Assembly: GCF_036588685.1 (NCBI RefSeq)
Contig: NC_086379.1
Span: forward strand, 31,124,001 to 31,188,000
Length of the DNA: 64,000 nucleotides
Reading direction: 5' to 3'
DNA from: Mytilus trossulus
Taxonomy: Eukaryota
The notes under the pieces were generated by a model, which was not told the origin of the DNA, did not search any database, and saw only the letters and a list, made by a program, of their open reading frames with translations. The translations under genes and the position numbers were made by a program. Of the stretch, positions 1-64,000 are shown piece after piece (within the stretch, counting starts at the first letter, position 1; every line of letters starts with the position of its first letter).

Positions 1-451
1 TTTTCTTTTCTCCACTTAACACTAATGTGTTAATTAATATATTAATTGATTAATTATGATATCACCCAAGCTCCAGAAGCTAGTGGACTGTCGTTTTATT
101 TGGACCGTTCAACGACAGTTAATTAACTACCTGATTTCAATGAAAGACTTCCGTATAGACTTTAATAGAGATAAAGTCAGAAATCCAATATACTTTATCA
201 AACTTAACTTAAGGTGGTTCATGTCACCGTACCTAACACTACAGGGAGATAACTCTGTCAAATCGCTAAACGTTTTAATGGCGTTACATGTATTGTTTAA
301 TGAAAAATTAAGCTTCTCAATGATCAAAATTAGTGTTTGTCAAACTGCCGTTTCAAACCATTTTTTTTCCGAGAAAGTGATCGTTCACTTTATCGATTTT
401 TTTTTTTAATTTTCAAAAGGTCAAAGCAAATTTTTTGTCAACATATTTGGG

Positions 452-843
452 AAACAAGAATGTGTTCCAAGTACACGGATACACCATCCGCACTTTCTTT
501 TTTATGTTCAGTGGACCGTGAAAATGGAATAAAATCTCTAACTTGGCATTTAAATTACAAAGATCTATCATAGGGAACATGTTTACTAAGTTTCATGTTG
601 ATTGGACTTCAACTTCATCAAAAACTTTAACCTGAAGCGGTACAGACGGACGGACGATCGAACAGTACGACGAAGGGACGGACGAACGAACAGAGCGACG
701 AACGGGCAGACGAACGAACAGTACGACGAACGGACGAACTGACGGACGGACGGACGAACAGACGGACAGACATTCAGACAAACTAACAGACCGACGAACG
801 GACGCACAGACCAGAAAACATAATGGCCATAAATGGGGCATAA
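452..843 (+). mobile_element. Non-autonomous interspersed repeat (Helentron/HINE-like) with internal GACG/GACA microsatellite
   Basis: Starts AAACAAGAATGTG, has a (GACG/GAAC)n tract at ~640-810, ends GGGGCATAA. Truncated versions occur at ~3100-3153 and ~4820-4874. Family assignment is by recognition. Confidence 0.6.
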
Positions 844-890
844 TTAAACGGGCCAAATTATAGTCAAGGTGTTGGGTACCACCGTTATAT

Positions 891-1454
891 CTTAACTTAA
901 CTTAACTTAACTTAACTTAACTTAACTTAACTTAANNNNNNNNNNNNNNNNNNNNNNNNNNNNNNNNNNNNNNNNNNNNNNNNNNNNNNNNNNNNNNNNN
1001 NNNNNNNNNNNNNNNNNNNNNNNNNNNNNNNNNNNNNNNNNNNNNNNNNNNNNNNNNNNNNNNNNNNNNNNNNNNNNNNNNNNNNNNNNNNNNNNNNNNN
1101 NNNNNNNNNNNNNNNNNNNNNNNNNNNNNNNNNNNNNNNNNNNNNNNNNNNNNNNNNNNNNNNNNNNNNNNNNNNNNNNNNNNNNNNNNNNNNNNNNNNN
1201 NNNNNNNNNNNNNNNNNNNNNNNNNNNNNNNNNNNNNNNNNNNNNNNNNNNNNNNNNNNNNNNNNNNNNNNNNNNNNNNNNNNNNNNNNNNNNNNNNNNN
1301 NNNNNNNNNNNNNNNNNNNNNNNNNNNNNNNNNNNNNNNNNNNNNNNNNNNNNNNNNNNNNNNNNNNNNNNNNNNNNNNNNNNNNNNNNNNNNNNNNNNN
1401 NNNNNNNNNNNNNNNNNTTACTTCACTTTACTTCACTTTACTTCACTTTACTTA
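891..1454. other. (CTTAA)n / (CTTCACTTTA)n microsatellite interrupted by an assembly gap (N 936-1417)
   Basis: Seen directly. The gap sits at the microsatellite position of the tandem unit. Confidence 0.95.
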
Positions 1455-1524
1455 AGTAAAAGTTTTCGCTCTTCACAAGTATTTTATTTTTGTGAAAACA
1501 TGCTGCTTGATATCGTGAAAAGCT

Positions 1525-1623
1525 TGAAGGCCGTACTTTAACCTATAATGGTTTAATTTTTAAATTGTTATTTGGATGGAGAGTTGTATCATTGGCACTC
1601 ACACCACATCTTCCTATATCTAT
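1525..1623 (-). mobile_element. Truncated copy of the ~190-bp interspersed repeat (TAGATATAGGAAGATGTGG family), present in one array unit only
   Basis: Near-identical to 55318-55415. Absent at the equivalent site of the next unit (GATAAGCTTGATTAATCC, ~3336-3353). Confidence 0.85.
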
Positions 1624-2038
1624 TGATTAATCCAGAAATATCAATTTGTGACAAGGTGTCCTTTTTTGTGATGGATACGAAAGCAGCAGTTAAAAATCAT
1701 AGTTTGGGGAAATGTTTGAGTAAAGAACGTCCGAAATTGTAATTTTGAAAGCTAGACTTAATCGTTGTTTTTCAAAGAACACAAAGGATAGATTTTAAAG
1801 TAATTTCGTTGTGATGATTTTTACTTTCAATTTATAAGTGAGAAAAAAATTTGCTAAACGAGACCTTCAATAAGAAATATTAAAATCCTGCTTTTATTTT
1901 TCACGCGTTTAAAATAAAAAAAAATATGCATTGCGTAACGTGAACTGCAGAAAAATTAATATGTTTTAAAATCTCCGTTTATTTTTCATCTTAATAAAAA
2001 GAACAAAAGAAAACTTCTTTAAATACCAACAATTCAGA

Positions 2039-2075
2039 CTCTTTTTGATATATATTTGTGGCCCTTAAAAGAGCC
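2039..2075 (-). terminator. Histone-type 3' processing signal, copy 1: stem-loop GGCTCT-TTTA-AGGGCC (2075-2060) plus HDE-like AAAAAGAG (2046-2039)
   Basis: Minus strand reads AAAAG GGCTCTTTTAAGGGCC ACAAA TATATATC AAAAAGAG, starting 35 nt after the stop codon. Confidence 0.85.
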
Positions 2076-2110
2076 CTTTTCACAGTCTGACGACTGGTAA
2101 TGGGAACTCT

Positions 2111-2428
2111 TCAGCGTTCCATGTGTTCTGCGTAACCGTCTTCGAAAGGTTCGTACTCTGCTTCTTCACCAAATAGCTTGTATCTCAGAGCTTCAACTTG
2201 CTTCTGTTTCTCTACTGTGTATTCGTAGTACATGTTTATAACGCCTTCTACTGTAACAATTTTCATGCGTAGTGGATATCGTAAGCACCTAAAGTTGGCA
2301 TTGACGGCATTTTCATATCTGATCTTTAGGTCTTGCAGTTTATCATGGAGTAAAAACATTTGCTGACAGGCTCTCTGAGTTCTACTCTCAGCTTCTTTCA
2401 GTTTGATGCAAAGATGTGGAGAATTCAT
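2111..2428 (-). CDS. Uncharacterised 105-aa predicted helical/coiled-coil protein, array copy 1
   Basis: Intronless ATG-TGA ORF conserved in 3 copies without frameshifts, with many synonymous differences between copies. No histone-fold similarity recognisable. Confidence 0.75.
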   Translation of the reverse strand: MNSPHLCIKLKEAESRTQRACQQMFLLHDKLQDLKIRYENAVNANFRCLRYPLRMKIVTVEGVINMYYEYTVEKQKQVEALRYKLFGEEAEYEPFEDGYAEHMER

Positions 2429-2469
2429 TTTCTTTAGATTTTTTAGACTCAGCTTATCGATTGTTTATT

Positions 2470-2523
2470 GAATGATTTCTGAATACAGAATGATGGATCA
2501 ATCGTTTTACACCTTTTTATTTA
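2470..2523 (-). promoter_or_regulatory. Putative core promoter of the array gene: TAAATAAAA about 30 nt upstream of TCATTC initiator-like sites
   Basis: Minus strand TAAATAAAAAGG starts at 2523; TCATTC at 2493-2488 and 2475-2470. These motifs are conserved in the other two copies. Confidence 0.5.
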
Positions 2524-3153
2524 CATGCATCGTGTGTCAAACGATGTTCATATTGATGTCAAGATGACACTTTAAAATCGTAAAGTCGTGATGCTCAGAT
2601 GACACTTAGTGTGTTTTCTTTTCTCCACTTAACGCTAATGTGTTAATTAATATATTAATTGATTAATCATGATATCACCCAAGCTCTAGAAGCTAGTGGA
2701 CTGTCGTTTTATTTGGACCGTTCAACGACAGATAATTAACTACCGCTGATTTCAATGAAAGACTTCCGTATAGACTTTTATAGCGACAAAGAGCGTATAA
2801 AGTCAGCAAAGCTAATATACGTTATTAAACTTTGACTTGGCTTAACTTAACTTAAGGTGCATGGTTCATGTACCTAACACTACAGGGAGACAACTCTGTA
2901 AAATCAGCTAAACGTTTTACTTACGTTGTATTGTTTAAGGAAAAATTAAGCTTCCCAATGATAAAAATTAGTGCTTGTCAAACTGCCGTTTCCAACCATT
3001 TTTTCCGAGAAAGTGATGGTAAAGTGTATTGAAATTATTTTTCCTTTTCAAAAGGTCAAAGCAAATTTTTTGCAAAAAAATATTTGAAAACCACATTCCC
3101 AAGTACACGAAAGCCCCATCCGCACTATCATTTTTTATGTTCAGTGGACCGTG

Positions 3154-3270
3154 CTTACCTTTACTTAACTTTACTTACCTTTACTTAACTTTACTTAACT
3201 TTACTTAACTTTACTTAACTTAACTTAGCTTTACTTAACTTTACTTAACTTTACTAGTTTACTAACTACT
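3154..3270. repeat. (TTTACTTAAC)n minisatellite within array unit
   Basis: Seen directly. Confidence 0.95.
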
Positions 3271-3758
3271 CAAAGTAAGAGTTTTCGCTCTTAACAAATA
3301 TTTTATTTTTGTGAAAGCATGTTGCTTGATATCGTGATAAGCTTGATTAATCCAGAACTATCCATTTGTGACAGCGTGTCCTTTTTTGTGATGGATACGA
3401 AAGCAGCAGTTATAAGGATATCATAGTTTGGGGAAATATTTGAGTAGAGAACGTCCGAAATTGTAGTTTTGAAAGCTAGACTAAATCGTCGTTTTTAAAA
3501 GAAGAAAGAACACAAAGGATAGATTTTAAAGTAATTTCGTTGTGATGATTTTTACTTTCAGTTTTTACGTGAGAAAAAAATTTGTTAAACGGGACTATAT
3601 CCAAATCCTGCTTTTATTCTTCACGCGTTTAAAATTAAACGATATGATTGCGTAACGTGAACTGCAGAAAAATAAATATGTTTTCAAATCTCCGTTTATT
3701 TTTCATCTTAATAAAAAGAACAAAAGAAAAATTCTTTAAATAAATACAACAATTCATA

Positions 3759-3795
3759 CTCTTTTTGAAATATATTTGTGGCTCTTAAAAGAACC
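3759..3795 (-). terminator. Histone-type 3' processing signal, copy 2: GGTTCT-TTTA-AGAGCC plus AAAAAGAG
   Basis: Stem-loop 3795-3780 followed by ACAAA; HDE-like element 3766-3759. Confidence 0.85.
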
Positions 3796-3857
3796 CTTTT
3801 CACAGTCTGGCGACTGGTGATGGGAACTCTTCAGTGTTCCATGTGCTCTGTGTAATC

Positions 3858-4148
3858 TTATTCATAGAGTTCATATTCTGCTCCTTCACCAAACAGCTTG
3901 TATCTCAGAGCTTCAACTTGCTTCTGTTTCTCTACCGTGTATTCGAAGTATATATTTATAACGCCTTCTACTGTAACAATTTTCATGCGTAGTGGATATC
4001 GTAAGCACCTGGAGTTGGCGTTGACGGCATTTTCATATCTGATCTTTAGGTCTTGAAGTTTATCATGGAGTAACAACATTTGCTGACAGGCTCTCTGAGT
4101 TCTACTCTCAGCCTCTTTCAATTTGATGTAAAGGTGTGAAGAATTCAT
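3858..4148 (-). CDS. Uncharacterised 96-aa protein, array copy 2
   Basis: Paralogue of copy 1. The homologous ATG is at 4148; the ORF-track start at 4175 is a TTG. Confidence 0.7.
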   Translation of the reverse strand: MNSSHLYIKLKEAESRTQRACQQMLLLHDKLQDLKIRYENAVNANSRCLRYPLRMKIVTVEGVINIYFEYTVEKQKQVEALRYKLFGEGAEYELYE

Positions 4149-4874
4149 TTTCTGTAGTTTTTTTAAACTGCGCAAATCGATTGCTTATTGAATGATTTCT
4201 GAATACAGAATGATGGATCAATCGTTTTACACCTTTTTATTTACATGCATCTTGTGTCAAACGATGCTCATATTGATGTCAAGATGACACTTTAAAATCG
4301 TAAAGTCGTGATGCTCAAATGACACTTAGTGTGTTTTCTTTTCTCCACTTAACGCTAATGTGTTAATTAATATATTAATTGATTAATTATGATATCACCC
4401 AAGCTCTAGAAGCTAGTGGACTGTCGTTTTATTTGGACCGTTTAACGACAGATAATTAACTACCGCTGATTTCAATGAAAGACTTCCGTATAGACTTTTA
4501 TAGCGACAAAGAGCGTATAAAGTCAGCAAAGCTAATATACGTTATTAAACTTTGACTTGGCTTAACTTAACTTAAGGTGCATGGTTCATGTACCTAACAC
4601 TACAGGGAGACAACTCTGTAAAATCAGCTAAACGTTTTACTTACGTTGTATTGTTTAAGAAAAAATTAAGCTTCCCAATGATAAAAATTAGTGCTTGTCA
4701 AACTGCCGTTTCCAACCATTTTTTCCGAGAAAGTGATGGTAAAGTGTATTAAATTATTTTTCCTTTTCAAAAGGTCAAAGCAAATTTTTTGCAAAAAAAT
4801 ATTTGAAAACCACATTCCCAAATACACGAAAGCCCCATATCCGCACTATTATTTTTTATGTTCAGTGGACCGTG

Positions 4875-5070
4875 CTTACCTTTACTTAACTTTAATTAAC
4901 TTTACTTAACTTTACTTTACTTAACTTAACTTTACTTAACTTTACTTAACTTTACTTAACTTTACTACTTAACTTTACTTAACTTTACTTAACTTCACTT
5001 AACTTCACTTAACTTCACTTAACTTCACTTAACTTCACTTAACTTTACTTAACTTTACTAATTTACTAAC
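4875..5070. repeat. (TTTACTTAAC/TTCACTTAAC)n minisatellite within array unit
   Basis: Seen directly; longer than in the previous unit. Confidence 0.95.
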
Positions 5071-5590
5071 TCAAAGTAAGAGTTTTCGCTCTTAACAAAT
5101 ATTTTATTTTTGTGAAAGCATCAAAAAAGATCAAATGAAAAATGCACAAAGTAGCGATAAGCTTGATTAATCCAGAACTATCCATTTGTGACAGCGTGTC
5201 CTTTTTGTGATGGATACGAAAGCAGCAGTTATAAGGATATCATAGTTTGGGGAAATATTTGAGTAGAGAACGTCCGAAATTGTAGTTTTGAAAGCTAGAC
5301 TAAATCGTCGTTTTTAAAAGAAGAAAGAACACAAAGGATAGATTTTAAAGTAATTTCGTTGTGATGATTTTTACTTTCAGTTTTTACGTGAGAAAAAAAT
5401 TTGTTAAACGCGACCTTCAATAAGGAATATATCCAAATCCTGCTTTTATTCTTCACGCGTTTAAAATAAAACGATATGATTGCGTAACGTGGACTGCAGA
5501 AAAATAAATATGTTTTCAAATCTCCGTTTATTTTTCATCTTAATAAAAAGAACAAAAGAAAAATTCTTTAAATAAATACAACAATTCATA

Positions 5591-5627
5591 CTCTTTTTGA
5601 AATATATTTGTGGCTCTTAAAAGAGCC
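5591..5627 (-). terminator. Histone-type 3' processing signal, copy 3: GGCTCT-TTTA-AGAGCC plus AAAAAGAG
   Basis: Perfect Watson-Crick stem 5627-5612 followed by ACAAA; HDE-like element 5598-5591. Confidence 0.88.
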
Positions 5628-5689
5628 CTTTTCACAGTCTGGCGACTGGTGATGGGAACTCTTCAGTGTTCCATGTGCTCTGTGTAATC

Positions 5690-5980
5690 TTATTCATAGA
5701 GTTCATATTCTGCTCCTTCACCAAACAGCTTGTATCTCAGAGCTTCAACTTGCTTCTGTTTCTCTACCGTGTATTCGAAGTACATATTTATAACGCCTTC
5801 TACTGTAACAATTTTCATGCGTAGTGGATATCGTAAGCACCTGGAGTTGGCGTTGACGGCATTTTCATATCTGATCTTTAGGTCTTGAAGTTTATCATGG
5901 AGTAACAACATTTGCTGACAGGCTCTCTGAGTTCTACTCTCAGCCTCTTTCAATTTGATGTAAAGATGTGGATAATTCAT
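5690..5980 (-). CDS. Uncharacterised 96-aa protein, array copy 3
   Basis: Paralogue of copies 1 and 2; intact ATG-TAA ORF. Confidence 0.7.
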   Translation of the reverse strand: MNYPHLYIKLKEAESRTQRACQQMLLLHDKLQDLKIRYENAVNANSRCLRYPLRMKIVTVEGVINMYFEYTVEKQKQVEALRYKLFGEGAEYELYE

Positions 5981-6689
5981 TTTCTTTAGATTTTTTAGTC
6001 TTAGCTTATCGATTGTTTATTGAATGATTTCTGAATACAGAATGATGGCTTAATCGTTTTACACCTTCTTTTTATTTACATGCATCGTGTGTCAAACGAT
6101 GCTCATATTGATGTCAAGATGACACTTAAATATCGTAAACTCGTGATGCTCAAATGACACTTAGTGTGTTTTCTGTTCTCCACTTAACACTTATGTGTTA
6201 ATTAATATATTAATTGATTAATCATGATATCACCCAAGCTCCAGAAGCTAGTGGACTATCGTTTTATTTGGACTGTTCAACGACAGTTAATTAACTATCT
6301 GATTTCAATGGAAGACTTGTCTTCCGTATAGAAGAGAGACAAAGAGCGGATAAAAGTCAGGAAAGTCAATATCCTTTACTTTACTTTTCGTAATTTTACT
6401 TCAACTATAGAAAAGGCGTTAGATTAATTTTGATATCACACAACCTCTAGAAACTAGTTGTGTGCCGTTTAAAGACAGTTAATTAGCTTCTTGATTAGAC
6501 TGAAAGAGTTTCATTTATACATTCGTACATTTTAGTATATATTAAAAAAGTTGTGGCAGATGGTCAGCAGGAATACGCTCCACAAGATATGTAATTATTT
6601 ATTTCTTTTCCGTACTTGACCTTTGATTCTTTAATTTTTACTTTTTTGTATATTATCTAGCATATTGACCTTGAAGTTCAAACGTGAAC

Positions 6690-8381
6690 TGTTTTACTTA
6701 GTCATTCGGTGAATATCTCATATTTACAATAGCCTATCCATGCTGACTAGAAGTTTGTTGGTAGTCATTCGATGAATATCTCATATTTACAGTAGCCTAT
6801 CCATGCTGACTAGAAGTTTGTTGGTAGTCATTCGATGAATATCTCATATTTACAGTAGCCTATCCATGCTGACTAGAAGTTTGTTTTACTGAGTCATTCG
6901 ATGAATATCTCATATTTACAATAGCCTGTCCATGCTGACTAGAAGTTTGTTTTACTGAGTCATTCGATGGATATCTCATATTTACAGTAGCCTATCCATG
7001 CTGACTAGAAGTTTGTTTTACTTAGTCATTCGGTGAATATCTCATATTTACAGTAGCCTATCCATGCTGACTAGAAGTTTGTTTTACTTAGTCATTCGAT
7101 GAATATCTCATATTTACAGTAGCCTATCCATGCTGACTAGAAGTTTGTTTTACTTAGTCATTCGATGAATATCTCATATTTACAGTAGCCTATCCATGCT
7201 GACTAGACGTTTGTTTTACTTAGTCATTCGATGAATATCTCATATTTACAGTAGCCTATCCATGCTGACTAGAAGTTTGTTTTACTTAGTCATTCGATGA
7301 ATATCTCATATTTACAGTAGCCTATCCATGCTGACTAGACGTTTGTTTTACTTAGTCATTCGATGAATATCTCATATTTACAGTAGCCTATCCATGCTGA
7401 CTAGAAGTTTGTTGGTAGTCATTCGATGAATATCTCATATTTACAGTAGCCTATCCATGCTGACTAGAAGTTTGTTGGTAGTCATTCGATGAATATCTCA
7501 TATTTACAATAGCCTGTCCATGCTGACTAGAAGTTTGTTTTACTGAGTCATTCGATGGATATCTCATATTTACAGTAGCCTATCCATGCTGACTAGAAGT
7601 TTGTTTTACTTAGTCATTCGGTGAATATCTCATATTTACAGTAGCCTATCCATGCTGACTAGACGTTTGTTTTACTTAGTCATTCGATGAATATCTCATA
7701 TTAACAGTAGCCTATCCATGCTGACTAGAAGTTTGTTTTACTTAGTCATTCGATGAATATCTCATATTTACAGTAGCCTATCCATGCTGACTAGAAGTTT
7801 GTTGGTAGTCATTAGATGAATATCTCATATTTACAGTAGCCTATCCATGCTGACTAGAAGTTTGTTGGTAGTCATTCGATGAATATCTCATATTTACAGT
7901 AGCCTATCCATGCTGACTAGAAGTTTGTTTTACTTAGTCATTCGATGAATATCTCATATTTACAGTAGCCTATCCATGCTGACTAGAAGTTTGTTGGTAG
8001 TCATTCGATGAATATCTCATATTTACAGTAGCCTATCCATGCTGACTAGAAGTTTGTTTTACTGAGTCATTCGATGAATATCTCATATTTACAGTAGCCT
8101 ATCCATGCTGACTAGAAGTTTGTTGGTAGTCATTCGATGAATATCTCATATTTACAGTAGCCTATCCATGCTGACTAGAAGTTTGTTTTACTTAGTCATT
8201 CGATGAATATCTCATATTTACAGTAGCCTATCCATGCTGACTAGAAGTTTGTTGGTAGTCATTAGATGAATATCTCATATTTACAGTAGCCTATCCATGC
8301 TGACTAGAAGTTTGTTGGTAGTCATTCGATGAATATCTCATATTTACAGTAGCCTATCCATGCTGACTAGAAGTTTGTTGG
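6690..8381. repeat. Satellite, ~26 copies of a 63/66-bp monomer
   Basis: TAGTCATTCGATGAATATCTCATATTTACAGTAGCCTATCCATGCTGACTAGAAGTTTGT plus TTTACT (66 bp) or TGG (63 bp); head-to-tail, no spacers. Confidence 0.97.
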
Positions 8382-9269
8382 ACTAAATTGTCTTACTGTG
8401 GAATTGTAAATAGTAAGGCAGGTTTGCCAACATGTCCATTTTTACAGATTATAGATTTTTATGAGTTTTTTACAGACCAGATATTTGGGGCCATATAATA
8501 CCTTACGACAATATGTAATACCTGCCGTCTCTTCTATTAACAGATTACCCTGAAAATGACTCCTACCTCCACTCCATTTTGTAAACTTTCACAATTTTCC
8601 ATTTTTTAACTCCAAGAGAGAGCATTTAGGTTGTTATATATCTATAACAACACATCTGGAATGGGTCTATAGACCATTATTTGTAAGATTTAACTCTCTG
8701 CAGTCATAACATGTCAGCTAGGCTACTATCAAATAAAGGGGAATATGTCCATAGGACACATATGAGCCCCCCCCCCCCCCCGCCTTGCACATAACGTTAA
8801 ATGAGGACATAACTACAAGGGGGGGAATCTACGTCATCACGCAGGGTGTCGACGATCGAAATTGGACCACCATCTTGTCGCTTCAAGGTAAGAATTTTAC
8901 TTATTATGCCAGATATATGATAGTTATGATTATACAAAATAGTCCACCAAAGACTATATAAAGTAGGAAAATAAATGAGCCATCGCTCAATATTATTGGT
9001 TATCTCAATTTGGCAAACACTTCGATACAAGTTTTAGGAATTAGGTCAAACATGCAGACAGAAATTTTCATAACAACATCTTGATTATCAAGAACCGCCC
9101 CGTTCACCAACAAATGAACATGTCCGAGTTCTTTATTGTACTCGGGAAAATACTTGTTACTCACAAATATCCGTCATTATGGTCGAAAAACGTCTTATTT
9201 TAAAAAAATGGAAAAAGGATGTCGGCAACACATCGAATATCGAAGGATGTCGGGGACACATTAATATAT

Positions 9270-9600
9270 TAACAATGTAATTGTCCTTTGATTTTATCAA
9301 CCATTATAAAGATACGATAAAAAAAACAAGAGAAGCGTCCCTTGCTTGCTTCCATTTCATGCACTCAATTTCAGGATTCAATATTTGTACATATTCGAAA
9401 AAAAAAATTTAGAAGGTGAAACTCAGAAATCGTTTCAGTTAAGCCAGGAGTTCCACAGGGGTCAATTATTTGACCATGTCTTTTTGATACTATATATATA
9501 CATATATAGTTACACTTTTTCTCAAATCTGGTATAGATTAAGCTACAAAAAATGAATCCGATTTCACCTTGAGAGATGCTCACGCCTGATGAAGCTAATT
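9270..9600 (+). pseudogene. Decayed LINE reverse-transcriptase fragment inside the TIR element
   Basis: ~9435-9480 translates SVKPGVPQGSII*P, matching the RT GVPQGS motif. Boundaries approximate. Confidence 0.55.
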
Positions 9601-9750
9601 TTTTTAACGAAATATTACGTATTTCTATTTAAAATCTAATAGAGCTTTTTAATGTATAAATTAGCGTGTTTAAGTTATAATCTTAGACTTTATACAAGTG
9701 AATGTATATAAAATGACATTTCATCTGGCCCTACATCTACCTGATGTTTA

Positions 9751-10170
9751 ATAGGCAACAGTAATATACCGCTGTTCGAAATTCATAAATCGAAAAATAA
9801 TAAAAAATCCGGGTTACAAACTAAAACTGAGGGAAACGCATCAAATATAAGAGGAAAACTACGACACAATAGACAAGCAACATTAAAATATAGCAAACAC
9901 AGAAACGAAATATAATATAGCAATGGCAATTTTCCTGACTTGGTACGGGACATTTGAAAAAAAATAATGGTGGATTGAACTTGGTTTTTGTGACATGCCA
10001 AACCTTCCACTTCAATGGCAATGATGAATTTAACATTAAAATGACAACATTTCCTGACAGGATTACATTACAAAATAATGGGAGAACATATAGCACAGAA
10101 AAATTCACTAATAATAGCTAACAAAAATTATCAGGTTTAAAGCTTTATACGCCAGACGTGCGTTTCTTTA
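9751..10170 (-). mobile_element. Retrozyme/Penelope-like repeat remnant with truncated hammerhead
   Basis: Ends in TACGCCAGACGTGCGTTTC, matching the 3' half of the hammerhead at 30301-30319. The CTGATGA half is missing. Confidence 0.5.
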
Positions 10171-10432
10171 CATTTTTACTTGCAGGTGATACCCTAGATA
10201 ATTTGGCTTTTTAATGGAACTTTCATGAGTCTACAGTACAAAAATATCTCATGGGAAACTATGCCGGTAAAGGCATTCCACCCAGTCAATTATGCAATGT
10301 CATCCCAGACACCAGATTAAAAAAACAATCTTATTTAACTACACGTTGTTCAACTACACATTAGAATACGTTACATCAACTAAATATTAATAATTTGATA
10401 TGAACGTTCATGTAACTTTTATAATTTATAAT

Positions 10433-10942
10433 TTATAATGAAGTGCTGAAAAAATTGACTAATTCAATCCATAAAAGAAACGCTATATTGTCAAGGGGGA
10501 ATTTTCCGTCTGATACAACCTTGAAGAACTTAACGATGGAATCAGCACAATTGTTTTGATTAATAAGAACAGTAAGAACTGCAGGAGCAAGTGCTATCAA
10601 TTCTTGCAGTTTGTCATTTTTTTGGGGATCCTCTATTTCATGTAACATGTCGTTCTGAAGTTGATCTGCAAACAATCGTATGCATGGTCCTGTTGGTCCT
10701 CTATCGTGACCTTTGCTCAAATCTACTGGCGATTTTGATGACATTTCTTCAGTAATTGGGTGAAACTTAATATTTTTGGCAGGTGATTTTATTTTGATGA
10801 CAAATGAGGATTTGCATTGTTTTGATTTTTTTACGGTTGGCGATTTAGTGGGTGATCTGGTTGGCTGGTCAACATAAGGTTGTATTCGCGACCGTTTCCG
10901 CCTGCACAAGTTAAGGTTTGATTTGCGTCTTGTCGTAACCAT
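10433..10942 (-). pseudogene. Truncated transposon-encoded protein (possible transposase N-terminal part), ~169 aa
   Basis: A splice acceptor (TTTTTTCAG, AG at 10953-10952) precedes the ATG at 10942. Basic N-terminus (RRKRSR) then a helical region ...FPLDNIAFLLW. No catalytic DDE domain visible. Confidence 0.55.
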
Positions 10943-11872
10943 AAGTTTTATCTGAAAAAATAAGAAATTATATCTAGTCACATGTTGAATTACATATGTG
11001 TTAAAAATAGTATATGACGTGTCCCCGACATCCTTCAATATTCGATGTGTTGCCGACATCCTTTTTCCATTTTTAAAAAATAAGACGTTTTTCGACCATA
11101 ATGACGGATAATTGGGAGTAACAAGTATTTTCCCGAGTACAATAAAGAACTCGGACATGTTCATTTGTTGGTTAACGGGGCGGTTCTTGATAATCAAGAT
11201 GTTGTTATGAAAATTTCTGCCGATATCCTGCATGTTTGACCTAATTCCTAAAACTTGTATCGAAGTGTTTGCCAAATTGAGATAACCAATAATATTGAGC
11301 GATGGCTCATTTATTTTCCTACTTTATATAGTCTTTGGTGGACTATTTTGTATAATCATAACTATCATATAACTGGCATAATAAGTAAAATTCTTACCTT
11401 GAAGCGACAAGATGGTGGTCCAATTTCGATCGTCGACACCCTGCGTGATGACGTAGATTCCCCCCCCCCCCCCTTGAACTAAAGAACTGTAAAGTGACAC
11501 TATCCACATTTTTACTCGAGTTTTGTGGTACATCTTATAAGCATTTTGAATACGTTTGATAACATTTTACTGAGGCAAACTTGAGTTTGAGAATGGAAAC
11601 AAGTAGTACAATGGGAAGAGGACTGGCAAATGGATTTTAATCCTGAAAGATGTTATGTAATACATATTTCTAAGAAAAGAAAACCTTCCGCTTTTGGTTA
11701 TATTGCACAATCATGTTTAAGAGTCAGTAAAAGACAGTAAATATTTAGGCGTTACTACAATGTATAAGCCATTATCTTGATTGGGGAACTGGGGAACACA
11801 TATAAACAATATTACCTTTAAGGCAAATAAAACCTATAAAATAAAACTATAGGTTTTCTTCGTAGGAAATTG

Positions 11873-13332
11873 AACCAGATGCTCCACAGGGCGCAGCTTT
11901 ATACGACCGCAGAGGTCTGAACCCTGAACGGTTGGGGCAAATATGGACACAACATTCAAGTCGACACAGCATAGGTTTCTGACACAGAATGAATGTGGTC
12001 TAATGAAACTTAAAAATATTTTCATTGCATTTTAGCAATTCACTATACTGTTGAATACTAATCCTCTCAAAAAAATATTTGAAGAAATTTTCTTTTTATT
12101 TATGAAAACTGAAATGAGAAAAATTGACCCCCCTCTTTTTTCCACATCCCCTGGAGTTTCATACCTGCCAAGCTTTCAAAATGCCCATGGGGGTTTTGCA
12201 TGAAAGATGGCTGCCATACTCCTAAAAAACCTTCAAGGGGGCCTTAAAATACAGTGTAATGTTGTTTTCTTTTGCTTCTTCATACTTTTATAGGCCTCAC
12301 TTCATTTTAAAATTCATTGTTTTGTTAAAATTGTGGACATAATTGCTCTTTAAAAAATTGGGAGCTTCCATGGGGGAAATCCCCTGTAAATAGCGACAGT
12401 TAGCAGTATAGGAGTTTGCAACAATAACTACTCATTTAAATACATCATAACATATTAAAATGTAAAAAATGTTTTTGTAATCACTGAATGGTAAAGATTG
12501 TTTTAATTTATTAGTTGGTAGTAAAAGTGAATATACATTGTATATTTTATTTATAAAACAATGATTTAAGTTGATTCAACTACTATTCTGGATAAACATA
12601 ACTCCAATTTTCAAAGAATATTTAAAAAAAACTGTGGAATTGAAAATTTCTTGCTATTGCCAAATATTGTGCAATTAGATATTTCTTGCTGCACAATACT
12701 GTGCAATTGAAGATTTCTTGCTATTGCACAATAGTGTGCAATTGAAAATTTCTTGCTATTGCACAATACTGTGCAATTGAAGATTTCTTGCTTATACTTA
12801 ATATAATAAATTTTGGACTCCAATTTGGACCAACTTGAAAACTGGGCCCATAATCAAAACTCTTAGTACATGTTTAGATTAAGCATATCAAAGAACCCCA
12901 AGAATTCAATTTTTGGTAAAATCAAGCTAAATTTAGACCAATTTGAAAACAGAACCAAAAATTAAGAATCTGAATACACGGCTAGACTTGGCATATCAAA
13001 GAACCCCAATAATTAATTTTTTGATGAAATGGACCCTAATTCCTTGGGACCAAAACTCCCAAAATCAATCCAAACCTTCCTTTTGTGGTCATATAACTTG
13101 TGTTAAAATTTCATAGATTTCTATTAACTTATACTAAAGTTATTGTGCAAAAAACAAGAAAAATGCTTATTTGGGCCCTTTTAGGCCCCTAATTCCTAAT
13201 CTATTGGGACCAAAACACCCAAAACCAATCCCAACCTTCTTTCTATGGTCATAAACCTTGTGTTTAAATTTCATAGATTTCTATATACTTTTACTTAAGT
13301 TAGAGTGCGAAAACCAAATGTCTTCGAACGAC
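11873..13332 (+). mobile_element. 3'-truncated HINE/Helentron-like element (same family as 14400-16197)
   Basis: Same 5' end (AACCAGATGCT..TTTATACGACCGCAG) and internal repeats as the full copy. Confidence 0.85.
12160..12410. mobile_element. MITE with degenerate TIRs (CATACCTGCCAA / TTAGCAGTATA) and 7-bp TSD GGAGTTT
   Basis: GGAGTTT at 12153-12159 and 12411-12417. A single GGAGTTT occurs at the empty site in the sister element (14751-14757). Confidence 0.75.
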
Positions 13333-14399
13333 TCAGGTTGAACAGGTACAGCGTAAGGCATCCAGGTTTGTCTTTAACGATTATAAAGACCGATCCCCTG
13401 GAGCAGTTACCAACTAAATTAAATCTTAAGAATGGGAAAGTTTAGAAATAAGAAGAATAAAAGATCGATTTTCTATGCTACATAAAATAAACTGGGGGTT
13501 AGTTGAAGTTCCTAAGGACAATTTAACAATATCTGAGACGTACTACGAGGGGGAAACATAAATTTAGGCAAATATCAACAAATAAAGATTTCTATAAATT
13601 TTCATTTTATCCTCGCACTATTTCTGACTGGAATTCACTACCTGAGGCTATAGGTATGTCTGACACCCTGGAATCCTTCAAAAGTTGCATATCCACTCTA
13701 TCACTTGAAGGATCCACAGCAACTTATTAAACTATGAAGCCACTGTACATAATGTATATATGTTATTGTTAACTATTTTTCTTTTGTCATTAATTTTAAA
13801 TTAGTTCATTTGTACATAGCACACAAGTTCCGGCAAGTTTCACACTCCTACCTAGGAGTCTACTCACGTATTCGGAAGAAGAAGAAGAAGAAATCATAAA
13901 TTTTTCAATTTGTAAAGGGGCATAAATTCAGAACAGTAAAAGAGATGCCACCAAAATTTGAAATGAAACTGTGTTTTGTAGTTAATAGCATTGTGCACAA
14001 GTTTTGTGACATTTAATTAAGGCAAACTGAAGATTTAGAACAGAAACAAAAAATTCAGAAATTTTTCCATTTGTAAAGGGGCATAACTCTAGAACGGTAA
14101 AAATAACTTCATCAAAATTAATTTTGATCTGTGATTTGTGGCAATAGGCATAATATCATTGTGCATAAGTTTCATAATATCTGATTGATTCAACAAGTCA
14201 GAAGCGGTAAAAGTGAGGCCACCAAATTTGAATTTCAATCTCTGTTTTGTGGTAATCAACATTATGTATAAATTGGGGGCATTAAAAGTATGGAGGGTCA
14301 AATGTTCTTTAAAAGAATGGCTGTAGAAATCAGGACTTCAGACATGATGTGGGTGAAGGGGTTCCAGTCCAGTAACTCTGGAATATAAAATCAGAAAAT

Positions 14400-16197
14400 A
14401 ACCAGATGCTTCGCAGGGCGTAGCTTTATACGACCGCAGAGGTTGAACCCTGAACAGTTGGGGCAAGTATGGACACAACATTCAAGCTGGATTCAGCTCT
14501 AAATTTGGATTGTGATTAAATAGTTGACACAGCATAGGTTTCTGACACAGAATGAATGTGTTCTAATGAACTTAAAATTTTTGTTTTCTCTTAGAGCAAT
14601 TCACTATGCTGTTCAATATTAATCCTCTCAAAAAAATGTTTGAAGAAATTTTCTATTTATTTATGAAATTTCAAATGAGAAAAATTGAACTTTTTAATCA
14701 CATCCCCCTTTCCCTTATTCCAAAACTAATCTCAATTAAAATATTCTAATGGAGTTTGCAACAATAACTACTCATTTAAATACATCATAAAATATTAAGA
14801 TGTAAAAAAAACTGCTTGTTATCACTGAATGGTAAAGATTATTTAAATTTATCAGTTGGTAGTAAAAAGTGAATATACATTGTATATTGTATATAACAAA
14901 GATTTAAGTTGATTCTGGACAAAGAAAGATAACTCCAATTAAAAAAAATTCTTGCAAGAAGATATTTCTTGCTTACTATTTTGGACAAAGAAAGATAACT
15001 CTAATTAAAAAAAAAATTGCTATTTCACAATATTGTGAAATTAGATATTTCTTGCCATTGCACAATACTGTGCAATTGAAAAGACTTGCTATTCCACAAT
15101 ACTTAATATAATAATTTTAGATCCTGATTTGGACCAACTTGAAAACTGGGCCCATAATCAAAAATCTAAGTACATGTTTAGATTCAGCATATCAAAGAGG
15201 CCCAAGAATTTAATTTTTGTTAAAATCAAACTGAGTTTAATTTTGGACTCTTTGGACCTTAATGTAGGCCAATTTGAAAACGGGACCAAAAATGAAGAAT
15301 CTACATACACAGTTAGATTTGGCATATCAAAGAACCCCATTTATTCAATTTTTGATGAAATCAAAAAAGTTTAATTTTGGACCCCGATTTGGGCCAACTT
15401 GAAAACTGGGCCAATAATAAAAAATCTAAGTTCATTTTTAGATTCAGCATATCAAAGAACCCCAAGGATTCAATTTTTGTTAAAATCAAACTAAGTATAA
15501 TTTTGGACCCTTTGGACCTTAATGTAGACCAATTTGAAAATGGGACCAAAATTTAAGAATCTACATACACAGTTAGATTCGGCATATCAAAGAACCCCAA
15601 TTATTAAATTTTGATGAAATCAAACAAAGTTTAATTTTGGACCCTTTGGGCCCCTTTTTTTCTAAACTGTTGGGACCAAAACTCCCAAAATCAATACCAA
15701 CTTTCCTTTTATGGTCATTAACCTTGTGTTTAAATTTCATAGATTTCTATTTACTTTTACTAACGTTATGGTGCCAAAACCAAGAAAAATGCTTATATGG
15801 GTCCCTTTTTGGCCCCTAATTCCTTAACTGTTGGGACCTAAACTCCCAAAATCAATACCAATCTTCCTTTTGTGGTCATAAACATTATGTTTAAATTTCA
15901 TTGATTTCTATTTACTTAAACTAAAGTTATTGTGCAAAAACCCAGAATAATGCTTATTTGGGCCCTTTTTTGGCCCCTAATTCCTAAACTGTTGGAACCA
16001 AAACTCCCAAAATCAATGCCAACCTTTCTTTTGTGGTCATCAACCTTGTGTTTAAATTTCATAGATTTCTATATACTTTTACTTAAGTTAGAGTGCGAAA
16101 ACTAAAAGTATTCGAACGACGAACTCGACGACGACGACGACAATGTGATAACAATATACGACGAAAATTTTTTCAAAATTTGCGGTCGTATAAAAAA
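14400..16197 (+). mobile_element. Full-length non-autonomous Helentron-associated (HINE/DINE-1-like) element
   Basis: Subterminal inverted repeats TTTATACGACCGCA (14425-14438) / TGCGGTCGTATAAA (16181-16194), 3' hairpin, (GAC)n tract and internal tandem blocks. Confidence 0.8.
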
Positions 16198-16779
16198 TAA
16201 CTGAAAAGGAACTTTTTTCCCTTAATTCCAAAAATAATGTCAAATTTAGGAAATAAATCCAGACATACTGGACATAGTGCATTATATGTGAATAAACAAC
16301 TGTGCCCTGAGTGCATGATATGCCTGTCGTTTAAAAAAAAAAGTTAAATAATTTCTCAATGCCATACCAAAAACTAAAGGGTTGTTATTCTAACAGATAT
16401 AAACCAGTCATCAAAGTTTCATGGGAACTGATCAAAGCACTTTTGAGATGTTGTCTGAAAAATGGAAAATCACCCCCTTTCTTATGAAGTTATTACTTCA
16501 AATTGGGTTGTAACATTTTTCTTTAAATTTTATGGATAATAGACCTCTGGACCTGCAGATCATTGCTGTGGGCTTGGTAAGCCAACCCAAGCCTAAACTT
16601 TTTAACATCTTAAGTCAAACATCTCACATCGATAAAAGATACTATTTGTCTAAAACTGCAAAACTATAACATAAATAAGTGTTTTATAATTTATTGACAT
16701 ATTATCATTTTTAACAATATTTACACAAAAATAAACAATGATGTGCCATAATTAATGAGCATTTAATGACTAGACAATA

Positions 16780-17242
16780 TAATGAAAATTAGGCTTGCAA
16801 CCATGTCAGCTTTACAAGTAATGAAAGTTAGGCTTGTAACCATGGCAACTTGACAAGTAATGAAAGTTAGGCTTGTAACCATGGCAACTTTACAAGTAAT
16901 GAAAGTTAGGCTTGCAACCATGTCAGCTTTACAAGTAATGAAAGTTAGGCTTGTAACCATGGCAACTTTACAAGTAATGAAAATTAGGCTTGAAACCATG
17001 TCAACTTTACAAGTAATGAAAGTTAGGCTTGTAACCATGGCAACTTTACAAGTACTGAAAATTAGGCTTGTGACCATGGCAACTAAATTTGTAATGACAT
17101 CAGTCTTGTAACCATGTCAAATTAGCAAGTAATGAAAATTTTGCGTGTAACCATGGTAACTAAAAAGATAACAGCATCAGGCTTGTAACCATGCCAACTT
17201 TTTATGTAATCCCTTCAACATTAAGCTTGTAAACATGGCAAT
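16780..17242. repeat. 39-bp minisatellite (~8 good plus ~4 degenerate units) carrying GTAACCATGGCAAC
   Basis: Unit AATGAAAGTTAGGCTTGTAACCATGGCAACTTTACAAGT. Confidence 0.92.
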
Positions 17243-18356
17243 TGTTTTAACCTTAAAAATCTTTGTGAAATCAAGGAGAAAAAATCAAGGCCACCTGTTT
17301 CATTTTTTGTTTTTGAATATTTATCCTTGTTTAACAATACTCTTGCTTAAATATTTTTTAAACTTTCCAAAATATTTAACACAATTAAAAAAAAAAATAC
17401 CCCCAAATAAATAATAAACTGACAAATTACATCGTTGAACATGATGATGATAGAAGTTTTTTACGCACTGTTTGACATGAAGCCTTCATTTGCTGAATTT
17501 ATTCCATTGGTATTCTATTTTCAAATATTACATGGTGTATGTTACTTGTAAGTCTTAATGTAAGTACGAACTGTAAAACTTATACATTGCAAAACCTGAA
17601 ATGATTCAGACCCTTTCAATCTGTTAAATTGGTTAACCTTTAAAAATTAACAATCATTCATTCCTTACAGACTACCTATATCAACATCAAATTCCCCCCT
17701 CCCCTTTCAAAATAATTCCCAATAAAATAAACTGCAAAATTAATCTGTAAACAAGTTTAAATGTTACAAAAAATGAGATGCAAACAATGATTAAAGGAGG
17801 CATTTTGACATGTTTCACAGACATGTCATGTTACTGCACCTATCCCATACATTATACATTATCCCCTACCCCCTCTTATTACCATACTGTAGATATGCAA
17901 GTATCATCCTTTTCGTAACTGGTGAGAAAAAAAACATTGTAACTGTAATTCTATCATAATTTGTAAACAGCAGACAAAAACTCAGAGAATTGTTTAAATA
18001 GAATTGTTTTGTTATAAAATTTTGGCCATACTGTTAATAATGCAATTTTTACATACATTTGTTATTTTAATCGATTTGTGAAAGTTGCAAAATTCCTAAA
18101 TCTTTTTAACACTATATTTCTTTCTCTCTGTAATTGTTTCACTATCAAGGTCAAAGTCAAAAGTATTTGATTTATAATACATGTACCATCAATACTTACT
18201 ATCCACGTATACTAAGGGTTAGTTCTTAATATATTGTATTAAGTTAATAAATATCTGAAGGGTTAATGGTATACATAACTTTTGTCAGCATATATTTATA
18301 TATAATTCAGTGTTCTCCCCAAGAGTTTTTTCAGTGCTGTAATAAGCACACAATAT

Positions 18357-18930
18357 TATAGATATAAGAAGATGTGGTATGAGTGCCAATAAGACAACTC
18401 TCCATCCGAGTCACAATTGTAAAAGTAAATCATTATAGTCAAAGGATGGTTTTCAACACAGAGCCTTGGCTCATGCCAAACAGCAAGCTATGAAAGGCCC
18501 AAAAACTGACAGTCTTTAACACAGAGCCTTGGCTCATACCAAACAGCAAGCTATGAAAGGCTCAAAAACTGACGGTCTTTAACAAAGAGCCTTGGCTCAT
18601 ACCAAACAGCAAGCTATGAAAGGCCCAAAAACTGACGGTCTTCAACACAGAGCCTTGGCTCATACCAAACAGCAAGCTATGAAAGGCTCAAAAACTGACG
18701 GTCTTTAACACAGAGCCTTGGCTCATACCAAACAGCAAGCTATGAAAGGCTCAAAAACTGACGGTCTTTAACACAGAGCCTTGGCTCATACCAAACAGCA
18801 AGCTATAAAAGGCCCAAAAACTGACGGTCTTTAACACAGAGCCTTGGCTCATACCAAACAGCAAGCTATGAAAGGCCCTGACATGTGTAAAACCATTCCA
18901 ATGGTCTAAACTAAATAAGAAACGAGAAAC
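18357..18930 (+). mobile_element. TAGATATA(A/G)GAAGATGTGG-family repeat with its internal 63-bp segment amplified ~7 times
   Basis: 5' end matches 48968; CAGCAAGCTAT recurs every 63 bp from 18481 to 18859. Confidence 0.85.
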
Positions 18931-20371
18931 TGACTGATTTAACTTTTCTGTCCCATCATTATTTTATGACTTTAATGAAATGTTGTATATTTTAAATATA
19001 TAAAAAAGAATCCTGTTTTGATACAAACAATTGAAATAATAGAAGTGTGTATAGTTTACAGGTTTGTTAAATTTAATGTTATAGGACTCAACACATTTTT
19101 GTAGAGGTTAATTTGAAAACTTTGCACTCACAAACTGAAATAAGAGTCTGAAGTTTAAGTACTTTTATCTAATTTTATCAATTTGGATACTTAAAATAAA
19201 TTTGGATCTTTGACTTTCTGGCAATAAGTCTTGGCAAAAACATCATTTTGAGGACAATTTTTTTTTATAGCTGGTTCCCCTGAACACCTCACAAGAATGA
19301 GAACAAGGACATTAGAAAACAGAAAGCAAATAGGCAAGGTCAGGACACTCTTGTTAAATGCAGTACATGTAACTGTGGAAATTACAGCACATTCACTGCC
19401 TGGGGAGAACACAGTATTTACACATGAGGTCACACATATGTATTACTTCAGCTGCCTACCAACTACACATTCTGTTATAAATAGTTTTCATCTTGATTGC
19501 AACACACATTTAAATCACACAACACATTCTTTCAACAAAAAATAAAAAAAATCTGCTCTGGATTACAGCTCTCTTTGTCTTGTTCTCTTGATTAGTGTAT
19601 TGTTTAATATAATAACAATTGATGATGAAACTAAAATCTGAGAGACAAAAATTTAGTCCTACCATTAAATGAAGATTTCATTTGTACCAAATGTTTTACA
19701 AAGTTCATATCTCCCCACCCTTTTTCTGAGATATAATTTATGTTGAAAAAGTGATATATTCATTCAAATTTCTGATGTTTACTTTGCATAAACAGTTGTC
19801 TAAAAATTGAAAATAAAATTACAGAAGTATAAAACATACTGTATTCAGAATAAGAGCCTTATAGAATTACTTTTATGACTTCATAGTACATGTACCGGTA
19901 CACAAATTTGTTTAATTTTAGATCAGATTATAATGATTAATTGAATTTGACTCTACCATATCCAACCTAATGGTAAATACAGAATATGTTAAATGTAAAC
20001 AATGTTAATTCAACATTTAGATGCAAACAGTCAAGTTTATTGATTTCATTGTCATAATGTTAAATTCCTAGTCCATTGAATGAATGGAAATGTCAGACAG
20101 CATAGAACGTCAACAGTTAACCCCCAATATATAGATTGTAATTTACTTCTAACATTTGCTGATGAATGAAATCATGAAATCCCAAATATATAAATTGTAC
20201 AATAAATGATGTACTTCTAAATGTCCTGATATTTTTTCTAAATCAACCTTGTATGATACAGATAACATAAATATTGCTCCTTTTCCCGTAATTTTACAAA
20301 TCAATAGTTTTCCCATTATAAAACTCTTTCTTAACAAATAAGAAGAACTGTTTTTATTCATACTTATAACG

Positions 20372-20492
20372 ATCTTACACACATACCTATGTGTCTTACA
20401 TTTACACTCATGTCTTACACACACATTCATATATCTTACACACACACTCCTATATCTTACACACACACTCCTATATCTTACACACTCCTATC
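20372..20492. repeat. ~21-bp minisatellite (TATATCTTACACACACACTCC)
   Basis: Seen directly, ~6 degenerate copies. Confidence 0.85.
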
Positions 20493-21093
20493 ACCTTTTC
20501 ATCAGACACAGACAAACAACTAACAAACACAAGGATCTCCATGTGTGTTGAGAAAAACAACACTGTGAACATAAATACAAGGTTTTTGTGTCTTTGGCAT
20601 AAAATTACTAATTGGAAGCTCATAAAAAACATGATCTTGCAAACAAAAGTGAGAATGGTTGATCTCACTGAGAGGGATCATTATATCAAATAAATGAAAG
20701 AATAACAAATCTCAATGTCACATGACACAGATCATGGCACTCTGTGTTTGTGTTGTCAATAGTAGCACTAATGTTCAATGGTAAACAGCACAATGAATCT
20801 AAAACTCTATCTCCCATTTGCTAAGATACCTAATCAAAATATATTATACTCTAATCTCCACTGCTATTCATCATATAATAATTATTGTCACATTCATTTA
20901 ACTCTCAGTTGAGATTTGTTTATTTTCCTTGAGATTCACACATAATAATACTTGGATAACATCTTTATAGAGTTGCCTCCCCTTGATTATGGCCAATCAA
21001 GCTGACATCTCAGAGTTACGTCCCCTTGATGACAAGGAACCAAGCAGGACTATCACAGATTTAAATGAGGAATTGCACCATTAAAACAAATGT

Positions 21094-21128
21094 TCATACA
21101 GCTGATACTTGTTCTTCTTCATCTTGAT
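21094..21128 (-). CDS. RAPGEF2: RAPGEF2 last coding exon ([11 protein letters not shown]), PDZ-binding motif
   Basis: Acceptor TTTTTTCCAG; matches the vertebrate RAPGEF2/6 C-terminus EQVSAV. Confidence 0.93.
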
Positions 21129-24100
21129 CTGGAAAAAAAAGGAACAAAATTTATCTATTTTTTTCTTTTTCATTATTCACATTGATTAGATTTTTTACCT
21201 ACATGAAGACTGTTATTTAAATTTTTGTACATTGCCAAACAATGGTTCTCTGCAGTAATCTTCTACAATTCAATATTCATTTTTTTCCCCTATTTTTCAG
21301 CAATCATACAGCTTACCAATTCTTTTTCAAACTCCTATTTCACATACAGCCTTATAACGTCTCTTTTAATTTTTCCAGATATTATTTAAAAAGTTTGAAA
21401 AACATCTTTTAAAATAAAGATTTCTGTATTTGATTGTGTATGATATGCCTTTGTGTATAGTATCCACCAAGTATAATACATACAGGTTATCAAATGATCA
21501 AACTAAACATAACTTCAGATGAAAATTCTTTTTTTTTTTTACTTTGTATTACAAATATGAAGTTATAAATAAGGAAATGTAAGTCTTTCTTGACAGATTT
21601 TGCAGGTAATATTTATGTTATTTGTGATTTTACAACAAATTATTTTAATTTGTACTTCACATTTTCAATGCAATCATGCAAGCCTTATGATTTCGTGAGA
21701 TTTATTCTAAATACCGATCTCTTGTAAAATATGTCTATGTAACAGTATGACATTCCAAGTGCTTTGTGAACTTTTAATATGCCATTAGATTTTTTATCTA
21801 TAACATGAAGGTCTACTGCTAAAATTTTGTTACTGTGCATAGCATCAAGATTCAAAAAATAACAAACTGTATTCTATTATTAACTAATATAACTAACAAC
21901 CCAGTCACCATCTCAAAATAGAAACAAAATTATGCAAACGGAAAGTTAATAAAATAATCAAGGTTAAAACAGGGAAAAAACAAACTGATGATAAAATGTA
22001 TTAACTCAGATCCTGATCTACTGCTGCTAGTATATGTTGCAAGACATGTTACCAATCCATCTACAATATTTCTTTTAAATTCAATAAATTCAATTCATCC
22101 CCAAAGAGTTTTGTGTATTACAAATAAAATTTTGTAAAACAGGGCAATTTATGTTTTCTGGAACTAGAAATCAGATCATTGTAAATACAATCCAAAACAT
22201 TCTTATTCAAGACCAATCTCAAAGAACAAGATTTCCCAACCCTCTCTGTCAACAGTGATTATTTCAATATGTGACAGATGCATAACAGAATCTAGAATCA
22301 AAGAAACTTATAATTAAGATTGATTCATTTAGTGAGGTAGCATTTTACAATTTTTTTCTGATGATAAATAATGGATGAAAATTAACAAGTTTTGGTGATT
22401 TTGATATCAATGAGTATACAATGATACAGGATTTCTAGCTCTATACATGTATATACACACCAGTATGGTCAGAGTGTATATAAACAGCAGTATGGTCAGG
22501 ATATACACAGCAGTATGGTCAGGATAGAGTCATGCTTTAGATCTACAAATGCATTTTCCTACAATTTCCTTTCCGTTCTCTTGATAATAAATACCTAAAC
22601 ATGTCCGACAATATTTTAGAATTCAGAAGTGTAGATATTTTGTTTTGATAAAATAATAAAGAAACTTTTCACCTAATAAGTGATAGTGTGATACCCATTA
22701 AACTTCTGCACTTCAGTATTCAAAGTTATGTGAGACTTATTCCTTGTTTTCCTTGATGACATAAGCAACATAACACCTACCCTCTGGTGCTCGGCTGTAT
22801 TTAGCTGACCCGTTGTAGTATCCCATGCCCCCATCATGCGATCGGGCCCGATCATTCTTGTACAATTGCTTCTTGCGGGCAAGCTGAGCCATTTGAGCTG
22901 CAGAATGGTAGTCAGGCAAAGGAGGTCGCCGTACATTAGTGTACGTTTGGTGTATATAGTTGCTATATGCTGTTGAGAAGGCAGAAAAGGGACAGGACTT
23001 AATAATAGCAAGTTAATAATCACCCAACATTCAAATATCTAGTAGAAGTCTTGCACATATAGGTCATTCCATTCATTTACCATTTTCATAAATCAAATTA
23101 TTTTTAATTTCTATTGAATTAAATCACAACAAGCAAATAAATTGAAATCCAAGTCTTGTAAAAATAATGTTGCAAATTTCTAGAATTTCATTAAATCTAT
23201 TTTTAATTTAGAAATAATTTCTGTTTATCAAACTACAGTAAATTTAGTAATTTAAACAAATATGATCAAATGAGGAATGGCCTAAATATACAATCCATAT
23301 TTATTATTAAATTTGATCTTTTATGGTAATAATGCAAGTCTTCTTTTCTTTTTTATTCAACATAACAGCAAAACAATAGAATTCAGAAAAGAGACAGAAG
23401 AAAAATATTTCATACATCTACAGGCAAAAATAAAATGAAATATCAAAATAAAACAAAGTGAAATCAATGCATGACAATTTACATTCTAAATTTTTGTCTC
23501 ATTTTTTTTTACTGTTACATGTATAGACAAATATAATCTATTCACATACTACAGAAACATCTATTTGGGTTAAATTTTTGTGTCATTATTTCTAAAAAAA
23601 AAAAAAAAGATACAATGGGGCTTTATTGTCCTAGTTTAAGGAAGTTATATCTTTATTTGTGAATTTTATGTTGGGGCTTTCCTTTTATTGTTAAAATAAA
23701 CAAAGTTAAAACATCAACAAAAAAAATCTGTTTTTCCAGCAGATAATTTTAAAACCTTGAGTAGTTTTGAATAGAGACAAAAGATTCAGAATGTAATTTT
23801 TAATTGATAAATGGTAAGTTATATTGGTTAGGTAGTGACAAACTAGCATTCAGGATTACCATGCAATGCATACATTCAACTAACATGTTCCCCATTCCTT
23901 TCAACTGGCAATTACCAATCCCACAATTCAATATAAATATGTCATCAATTTTTCTATAAATAATCACTAAAAAAACCTGTGTATTTGCACTTCATGAAGT
24001 GAACATGATGTATAAATATTCAAATAAAAGTGAATCCTATGTCAACAACTTATCTTTTATTTGTGATTTCAAAATCAACATTTCATATTTTTACTACTTT

Positions 24101-27100
24101 GAGGACAATTTCTAAGCATCATAAATTTTGTCCCTGAAAATTGTAAAATAATAATCTTCACTAAATAATAAATAAGTGAAATTATGCAAAATAATGTAGT
24201 ATTTTAATTTAAGCTGAATTATACGATAAAATAAACCTAAATATATTGAAAAATAATGTGATTATGAGTTATTGCCAGCGTGTGTTATTGCCATGCCAAC
24301 ATAATGAAAACCAAAACAGCTACATGCTATAGCACACTAAAATGAAAAGCTTCAAGTAGTCACTCATCTTTCTATGAAATATTTTCTTAACTGAAATTCA
24401 TTTTTAAAATTGTCTGCTTTAATTTTGTTCAAATGTAAAAGATAGCAGAAGCAAAATAAATTGCAATGTTTCCCCCCTCCCCCCCCCCCCCAAAAAAAAG
24501 TATATATACCATTGCAACTAAAAGTCATGTTTCAATTAATTAATCTCTTTTCATCCAAGTCATATTTAGACAAGTCTATTCTGTTCTGGATGTTTGGAGT
24601 AGATTTTGAGCAACCAGAGTTGATTAAATGTTGTCTACCATTGTTATTTACTGTATGATCCTATCTACTTTACATTATGTATAAAGTATGTCAAACCTAC
24701 TATAAAGATCATCTCACGGTCTTGGCAGGTCACCATCATCTCTTCCTGCTGAAGTAATACTTACATCATGAACCTCAGTTCAAAGGTTGTCTTACTTAAG
24801 CTTGTAAGGTCAGTTTTTTCTAGTCCTGATGATGATTAGGATGGAAGTTTTTAACAAACTTGACTGCTTATAAGCCCTTGCACAGTCTAGTCCTGACAGG
24901 TTTCATAGTTTATGACAGACCAAGTAGAGTATCCCCATAAATAAAGATCCCAAAATAAAATGAAATCTACTCATTTACATTCACAGGCAGGATAAACAAA
25001 AAAAAACCTTAATGATCTCCTGTTGGTATAATCAACATAAATTATATAATAGATGCTTGTTACAAACACCTGAGTATATTGATCTGTAATGTAATGAGCC
25101 TTTTATAACATGTACAGTCAACATTGCCATCCACCATTTAATCAATCGGTTGATTTAGAATCTACTCCAAGCTTATTTAGAATGTCAATAAGAAGTTCAC
25201 CTAATAACTATCTACTATTTAATGAATACACAAAAGAATGTTGTCAACTTGAAACTTTTCATTTTATCAGCAAATTAATAATGATATGAACTGACACATG
25301 CCATCACAACAATGGTGGGTAAATGGATGAGAATGATTTCTCACCTGGCGAGTTTTGCATAACCACATGGTATGGCGGCAAGGGTGGCCGCACCTGTGGC
25401 TGTGCTACAGGTGGAGACTGTTGTTGAGATTGAGATGTCGCTGGAAGATACAACAATGTCGTACAATACAAGAGAAACACATACACAGGAGATAAACAAC
25501 AATTTATACTCAAGTCACTATATATATCATGGATAGAGAAATACCTATAACCCAGAGTTTAATCTGTAAAAAACATAGGAAAGGATTGTCTTGTGCACAA
25601 TACTGTTGAAACCTTCATCAACTATGCTCAAGTCCGCAAAATTTGAGATAAAATTTTCTGATGTCATTTATATTATAAAGTACAACTTTTAATAATTACA
25701 ATTTTGTTTACTAAGTATACAGGTTTGCTTTATTTCTTACAAAATAAGTGTTTGCAAATAAATTGCTGTTCCAGAATGAATGGAATGATAAATAATTGTC
25801 TATGATGAAAGTTTCATCAGGAATTGTCACAAAGAAAAGTTAGACATTCTCATTTGAAGAGACTGATATAGGAGCTTTAAGGGTCTTAATTCAACTCTAT
25901 CTCTGAACATCAAGATATTTTTAGAAGTTTGGAAAGTGTTGCATCTCTTCTTGTCTTGCACTGATAAATTTGATATTTGACGACATCTTGTTATTCCTGA
26001 AAACAACTGACCCTATGTTTTCCCCTCTCAATTCAAATCTCAAAATTAAATTCTGCATTTCAGATAAAAGTTTTGTTTAAATTACATAAAAATCCACTAA
26101 ATAACTTGGATGGAATTGTTAAATTTTGATCCCCTTGTTATTCAAAAGTAAGTGAAATAATCAATGTTTTCTAAATTGAATTTAAATGAATCTATTTCTA
26201 TATTTTCTTAGATTCCTGCTAATATATGTTTAAGTGAAAACCACCCAAGTCATTCTTAATTAATCATACCCAATATCAAGTTGTAAAATTATAGAAAAAA
26301 AATATAGCCAAGTGCCTGAAAAAGCAGCTACTAGCAAATTTTGGCAATGTTTGCAAATGCAAAAGATATAGATGCAAAATAACCCTAAACCAAAGCAATA
26401 TCAACCTGCATAAATATATACAGCATCTGAGAATAACAGAAGCGGGTACAATATCTACAAGTAAGGGTCAATATACATACAAGAGATTTACACTACAGAC
26501 CAAGTGGATTGTACTTAAACCACCCACAGTGAGTAGTTAATCCTATGTCCACTCAACTTTACATCTTGTATTTTGTTAAATATGATGAATATAAATGCTT
26601 TTCTGATGTTATCCATGAATTGAAATAATAATTTAAATAATCAAGCATGTCCAGTTCTTAAGGTGGACAGTTGAACAAAGGTAGAAGCTTTGCCAACTTT
26701 CATCCTCACTATGGATGGCAAGGAGAATCCATCTGACCTGTAGTGCACTATATTCAATTAAATGATCTTAAATGAACAAATGGAAATTGCTTAAAATCAA
26801 GATTGTGAATAAGGGAGACAATCTATGTACTTTCTCAAAAATAAGGCAAAATTTTACATTTAGAACTTTAATATTTGCATGTTTATGTAATCAATTCTAT
26901 TTTCAATTGATAAATTTCATTATACATTGTATAATCGTTCCTTTCAATTAAATCTGATCATATAAAAAATTAACTGGTATTCAAACCAAATTTTGAAATT
27001 ACATTCCTTAAATATCTTTCACCACTGAATTCTTTTCACAATACATTTTGCACATGTTCATATCATTTTTGATTTTCATTTCTTTTCACACAATTTCAAA

Positions 27101-30100
27101 AACATATATTTTGATTCAGTAAAATTCTAATGCATATTTTCCAATGATCTTGAATATCTTAGAACATTCTAAAAGATATAAATCTCTTAATAAAAAGGCT
27201 AATATATCAATAGCATTAAGATTATTTTTTACGATATAAGTTGACTTAAAATAGACATATATCAAAATATACTGTGAAGAGAAATCATCAATGGTAGAAA
27301 AATATATCCAATGAATGCACCTTTAAAGAAAACTTTCTGAAATTACTGTAGATTACAATTTCCAATGTTTGTGAATTTGACACCTACCTGTTTGAGGAGG
27401 ATTAAATCTGTGATGAGGAGATATAGTTCCTCCTGATCCTGCCGAATGTACACTTTGGGAGTCGTAACTGTTCCGCCCTGAATCACTCTCGTATGTGGGA
27501 GGGGCACTGTGGTTACTACCTGTGGGACTTGCAGATTCTGTTGAACCAAGGGAACCTACAAAAGAGTTCAATACAATTCACAGAAGTCAAGCTTTACACA
27601 AAAGCCAAATACTCATGTATTGTTACTGTATATTTTTTAATTTTGTAGATACAATGTATTAAACTTCTGTGACTCAGGATTTTTTTTATTTAAACTGTGA
27701 GATAGTTGTTTCCATGGCAATCATAACACTTCTCCTAATGTTATATTCAAATATGTGAAAACATAAATGTATATAAATGAGCTCTTCTAACAATTTCATA
27801 ATAAAAGGTACACAACCTAAATATGTTGCAAAAAAATCCGTGATGTTGAAGGATCTAGATTGACATTGTAGGAGTTGGTTTATACACAAAATATGCAAAA
27901 GTTGCTGAAAAATTACTTAGATCCCGAATCTGGAAAAATGATTGAAAAGTCCTCAGGCAGTTACAAACTAGGTACTGTCTTTGGTAAATTTAGATGAATA
28001 ATGACTTAGTTAACAAGTTTGGAAAATAGTAGTTAAATACTCAAACAATTTCATAATAACAGGTTCACAATTTCATTTTGTGTTCATTCTATCTGTGAAA
28101 TTTCAAGGATGTGGTTTGAAAATTTCAGAAATTATTTTATGTATAGAAACTCTGTTATGAAAACAAAAAACAGGTAACCGTTTTTTTCTTTCTTTTTGCT
28201 CTGTTAATGGCATGTATCCATGATGTTGCTAACAAGACAAAAGGAGACAAAACATCTATTGAAAAATTAACATTCTGATTCATTTCAAAGTATACTTATA
28301 AAAAAGGCACCTTAATTAACTTCTCCATGCAGAGAAATAGTACAAATAGTCATTCAAGCATAAACAAAACAAAAAAGAAATGCATGCTGTAAAAAACAAA
28401 GAAATGATTGAGAGTTTTTTCCTAATATCAAGAAAACATAAATAATTTCAAACTAAACCACCTTACAGTTAGAATACTCTCCTAGTATGTAAAACCAAGC
28501 CAATATATCCTGTTACTTTGTAAGTTCTTACCAGTCCGTACAGGTTTGTGTCGTGAGCTGATATGGCTCATAGATATCACAGATGAACTCTCAGGAGTAA
28601 GATGAACTGGTCGAGTGTGTCTCGGAGAATGCTGCTGCCGTCGATTAGACATTGGACTAGTGAGATTGGTTGGGGGATGATGATGTGTATGCTTAGATGT
28701 GTGGGGTCGGACTTTATCAGACAAACCCATGAGTTTTCGTATGGCTTCGGGAGACTCAGCACCTAATTAAGCAAAAGTCACATGCAATATTAGTTATGAG
28801 GAAAAAGGAAATCATTCAATAGCTCAGAAATTATTCTATGTATAGAAATTTAGTAATAACTTTTTTATTCTAAGGCCTTATAACTTGAGAAGTTTTGAGA
28901 AATAGTATAATTTGAGCTGCATTTTCAAGAATACATTTATGAGTTCAAATATGCCTGATTTATGTAAGTAGGTGTTTAGCCCCCATTTATTTTTCATCTT
29001 AAAAATCCCAACCAAACAAAGAGTAATTTTTCCAGGAAAAACAAAATCATTTTTAAAAAAAATTGATAAATCTGTAAACTTAACTATGCCCACATCTGAT
29101 GCACTCAGAAAAATAAAGATAACAGCTTTAAAAACAGGAAACATTTTATTTTGATAAATTGAACGATTTCTAAGTCTGGGGAAACAAAAGAAGTAAATAA
29201 ATGATATATAAAAAAACAGCAATACAAAATGATGTCATGACAGAAAAGAAGCTTTTATAACAGGCAAAGTAAACAGAAAATGATGACTGATCAATTATCA
29301 TGCTGAAGGTCAATATACAAAGAACATAGATAATCAAATATATAAGCAATGTTTATCAATGGCATACCACATGACAATAGAGAGAAACCTTATTTCTATC
29401 AATTTGCAGAAGATATTACTATTAAAAATTTTTACCCTTTCTCTCAACTGCCGTTGCTACTGTCAATATAAAAGTGTAATATTGACTTAAAAAGTAACTT
29501 CATCGTAAATTTTTAAACATTAATAGGTTGAAATTTTCGAAAATATTAAGATTTAACCAATAGCAGCAAAGCAACATTATTTCAAAAATATTACAGCCTT
29601 TTGAATTGAGTGTGTAGGTAAAGGTAATATCTCTGGTTACCTTGCTTGCTAGCTGAACCCTGAAGTCATTTTTAGGTTAGGTATACTACCCTCCTTTCGA
29701 AGTAGCCTAGTCCTACAGAGAGATAGATAAGTTATCTGTCGGATTAGTCTACACTTAGAGGAGGGTAGTTTTCCTAAGCTAATAATGACTTCATGGTTCT
29801 GCTAGCAAGCAAGCTTACCCATTGTAAACAGAGATATTACCTTAACCTACACACTCAATGAAATCAGATGCAAAGAGTCTTCTGAATTGGCATATTTCAC
29901 CGTTTCAGACAATTTGCTTTTTATTCATGACATTTAAATCATGATTTTATTCTGTATTTTTTCTGATAAAATTTGACTTACCAAATCTGGGACCACTTGG
30001 GACTATAACTTTCTTTTCTTCTGTTAAATTTGGTGTTGAAACACTGCTGCTTAATGAATGTAATGTGTGATCTTTCTTTACTGTAGAAGAAAAAACAAAT

Positions 30101-33100
30101 TTATCAAGGTAAATCCAGACATATTTTTACTTTTTATTAATGTAGTGATGTGGTTTGCAATTCTGAATATTTTTTTATGCATTTTCACTTTAATAAGTAA
30201 TTTTGTTTTAGCTTTTCCTAAGGATATTGCATGTTTTCAAATGTTTCATTAAAAAGTGTATCAAATAATAGTTATCAAAAGTACCAGGATTATAATTTTA
30301 TACGCCAGACGCGCGTTTCGTCTACATAAGACTCATCAGTGACGCTCAGATCAAAATAGTTAAAAAGCCAAACAAATACAAAGTTGAAGAGCATTGAGGA
30401 CCCAAAATTCCAAAAAGTTGTGCCAAATACGGCTAAGGTAATCTACTCCTGGGGTAAATAACATATTTGTCAAGTAGAAAAACTTCATTAGATTGATTGA
30501 TTGATTGATTGTTGGTTGCTTTACGCCGCATTAGCAAAAAAAGGCTATAATGCGGCAAGAGCTAATTTGAATATTTTTTATAACTTCATTTGAAAGAGTC
30601 CTACCAAATCAGGATTATTTTCTATCATTTCTTATATACAAATTCAATTTTTTGATCAATTTTTCTCCCTGTGCCATTGTGTTCAATGTCCTGAAACCTG
30701 CACCAAATATTTTCTTTTGTTAATTTTATAAAGTTCAGAACTGCTTCCTTTGTAACTAGATATTTTCTATTGTGTGTTATGCTTTGATTCAGTAATTATG
30801 AATATGGAACAATACGGTACCCTTAAAGGTGCCACAAATAAGTCAGAACTATAATGGTCATTCATAGATTTTTCAACAGAAGATTAGTATTTCCAAAATT
30901 GACAAAACTAAAGTATTACCCTTACCAGGAACTTCACACTGATGAGACATTTCCATAAGTTTTTCCTCATTGTCTATCACTTTAAGATTACATAAATATG
31001 ACTTCACACGTCTTTTCATTTCATTTTCCTCATACATCTTTTTTGCATTAGGTAACGTAGAACCACGCCGTGCCCTCATTCTCTTCATTGTGGCTAAACC
31101 AGAGACCCAGGTACTTTCGTCATGACTGGGTGTTCCAAGGAACATCGTACTTACATCCTGGTATAAAAAAATAGGCATATTATATTTTACTGATAAATAC
31201 ATCAATCAGATTAAGTTCTATGTTTATGTTTATAGCCTAAATGTTTATCATTCTCCACTTGTATTTGTATACTCTTGAATATTTTGAAGAATATTATGTC
31301 TTTTGGTGCATATGGAATATTTTCATGTTGTAATTTCATAAACTGTATGATCAAGCATTGTCTCATCTTCATTCTTTTTAAAAGCTAACATCTACATCAT
31401 TTGTTTTCTGGTTGACAGTTGTCTCATTGGCAATAATACCACATCTTCTTATCTCTATATATAAATTATAACTTCTTTATAAAGCTCAACAATAATAATT
31501 TTCAAACTGTAATTAGTACTCATGTAAAAGAACTAAGATAAACTTACATATTTTGCGGAAGCCATGTTGCATATATGTCTTGTTTCTCTTGCTATTAAAC
31601 GGAACTTTTCAAAGTTGACTAAATTATCTACATAGGAATCGTTCCCTAGATGGATAAATGTCAAATCTTTCTTTGCAATGGGGAAAAAAGGCAGCTGAAA
31701 TATATAAAATAGAAAAGTTTATTGACAGTAACATTTCTACACATGTTGCACTGAGAGTTATTGGTCAATAGTTACACCCCAGATCAATAAAATATATCTG
31801 TGCATTTCAGCCCTGCTTATAAAACAGTCACAACCTGCTATACTTATTTTTCATCAGCTGATGTACAGTCAATGCTGACATTGAATGTAGATTTGCAACT
31901 TTAATATAATATATTAATAAAGTCCAAAAAATAAAATCAAGTTAAGTTGTTCTTTTTTTTAATGTTTTTTCCTATTACACAAACTTTTCCAAAGAATAAC
32001 ATTGTCCATTAGGCTCAATCTTTTTTAAGTCTTGACTGGCATTTCCCTTCCAAAAAAAACCACAAGCAAGATAACAAGGAAAATAATTAACTAAAAATCA
32101 TTAACATTTATACCAGAAGAAGCTTGGTGCCACAAGCTAGAACTTATTATTAACGTGCAGTTGACAGACACATAAACAAATAGAACTATTACAAACAGTG
32201 ACATTTTTTCTGCACTGTTGGCCTGAAGTCTCATTAAATATATATATTTCTACATCTCTTCTTATTCATACTAATGGAAAGGATTAACAGATCAATTGTA
32301 ACCTTGACTTACCATTGGCGGTTGAACATTTTCATGATTCATGAGATTCCTGTATTTAGACATGTTTCTGGAGGGATCCATTAAGTCTCGCAAATCCTGC
32401 AAACACATAACAATAAAGTAAGGTCAATTTTTTTTAAATCAAGCTTAATTTATTTTTAGGACTATTCAACTAACAAGGCCACACTAAATCAATATATTTT
32501 TTATAAGTGTCTCTGAGTCTTAGTGTTCCCTGTCATATTACCAGATGTTGATTTTATTGGAAAGTTTTTGCTTTGTATTGTAATAATATCTTTGAGTTCA
32601 AAGGTACAAAAAATTTGTAAGGGTTCCACGGAACCCAGTGTCTCGCCTTCTTTTGAGGTAAATCGCAAGCTCAAGAAAAATGAGAAAAAAATAAATAAAA
32701 ATGTTCCTCTTGATATCATCTTATGATTGTAAGAAGCTTCTGTCTAAGTTTGGTAAAAATCTAGGATAGTTAATAAATCTGATGAATGTTTTGAAAACTT
32801 TAACTGCAAACTGTGTTTAATGTTAACTTGAAGAAAATCTAAGTCCATTTAAAAATAAAATACAGAAAAAATAGAGTTATCTTTTTACAAAATTTACTTC
32901 TGGATACTATTTTATGATCATAAATAAGCTTCTGTTTAAGTTTGGTACAAAACCAGGATAGTTTAAGAAAGTTATCAAAATTTTAAAAACTTTAACCACA
33001 GAGTGAATGTAATGTTTCCCCGTAGAAAAACTAAGTCCATTTAAAAGTAAAATACGGAAAAAATGGATTTATATTTTTACAAAATTTACTTCTGGATACT

Positions 33101-36100
33101 ATCTTATGATCATAAACAAGCTTCTGTCCAAGTTTGGTACAAACCCAGGATAGTTTAAGAAAGTTATTAAAATTCTAAAAACTTTAACCACAGAGTGAAT
33201 GTTATGTTTCCCCGCAGAAAAAAACTAAGTCTATTTATAAGTAAAATACGGAAAAAATGGAATTTTATTTTTACAAAATTTACTTCTGGATACTATCTTA
33301 TGATCATAAACAAGCTTCTGTGCAAGTTTGGTAGAAATCCAGTATAGTTTAAGAAAGTTATTAAAATTTCAAAAACTTTAACCACAGAGTTAATATTTGT
33401 TGACGCCGCCGACGACGACGGAATGTAGGATCGCTTAGTCTCGCTTTTTCGACTAAAGTCGAAGGCTCGACAATAAAACAGTATACTTATATGCAGATTA
33501 AGAATATTTGACCTGTAACCTTCTGATAAAATGGATATAACTAAAGACACACCATCAGGGAGAAAACCTGACTTTTCTCCTTTTTTGAAACCAGTCAGGC
33601 TATATCCAATATCATTGTTACCCAAACTTCAATCATGTCCTTTTATTCATTACATCATGACTTACGTTGTATGTTTTGGCATATTTATTTGGCACTTTTT
33701 CCCAGGTATTGCGTAGCCTGTCCACACAGTTATGACTTAATCCACTTATGATAGCGAACATAGAATTAAAGTTTTTACAATCTTTACAATGACGAGCCAT
33801 TTTTATAAAATGTTTGATGAGTTTCATTCTCCTGACTAGATTCAGTTCTCCACAAACTTCCGATATCACCCAGAACATCTCTCGGTTCACCAACTGAAAT
33901 AAACAATATTGAGGTTATAATTACATTCCACACTCAACTTTTTAAAGATATAATTTACCCGATTTTGTGATAGGCTGATTTTTATTTTGACAATATATGA
34001 ACTTCCCCCACTTTTGAATGTAATCACTTATCTTAGATATTTCAATCATCTATACTTAAAACAACCTAGTATTTTAATAAATAGTAACATATCCAAAATA
34101 AGGATACATAAAAGAAGTGTTTTTTAGTGGAATAAATATTCTATCTTAAAATGTAAATGCTGTTCAAATGAAAGGTTTGTACTCATAATTTTCAATAAAT
34201 TGATAGTGAGATCTAAGGTGAGATACCTTTATTTATACATATTTTGTGTATTTTCCGGTGATCTTTTGTCACAATTCTTCATATCATGTTATTCGCTTGA
34301 GATAGAAACTTATCCTAAGTATTTGAGGCCCATTAACAACAGTGTACTTTTTGTAGAGAGTATATGTTGTCATGCGCCTACATCATTGACATTGCTAACT
34401 TGCTTAGGAAATCAGCTATGAACAGATAATCAATGGTCTTTAAAACTCAAAAGATGTTTCTTTGTTACATCTCATGTCATCACTGCCTCTATTTTGAAAA
34501 ACCACAGATAATCTATAAATCTACAAGAATTGCCTCCCTTTTCATATTTACAAATCCAATTTGGAAGAAACATAAAATTTGACATAATAAAAAAACAAAC
34601 TTTGCTTTGTACTTTGTACCTCTGAAAACTTGTTTAAGCTTGGGGTTCCATATCTTGCATTTAGCTTGAACAGGTCATCGATATACTCTGTCGGTTCTAT
34701 ATCTTTAAATACTTTGAAATCTTCCAAGGTCAGCTGTGATGCCACTTCTGTAGTGTTGAGCTGTAGTAGACTTATCTGTGCCTCTTTGATCAATTCTGAC
34801 CGCAACTCGTCGGGTACCAGTGTCTCCGGGTTCAAATTATTCTTTAAGTAATACCTGAGTACACATGGAACAGTGCGCCTGGGTGAGTGATCAGAAACAA
34901 AAACACAATATTAACCCCTGGAAACTCCATGCCTGGCACACACACACACACGCACAAACAGACAGACATTTAAATGCGTTGTTAAAACATGATGATGTGT
35001 TAGATAAATTGTATATGATATATCAGAACTGTTCTTAGGAAGTATTTCATAATTTAAAAGTTTGAACATTTATTCAATTTGTTTTTATTTCTTTGCTTTT
35101 CATAGTGGGTTTGAAAAAAATTATAATAACAATTTTTGTGAATTCTAAGTTTTATATTTTTTAAATGATTTGGCAGAATTCGTATAACAATAATTATCAG
35201 TTAAAAAGGAAAGAAAATAATCATAAGAGAGAAAACCAACTTTCAAACTTAGTTCTGATATCACTATCATACACAATTCGACAAAGACCTTTGACCGTAG
35301 GTAATATTAAAAAGTTAATTTTATAATATTAATCTGATCTTAAACGTATATTAAGAAAATCAATAGTTGATATGTGTTCAAACTATTATCTGAAAATTTT
35401 TTTACAGACAAAATATTTCATCATTTTGAAAACATCTACCATTATCTTTAATATTGAAAATAGTATAACAACAACTTGAAAGAATAGCATACAAATCTTG
35501 TTACTAAAAATTTTCTTTTAAAGTATTTCTTTCCTGAGAAACTAGTCATTTTAAGTGGCTTTTAATATCAAAAATAAGAACAGACAATCAACTTATAATT
35601 TTTCTCAAAAATTTACAATAGTGTGAAAAAGTTTTAAAATTTCAAGAAAATTCCTACTTTTTTAATTAGTCAATTATAAATTTAAAAATAATTTATCTAT
35701 GATAAAAAAGTTTCGAACTTCAAGTGATGTTTTCCGTTGAGGGAAGTTTAACAATTAAAGGCAGAGATTTAAACTTTAAACCAGGTCAACTATTCTCAAT
35801 TGTCTTCTACCTAATTGTACAAAATATAACGATAAAAAAAATATAAGTTAATAAAGAATACAGTTTATCTATATGGTTAGCAGGCAAAACATCCTAAATC
35901 CATGGTTTGAATGCTGATGTAAACACCATATAACTTATATGTTTGATTCTTATTTGCTTGTCAAAAAAGTTTTTAATAAAATTAAATACCAGCAATGAAA
36001 TTTACTCGGAACAGCTAATCAGGGATAAATCCTTCTGCTTTTAAAAGGTTTCTACCATTGATTCAGGTGAAATTCTTCAATGCTAATCGAAGTGGTTAAA

Positions 36101-39100
36101 ATATAAGTGGGTTCAATTTTCTTTCCTTATAAACTTTTATTTCAAATGCAGCAATTGGTAGCTGACAATTTTAACCACATGTTGGTTGAATTATCTCCCC
36201 TTATAAACTTCTTATTTCAAATGGTACAAATGACGATAACAATTAAGAAATTGGCTATTACCAACAACTGGTGCTCTTACTGCTTACAAATAATAATTAC
36301 AGTCTCCTCTTATTTGTTAAATTTGAGATTTTAAAAATAAAATTAAAATTTAACATAAAGTATAAACTATGTCAATCAATCTATTCAAACTTGACATGAA
36401 AACTGATTATGCATGTTTGCTTTATGCCATTTATTAGTATTTATTTTCATATGTCAGTTTTAGTGATTAGAAAACAGAGTAGCTAAAATTATCCATCAAT
36501 GTTTGGCAAAAAAGTGTCAATATTTCCATAAGTTCAAATCTATACATGTGTACAGATCCTTTAGATATAATAATGAAATATCTTGTTACCTACACTTATT
36601 TGTTTATTTAAAGTATATATTAATATAGAATCTACTATTATAATTCCCTTAATAAAACTAGTACAAATTGTTAAACTTATGATCATGTTTGGACAAATGC
36701 CCAATATAAAACTGATACAGAAATGTGTCCAAACACGTGATGAACCATGTACGATAATCATGAATATAAAACTTCCGTCATATTTTCACAGGAAATCTCT
36801 ACTTAGTGCAAACCAAAATACACTAACTAAATATGTTTAACTTTGTTAAATATTAGTAACTCACTCATAAAAGCAGATTAATATATATTTTTGTTATATG
36901 CAGGAAGTTTATGCACATGCATCAAAGATATTAATAAACAAAATAGTTAGTAACAAGAATATATCATTCATTAATATAATATGCAGATATATAAAAGCTA
37001 TGCATTGTATGCAGCCCTTAAAACAAAGAACAGAATGTCTAAAGATCTAAAATTATCCAAAAAAAACAAAACTTAAAACTTTTAAAGCTTTCTAAACTAG
37101 AGCTCACAGAGACCTGCAACTTCATTCCTAAATACACTTATCTAATTAAACAAACATGACTACATCTTATGATTAACTGGTTTAAAGTGTTTTTCAGTTT
37201 GACAGCGATTCTTATTGGTCAATACTGACCTAAGTCTGCTATGGATTTTATTATATTTGCCTGTTGAAATTAAGTGGCAGTGGACAAATTCAAATCTGAT
37301 AATAATGTAGAGCATCCATCTGAATAAAAAGTTTTCTTTACAAAAAAATCAAAAAAATTGCATTGCTTAACCAACGCCAAAATGTGCAACAATAAATTTC
37401 CAAAAACATTCAGTTTTCAAGAAAAAAAAATCAAAACTAGTAATGTAGAGATGTCTGAATAATGATCAATGAAAAAATGTGCATGCTGTGAAACCTTTCA
37501 ACCCAAATAAGCACAAACTCAGGCCGAGTTCCAGGAGTATACCTTAATTTTACAGCACCTGCTTGTAACTCAATATATATACGTTAATAACATGGGAGAA
37601 TCGAGTTCAATGTTTCAACTGGAAAAGTCGTTACACTCTATCAAGACTACATTTCCCAGAGAATAGCTGTTGACTTACTAATAAAACTTTGGAACCTAAT
37701 TTTAGTTTCTGAAATTATTTTTCTCTTCATTTTGGAATGACATTGAATGTCCATAACTCTGTGATTCACAGTTCAATGTGAACTAGGGAAGAGGTTTAAT
37801 ATATGTCATTGAGACAGCAACCCAATAACATCAACCATAAAGAAATGTTCACATTAACTCAGTTTTAAAGTTAACAATTATAACTTTATTCTCATTTTTG
37901 TGTTACTATGTTCAACGAATTAAAGAACTTAAAGCAAGTCATAATAACTGGGAAATACATTGTAATCTCTTATTCAATATGTGTAACAGACTTTTCCGAA
38001 ACTAACTCTCAACCCCCATATCAGTATTGAATTGAAAAAGTGCATAATTTATCTTAAAGGTGCTGTATCCATTTATATATAAACTGTGGCATGCAATTAA
38101 TTCAAATATTTGAAAATTTAAAAATATTTAAAACATTCAAACAAACTTAACTGTTCACCAATATAAAAAAAATTATTATAATTAATTATTGTGGTGTCTA
38201 AACTATGTGTAATGTGTGTAAAGTTTTGTGGACTGATGTTTGTCAGTTTGTCTTTTTTGTATTCTAACCATGGTGTTGTTTATCCTGTTTAGTGGTTTAG
38301 GATTGCCCTCTTTATTTACATGGACATTAATCAGTGACATTCTATCTCCAGTCTTACATTTTGCGGTAAAGGAAAATTTGTGAATGACTTATGTAAAGAA
38401 ATGTGATACTATAGAAGCTAAATATATAGTTGCTATCTAACTGCACATGGCTTTGAAGAAATATTGACTCATTTCTGAGGAAGAAATAGACAGGTATATT
38501 TGATGAGAAAATATATTTTTTTGGCTGAAGATATATTCTGCAAAAAGAAAAGCAAGGATGTTCTCCACTATAGACAACAAATACAATGCCAATATTCTGG
38601 AAACTTCATATTAAATTATTTTTTTTACGTGTAAAATTAAGTGGCTTTTTTTCTAATTCGCATATAGCTCATCTATCATATACTAGAGAACATCCCTGTT
38701 AAATGTCTACATAGAGAATTATATATAAAACGGAGAGAAAGGGAATCCCTTCTACCAAGACTTTCAGCTGAGAGGATAAGCTACATATTACATCATGTCT
38801 ATTTTTGGACTTACCTGCCATTGAGATTCTGACGATCAGGTAAATTACACATTGTCTCTGGTAAACGCTTCTGTTTAATCAGACTCTCGTTTTCTACAGT
38901 CACTTCACATAGAGAAAAGTTACTGAAATTAAAAATCATTAACAATTTTAATAAAATTGAGAATGGAAATGGGGGTTGTGTCAAAGAGACATCCTTTTAT
39001 TTTTATTTTTATATTTATAATAAAATAAGATCAAATTGCTGAGAGATTCCCTCATTAAATTTGAAATCTATCCTTTTGCATTAAGCACGATATCTTGGAG

Positions 39101-42100
39101 TAATAAATAGATACATATAATTTTGCTAACACCCTCATGGGTGCATATAAAACAAAAACTCTATAATAAAAATAATTTTGCTTATAAACTGTAGGAATCG
39201 AGAAGCTAAATATGAATCATATTAAAAATTTTAGTAAACATTGACAAAGTTTAAATAATCTTCATTTAGTTAAATAATTACAATTAATGAAAATAAAAAG
39301 TCCTGTTAATCTCCACATAATCAGTTTTGGAACATATTTTCTACACAAGGAAGACTTTCTAGCTGGAAATGTGATTAAAATGATTAAATTTGAATGTATG
39401 CCTTGATATTAAACATGATTACTGAGTTGGTTATATAATACTACCTGCTAGGATCTGTAACACCAAATTCTTGTAAAGCTAACATCACCACTTCTTTTGA
39501 TGTAACATCCTATAAATATATAGTATAATCTAAGTACAGTATTCAACTGTGTATAGTATGCATTTGTGTATAATAGGTACAGTATTGGACTATGTATAGT
39601 ATGCATTTGTGTATAATATGTACAGTATTCGACTGTGTATAGTATGCATTTGTGTATAATATGTACAGTATTCGACTGTGTATAGTATGCATTTGTGTAT
39701 AATATGTACAGTATTCGACTGTGTATAGTATGCATTTGTGTATAATATGTACAGTATTCGTCTGTGTATAGTATGCATTTGTGTATAATATGTACAGTAT
39801 TCGACTGTGTATAGTATGCATTTGTGTATAATATGTACAGTATTCGACTGTGTATAGTATGCATTTGTGTATAATATATACTCCATGTTCATCCCTTAAA
39901 ATTGTGAATATTTATAATTTCAATTTGAAACTTACTGGACACTGAACAAAAATGAGGATTAATTCACTGTTCAGTTCTATCTGATATTGAGAATTTTAAA
40001 TCTCACTATTTGTTTGCCTTTAATATAACCATCCAACACCTGATCTCTTTTCCACCCATATAAACATCTTAATATATAAGATGAGCACCTATCAGACATC
40101 AAACCTACCCTGGGCATACTTTCTGATAAAAAAAACTTATTTCGATTTTGTCTAATAGATATTTGAAAAGTATATCTCTATGGTCATGACATTAATATTA
40201 ACCTAGCACTCAACATAATATACATATATTTTTTTTTATTTCCTACCTTATGTATAGGTAAATATTTGAAAGACTGATCGGCCCTAAAGACTTTGACCAC
40301 ATGGTCAGGATAGTCTGGTTTTGGATCCTCTACACTAAGTAATGACAAATCAGGATTACTGGCACTTAGATGATTAGGCATCTGTACGGTCAATGATGAC
40401 GATGAGCTTTTGGATGTATTATGAATTGATGCGGAGTATAAACTCTCATCAGATTTGTTCATGTTTTCACTGTGAATAAAATAAGAACAAATTAGAATAT
40501 ATAACACAACTAAAGCAGATTTTAACAGTATATAAATTCTGACATTGTATAATTTGCATTAGTAAAATCATTTTCTGTTAAAGTTTTTTTTGCTCTAGTT
40601 TCTATACTAGTCACTTCCTTCTCAGCTTTTTTCTTGTATCTTTTAAAAGTTACTTTCTCAGAAGCAAATTTTTCTCATACATCTTTAATTGTTCACAAGT
40701 TTATTCAACCTTTCTTGTTTTATATTAGGCATTAAAATATTTTACACCCAACATGAAATAGTACCATCTTTAAAAAAATAATTTCCTTGCTTGCACCATT
40801 TAGCTGAAACTTCAGTAAATCTGTTTTCTCATACTTAAAATGACTCTTTTGTTGTTTCATTGATATTTAAGATGAATTTGTATTAATCTATTATAATGTC
40901 TTCCCTATACATTTAACTTCCATACTTTTTTTTAATATTAAGATAATAGTCATACTTACAATTCCATATTTGAGGTACTGGCATTCCTTGGAAAGAAACC
41001 TCCAATTTTCTTAATAAACGCTTTCTTTCCAACTGTTTTAAACCAAGATTTATCCTTTTTGTCAAAACTTTTATCTTTTATAGATGATTTAATGAATGGA
41101 GACATATTATCTAAATCAGGGGCAGATAATCGTTTTGTGAATGATGAAGTACTCTGAGTAGATTGTCTATTTTGTTTATTTTGTTCTGTCACTTCTATCA
41201 TTTCCTTAAAATCTGAAGAAAAATAATGAAGAATAATCATGTATGCGATATGTAAATATAAAGGAAGAATGTATTCATATAGATACATAGTTACATGAGA
41301 TACAATAATCCTCATGATAATTTTTTTGAACATGAGGCATACAGAGCTCTTTGTATGTTTAAAAAAAAGTATCCCAAAAGAAATAGGGATCAAATTTGTT
41401 TTTCCTATGTAAAAAATCTGGAGACTGTCATTCATTGATTTTATTTGGTTGTTCTTCTTTATCTTAAAACATGAGTCTTTTGAAGTATTTAAAGTAACAC
41501 ATCAAGGAGTCCATATGACAATTGTATTCAAACTTTATAATATAAAAAATGCCTATTTAAATTGAAAATACTGTAGCACTCTCCATTATTTAAGGTCTTA
41601 GGTGACAGAATAAGAATCACTAAAACATAAAAGTATACCATAATGCAACGATTGATTAAATATACAACACCATTAGGTATACATACCTGGTAAATTAGAT
41701 TTGATAGCCATTGACAAATGTGTGGTCCCTCGTAATAATTCTAAGGCTCGATTGTGCGTAATATGCTGAAAGTTCTGACCATTCACTTCCATTATCTACA
41801 AATAAGATAACATGTATTTAAAAGATGTTGCTACAGAAAAGCATTTAATTTGATGTTTTTTTAGTAATGATTACAATTCATATTTGCAAAATTATCCTAA
41901 CCATGTCCCCTTTTCCTGAATGTAACCCAACCAATTCAACTTTGTACATAACAGGTTCCACATGTGGAGTAGAAGCATGTGAGATCACCCGAAGTTTACC
42001 ATGGGGTTCGTGTTGCTCACTTTTTAGTTTTCCATGTTGTATTGTGTGTATTATTGTTAATCTGTTAGTCTTTTTTCTTTTTAGCCATGGTGTTTTCAGT

Positions 42101-45100
42101 TAATTTGCTATTTACTGATTTGTTTGAATGTTACTGGTTTTTTTTTTGTCCTCTCATTTAGAAGTTATTAAAAATACTACACCATTGAAGACTATAAACT
42201 AACCTGGTCACCCCTTTTGAGGCCTGCCTCATAAGCTTTAGATGCCTTTTCTACTTTAGAAATGAATATACCACATCCTCGTTCTAAACCTCCCAGGACA
42301 GAAAAATGCAGCACCTCTTCTCGTGTAGCACGAGTTAATGTGACACTTCTCGTCCTAGCTTTAGCACCACAGGCAATATTCAGTAACCTGAGTTGACCTG
42401 TCATTCCCTGTAAATAAAACATCAACACTTATTAGTCAATATCTTTAGCTAAAATTTCTAAATAAGGCAAGCATGACAATAAATATTTTCTTATAACATC
42501 TACTTTTCCTTTCCTTAATGAAGGTTGAATATATTCTTCTTTGTATTGTGTTTTTTGTTTATGTATGGTTTACTATAAAGAACTGATAGTATAATGTGTG
42601 TTCATTTTCTATTCTTCATTTCTATAACAATATTTGTCTTAAACTTTTGAAATGTGTCCACCTAATCAATTATTTATCCTCGTCAGATCAAATAAAATGT
42701 GGGAATTCATGATTATGAACATGGTGTCATTTCAAAGTCGATTAAATTAATTTCCAATGCAAGCTATAACTGACAAGTTTTGAGGTTTTGAATTCCAACA
42801 CTCATGATTGATTAATTAATTGTTGTTTGCATAATGTCTATTTGCAAATTAGTTATGAATATTTGGAATCAGCAACAACTTGCCAGAAGTTATCACATAC
42901 AAAGATGATGGATGCAAGTCAAGTACTTTTAGCTCATACTTAATTTTACTAAAACTATGTGAAAAGTTGCCATCTTTGGCCAAACATGTCAATCATGACT
43001 AACCTGAGTTTCAAGCATAGCTTCAAAGCTTTCCAGAAATTCACTCAAAATAGAATCTGTTTCAAAATCAATAAAATGATTGTTGACCCACAGTAACACA
43101 ACCCTAGTGACCTGAAATACAAACGTATAAAAGTTAATATTAGAAAGGTAGCAAACTAAGATGATAAAATGTGATACAAATAATGTAAGAGAATACAAAG
43201 AAAATATAATTTTTATCACAATATTGCTATCGTGAACATTTTTTTTTTATCGTCTTTGTGTTAATCTTATATCATTTGCTGAAAACTGAGGTTGCACGTT
43301 GTTGTCAAAGTCAACGACCTCATAGGCAAAGATTTTCAACGTATAATCAATTCTCATTAAACTCAGTGTTTCTGTGCCACATCTCATCTCTGGGAGTTTA
43401 GAAGTGAAATTCATTATTTAAATTATGTTTATATGGCAAAATTCAGCCTTCATAATCATAGCTGATGGCAAAATTAGTGCATTAAAAACCTGTTTGAACA
43501 TCTGAAAATTATGTTGCAGACAAGAAGAATGAATTTGTATCTAAAAATAAGAAATTTCTAAAATTTTCAACACTGACTTCAGTCCAAAAACTAGTTTTAC
43601 CTTATTTCGTAATGTTGTTTGGTTGAACCATGTTTGAAGTCTATAAGCTAATTCCATGGGACTTTTGAGAAATATTCTGTAACAAAGTAGAAAGTCTTCT
43701 ACAAACGTAGGATCAACAGCTGAGTGTTCCTGTACAAGATGGTTCATCAAGTGATCCGGTGACGCCTGAAATCATATCATTAATACATTTATTCTTGTTT
43801 TCCAAATGTTCAGAAATAAATATTTCAAGTATAATGAAGACATAAACATGATAACAATACATAAAATTTGTAAGTTTTAAAACTTGGAACAACCAGGTTG
43901 AATTGGCTGAGATTTGGACAGCCTCTTTAAAAATAAAGAAGGTTTTTTTTGGACAGTAGCAGCAATTTTCCCCAGCAAAAGCACTGCTTAAAAGTGCTAA
44001 ATTGAAATCAAACTGTTGTTGTAATAATGTGTAGTATAAAATTAATTATCAGACATATCTATTGAAGTCACAAATTTATGTTTTTGACAATTGTCCAAGT
44101 TTAAAGAAGGCCTTCACTTCATAATTAGCTTCCAACATCTTAGACTATTAATTGATTATCATCTACATGTTCCCTATCTAATGTGGACATTTTCTGTTAA
44201 TTCTATGAACAAAATTTTCAGTCCAATAAATCAATTTAATGTACATTACTTAAATGTTTTGTACAATAACCATATTTTATAACTTACCCTAATTATAATC
44301 TGTCCTCGTCGGTTACCTCCGTCAAACACTCTGTGTTCTGTAACCATGACAACCTCCCCGTCTTCCACATGTCGTTTTGTGTTTTCTTTGCCCTGGTTCA
44401 TGATTTCATAGTAATCTTGTTGAGCAATGCTAAGAAATTGGCAATCATCAATAATGGTCCTCATGACCCCTTCATGGAATATTTTATCTAAGGTTGGTTC
44501 TGTAATACCAAAGCTGCAATAGCAACACATACTTTCGTTTACATTTATATGATGAAACCTTCAACTTATTACTTTCCCTCAAAATTATAAACTACAACAT
44601 TAAGAACATAGTCTCAAACTTCAAAATTCTCATGTCATGGATCTTTCACATAAATTTTCAAGGACAAAATATACTTATGAATCTTGATCTTTTACACTTC
44701 ATAGTTTATAAGTTTTAAATTTCAACTCCAATTCAGTTCTAAAAGTTTTAATAAAAGTATGGAGTAAGTCCAATATGATTTTTAAGAACACATACATACT
44801 GATACAATTTTGTTCTGGTTCAATGACCTTTTCATATAATTTTTAACCACAATCAACTATAAAAAATAACAGAAAAAATTATCAAATAAGGAAATCCGAA
44901 AAAGTTTAACAATTAATCCTCTAACTAGGAAAACATCCTATATTATTAACCTTGCAAATTAATATAATTGACATAAATCCTTATTTTGTTCAAAACAAAA
45001 ATATTCAATTTGATGGGTAGTTTGCTATATTAAATGATTAAATATGAATAATTTAGAAGTTTAAAATACAATTTGTAATTTTTGACACACTTACTTTCTT

Positions 45101-48100
45101 ATATTCTCATCTCCCTAGTTAACTATTATTTCATTAAGATGTAAGTTAAAGTAAAACACAGAAATAAACAGACATATTTCGGTGGCCTATAATTGCTTAA
45201 ATACCACTTCATTTTACTTTGGTGGATAGATGTTTCATTGGCAATCTTACCACATCTCCATCATTTTGATATTGTCATAGCCATAAATAAAATTTCATCT
45301 GAACTTACCTGTCCCCCATGTACAAAAATTCAGCAGACCCATCTTCTTTAAGGATTTCTACTTGACCATTAAGTATAACTGACCAGGAGTCCAGCTCCTC
45401 TTTGTCCTTCATTACTATGGTACCTTTATGTTCAATGACGGCTAGCATCATTACAGCACACAGTGCTCGTCTAGTTGGTAAGGTCATGTTGGCAAAAGCC
45501 TGCAACAGATAAGTGTAAATTCATTTTTTTTTAAAATGTTTTCTCCACATCTTCCTTAAATGCATGAAATACTTTTGATATTCTAAATAATAATCATCTT
45601 ATCAAATGAACAACACTATAACTGCCTTTTTAACACAGAGATATTGCTTTCATGTATATAAAATAAGTTTCATGAGTTATTAAATAACATACACCAATAA
45701 AAAGATCCTTTATTAAACTTCTACATAAAAAGCTTTATCATTTATCAAATAAACTTTCACACATGCATGGGGTATAGTAGTAATACTTATAAGTCTGGTA
45801 TTTTTGATCATTTGCATCTCAACCTATCACATGTTATGTTCTTGTCCAAAGAAAAGACTAAAGAATTAATATTTCTCTATACTCAAATCAATATAGAGCT
45901 TGACGTATGGTTTAGAGACACTTTTTTAACACTGCTATGTTGCCCTGTACATGTTTATTTACCATAAATGTGCTTGGATAGACAAATATAGACAGAAAAC
46001 CGTCAACCTTAAAGTGTCGGTCAGTGGAGGGCATATATAAATACAAAATTTTCAATGGACCCTTCATATTCTTGAATAATCCCTCTACATGATATCAGAT
46101 CTTCACTAATATCAGTCTTAGACTCAATAACTGCAATTTTCCGCATGGACTATCTAAACTGATGTAAAAAAACAAAACAATAGACAATGTTAAGATTTCT
46201 GTGACTTTTCTCTGCTGTACTTCTCTGTTTGTTTGTTTGTTTTCGTAATTGTTAATTTTTTTCCTCATTATATCTATATATACATCCCTTTGTCTATTTT
46301 AGCATTCTTCCACTGGACTAAAGCCAAACCTACTTCATAAGCTTACTTATAACTACTTATCAATTTGTGAAGCAAATCACTTTTCTTAGATGTAATTTTC
46401 TTATCAATATTGTTCTATTTATAATTTTGAACAGGTTGGGAAAAACAAATTTCTCTTGAAACTTCCGTATTTTTGTCTTACTCTAAAATGTTGTATAAAG
46501 TCTAGTAGTATTTCTATATCATCATCAGATCTGTCTTGTGGGTGCTTCTGTAAACATTCTTGTACTGTGTCTCTCTGTGACTGAAAAAAACCAGATAATA
46601 AAATAAAAATGTGAACACAGAAAAAACTAGATAATAACAATGGCACATATTTCAGCATTTATTAGGTAGAACACAAATCCAGGGTGCTCGCATAAGGCAG
46701 CTTAACTGCCTAAAAATATCCCAGTTTTGATAAACCAGAATATATCTGAAGTTTAGCAGAGTGATAAACCTTTCTCAAATATTGAAACTCAGAATAATTA
46801 CTTCCATGTATAAACCCATTCAACCTTGTAAACTTATCATTATGCAACCTCATCACTTTTAAATTTAGAAAAGCAAAATAAAAGACCTCAATTTTCTTTT
46901 GAGACATGATTAAGTGACAATACAATAGCAATCAAACTATTAATGGTCTGTCAATAAGTTCATACTTTACAAGTGCACCTAATCAAATAACATTGCACAG
47001 ATGTAATAATTCAATAAAACTTAAAGAGTGATTGAAAAGTTGCGTTGTGGGTAATAACATATATATTTTTTTGTATATTAAAAGTCTGTGAAGTCATATA
47101 CATTTGTACCCTAGCTATCCCTTGTGCACTGAAATATCAATATAACAAGTTACCCTAGACACCCCTGGGGTACAAAAATATCAATATAACAAGTAAAAAA
47201 TAATGCTGCTGTAACTGTTAAGCCCAAGGATAGATCAGAATTGTAGATAAAATTTTATCATGCCCCCTGGGACCTCTGCTTTCATGCAGAAAAACAGATC
47301 TAAGACAGACATTACTAAACAGTTAATTATAATACGAGTGCAATGTATGCATATTACATAATATATCATTTCATATACACATAGGTTCTCTTATCTCCTT
47401 AATGTTATCTGGGGAGAATTCTAAGTGCTGCCTCAACCACAATATTTGATGTCAGATGTTTTGGTACTTTTCACTTTTCAGTTATACATATATAAGACAA
47501 ACATGTTTTATGATAGATCATGAGAAAAATATGTGTTGAGTATTTTTTTGTTATTTGGAGAAACTGTTGTTAATCAGTGATCTATAATGTCTCTGTACAG
47601 GTTGATAATAATTTATCTAGACTTTGGACCATATTGAGCTTGACATATATATTGAAAAGACATCAGTCTACTGTTGAAGACCTTATGCTAAATGCAAATG
47701 TACTAGATGTCACATTTGATGTTGATGGCAGATGTTTTTATAATTCCTACATTAGTATTTTAGCACTTACCCAAATAACTAATAGAATATCATATGACTT
47801 TAAGGTAGCACAAATGAAGAACTTAGGCTGATTTCACTATGATTTAATTTATGATATTTGTAGTTTTTGTTTAGACTTCTACATGTCATGTACACATACA
47901 GACGGTTTAAAGACTGTGCCTTACATTATTTTTTATTTATTACCAGATTATTAAAGCCAAGTTTCTACAGAAGATATAACTCTGCTGTAATAAACTAGTA
48001 TTAAATTGATTTTCTGCATGTTTAATAACAGATTGCCACATGTAACATTCAATAAAACAGACACCATTAATAGTTTTCATCTGCCAATTTGCTTCATCAA

Positions 48101-51100
48101 CAATTTAGGAAGCAGCTTTCTACTGGCACAAATATTGGAATAAAAACATATTTTTTTACAGTCAACTTCAAACAGGTCATCTATAAGTAGGTCATTTGGC
48201 ATAATGAAAACAAACTGTAATGTTCTAATTCAAGTTCAAGTCAGATGTAAACTATTGTTATAATAGGGGAGACGCATTAAGTGCACAACTCTATCAAAAT
48301 TAATAAAACACTTAATTCACATATATAAAAAAGATGTGGTATGATTGCCAATGAGACAACTATCCACAAAAGACCAAAATGACACAAACATTAACAATTA
48401 TAGGTCAACTTACGGCCTTCAACAATGAGCAAAGCCCATACCGCATATAGTCAGCTATAAAAGGTCCCGATAAGACAATGTAAAACAATTCAAGCGAGAA
48501 AACTAACGGCCTTATTTATGTAAAAAAATGGAGGAAAAACAAACATGTAACACATAAACAAACAACCACTGAATTACAGGCTTCTGACTTGGATATAGAA
48601 CATTTTCAGCTTGAAATGACTAGAAATGGGGACATATTTAAGACTCTCTAAACCAATTAAAAGACAGAATGTTATTATGCAGAGTTACTAAATCCAGAAA
48701 CTTAACCTGACCATTGGAGGGAGAAAATTAGGTCAATGACATATAACATATATAAGACATATACTCATTGTTATTAATCAACACACCAAATCTTTAGATG
48801 TGTACATGATGATAAAAATCTATTTATATCCTATTCTTACTTTTAAACTGGAAATGAACTGGACCTAATAATTTCATAATTGAAACTTCTTATTTATGTT
48901 ATTTTTGATAGAACTTTTCATTGCCATTGTTATAAGGTTAATTCTAAGCAAACCACAATCAGACCAATAGATATAGGAAGATGTGGTGTGAGTGCCAATG
49001 AGACAACTCTCCATCCAAACAACAATTCAAAAATTAAACCATTATAGGTTAAAGTACGGCCTTCAACACGGAGCCTTGGCTCACACCGAACAACAAGCTA
49101 TAAAGGGCCCCAAAATAACTAGTGTAAAACCATTCAAACGGGAAAACATATTATCACTTCAACAGTACATGTACAACAATCCTCCAGAACACCTACCCCT
49201 GTGGATTCAGCATATCCTTCTTCATCATCCGAATCCACCATACTCTCAGGTAATCCACTAATATCCATATCCACATTCTCTTGGTCATCTATGGATGACT
49301 GCATCATATCAGAACCTGAATAAGCACTAGATGTGTCACTTGCTCGCGAACATCTTTTCATATATTGTTCATTTCGTAAATACTGGTCACGTAATCCATA
49401 ATCGGCAGATAACTGTAAACAAAAACAAAAATATGCCGTAGGGAGGAAAAACAATTGATTTGTATGTCAAACATGTAATATAACACAGAATTATGATTCT
49501 AGTTTATAACTGATTCATTTATACAAGCTAAGGATCAATTTTGATTTTGACTTCAAGTGTTCAATGACTGTTTAAAGCAAACATTGAATTAGGGGGTTCA
49601 AAGGTTAACTTAAGATTTACTGATTCATTCATAACAATTGTTGGAACACTGATGCATGTCCATTCTGTACTATATTATGGGATGGGAGACAAAAGCCATA
49701 TATGGAATATGTGTTATCAAGTAAAATTTATGTGATAAGTTGCAGAATTCTCTCCAAGGCCTTACATAAACATGATATAATGGTGCTATCTAAATAGATT
49801 TTATAACTGATTTTTTTTTATAAATGTAGTGGTATAGTAAGAACAACAGTGACAAACAGCATCTCCTTCCATATGTTGTTATTTGAAAATACAGGGAAAA
49901 ACAACGAGTCGCATTCAGTGACGTCTGTAAAATAATACCTCATTGAATACAATTTCATTATCAGTTTAAATTAAAAGTGCCATTGGGAACATTATGTTTT
50001 TCTGATCTGTGTGTTCCATATAAGTTTTTTTTTTTTTTATTTAAGGTAAGTTTACCATGGCAATGTAGTTGCACTAATTTGAAACTTAGTAAATATCTTC
50101 AATATGACGTGAATTATTAAAAATTTATGTTTTATGATGGTTTTGACCAATATTTTGCATTGAACATGAAAATGTGAAATTGAGAAAGGTGTGTGGTGTC
50201 AAATGAAAATATTTTTCTTGTTTTCTTTTTTGGTTAAATAAAACCAGAAGTCATTTTTAATGATGACCTTTAGATAAAACCAACCTGTTCAACAACACTA
50301 TCAGAGTTCATTCTACGTATAGGCCTGGTCCCTTCCTGATGGTCAAATTCTATAACACGATCATTACATGATTGCCGTGAATGGCCACTTTTCATAACCT
50401 GAACATCAGGATAGTCAATCTGAAGAAAAAAAACATATAAAAAATTATATAAATGAAAAGTACAAAATATACATTTTTGATATTGCTCTTTATCAATTAA
50501 TTATATCTAGAATCCATAAAAATATGTGTAAAAATATTCTATTGCTTAGGGCTGACTGTTTCCATACAAATCCTTGTAACAATCCATGAGTATACATTCA
50601 CTGGCAAAAGTTAATTGTTTGTTTAGCTATATATTAATACCATTTCCTATGGTCCTTATTATTCATGGTTTTAACAAGAGTGCTTTGAGTAATCATAAAC
50701 AATCCATCTTTGTGCCATGCGGTCACAATTTTTATCGTTTCATAATCCACAATAAACTGACCAAGATACATTTTGTAGATCAAATAGCTAGTTTTATTCT
50801 TTGACCTAAACAAAAATTGACCAGTTTTGTGGATTCAATTTTAGTTGATAGGATACACATTTTCATGGGTTTCATGAGTTGAGGCAAATAGCGAATTCAA
50901 ATATTCAAAGTAGTATATATTATCTTCTATAGGCTTGTAATTGCATGCTTTGGTGAAACCACAAAGTTTCAATGAAAGATTGATTGTTCCTGAATACAGG
51001 AATATTGGTACACATGAAAAATAAATGAATTCACATTTTATGATGAAATCACATGCAACAAAACAAAGCTCTTACATTCAAATGATCCATTACAGTACTC

Positions 51101-54100
51101 AATAGATCCATAGCTACGATTCCTTATTAAAATTCACTTTTCATGTCATTTAAAAAAAAATCTTTAAATATCGCACTCCTATAAAGCAAACTATACCAAA
51201 TATAATGCCAACGTATTACATAACACAGTGTCCAACATGAAACTCTCCTAACATGCTATTCTTTCTTATGCTTTCAATACATTAAACTAATTACAAATGC
51301 GCAATTATGCAAATGGCTAATAATCATTCAGCTTTAACTTCATGACTTCCTGATTAGGAAGATAAAAGTTTATTTTCATCTTGCTTATTTCTGTCAATCA
51401 GGTCATATGGTCAAATAAGCCCACTACTGGCATCTGCATTCATAACCAAGGTGAATATCTTCCTGGACTTGCAATGGAATCAATAAATCTTATATATATC
51501 ATGAATATTATCTTAATGGAAATCAGCACCTTTTATGATCAAGTAATTTTACATTTCAATAACTCATGATGAGATGTAAATAACATTTGAATTTTCACAT
51601 TTTTGTAAGACCAGTTTAAAAAGGAGGGACAATTATATACCATAAAAGAATAGGGACAAATATATACCATCATAGAATAGAGTGTTTAGAAACAACAAAC
51701 TGACAAAAGAGCAGAAAAAAAACAGCTCAAATTTTAGAAAGAACAATAAGTGACACCAGCATGGACAAAAGAAAACAAGAGTCCAGAAAAGATTTCAGAG
51801 AATCATTGCAAAAAATGCTGATAAGCTTGGGTGCACCTGAATTGTCAGCAGCTAATAAAGAGTCATAGGGAGGAAAAACAATTTGTACCATAGGTCAAAC
51901 ATGTTATATAACACAGAATTATGATTTCAATTTATGACTGAATCATATTGAAGCTAAAGATTAACAGTGATTTTGACTACAAGTGGCCCATGACTGTTTA
52001 AGGCAAACATTGAATTATGGAGTTCAAAGGTTAACTTGATATTCACTGATTCATTCACAGCAACTAATGGAACACTGATCTATGTTTTTCTATATGGACT
52101 ATGGACTATTAAACCAACAATGGACTTATAAAATTACCTGAACAATTGTTCTGTTTCATAATCAAATTTTATTCTGTAGTTTAGTTTAGTAATTTATTCC
52201 TTTATGATTTTAAAGGGAACCGACAATGTTTGGATGTGGCTGCACAAAAAGCATCCAATTCAACTTTTTATTCAGAAGTTTTAAAAATAAAAGTTTACTA
52301 CTCAGAATTAAAGCAGATATCAGTAGACCATATATTACATTTATAGACAAATATCTCTCATAAGAATAGGTTCACTAATTTTGGTCCAATTTTTTTTATA
52401 AATCATAACAATTTTTAGCATATTTACATTAGTGACACAAGGTCTGATACAGAAAATTATTGTACCTAGGGATTCAATATTTGTTCAAATCTTGGTACCT
52501 TTTGGTTACATAACATTTTAGATAGTTATACAAGGTTATAATGGCAAAGGTGTTAGGTTTGAAAAAAATACAAACACATTGTATTATAACAACTTCTTTA
52601 AAATGTGCTGACATTGGAACCTAAAATCTTCCCTTATGAATAGATTTTCTTTCCCGCACATTGAACCTTTTAAAAAAATACATTCTAGAACCTTTTGTTA
52701 TGTCATGATAAAGTAGAAGCTGACAAGGCCATATTTTGCCAAAAACTGAACCTTGTTCTTTTTGTATATTAAAATGGTAGAATGCTTTATTTATTGGCCA
52801 GTCTAAATCCTCGAGCTTCAGAATATTATACCTTTAAACTTAACCTTGTTATAAATACAGGATTAGAATATGTATCTCATATTCTGTTGCTGTCACAGGA
52901 CATACAAAAAAAAAAGAAAAAAAGTCACAAGCCAAAAACAAGTCACAACTGTCAATTCCAGATGCTTACCGTTTCTCTAACACTTGTTTCAATGAAGATT
53001 TTATCCACAATTATCACTCAAAAATATGAATTAATATAATTATTGGTTTATTTTGAATTGTCCTAAAAACATTAACTATCCTTTGTATTTTCCACACAAA
53101 TCATGATCCCTGGACACCCTGGACACATGATATTTGTAATAATTTTGTTATTACAACCCTAAATATAAAATCAATCAATTTTATCACTCAGTCATCCTTC
53201 CTCTACTCTGACAGAATTGATGATGAATCAATAATACTATTTCAAACCCAATACACAAATATAAACACAATATTCACAGTAAATGGCAACATCTATCTAT
53301 CTGCATAAAAGGTCAAAATATTAATCCTGTCTGGTATTCCATTCCAGCCAGCAAATGTCCGGTAAACAGGTCAAAATTAATTACCATTTACAATTTCTTT
53401 TCTTGGAACAAATTAATTGAAGAATCAAACATCATAATTGGACATACATCTATTTAGAAATATGCTTATTTGGCTTTTGTAGAAAAAAAATTACCAGCCC
53501 ATATATGAAAATTTGACACAAAAATTAGCAGGTTTAATAACACAATTATACATGTATAAAAAAAAAAAAAATGAAAAAAATGAAAAAATGAAAAAAATCT
53601 TGACAATATTCACACCTTTGATATTTCATAATAATTACATTAGATGTATGTTTCATTATAATACTTTATTTAGATTGGCTAACTGCACATCACATGTTAT
53701 TCCGTAAGAAATTGCATCACTCAATAAAACTTTTCATTCATGATAACACTGTGGTCACAGGTGAATAAAATACAAAACTTGTAAAATTCGTGTTTTTATG
53801 ATCATAGCTAAAAAATGTAATTATAAGTATTGAATGCTTCTTTTTGTAACTTTATAGGGTTGTAAAAGGTAAAAGCGTTGACCATGCGCACATTTTTAGT
53901 ATGAAGCGCTTCCGCGAATGGAGGTCAGTTTATTCAGGACATTTATTACACCAATGATGTCATGAGGATTCTCACAATGAATGGAATACAAAAACATATG
54001 TCCTATGCAACTGAATATCAACTTGCATAAATTTATTGATTATTGACAGTTTCAATTAAATAATTGTTTTTTCAATAATGGCACATAGTGTGTAGACAAA

Positions 54101-57100
54101 ATCTGAGACAAGGTTAAGAAAATAACCATCTTTTAATGACACAATTTTTTCCTATAAATTTCTTTATTTGTCACTACATGTAGTGATTATTGCTTCAACC
54201 TGCCTATCAGTTCTAGTGAAAGGTCATTCCACGCTATTTTCAAGTCTGAGTGTACTGGTAACAATTACACGATATCTCCATTTTCAGGATTACATAAATC
54301 CATCAGAACTATTTGTAAAATAATAGACTGACATCAACAACTATAAATACAACAATAACCATTGTCATAAGGATGTTAACTTCTGTAGACAGATTCCAAT
54401 AGGTTTTTTTGGTAATAAACTTGGCTCATTAGTTGTTACTTCTGTACTATAAGCGAGAGGAAAACAGAGAAAAGTATTGCAATACCTATCCACACAAGTT
54501 GTTTCTTAAGCAAATTCTTCAGATATTCTCAAGAAAAAAATTGGCCAGCCAAAAATGTTTTCAGACATTTAAACCACATCTGTCGAAATAGAAGTCAAAA
54601 TCAAAAATGTTTTATAAATGTTTTCAGCCATTAAAACCAAATTCAAAATAGAAGTCAAAATCAACTAATGTCAACTCTGCCATGTGTATTTGCAAATGGA
54701 GTTTTAGTTTGATTACATAATCTTATTAACTGGAAGCAGTAATTGTCTCTAGAGTATCCAAAGTACCTACAGCTGAATCAACTTCGGAGTACTTTCATTA
54801 TAAGTACATTGCACTGCAAGAAAGTTCTACAATAATGAGACTATCATGACAAAACTATTCTAATGAAAGTGATAAAAATATGATAACAGTCACAATGTTT
54901 GTTTAATTAAGATCTCTCGTATGTCAATGTATGTTACAATGGTGGCAATGAACTTCAAATAGACTGATTAGATGAAAAGAAAACAATTTGTTATGATTCA
55001 AATTAATTACCAAAAGATGAAACCATCTATTTATTTTGTTACCCTATTCTCTTTTCTTTGGTGGAGCATCCAAATGAATTTTCAAGTCTTTGTTTTCACC
55101 ATTTAGAACTAAATTTTTCTTCTATCAATGATATTGATATATTGTCTAGAATATGATGTCAAATTATCCCAAAAATATAATTAAACGGATGAGAAATATT
55201 AGAAAGACAATAGTGAGCTTATATTAGACCGTTGGTTTTTCCCGTTTGAAAGGTTTTACACTAGTAATTTTGGGGCCCTTTATAGCTTGTTGTTCGGTGT
55301 GAGCCAAGGCTCCGTGTTGAAGGCCGTACTTTAACCTATAATGGTTTAATTTTTAAATTGTTATTTGGATGGAGAATTGTCTCATTGGCACTCACACCAC
55401 ATCTTCCTATATCTATTATAACTGATATTATATAATTTTTTTATAGATAGAGTAACTTAAAACACTTAAAACAGTCTCTGAAGTCACTCTTGACATTTGA
55501 TGATCTTGGATACAATTTGTATTATAAACAATATGATAACGTTCAAAAAAAGTCTAATTTTCTTCTAAAAATAAAGAATGAATTTGATAGAGCTGTCCTT
55601 ATATTACCAGGAACATGGAACGTTTCTTTGTCTTCCTTGAGTTTAGCTCATGGAAACTACCAATGACCTGAGATAACATTTTTATTCTCAGTTTCATCTG
55701 ACATTTGTTTTTGCAGGAAAGCAAATAGGAGATATGGGGAAGGATGGAGACAATATAAACTTTAACCTTTTTTTCCTGGAGAACATAAATTATTGTGAAT
55801 TCTGCTTTACCAGGAAGAGATATCAAATTCCCCGCCAAAGTTCATGTCCACATTTTGACATTTAGAAACAGATAACTAACCTGGCGATTCTGTAGTAATT
55901 CTCCCAATGGATGACAAACTTACATTGGAATTGTAGTATATTTCTCCTACATCCTTAATTAAAACAATTTTTATATCTCACTGACATTCCCAAGTGTCTG
56001 AGAAAAAAATCCATAATTTTCTATATTATCATGATAAACTGACAAACACAATATTACTGTCTTTTTAAATTCTGATATTCCATAGAAAACACTTTACTTT
56101 TTGCATTTTTCTCTTTGAATCTGTCTGGTTGCCATGCCAAAACAAAGATTCCTAAACACTTATTCATATCACCTCAATGAATTGAACATATGTCTGTGAA
56201 AGTTACGACTTAAAACCTATGTCAATTTCTGCAACACACATTTACAGGAAAACACATACGACCTTGCATTTGCACCATGTTAATGCTCTACTAATTAAAT
56301 GAATCATTAATAATTTTCTATAAATAGCATCCAGGTCATTGAAGAGAAATAATCTTCCAGTCAGATCAATACAAACAGCAACACTGCTGAGTACCTCAAA
56401 AAGAAAGAATTTAATCTTGAAAATCTATTGCAAAACAGCTTAGTAACAGATTCTAATTTCAATTTGAACAGTTCATTTAAATTTTACCTGAAGCTCATGT
56501 GGTCATAATTTTTGTTCCAATTTTAGAAGACAACATCTTTATTTTACAGATTTAAAATAATAATTTTGAGGACAAACATCTACTCTAGTGGATATTATCT
56601 AACCGCCCATCACACCACATTTCTGTATTTTTTATGTAGGGAAAATTAAACACTTTTAAATCAATATTTTTTTTATTGTGGCTATCAAGGATTGGCCAAT
56701 ATGTTGTTTCTCCTATATGTAGCCTAAAATAACAAAAATTACAAGTACATCAGGGTGTAAACCAAACTTTACTACATCCTCTCTCCACCTCTTCCTTTTC
56801 CTATTACTTATTTTAAAAATATTTCTACTATTATCTGAATATAAAAAAAATCTTGGGACAAAATTTGGATTTTAACAGTTACATGTACTAAAAATTTCAT
56901 GTTGTTTGTCTGCTTTTTTAATTCTCCCAGGAATTCTTCCATTTACAACAGCATTTAATGTAATTACTGAGCCTGCAAACTTTCTTTAACTCTACATTAT
57001 AACCTTAATACATTATGGTAGAAAAAGAAAAGAATTAACAAGAAACCAGAGTTAGAAGACAGACAAAACCACTACCATACACACAAACAACAGTCAACAA

Positions 57101-60100
57101 GCAACTGTACAAACAAATTTAAAGAATAATCACATGCACCACACCAAAATCTTTGCATGATCATGTTAGCAGATTCCTCATGGAAAAGTTCAGAAAGTAG
57201 TAGTTCCTGGCAAAGTATCATACGGGGGACTCATACCATAGCAGATTGTCAACATACAAGTTATTACCAAATTCAAGATGAAAATAAAAAGATATGATTC
57301 TTACAAGCAGAACCCTATCTGTATAATATAAGGGCATACAACTCTGGCACAAGGACAAATTCTACTGCATTCTCACATCACGAGCAACAAACCCAAAATA
57401 AGTACATTATAAACCTAAAGCATGATTAAAATTGAACAATTAAAATGAAATTACATAAGTTTTCTGGACAGAAGATATCAAACAAGACTATATGTCTATT
57501 CTTTCCGAATGCATTCATCAAACTTTTTGTTCTAATATCCATTTGTTTGTACTCAAAACAACAGGTTAAAAAGTCTAGAAGAAAGATAAATTGTTTGTTT
57601 CCGCTGCATATCAAAGACAGAAATATCATAATGTTTATCAAGGAATTCGGAATTATCATCTCAAATTATTTTTATTATGAAAGCTTTCATGCTACTGAAA
57701 CAGAAATACAAATTAATGGGGATCTAACGAAGACTTCTGTAACCAGATACACCATCATAAACCATTTGATGGCTGAAATGTCCATTTAACAGAGGATGTT
57801 ATGTCCATTTATCAGTATATATGTTTTAGCATGTGTTTTGGATGACCTTCTGAACTCCTATGATCTAGGCTACTATAATGAAGACAAGTGGCAGTAAATC
57901 TTTTATCCTGCATCCAATTGCCCAGCCAAAAAAAACACAACCTAAAACAGATCACAATTTGGATTGGAGGGGTAAAATGCATAGTTTACATGGCTGCCAT
58001 AATGCTTTGAACAATTGCAAAAGATAGTCTCTCTGTTAAAGTGTTTTATATTTGCTTTTCAATACTTAAAGATGTCAATTTCAGAATTTGCATCTTTTTT
58101 ACTGGGATTTTCCACCAGTTATATATAAAGGTTATATAGTGGGCACAAAGTGGACAAATTTCTTTGTAAAAATACGTAAGCTTTTCCAATCAATATCTTT
58201 ACAAAATCTAAATTTTTACATTTGAGTAGGTTGTCCTGAGTAGGTGGAAATGACAATGTGTCCACCAGTAGTCTGTGTACAGTGAAATCTAAGAGTAGGT
58301 AACCCTAAATCTTAATATGGGCAGGTAGAAAATACCTTTTCCACCGGTGTAGCGTATGTACAGTCAAATCTTAAGGATTTATCTACCTTTAGTGTATTTA
58401 CAGTGAAATCTGAAGGATATAGCTGGTTTTACACAAGTGCTTCATGTTCAAAGGTCAAAAGAATCTTCCTTGTTTGTTTGGATACAAAAGTACTCTTTTT
58501 AAGTGGAAACTTTCCCTTTATAGTCTATACTATTAAACGAGAAGACCTCATTTGGTGTGTCACTTCTCTTACCTCCACAATAAATAAATCATCATGCCTC
58601 TGTGTTCTATAGGTACCACACATAGAGGCATTTGTCATCTATTATTATGATTATTCAGTTTGGGTTATTTTGGGTGAAAAACAACAATTCCGATGTCCGG
58701 ATATTGTTTCCCTCATCAGACAAACTTTTAAGTGATACAAGACTTCCAGTTTTAAACTTGCAGATACTTTTCATAATTGTACTCAGGAACAGGACAATAA
58801 TTTTCATGTTGATAGAGACTCTCTTTATAATTTGGCAGTGATCGCCTTGGAGAAGAAATTGATAGTAAATAGCAAAGACACTTTAAATGCCTGCGAATTT
58901 GTGGGTGTGTTTTAGTATAATATATAATATTAGTATATTTTGTGAATAGTGGCTCATATTAGCCCTTTACATTTCCATATTCCAAAATGTATCACAGTTT
59001 TGTGACAATTAGTCAAAATTGAATCTCTTTATGCATATCTATTTCTAAAGAACATAAAACTTCCTTGATGCACTTGCATCCAATCAATTTCATAGATGCA
59101 CCTTGCTGAACTGATTTTCTACAAAAACATTCCAAAATAACATGACTGATTGCATTAAATACACGTGCAAAAGACCTTCCCTTGATAATGAGAAAATTCC
59201 ACATTTTCCTCCAAGCTAGAATTGTTCATTTAAATATCAATTACTAATTAGTGAAATAAAGTACTCAAATTAAAACATTACCTAAAGTGTGTTGCTTGTT
59301 TAACTATTCCTCCAAAATAAATCGAATCACAAAAAAATCTCTTTCTTGGCACAAAAATTGTACAAATTCCAATTCTAAGTACAAGATTAAAATCTCACTC
59401 ACTTTCAGAGGCAGCTTATTTCGTTCAAAGAATGATAAATTTTCGAAAATTTTAAAGATTACTAATAAAATTTCCCTGTGTGTATATTGTCACATAGATA
59501 TAAGTATCCTTGTTCATTTGTTGTATTAAAAAGGATATGACAGAATTATGAGTAGGCTGTAGCAGGAAAGAGACACTAAATAACACAGGAGAGAGAGTGT
59601 GTATTTATAAAACAAAAATGTCACAGTCAATTCTCAGTTAGATTCTTTCATTCAAATATTTTAGTGTTCTAAGAACTGAATACAGACTTTCTTTTCTTTA
59701 AAAACTAACAATTACCCTAAGAGGTATAGTACTATCAATTGACGATATTAAGTTTTTAGATAAACTAGAAGAGACTTCTAATTGCCACTTTATTGCCTTA
59801 TAAATAAATCCTTTCTACAGTAATTGACATGATCTTTAGAACAATTATAGTTAGGATTATATTGACATCACTTCCATGTTAATCTTACTGTGGTACAATG
59901 TCATGTAGGTGTAGTAAGACACTGGTGTTACTCATTGTATCTCCATCTTTGACAAAATCATCTCAGCCAGACTATATTGGGGGAGGAAGTCAAAATACAT
60001 AGAAAGAACCACTAACTTTGACAAAATCATCTCAGCCAGACTATATTGGGGGAGGAAGTCAAAATACATAGAAAGAACCACTAACTTTGACAAAATCATC

Positions 60101-63100
60101 TCAGCCAGACTATATTGGGGGAGGAAGTCGAAATACATAGAAAGAACCACTAACTTTGACAAAATCATCTCAGCCAGACTATATTGGGGGAGGAAGTCGA
60201 AATACATAGAAAGAACCACTAACTTTGACAAAATCATCTCAGCCAGACTATATTGGGGGAGGGAGACGAAACACATAGATTAAGAACAACTAACTTCGAC
60301 AAGAAAACTGGCAATTATTGGATCAGCTTCAAAAAGTTGTTTAAATCTTTAATATTGTCAACCTCTTATTTCTTGAAAATGAGTAGTGTGAACTTTATTG
60401 TCTAAACTGAATTTTGAAAGTACATTCTACTTTCTAAAAAGATTATTATAAATGTAAGGTAAAAAACCTCGACTTTTACAAATTTTAAGTGTATATCAAC
60501 ATTAAACACTGAATTCAGTTAAAATAAAAAACAATCAAAGAGTCATTCAATTACAGTGACATTTTCCTGCTTGACGTTAAACCTGTATTAGCAATACATT
60601 AACAATTTAATCGAGGATTGACCTAATAATCATATCTACTTGATGAAACAACTCTTTTTTTTAATCCTTAATCGTGTCACCAAGTCAACCACAATTAAAT
60701 ATTTAACATTGTTTTGTCAATCCTGAGGACTATTTTCAAACTAAGAGTGCACACACTAACTAAATCGTCACTGATGCTTAATTAAATATTGACAATTCCA
60801 GTCTTTGCGCTCAACCAAAAGCCCACCTACCCACCAGCACAGGCTTGTAAAATTGCTGTCAGAGCTGTTAAAATCATATCTAACAAGCCAATATATAGTA
60901 CAACTAATATTTTTGTAAAATTCAGCTTAGCACTGTAGATTTTCAAGTTGCTCATGGAGACTTTAGTGATCATTGAACCATGAAACTAGGTCGTGAACTT
61001 ATACATATTACAGACAACTTATAAACCATGAAGGTGGACTTTTTAGTCTGATTAAAGATGGATCTTTCCCATTTACATTAGACTAAAGATCTTTTATACA
61101 AGTGTAAACAGGGTCTCAGTTGCAGGATAGCCAGGTTGACTGGTTGCAGTGACTTTTTACGAAGAATTAGGTTACTCTGTCACTGAATGACCTGACGCAC
61201 ATATATAAACCATATATATTAATACAATGTAGTATGCAGCAAAAATCAGTGATAATAGCATGCAATTATCATGATTATAAATGCCTCTGTCAATGAACAC
61301 TGAACAGAATGCAAAATTAATTAATGCAATTTCGGGAATTATCACTGTAACAGTTAATGTCTCCAGAATTTAAATGTCAACAATAATTATTTTGAAGATT
61401 ACATCACCAGTTTTTTTGCTGAGGATTCATTTTTTTTCATGGATAGAGTACAACTTGCATTTTCATGGATATTTAATTTCATAGTTTTGGCACAGTCTGC
61501 ATTAACGACTTAAGAAAAATTGTAAATCATTGAATCTTTGAATTTGTGGTCCTTCTGTACCTACGAAATCCACAAAAATTGGTCTCCAACAATATTAATG
61601 AATCCACAGCAATAAAAATATGGAAATGATTTCCAATCATTAGTACCCAGAACTTACAACAATCATCTCTGAAGGTTCCAGCAGCAGACATTCACTGTTT
61701 CTTCTTGTACATCCTGGGGTTCTTTTACCAAAACTGAAAATATAAAAAAAATAAATAATTTGATGTCTTCAAAATTAAACAAATGAGTGCTTAATATCCA
61801 TGATCTCAATATTGTGACCAACAGTCATGACAATCCATAACAGAAAAAAACTCATTATTGAAAAACATACAAATGTATATAATTTTTTAAAACTTTTTGA
61901 TAATCTTAGCAATCGATATAATGTGAGCTATAGAACTATAATACACTAATTAAGTCCTGCAACACTAAGGATTTGATATGAGTAAACTTAATTCATTCAA
62001 AGTTATACGGATAAAATAAAAGCGATTTTAGATGAATTTTTTATTGTTTGAATTCTTGGCTTAATCTAAAATTGATATGCTTCAAATTAGGTGTACATTT
62101 TATATCACTGTTGCACATTAAGATTTTCTACAATAACACTGAAATTAGAGGATAGACACTTTATCAAATAATGCAATTGTTATGGATATTGCAGCATTGC
62201 TCTTTCAAGAGTCAGAGAATACAATAAATGCAGACGTTTCATAATTCTAGGTTTAGTAAAAAATAACTTCATAACAGATACAATTCATACTTGCTTTTGA
62301 AGTTTTTATGTTTTCTGAGTGTTTTCACAACCTTCACAAGAGGAAAATGACTAGTATGATACTTAGAACTCAAATTGAAGTTTCCGGCAATTATTATGCA
62401 ACATGAGCAAAGTGTTAATTACTTCATGATCATTTTTATCAATATCATTACCATTTCAAATTTTCAATGTGATAATATGAAAAAGAGGGATGCTTGATTG
62501 TCTATTTTTAAATTGAATGCATGTCAAGTCAATTTGTATAGTCAGGATTTACTATGACACAGCCGTGACTTCAAGAGTTGTTGAGGAAATATAGTGAGCA
62601 GCTATAAATCTAGCCAATGAAAACCACAGTTTCACTATACTGTTCGGACATACCAGAAGATGCATAGTGCCTTATGGACTTGGAAAATCCTTTCAAGAAA
62701 TAACTTATGTCACAAAATTTTGAGAAAATGTCTGATGACTCAATAGGTTTTCTCAGTCTTAATATTGAGTATTCCAAGAAATTTTAATTAATTTAGAATA
62801 AAACGCCTTCATGATCAGTGAAAAATTTATTCGGTGCTTTCCTTCCAAATCTTTAAATAGAAAGCCATTGAAGTAAATTATATAACATAACCTACTGATG
62901 TCAAATATCTTACATATTCAGAAGTATTTCAAAATACCAGCTCAATTACGAAAGATGGAAACATGCCAGATTAAATATTAAAACAACCAATGCTTATAAA
63001 CAAAATATGACGTGAATACCTTAAGTCTCTTGAGTCTAAATCCCTGATTTTCTCTGACAACTTTCTATATTGACGTAGAGACTGAGACATCCATAGATTC

Positions 63101-63246
63101 CTATCATTACAGATATCATTTGTCACATGATCTCTATATACAATCTCCCTACAATCACTCAAATCATTATCCCTCCACAAATTACTTCTGTTGTTGTTGT
63201 CATTAGCCGAATCAGTTAAAGTGCTTCCAGTTAGATAGACCAACAT
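21094..63246 (-). CDS. RAPGEF2: Rap guanine nucleotide exchange factor 2/6 (PDZ-GEF) orthologue, multi-exon; ~1382 aa if the putative exon 63246-63020 is used
   Basis: Exons (5' to 3'): [63246-63020], 61733-61658, 50419-50285, 49412-49197, 46580-46482, 45499-45309, 44513-44288, 43765-43601, 43111-43004, 42407-42204, 41795-41687, 41212-40960, 40469-40247, 39509-39445, 38922-38815, 34854-34620, 33893-33666, 32396-32313, 31694-31548, 31157-30926, 30080-29982, 28762-28532, 27555-27388, 25440-25345, 22969-22781, 21128-21094. All introns GT-AG, phases compatible, total 4149 nt. Domain order cNMP-like, REM, PDZ, RA, CDC25-GEF, C-terminal EQVSAV. Confidence 0.95.
22781..22969 (-). CDS. RAPGEF2: RAPGEF2 exon (..[21 protein letters not shown]..)
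   Basis: CAG/GTAGGT boundaries, phase 1-1, open frame, PY-like motif. Confidence 0.85.
25345..25440 (-). CDS. RAPGEF2: RAPGEF2 exon (..[12 protein letters not shown]..)
   Basis: CAG/GTGAGA boundaries, phase 1-1. Confidence 0.8.
27388..27555 (-). CDS. RAPGEF2: RAPGEF2 exon ([20 protein letters not shown]..)
   Basis: TAG/GTAGGT boundaries, phase 1-1; DSGxxS beta-TrCP-type degron as in RAPGEF2. Confidence 0.88.
28532..28762 (-). CDS. RAPGEF2: RAPGEF2 exon ([16 protein letters not shown]..)
   Basis: TAG/GTAAGA boundaries, phase 1-1; resembles the conserved SPQALKKILSLSE block. Confidence 0.88.
29436..29459 (-). CDS. RAPGEF2: Candidate 24-nt cassette micro-exon (VATAVERK)
   Basis: TATTGACAG|TAGCAACGGCAGTTGAGAGAAAGG|GTAAAA; phase 1-1, frame-preserving. 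Confidence 0.45.
29605..29859. mobile_element. Foldback/palindromic MITE (~255 bp)
   Basis: Arms are reverse-complementary along most of their length (ATTGAGTGTGTAGGT..AGGTAATATCTCTG / CAGAGATATTACCT..ACCTACACACTCAAT). Confidence 0.85.
29982..30080 (-). CDS. RAPGEF2: RAPGEF2 exon ([14 protein letters not shown])
   Basis: CAG/GTAAGT boundaries, phase 1-1. Confidence 0.88.
30265..30457 (-). mobile_element. Retrozyme/Penelope-like repeat fragment containing a hammerhead ribozyme
   Basis: Recognisable interspersed repeat surrounding an intact hammerhead core; boundaries approximate. Confidence 0.7.
30302..30345 (-). ncRNA. Minimal type I hammerhead ribozyme
   Basis: GCGUCA CUGAUGA GUCU-UAUGU-AGAC GAAA C-GCGC-G UC^ UGGCGU: complete core, 4-bp stem II, 6-bp stem I, palindromic ACGCGCGU stem III, GUC cleavage triplet. 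Confidence 0.85.
30926..31157 (-). CDS. RAPGEF2: RAPGEF2 exon (end of GEF domain, [19 protein letters not shown])
   Basis: Conserved motif; CAG/GTAAGG boundaries. Confidence 0.93.
31548..31694 (-). CDS. RAPGEF2: RAPGEF2 exon ([28 protein letters not shown])
   Basis: RasGEF signature; CAG/GTAAGT boundaries. Confidence 0.95.
32313..32396 (-). CDS. RAPGEF2: RAPGEF2 exon ([18 protein letters not shown])
   Basis: RasGEF motif; CAG/GTAAGT boundaries. Confidence 0.95.
32605..33475 (+). mobile_element. Intronic HINE/Helentron-like element with ~185-bp internal tandem repeats
   Basis: Repeated TTTACAAAATTTACTTCTGGATACTAT blocks, (GAC/GCC)n tract, 3' hairpin TTCGACTAAAGTCGAA, end AGGCTCGACAA. Confidence 0.75.
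33666..33893 (-). CDS. RAPGEF2: RAPGEF2 exon (GEF: [26 protein letters not shown])
   Basis: RasGEF motif; CAG/GTAAGT boundaries. Confidence 0.96.
34620..34854 (-). CDS. RAPGEF2: RAPGEF2 exon ([18 protein letters not shown])
   Basis: End of RA and start of GEF domain; alternative acceptor possible at 34878. Confidence 0.94.
38815..38922 (-). CDS. RAPGEF2: RAPGEF2 exon (RA domain: [20 protein letters not shown])
   Basis: CAG/GTAAGT boundaries, phase 2-2. Confidence 0.93.
39445..39509 (-). CDS. RAPGEF2: RAPGEF2 exon (RA domain: [21 protein letters not shown])
   Basis: TAG/GTAGTA boundaries, phase 0-2. Confidence 0.92.
39534..39882. repeat. 43-bp minisatellite, ~8 copies
   Basis: TACAGTATTCGACTGTGTATAGTATGCATTTGTGTATAATATG repeated. 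Confidence 0.97.
40247..40469 (-). CDS. RAPGEF2: RAPGEF2 exon ([28 protein letters not shown])
   Basis: Conserved SNPDL motif and start of RA domain. Confidence 0.94.
40960..41212 (-). CDS. RAPGEF2: RAPGEF2 exon (post-PDZ linker FKEMIEV..)
   Basis: CAG/GTAAGT boundaries, phase 1-2, fits neighbours. Confidence 0.88.
41687..41795 (-). CDS. RAPGEF2: RAPGEF2 exon (PDZ: [28 protein letters not shown])
   Basis: PDZ motif; TAG/GTATGT boundaries. Confidence 0.95.
42204..42407 (-). CDS. RAPGEF2: RAPGEF2 exon ([23 protein letters not shown])
   Basis: Highly conserved PDZ-GEF sequence. Confidence 0.96.
43004..43111 (-). CDS. RAPGEF2: RAPGEF2 exon (REM: [13 protein letters not shown])
   Basis: Matches the vertebrate motif. 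Confidence 0.96.
43601..43765 (-). CDS. RAPGEF2: RAPGEF2 exon (REM: [16 protein letters not shown])
   Basis: Conserved motif; CAG/GTAAAA boundaries. Confidence 0.95.
44288..44513 (-). CDS. RAPGEF2: RAPGEF2 exon (cNMP-like: [20 protein letters not shown])
   Basis: Conserved motif; phase 2-0. Confidence 0.95.
45309..45499 (-). CDS. RAPGEF2: RAPGEF2 exon (cNMP-like: [18 protein letters not shown])
   Basis: Conserved motif; phase 0-2. Confidence 0.96.
46482..46580 (-). CDS. RAPGEF2: RAPGEF2 exon ([20 protein letters not shown])
   Basis: Conserved motif; phase 0-0. Confidence 0.94.
48322..48592 (+). mobile_element. Interspersed repeat, AAGATGTGGTATGATTGCCAATGAGACAAC subfamily
   Basis: 5' part homologous to the 18357 and 48968 copies. 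Confidence 0.7.
48968..49147 (+). mobile_element. ~180-bp interspersed repeat (TAGATATAGGAAGATGTGG family)
   Basis: Near-identical reverse complement of 55226-55415. Confidence 0.88.
49197..49412 (-). CDS. RAPGEF2: RAPGEF2 exon ([28 protein letters not shown])
   Basis: Conserved invertebrate PDZ-GEF motif; phase 0-0. Confidence 0.93.
50285..50419 (-). CDS. RAPGEF2: RAPGEF2 exon ([10 protein letters not shown]..)
   Basis: Continues EPSEMIV|IDY; CAG/GTTGGT boundaries, phase 0-0. Confidence 0.82.
55226..55415 (-). mobile_element. ~190-bp interspersed repeat (TAGATATAGGAAGATGTGG family)
   Basis: Matches 48968-49147 and 1525-1623. Confidence 0.88.
58524..58915 (+). mobile_element. Putative non-autonomous Helitron
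   Basis: 5' TCTATACTATTAAA; 3' imperfect hairpin GCCTGCGAATTTGTGGGT followed by TTAG|T (degenerate CTAG). Confidence 0.45.
59948..60300. repeat. 69-bp minisatellite, ~5 copies
   Basis: TTTGACAAAATCATCTCAGCCAGACTATATTGGGGGAGGAAGTC.. recurs every 69 bp. Confidence 0.97.
61658..61733 (-). CDS. RAPGEF2: RAPGEF2 exon ([25 protein letters not shown])
   Basis: Matches the RAPGEF2/6 N-terminal motif FGK..[11 protein letters not shown]; CAG/GTAAGT boundaries, phase 2-0. Confidence 0.9.
63020..63246 (-). CDS. RAPGEF2: Putative alternative first coding exon of RAPGEF2
   Basis: ATG-initiated 75-codon frame ending AAG|GTATTC in phase 2, in frame with exon 61733. No recognisable homology. Confidence 0.5.
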
Positions 63247-64000
63247 GCTTTACAAACTCAGTAAATCAGACGACAGAATCTCTTTTCCCAATTTTACAGT
63301 AAGATGGATTTTCTTCTCACTTCTCTATAAATTCTGTCAGTAACTTAATTCTTGACATTTATAACGAAATTTTCAAAGACAGAAAATTTCAAAGTATATA
63401 CATTTAACTCTATCATTGTGATGTAGAATTTATTTGATACCAATAGTGACATGTCTCGACTTTTCACATCACATATATATCCCCATCCAAAATAAGTCAC
63501 ATGACTGTTGACAAATTCAAATTCGAAAAAACAAGTGCTATCCAATAAAATGCAGTTGATTAGCCTTCTCGTTATTAAGATACTGTAGGAAAAATTAGCT
63601 ATGATGACGCAACTTAATTATCCAAAGAAATACACCATGAGGTACCAAACACGCAATGAAAAAAATATATATTTGATAACTTATTAAACACTGATTACAA
63701 TTCTGATAATGGTTGCATGTAACAATTAACTTTTAATTTTGTCCCACACTGTGTCAATTCCAACAACATTATGTTGCCCAGACATAGTCCAGCTTGTGGT
63801 GATCTTTAATTATTCAAATTTGTCCATTTTACTCCATTTAAAGTCCTTTATGACATGCTTATATACAAGAAATTAACATTTACAGCATATTACAGGTTCA
63901 TACTTTATCAATAAGTCCTGATAAACAAAGAGAAACATGCAAATATATAACCCGAATAATTCAGTCGTTATATTCCGCTGATCTACGAAGGCTACATTAA

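Follow-up and report, generated by a model that had tools for sequence, protein, structure and literature searches.

We asked whether a gene that does not encode a histone can end in the complete 3' signal of a replication-dependent histone gene. According to the accessible parts of PMC5100578 and PMC4604434, no cellular mRNAs of this kind are known other than those of the replication-dependent histones, and SLBP CLIP in HeLa cells returned no true non-histone target. The window analysed here (the whole stretch of 64,000 nt) comes from Mytilus trossulus (GCF_036588685.1, NC_086379.1, 31,124,001-31,188,000, forward strand). A preliminary description had reported three intronless ~100-aa ORFs in it, each followed on the same strand by a hairpin 35-62 nt past the stop, and the coordinates of all three copies agreed with this (Table 1). 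The small, unnamed non-histone protein gene family at 2039-5980 is called the ~100-aa family below. The 62-nt spacing in copies 2 and 3 arises because an earlier stop codon trims the acidic tail by 9 residues; their usual stop still lies 35 nt ahead of the hairpin. The window covers the edge of a 32-copy array on C7, whose upstream end lies near 6387 and which continues ~93 kb past the left edge of the window.

Table 1. Positions of the features of the three copies within the window.
Feature	Copy	Position	Strand	Details
Three tandem units	1-3	1623-6387	minus	~1.7-1.8 kb each, 90-93% identical
Upstream region of fourth copy		1-520	minus	ORF just left of window, G000:C7:31123507-31123818
Four TGACA/TGTCA sites	1	2604-2535	minus	motif enriched upstream of the ~100-aa family
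TATA-like TAAATAAAAA	1	2523-2514	minus	
Initiator-like TCATTC stretch	1	2497-2486	minus	
ORF	1	2428-2111	minus	105 aa, intronless; predicted basic helical hairpin and acidic tail
Stem-loop	1	2075-2060	minus	35 nt past stop; Rfam Histone3 29.3 bits, E 4.9e-5
ACAAA tail	1	2059-2055	minus	ACAAA directly after stem in all three copies
HDE AAAAAGAG	1	2046-2039	minus	13 nt after stem
Second conserved element AATTGTTG	1	2034-2027	minus	
AATAAA	1-3	1983-1978, 3700-3695, 5532-5527	minus	~75 nt past stem; possible fallback poly(A) signal
Promoter	2	4324-4206	minus	TGACA sites; TATA-like 4243-4234; initiator-like 4217-4206
ORF	2	4148-3858	minus	96 aa; tail shortened by earlier stop
Complete 3' signal	2	3795-3747	minus	stem-loop, HDE and AATTGTTG
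Stem-loop	2	3795-3780	minus	Rfam Histone3 28.8 bits, E 7.5e-5
HDE AAAAAGAG	2	3766-3759	minus	13 nt after stem
Second conserved element AATTGTTG	2	3754-3747	minus	
Promoter	3	6159-6038	minus	TGACA sites; TATA-like 6078-6069; initiator-like 6049-6038
ORF	3	5980-5690	minus	96 aa
Complete 3' signal	3	5627-5579	minus	stem-loop, HDE and AATTGTTG
Stem-loop	3	5627-5612	minus	Rfam Histone3 36.3 bits, E 1.3e-7, above cut-off
HDE AAAAAGAG	3	5598-5591	minus	13 nt after stem
Second conserved element AATTGTTG	3	5586-5579	minus	

All three hairpins matched the Rfam Histone3 model (RF00032), with that of copy 3 alone passing the cut-off of 34 bits. On re-reading, the stems GGCTCT/AGGGCC, GGTTCT/AGAGCC and GGCTCT/AGAGCC were as first described, both variant positions being G-U wobbles. 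A relaxed hairpin rule gave no site on either strand of the other 57,300 nt of the window, so the window hairpins are not chance occurrences. From histone mRNA processing we predict cleavage just after 2055 in copy 1. The element AATTGTTG, absent from the preliminary description, begins 4 nt past the HDE octamer, and the histone genes of the M. trossulus genome also have an element of this type, as (A/T)TTGTTG. Comparison of the HDE with these genes showed that the 3' sequence is nearly the same as in the genome's H2A, H2B, H3 and H4 genes. The AATAAA described ~75 nt downstream was found in all three window copies, but it did not hold for the other arrays or for one main-array copy, which has ATTAAA at this position; the C1 array (24.1 Mb) had no AATAAA within the 170 nt examined.

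Homologues elsewhere keep the hairpin. The M. trossulus genome has at least 192-244 copies of the ~100-aa family in several arrays (counted by hand), and at least ~145 histone units. Copies within one array were near-identical in sequence, and many paralogues were only ~40-55% identical to the window protein. Hairpin and HDE were present in 16 of 17 own-genome paralogue rows, 29-244 nt from the stop, and among the copies examined in all 30 from C7/C103 and 20 of 21 from C1. Among 27 distinct 16-mers, picked without any pairing rule, 155 of 162 stem cells were paired (shuffle mean 143.3; 0 of 2000 shuffles reached 155), with compensatory G-C/A-T and C-G/T-A swaps, and an AAAG started 13-16 nt past the stem in 47 of 54 cases. 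The only non-coding sequence common to the three big arrays was the 3' signal, plus one 74-nt match of 73% just downstream. The histone clusters lie on C6 and C9, away from the ~100-aa arrays, and 25 flank stretches tested around these arrays contained no histone gene. The dN/dS ratio was 0.06-0.23 in 26 close pairs; we read the median of 0.52 across all 236 pairs as saturation in distant pairs. Judged from the coding sequences, the family is under purifying selection, which holds in close pairs.

Relatives were found in molluscs and annelid worms, with named homologues in oysters, snails and tubeworms. Metagenome contigs had both hairpin and HDE at 35 of 59 homologous loci (controls: 0/59 on the opposite strand and 0/54 upstream), under a relaxed rule formulated after the results of a stricter pattern had been seen and with duplicates or kin among the 59 loci, L050 being nearly identical to the M. 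trossulus array. Oyster K1PRP6 shows 69% and 65% identity to two M. trossulus paralogues, and its five best hits do not include the window copy, so the subfamilies predate the oyster split. Thirteen hairpin-less rows formed one branch (92/87) nested among hairpin-bearing rows. Some hairpin-less members have an AATAAA, and a GT-AG intron was found solely in some of them; the ORFs of hairpin-bearing copies are uninterrupted, with no coding intron. At 3 of 65 metagenome loci of the family, an H3 gene lies 1.1-1.4 kb ahead on the same strand. Two of these H3-linked copies had no hairpin in the sequence examined, and the third had only 77 nt past the stop.

The upstream regions are also histone-like in part, with TATAAA in 27 of 45 (11.8 expected) and a TGACA density of 2.7 per 300 nt, as opposed to 1.05 downstream. 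We take the TCATTC stretches of the window copies to be initiator-like. RNA-seq contigs from 4 of 22 runs, at a depth of ~3-12, covered parts of the unit. One spans the ORF only (2127-2422); another starts at 2055, which is no proof of an RNA end because contig ends cannot reveal RNA ends. In two of the four runs, one contig passes straight across the hairpin, a pattern consistent with carry-over of DNA or with read-through, and no RNA 3' end at the hairpin was seen in the low-depth contigs of the four runs. An SLBP gene is present in the genome. No U7 gene emerged from the following searches: Rfam RF00066 gave 11 sub-threshold hits, none convincing among the 5 inspected; a pattern joining the HDE complement to an Sm site matched 36 times (control 29), with no U7-like layout among the 8 inspected, and a stricter pattern matched once (control 5).

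The claim that the protein has no histone fold was borne out. In the predicted model (pLDDT 89), residues 4-43 and 47-86 form a pair of long helices that run antiparallel, which is neither a three-helix histone fold nor a winged helix. Pfam hits for 128 members included no histone family, and neither did the PDB sequence hits. The net charge of the core was positive in 125 of 128 members, and that of the tail was negative in 112 of 122. Searches of Pfam, PDB sequences, Foldseek (PDB and viral), VIA and ESM Atlas returned nothing specific for the protein; Foldseek gave no match at E ≤ 0.001, and the best VIA match had a Z of 11.7 and an rmsd of 1.1 over 87 residues. The ING N-terminal domain, the ESCRT-III core, the SMC coiled coil, prefoldin and LIN9 have the same two-helix shape. 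The Z stays below the ~13 that helical models attain through common arrangement, and the identity was 4-19%; on the predicted model, neither kinship nor function follows from this resemblance. The predicted complex with the genome's own H3 and H4 scored 0.44 (control 0.49), which counts neither in favour of binding nor against it. A search of 8000 candidates gave no scoring fused form of greater length; this is weak evidence. An identity with trochin/lophotrochin was not supported by a comparison of short motifs, none of the four occurring in 4 supplementary files of PMC7441323.

We consider it probable that the ~100-aa family is an old, multi-copy, non-histone host family of molluscs and annelids, built and SLBP/U7-processed like a replication-dependent histone gene. 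The preliminary description had proposed such use of the pathway, and the retained hairpins, the HDE match, the non-histone protein and the SLBP gene support it. Since the gene ends in the hairpin and downstream signal, production and timing of its mRNA probably resemble those of histone mRNAs. Pol II would transcribe the gene, SLBP would bind the hairpin of the mRNA, the U7 snRNP would pair with the HDE (with TCAAAAAGA and the TTGTTG element as candidate pairing sequences), and CPSF73 would cut ~5 nt past the stem, at 2055, 3775 and 5607. The mRNA would then lack a poly(A) tail, and both its translation and its decay would follow the timetable of histone mRNAs, in S phase or else in the germ line and in embryos that cleave rapidly; we thus infer, as proposed before, an mRNA that has no poly(A) and is coupled to S phase or to the oocyte. 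The hairpin-less, AATAAA-bearing and sometimes spliced members would be replication-independent forms, as with histone variants. Tentatively, the product may be a bulk nuclear protein made together with histones; the conserved Arg/Tyr tip of its helical hairpin would contact DNA or chromatin, and basic proteins would be bound by its acidic tail.

The preliminary description had left open whether this is a host gene or Polinton-like cargo that mimics histone mRNAs. Mimicry by mobile elements does hold for other genes of the genome: the same 3' signal was found behind a KolobokP-type transposase, in an element with 464-bp terminal direct repeats, PF20700 and a His-Me ORF, and also behind a Tc1-type transposase, BEN-domain ORFs, a GDSL-like array and a small ORF adjoining an A32-type ATPase. 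For one stem variant, the ~100-aa family precedes only 4 of 21 sites. Because mobile elements use the same signal, the signal is no proof of host function, and the family might be selfish or mobile-element cargo that carries a working histone 3' end for S-phase or germ-line expression and spread by tandem amplification with no benefit to the host. Its intronless, amplified state and the degenerate copies at array edges would suit such an origin, which we nevertheless consider unlikely. Reading by eye found no Polinton, viral or transposase hallmark ORF in the units and no Polinton or viral one in the flank stretches around the arrays, where the ORFs were retroelement or host-like; nor was any polymerase, integrase, capsid, ATPase or transposase seen by eye there or in the short contigs of 64 metagenome loci. 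The arrays are not supported as KolobokP multimers, since the single terminal repeat tested matched none of 10 family loci nor the window. None of 25 pattern matches in viral contigs was confirmed (one short pattern), and no viral fold matched in Foldseek at E ≤ 0.001, both being weak tests for animal elements. Subfamilies common to the oyster, intron-bearing members and purifying selection in close pairs also favour a host family over Polinton cargo.

A working hairpin could also coexist with ordinary ends: it might be SLBP-bound or stage-limited, with most transcripts gaining a poly(A) tail further downstream, and the family would then not be truly poly(A)-minus. The AATAAA of the window copies and the contigs that cross the hairpin point this way, and some mammalian histone genes are polyadenylated via signals beyond the stem-loop (PMC5100578, accessible text). 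However, the AATAAA is not kept across the arrays, the RNA runs may contain DNA, and conservation of the HDE and its spacing is much tighter than binding of the hairpin by itself would require; we regard such dual ends as improbable. It is very improbable that an ancestor inserted beside a histone 3' end and that homogenisation merely copied a functionless hairpin. The H3 linkage in the metagenome would provide a capture route and copies within an array are near-identical, but the compensatory changes and the fixed HDE spacing contradict a vestige, which the paralogue stem comparison largely refutes; arrays ~40% identical in protein have lost all other non-coding likeness, and the hairpin is retained across distant animals. 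The layout and copy number of the genes, both histone-like, and their linkage to H3 could further suggest that the protein is a histone, or a fragment of one, that has diverged very far, and that its signal is ordinary. We give this almost no credence, in view of the confident two-helix model and the Pfam and PDB sequence hits.

In the literature searched, which excluded most subscription papers, Repbase and bioRxiv supplements, we found no report of the ~100-aa family or of non-histone genes with such an end, though one may exist in print. The accessible parts of 10.64898/2026.10.14.759114, PMC12153100, PMC13525598 and PMC9587614 describe no such family or non-histone use, and the main text of PMC9587614, the KolobokP paper, mentions no histone, stem-loop or hairpin. 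A non-histone family with the full signal across ~40%-identical paralogues and distant animals would break the histone-only rule. If the host reading is true, a class of animal mRNAs has been missed by poly(A)-based transcriptomes and annotation, and a new protein family without specific fold relatives gains a strong functional clue. The SLBP/U7 pathway is known, and the ~100-aa cargo is new. The hairpins behind transposases suggest that cut-and-paste transposition may be timed to S phase in a simple way. A wider proposal, which is possible yet doubtful, is that SLBP/U7 in molluscs and annelids serves a sixth, chromatin-bound family, made in bulk in S phase or cleavage from mRNA missed by poly(A) sequencing, and that several unrelated DNA transposons hijacked the same end, timing the transposase to DNA copying.

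Among known systems, KolobokP DNA transposons (PMC9587614) resemble the ~100-aa family in having the same 3' signal, in M. trossulus behind the transposase, and in forming tandem multimers, but the ~100-aa units lack ORFs for a transposase or nuclease and do not match the single KolobokP terminal repeat that was compared. The hairpin-less members, nested in the tree, bearing AATAAA and in some cases a GT-AG intron, are like replication-independent histone variants, which have introns; the analogy is one of regulation only, with no sequence kinship to the ~100-aa family. Histone variants are also polyadenylated (PMC5100578, accessible text). There is also a likeness to replication-dependent histone genes (RF00032), which are likewise short and intronless, with a TATA promoter, a 16-nt stem-loop, a 5-nt A-rich tail and an HDE 13-16 nt downstream, and stand in tandem arrays of similar copy number. 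The ~100-aa family differs from them in that its protein is no histone, its arrays lie away from the C6 and C9 histone clusters, and its paralogues are only ~40% identical.

Re-reading of the sequence placed the ORFs, hairpins, tails and downstream elements of all three window copies where the preliminary description had put them. With the Rfam Histone3 model (cut-off 34 bits), the three hairpins scored 36.3, 29.3 and 28.8 bits; the first alone exceeded the cut-off and was the sole match at that level in the 64-kb window. The comparison of the histone downstream element (HDE) with the species' own histone genes, also suggested in that description, was made on a histone repeat of contig C6 and found the same parts at equal spacing. 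In each of H2A, H2B, H3 and H4, GGCCCTTTTCAGGGCC lies 26-33 nt past the stop and is followed by an ACCAA tail, TCAAAAAGA and then (A/T)TTGTTG, so that the replication-dependent histone genes share all three signal parts and their spacing with the window genes. The genome holds at least about 145 histone units (73-75 listed on C6; 71 sites on C9, the first confirmed as H3). A linker-histone H1-type gene with a stem-loop was seen apart from the core clusters (L221:845-1468, C6 at 9.5 Mb). An SLBP gene is present on C4, and searches with the Rfam RF00066 model and HDE-complement patterns did not find a U7 gene.

Three protein searches of the genome each scored the best 150 of 259-275 candidates, and copies were counted by hand; the counts are therefore lower bounds. 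Family copies number 32 on C7 and 52 on C103, an unplaced contig that is possibly a second haplotype; C1 has at least 94 at 24.04-24.18 Mb and 52 at 24.48-24.59 Mb, and a further 14 are spread over C1, C2, C4 and C10, giving at least 244 (at least 192 without C103). Among the matches listed, the paralogues share 40-54% identity with the window protein, and a plus-strand copy on C10 is more distant (29-30%). Hairpin and HDE occur 29-244 nt past the stop in 16 of 17 rows representing the subfamilies; among these rows, the single C2 copy has neither. The signal is kept in 30 of 30 C7 and C103 array copies examined and in 20 of 21 C1 copies. Between the three large arrays, blastn aligned the 51-57 nt of the signal and one 74-nt stretch just downstream (73% identity), and nothing else.

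To avoid circularity, the 16-mer nearest the histone hairpin was chosen for each gene without regard to pairing. It lay within four changes of that hairpin in 50 of 76 genes, compared with 0 of 76 for the reversed sequence. In the 27 distinct 16-mers with up to five changes, 155 of 162 stem cells were paired versus 143.3 in shuffles, and none of 2000 shuffles reached 155, a statistic without kinship control. Double stem changes were observed at pairs 1, 3 and 4, and an AAAG starts 13-16 nt past the stem in 47 of 54 cases.

Around the window units, several repeats were observed. A satellite of 66-nt period (26 copies, 6690-8379) lies just upstream of the array, and a 5- or 10-nt microsatellite of variable length lies in every unit's spacer (3154-3255, 4875-5071, 891-935 and 1418-1453), near spacer segments that are genome-wide repeats. 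A 100-nt dispersed repeat (1524-1623), with several more copies in the window, has very high depth in RNA runs. By eye, retrotransposon-like ORFs of 693 and 1289 aa lie inside the C7 array (L043:2255-8365, C7 at 31.116-31.122 Mb). Downstream in the window, a large spliced host gene has a RasGEF-domain exon on the minus strand (33633-33878).

Beyond this genome, HMMER returned 513 clusters at 50% identity. The family's named members belong to bivalves (Magallana gigas, Crassostrea virginica), gastropods (Littorina saxatilis, Patella caerulea) and annelids (Lamellibrachia satsuma, Ridgeia piscesae), represented here by protein records rather than by their 3' DNA. With the oyster protein K1PRP6, the C4 paralogue shares 69% identity and the C1 array 65%; the subfamilies therefore predate the split from oysters. 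A metagenome scan yielded 65 loci, some of them duplicates, and 59 were scored after setting aside six with less than 120 nt past the stop. That homologues keep the hairpin was borne out: hairpin and HDE are present in 35 of the 59, and the hairpin alone in three more under a relaxed rule fixed after a first look at the loci. L085 adds a near-canonical hairpin beyond those. The same rule gave no site on the opposite strand (0 of 59), upstream of the genes (0 of 54) or in 57,300 nt of the window.

A tree built from 74 rows and 110 columns left many forks open; in it, 13 hairpin-less rows formed one branch (support 92/87) nested inside hairpin-bearing rows. In total, the hairpin label changed 10 times on this tree, in part because loci missed by the filter counted as hairpin-less. 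Most hairpin-less loci have an AATAAA within 400 nt, a motif frequent in such A+T-rich DNA. Among loci without the hairpin, L076 is uninterrupted, L090 carries a roughly 450-nt intron following the codon that corresponds to K96 of the L076 protein, and L093 ends at that position, at a GT. In three of the 65 short contigs (L082, L088 and L092), the family gene follows an H3 gene of the same strand at a distance of 1.1-1.4 kb; two have no hairpin of their own in the available sequence and the third is cut short. The hairpin-less and intron-bearing members and the H3 linkage parallel histone gene evolution, and no histone gene was found in 25 flank stretches around the arrays of this genome.

The family members are real genes. 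Of 45 listed pairs, the 26 close ones gave dN/dS of 0.06-0.23 and the other 19, all with dN above 0.44, gave 0.5-1.05; the median of 0.52 over all 236 pairs is read as saturation. TATAAA occurs in 27 of 45 de-replicated upstream regions (expected 11.8). TGACA/TGTCA, which we take to be a TALE homeodomain site, occurs 123 times in these regions, or 2.7 per 300 nt; the rate is 1.05 downstream and, for the window, 1.07. An AlphaFold2 model from 128 sequences has helices at 4-43 and 47-86 (mean pLDDT 89.2) and a disordered tail, with five of nine near-invariant residues (Q23, R37, Y38, A41, Y51, R54, E61, G62 and Y70) flanking the turn between the helices. The net charge of the core is positive in 125 of 128 members; that of the tail is negative in 112 of 122. 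Searches of Pfam, solved-structure sequences and folds returned no specific match; the protein is thus no histone and is not assigned to any family, which, with the two-helix model, upholds its earlier description as non-histone.

The same signal was found behind other genes (see table). One stem variant with HDE occurs at 21 sites genome-wide (control 0); four lie behind this family and, among the sites listed, none behind a histone ORF. Mutator-like (PF20700) transposase ORFs precede five, three of which are copies of a single 4.5-kb element; in all three the ORF is broken, and 42-47 nt separate its end from the stem-loop and HDE. The layout of the element matches KolobokP (PMC9587614), and the main text of that paper on KolobokP mentions neither histone nor stem-loop. 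Stem-loop and HDE lie 30 nt past the stop of the L199 PF20700 ORFs, 29-30 nt past that of each of the diverging Tc1-type and BEN ORFs of L203, and in each GDSL/SGNH-like unit. Other sites lie behind BEN-domain or small unknown ORFs, and several lack a clear ORF. Further L209 ORFs resemble, by eye, a protein-primed DNA polymerase, and the L209 and L206 surroundings appear Polinton-like.

Locations of the window and of ORFs and elements carrying the histone-type signal in the M. trossulus genome (G000)
Feature	Coordinates	Strand	Contig	Remarks
Window locus	C7:31124001-31188000		C7	1.3-Gb animal genome
4.5-kb element	L196:2062-6586, L197:2073-6593, L198:3072-7567		C8, C5, C20	464-bp terminal direct repeats, His-Me-type ORF
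Second PF20700 transposase family	L199:3213 and 6795		C1:28.14 Mb	3.6-kb tandem duplication
Tc1-type DDE transposase	L203:6246-7385	+	C8:59.23 Mb	379 aa
BEN-domain ORF	L203:4802-3516	-	C8:59.23 Mb	428 aa
Related small ORFs	L209:3450-3148, L206:5926-6318		C5	Each ~2 kb from an A32-type ATPase ORF
GDSL/SGNH-like tandem array	L211-L217		C1:75.22-75.24 Mb	~0.9-kb units, many ORFs truncated
Acidic ORF	L207:5723-6019		C4:48.89 Mb	98 aa
Three signals within 5 kb	L201-L202		C9:20.82 Mb	Behind short ORF fragments

A mobile origin of the window family is plausible, considering that transposase, BEN, GDSL-like and A32-neighbour ORFs of this genome share its signal. However, the family units contain no transposase or other such genes, and the family has old subfamilies and introns. 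In two near-identical viral-collection contigs of RNA-virus-like layout, a histone-like hairpin was seen 12 nt past the end of the final ORF, and AAAGAG follows it (L244:2936-2970, L245:4001-4035); the hairpin may reflect chance or SLBP mimicry.

In histone mRNAs, the stem-loop is bound by SLBP and the HDE is recognised by U7 snRNP; the mRNA left after cleavage carries no poly(A), and its level goes up during S phase and down as that phase closes (PMC5100578). CPSF73 acts in this processing (PMC5435866). The promoter motifs, intact selected ORF, covarying hairpin, histone-spaced HDE and SLBP gene provide the basis in sequence for the same route here: SLBP would bind the family hairpin, U7 snRNP would read the HDE, and cleavage would leave mRNA without poly(A), with predicted RNA ends at 2055, 3775 and 5607. 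RNA contigs from 4 of 22 runs, two of which cross the hairpin, speak neither for nor against expression. Histone-type processing at these ends, with arrays that would provide bulk protein in fast cycles, is probable. More tentatively, the product might be a nuclear, chromatin-associated protein.

Replication-dependent histone mRNAs are described as the only known cellular mRNAs with such an end in PMC5100578 and PMC4604434, the latter having found no genuine SLBP target outside the histone mRNAs in HeLa cells. Our literature search, with most subscription papers outside its reach, turned up neither an exception nor a description of the family. The histone-type end of this family is real, conserved and surprising, and it represents a known pathway with a new cargo.
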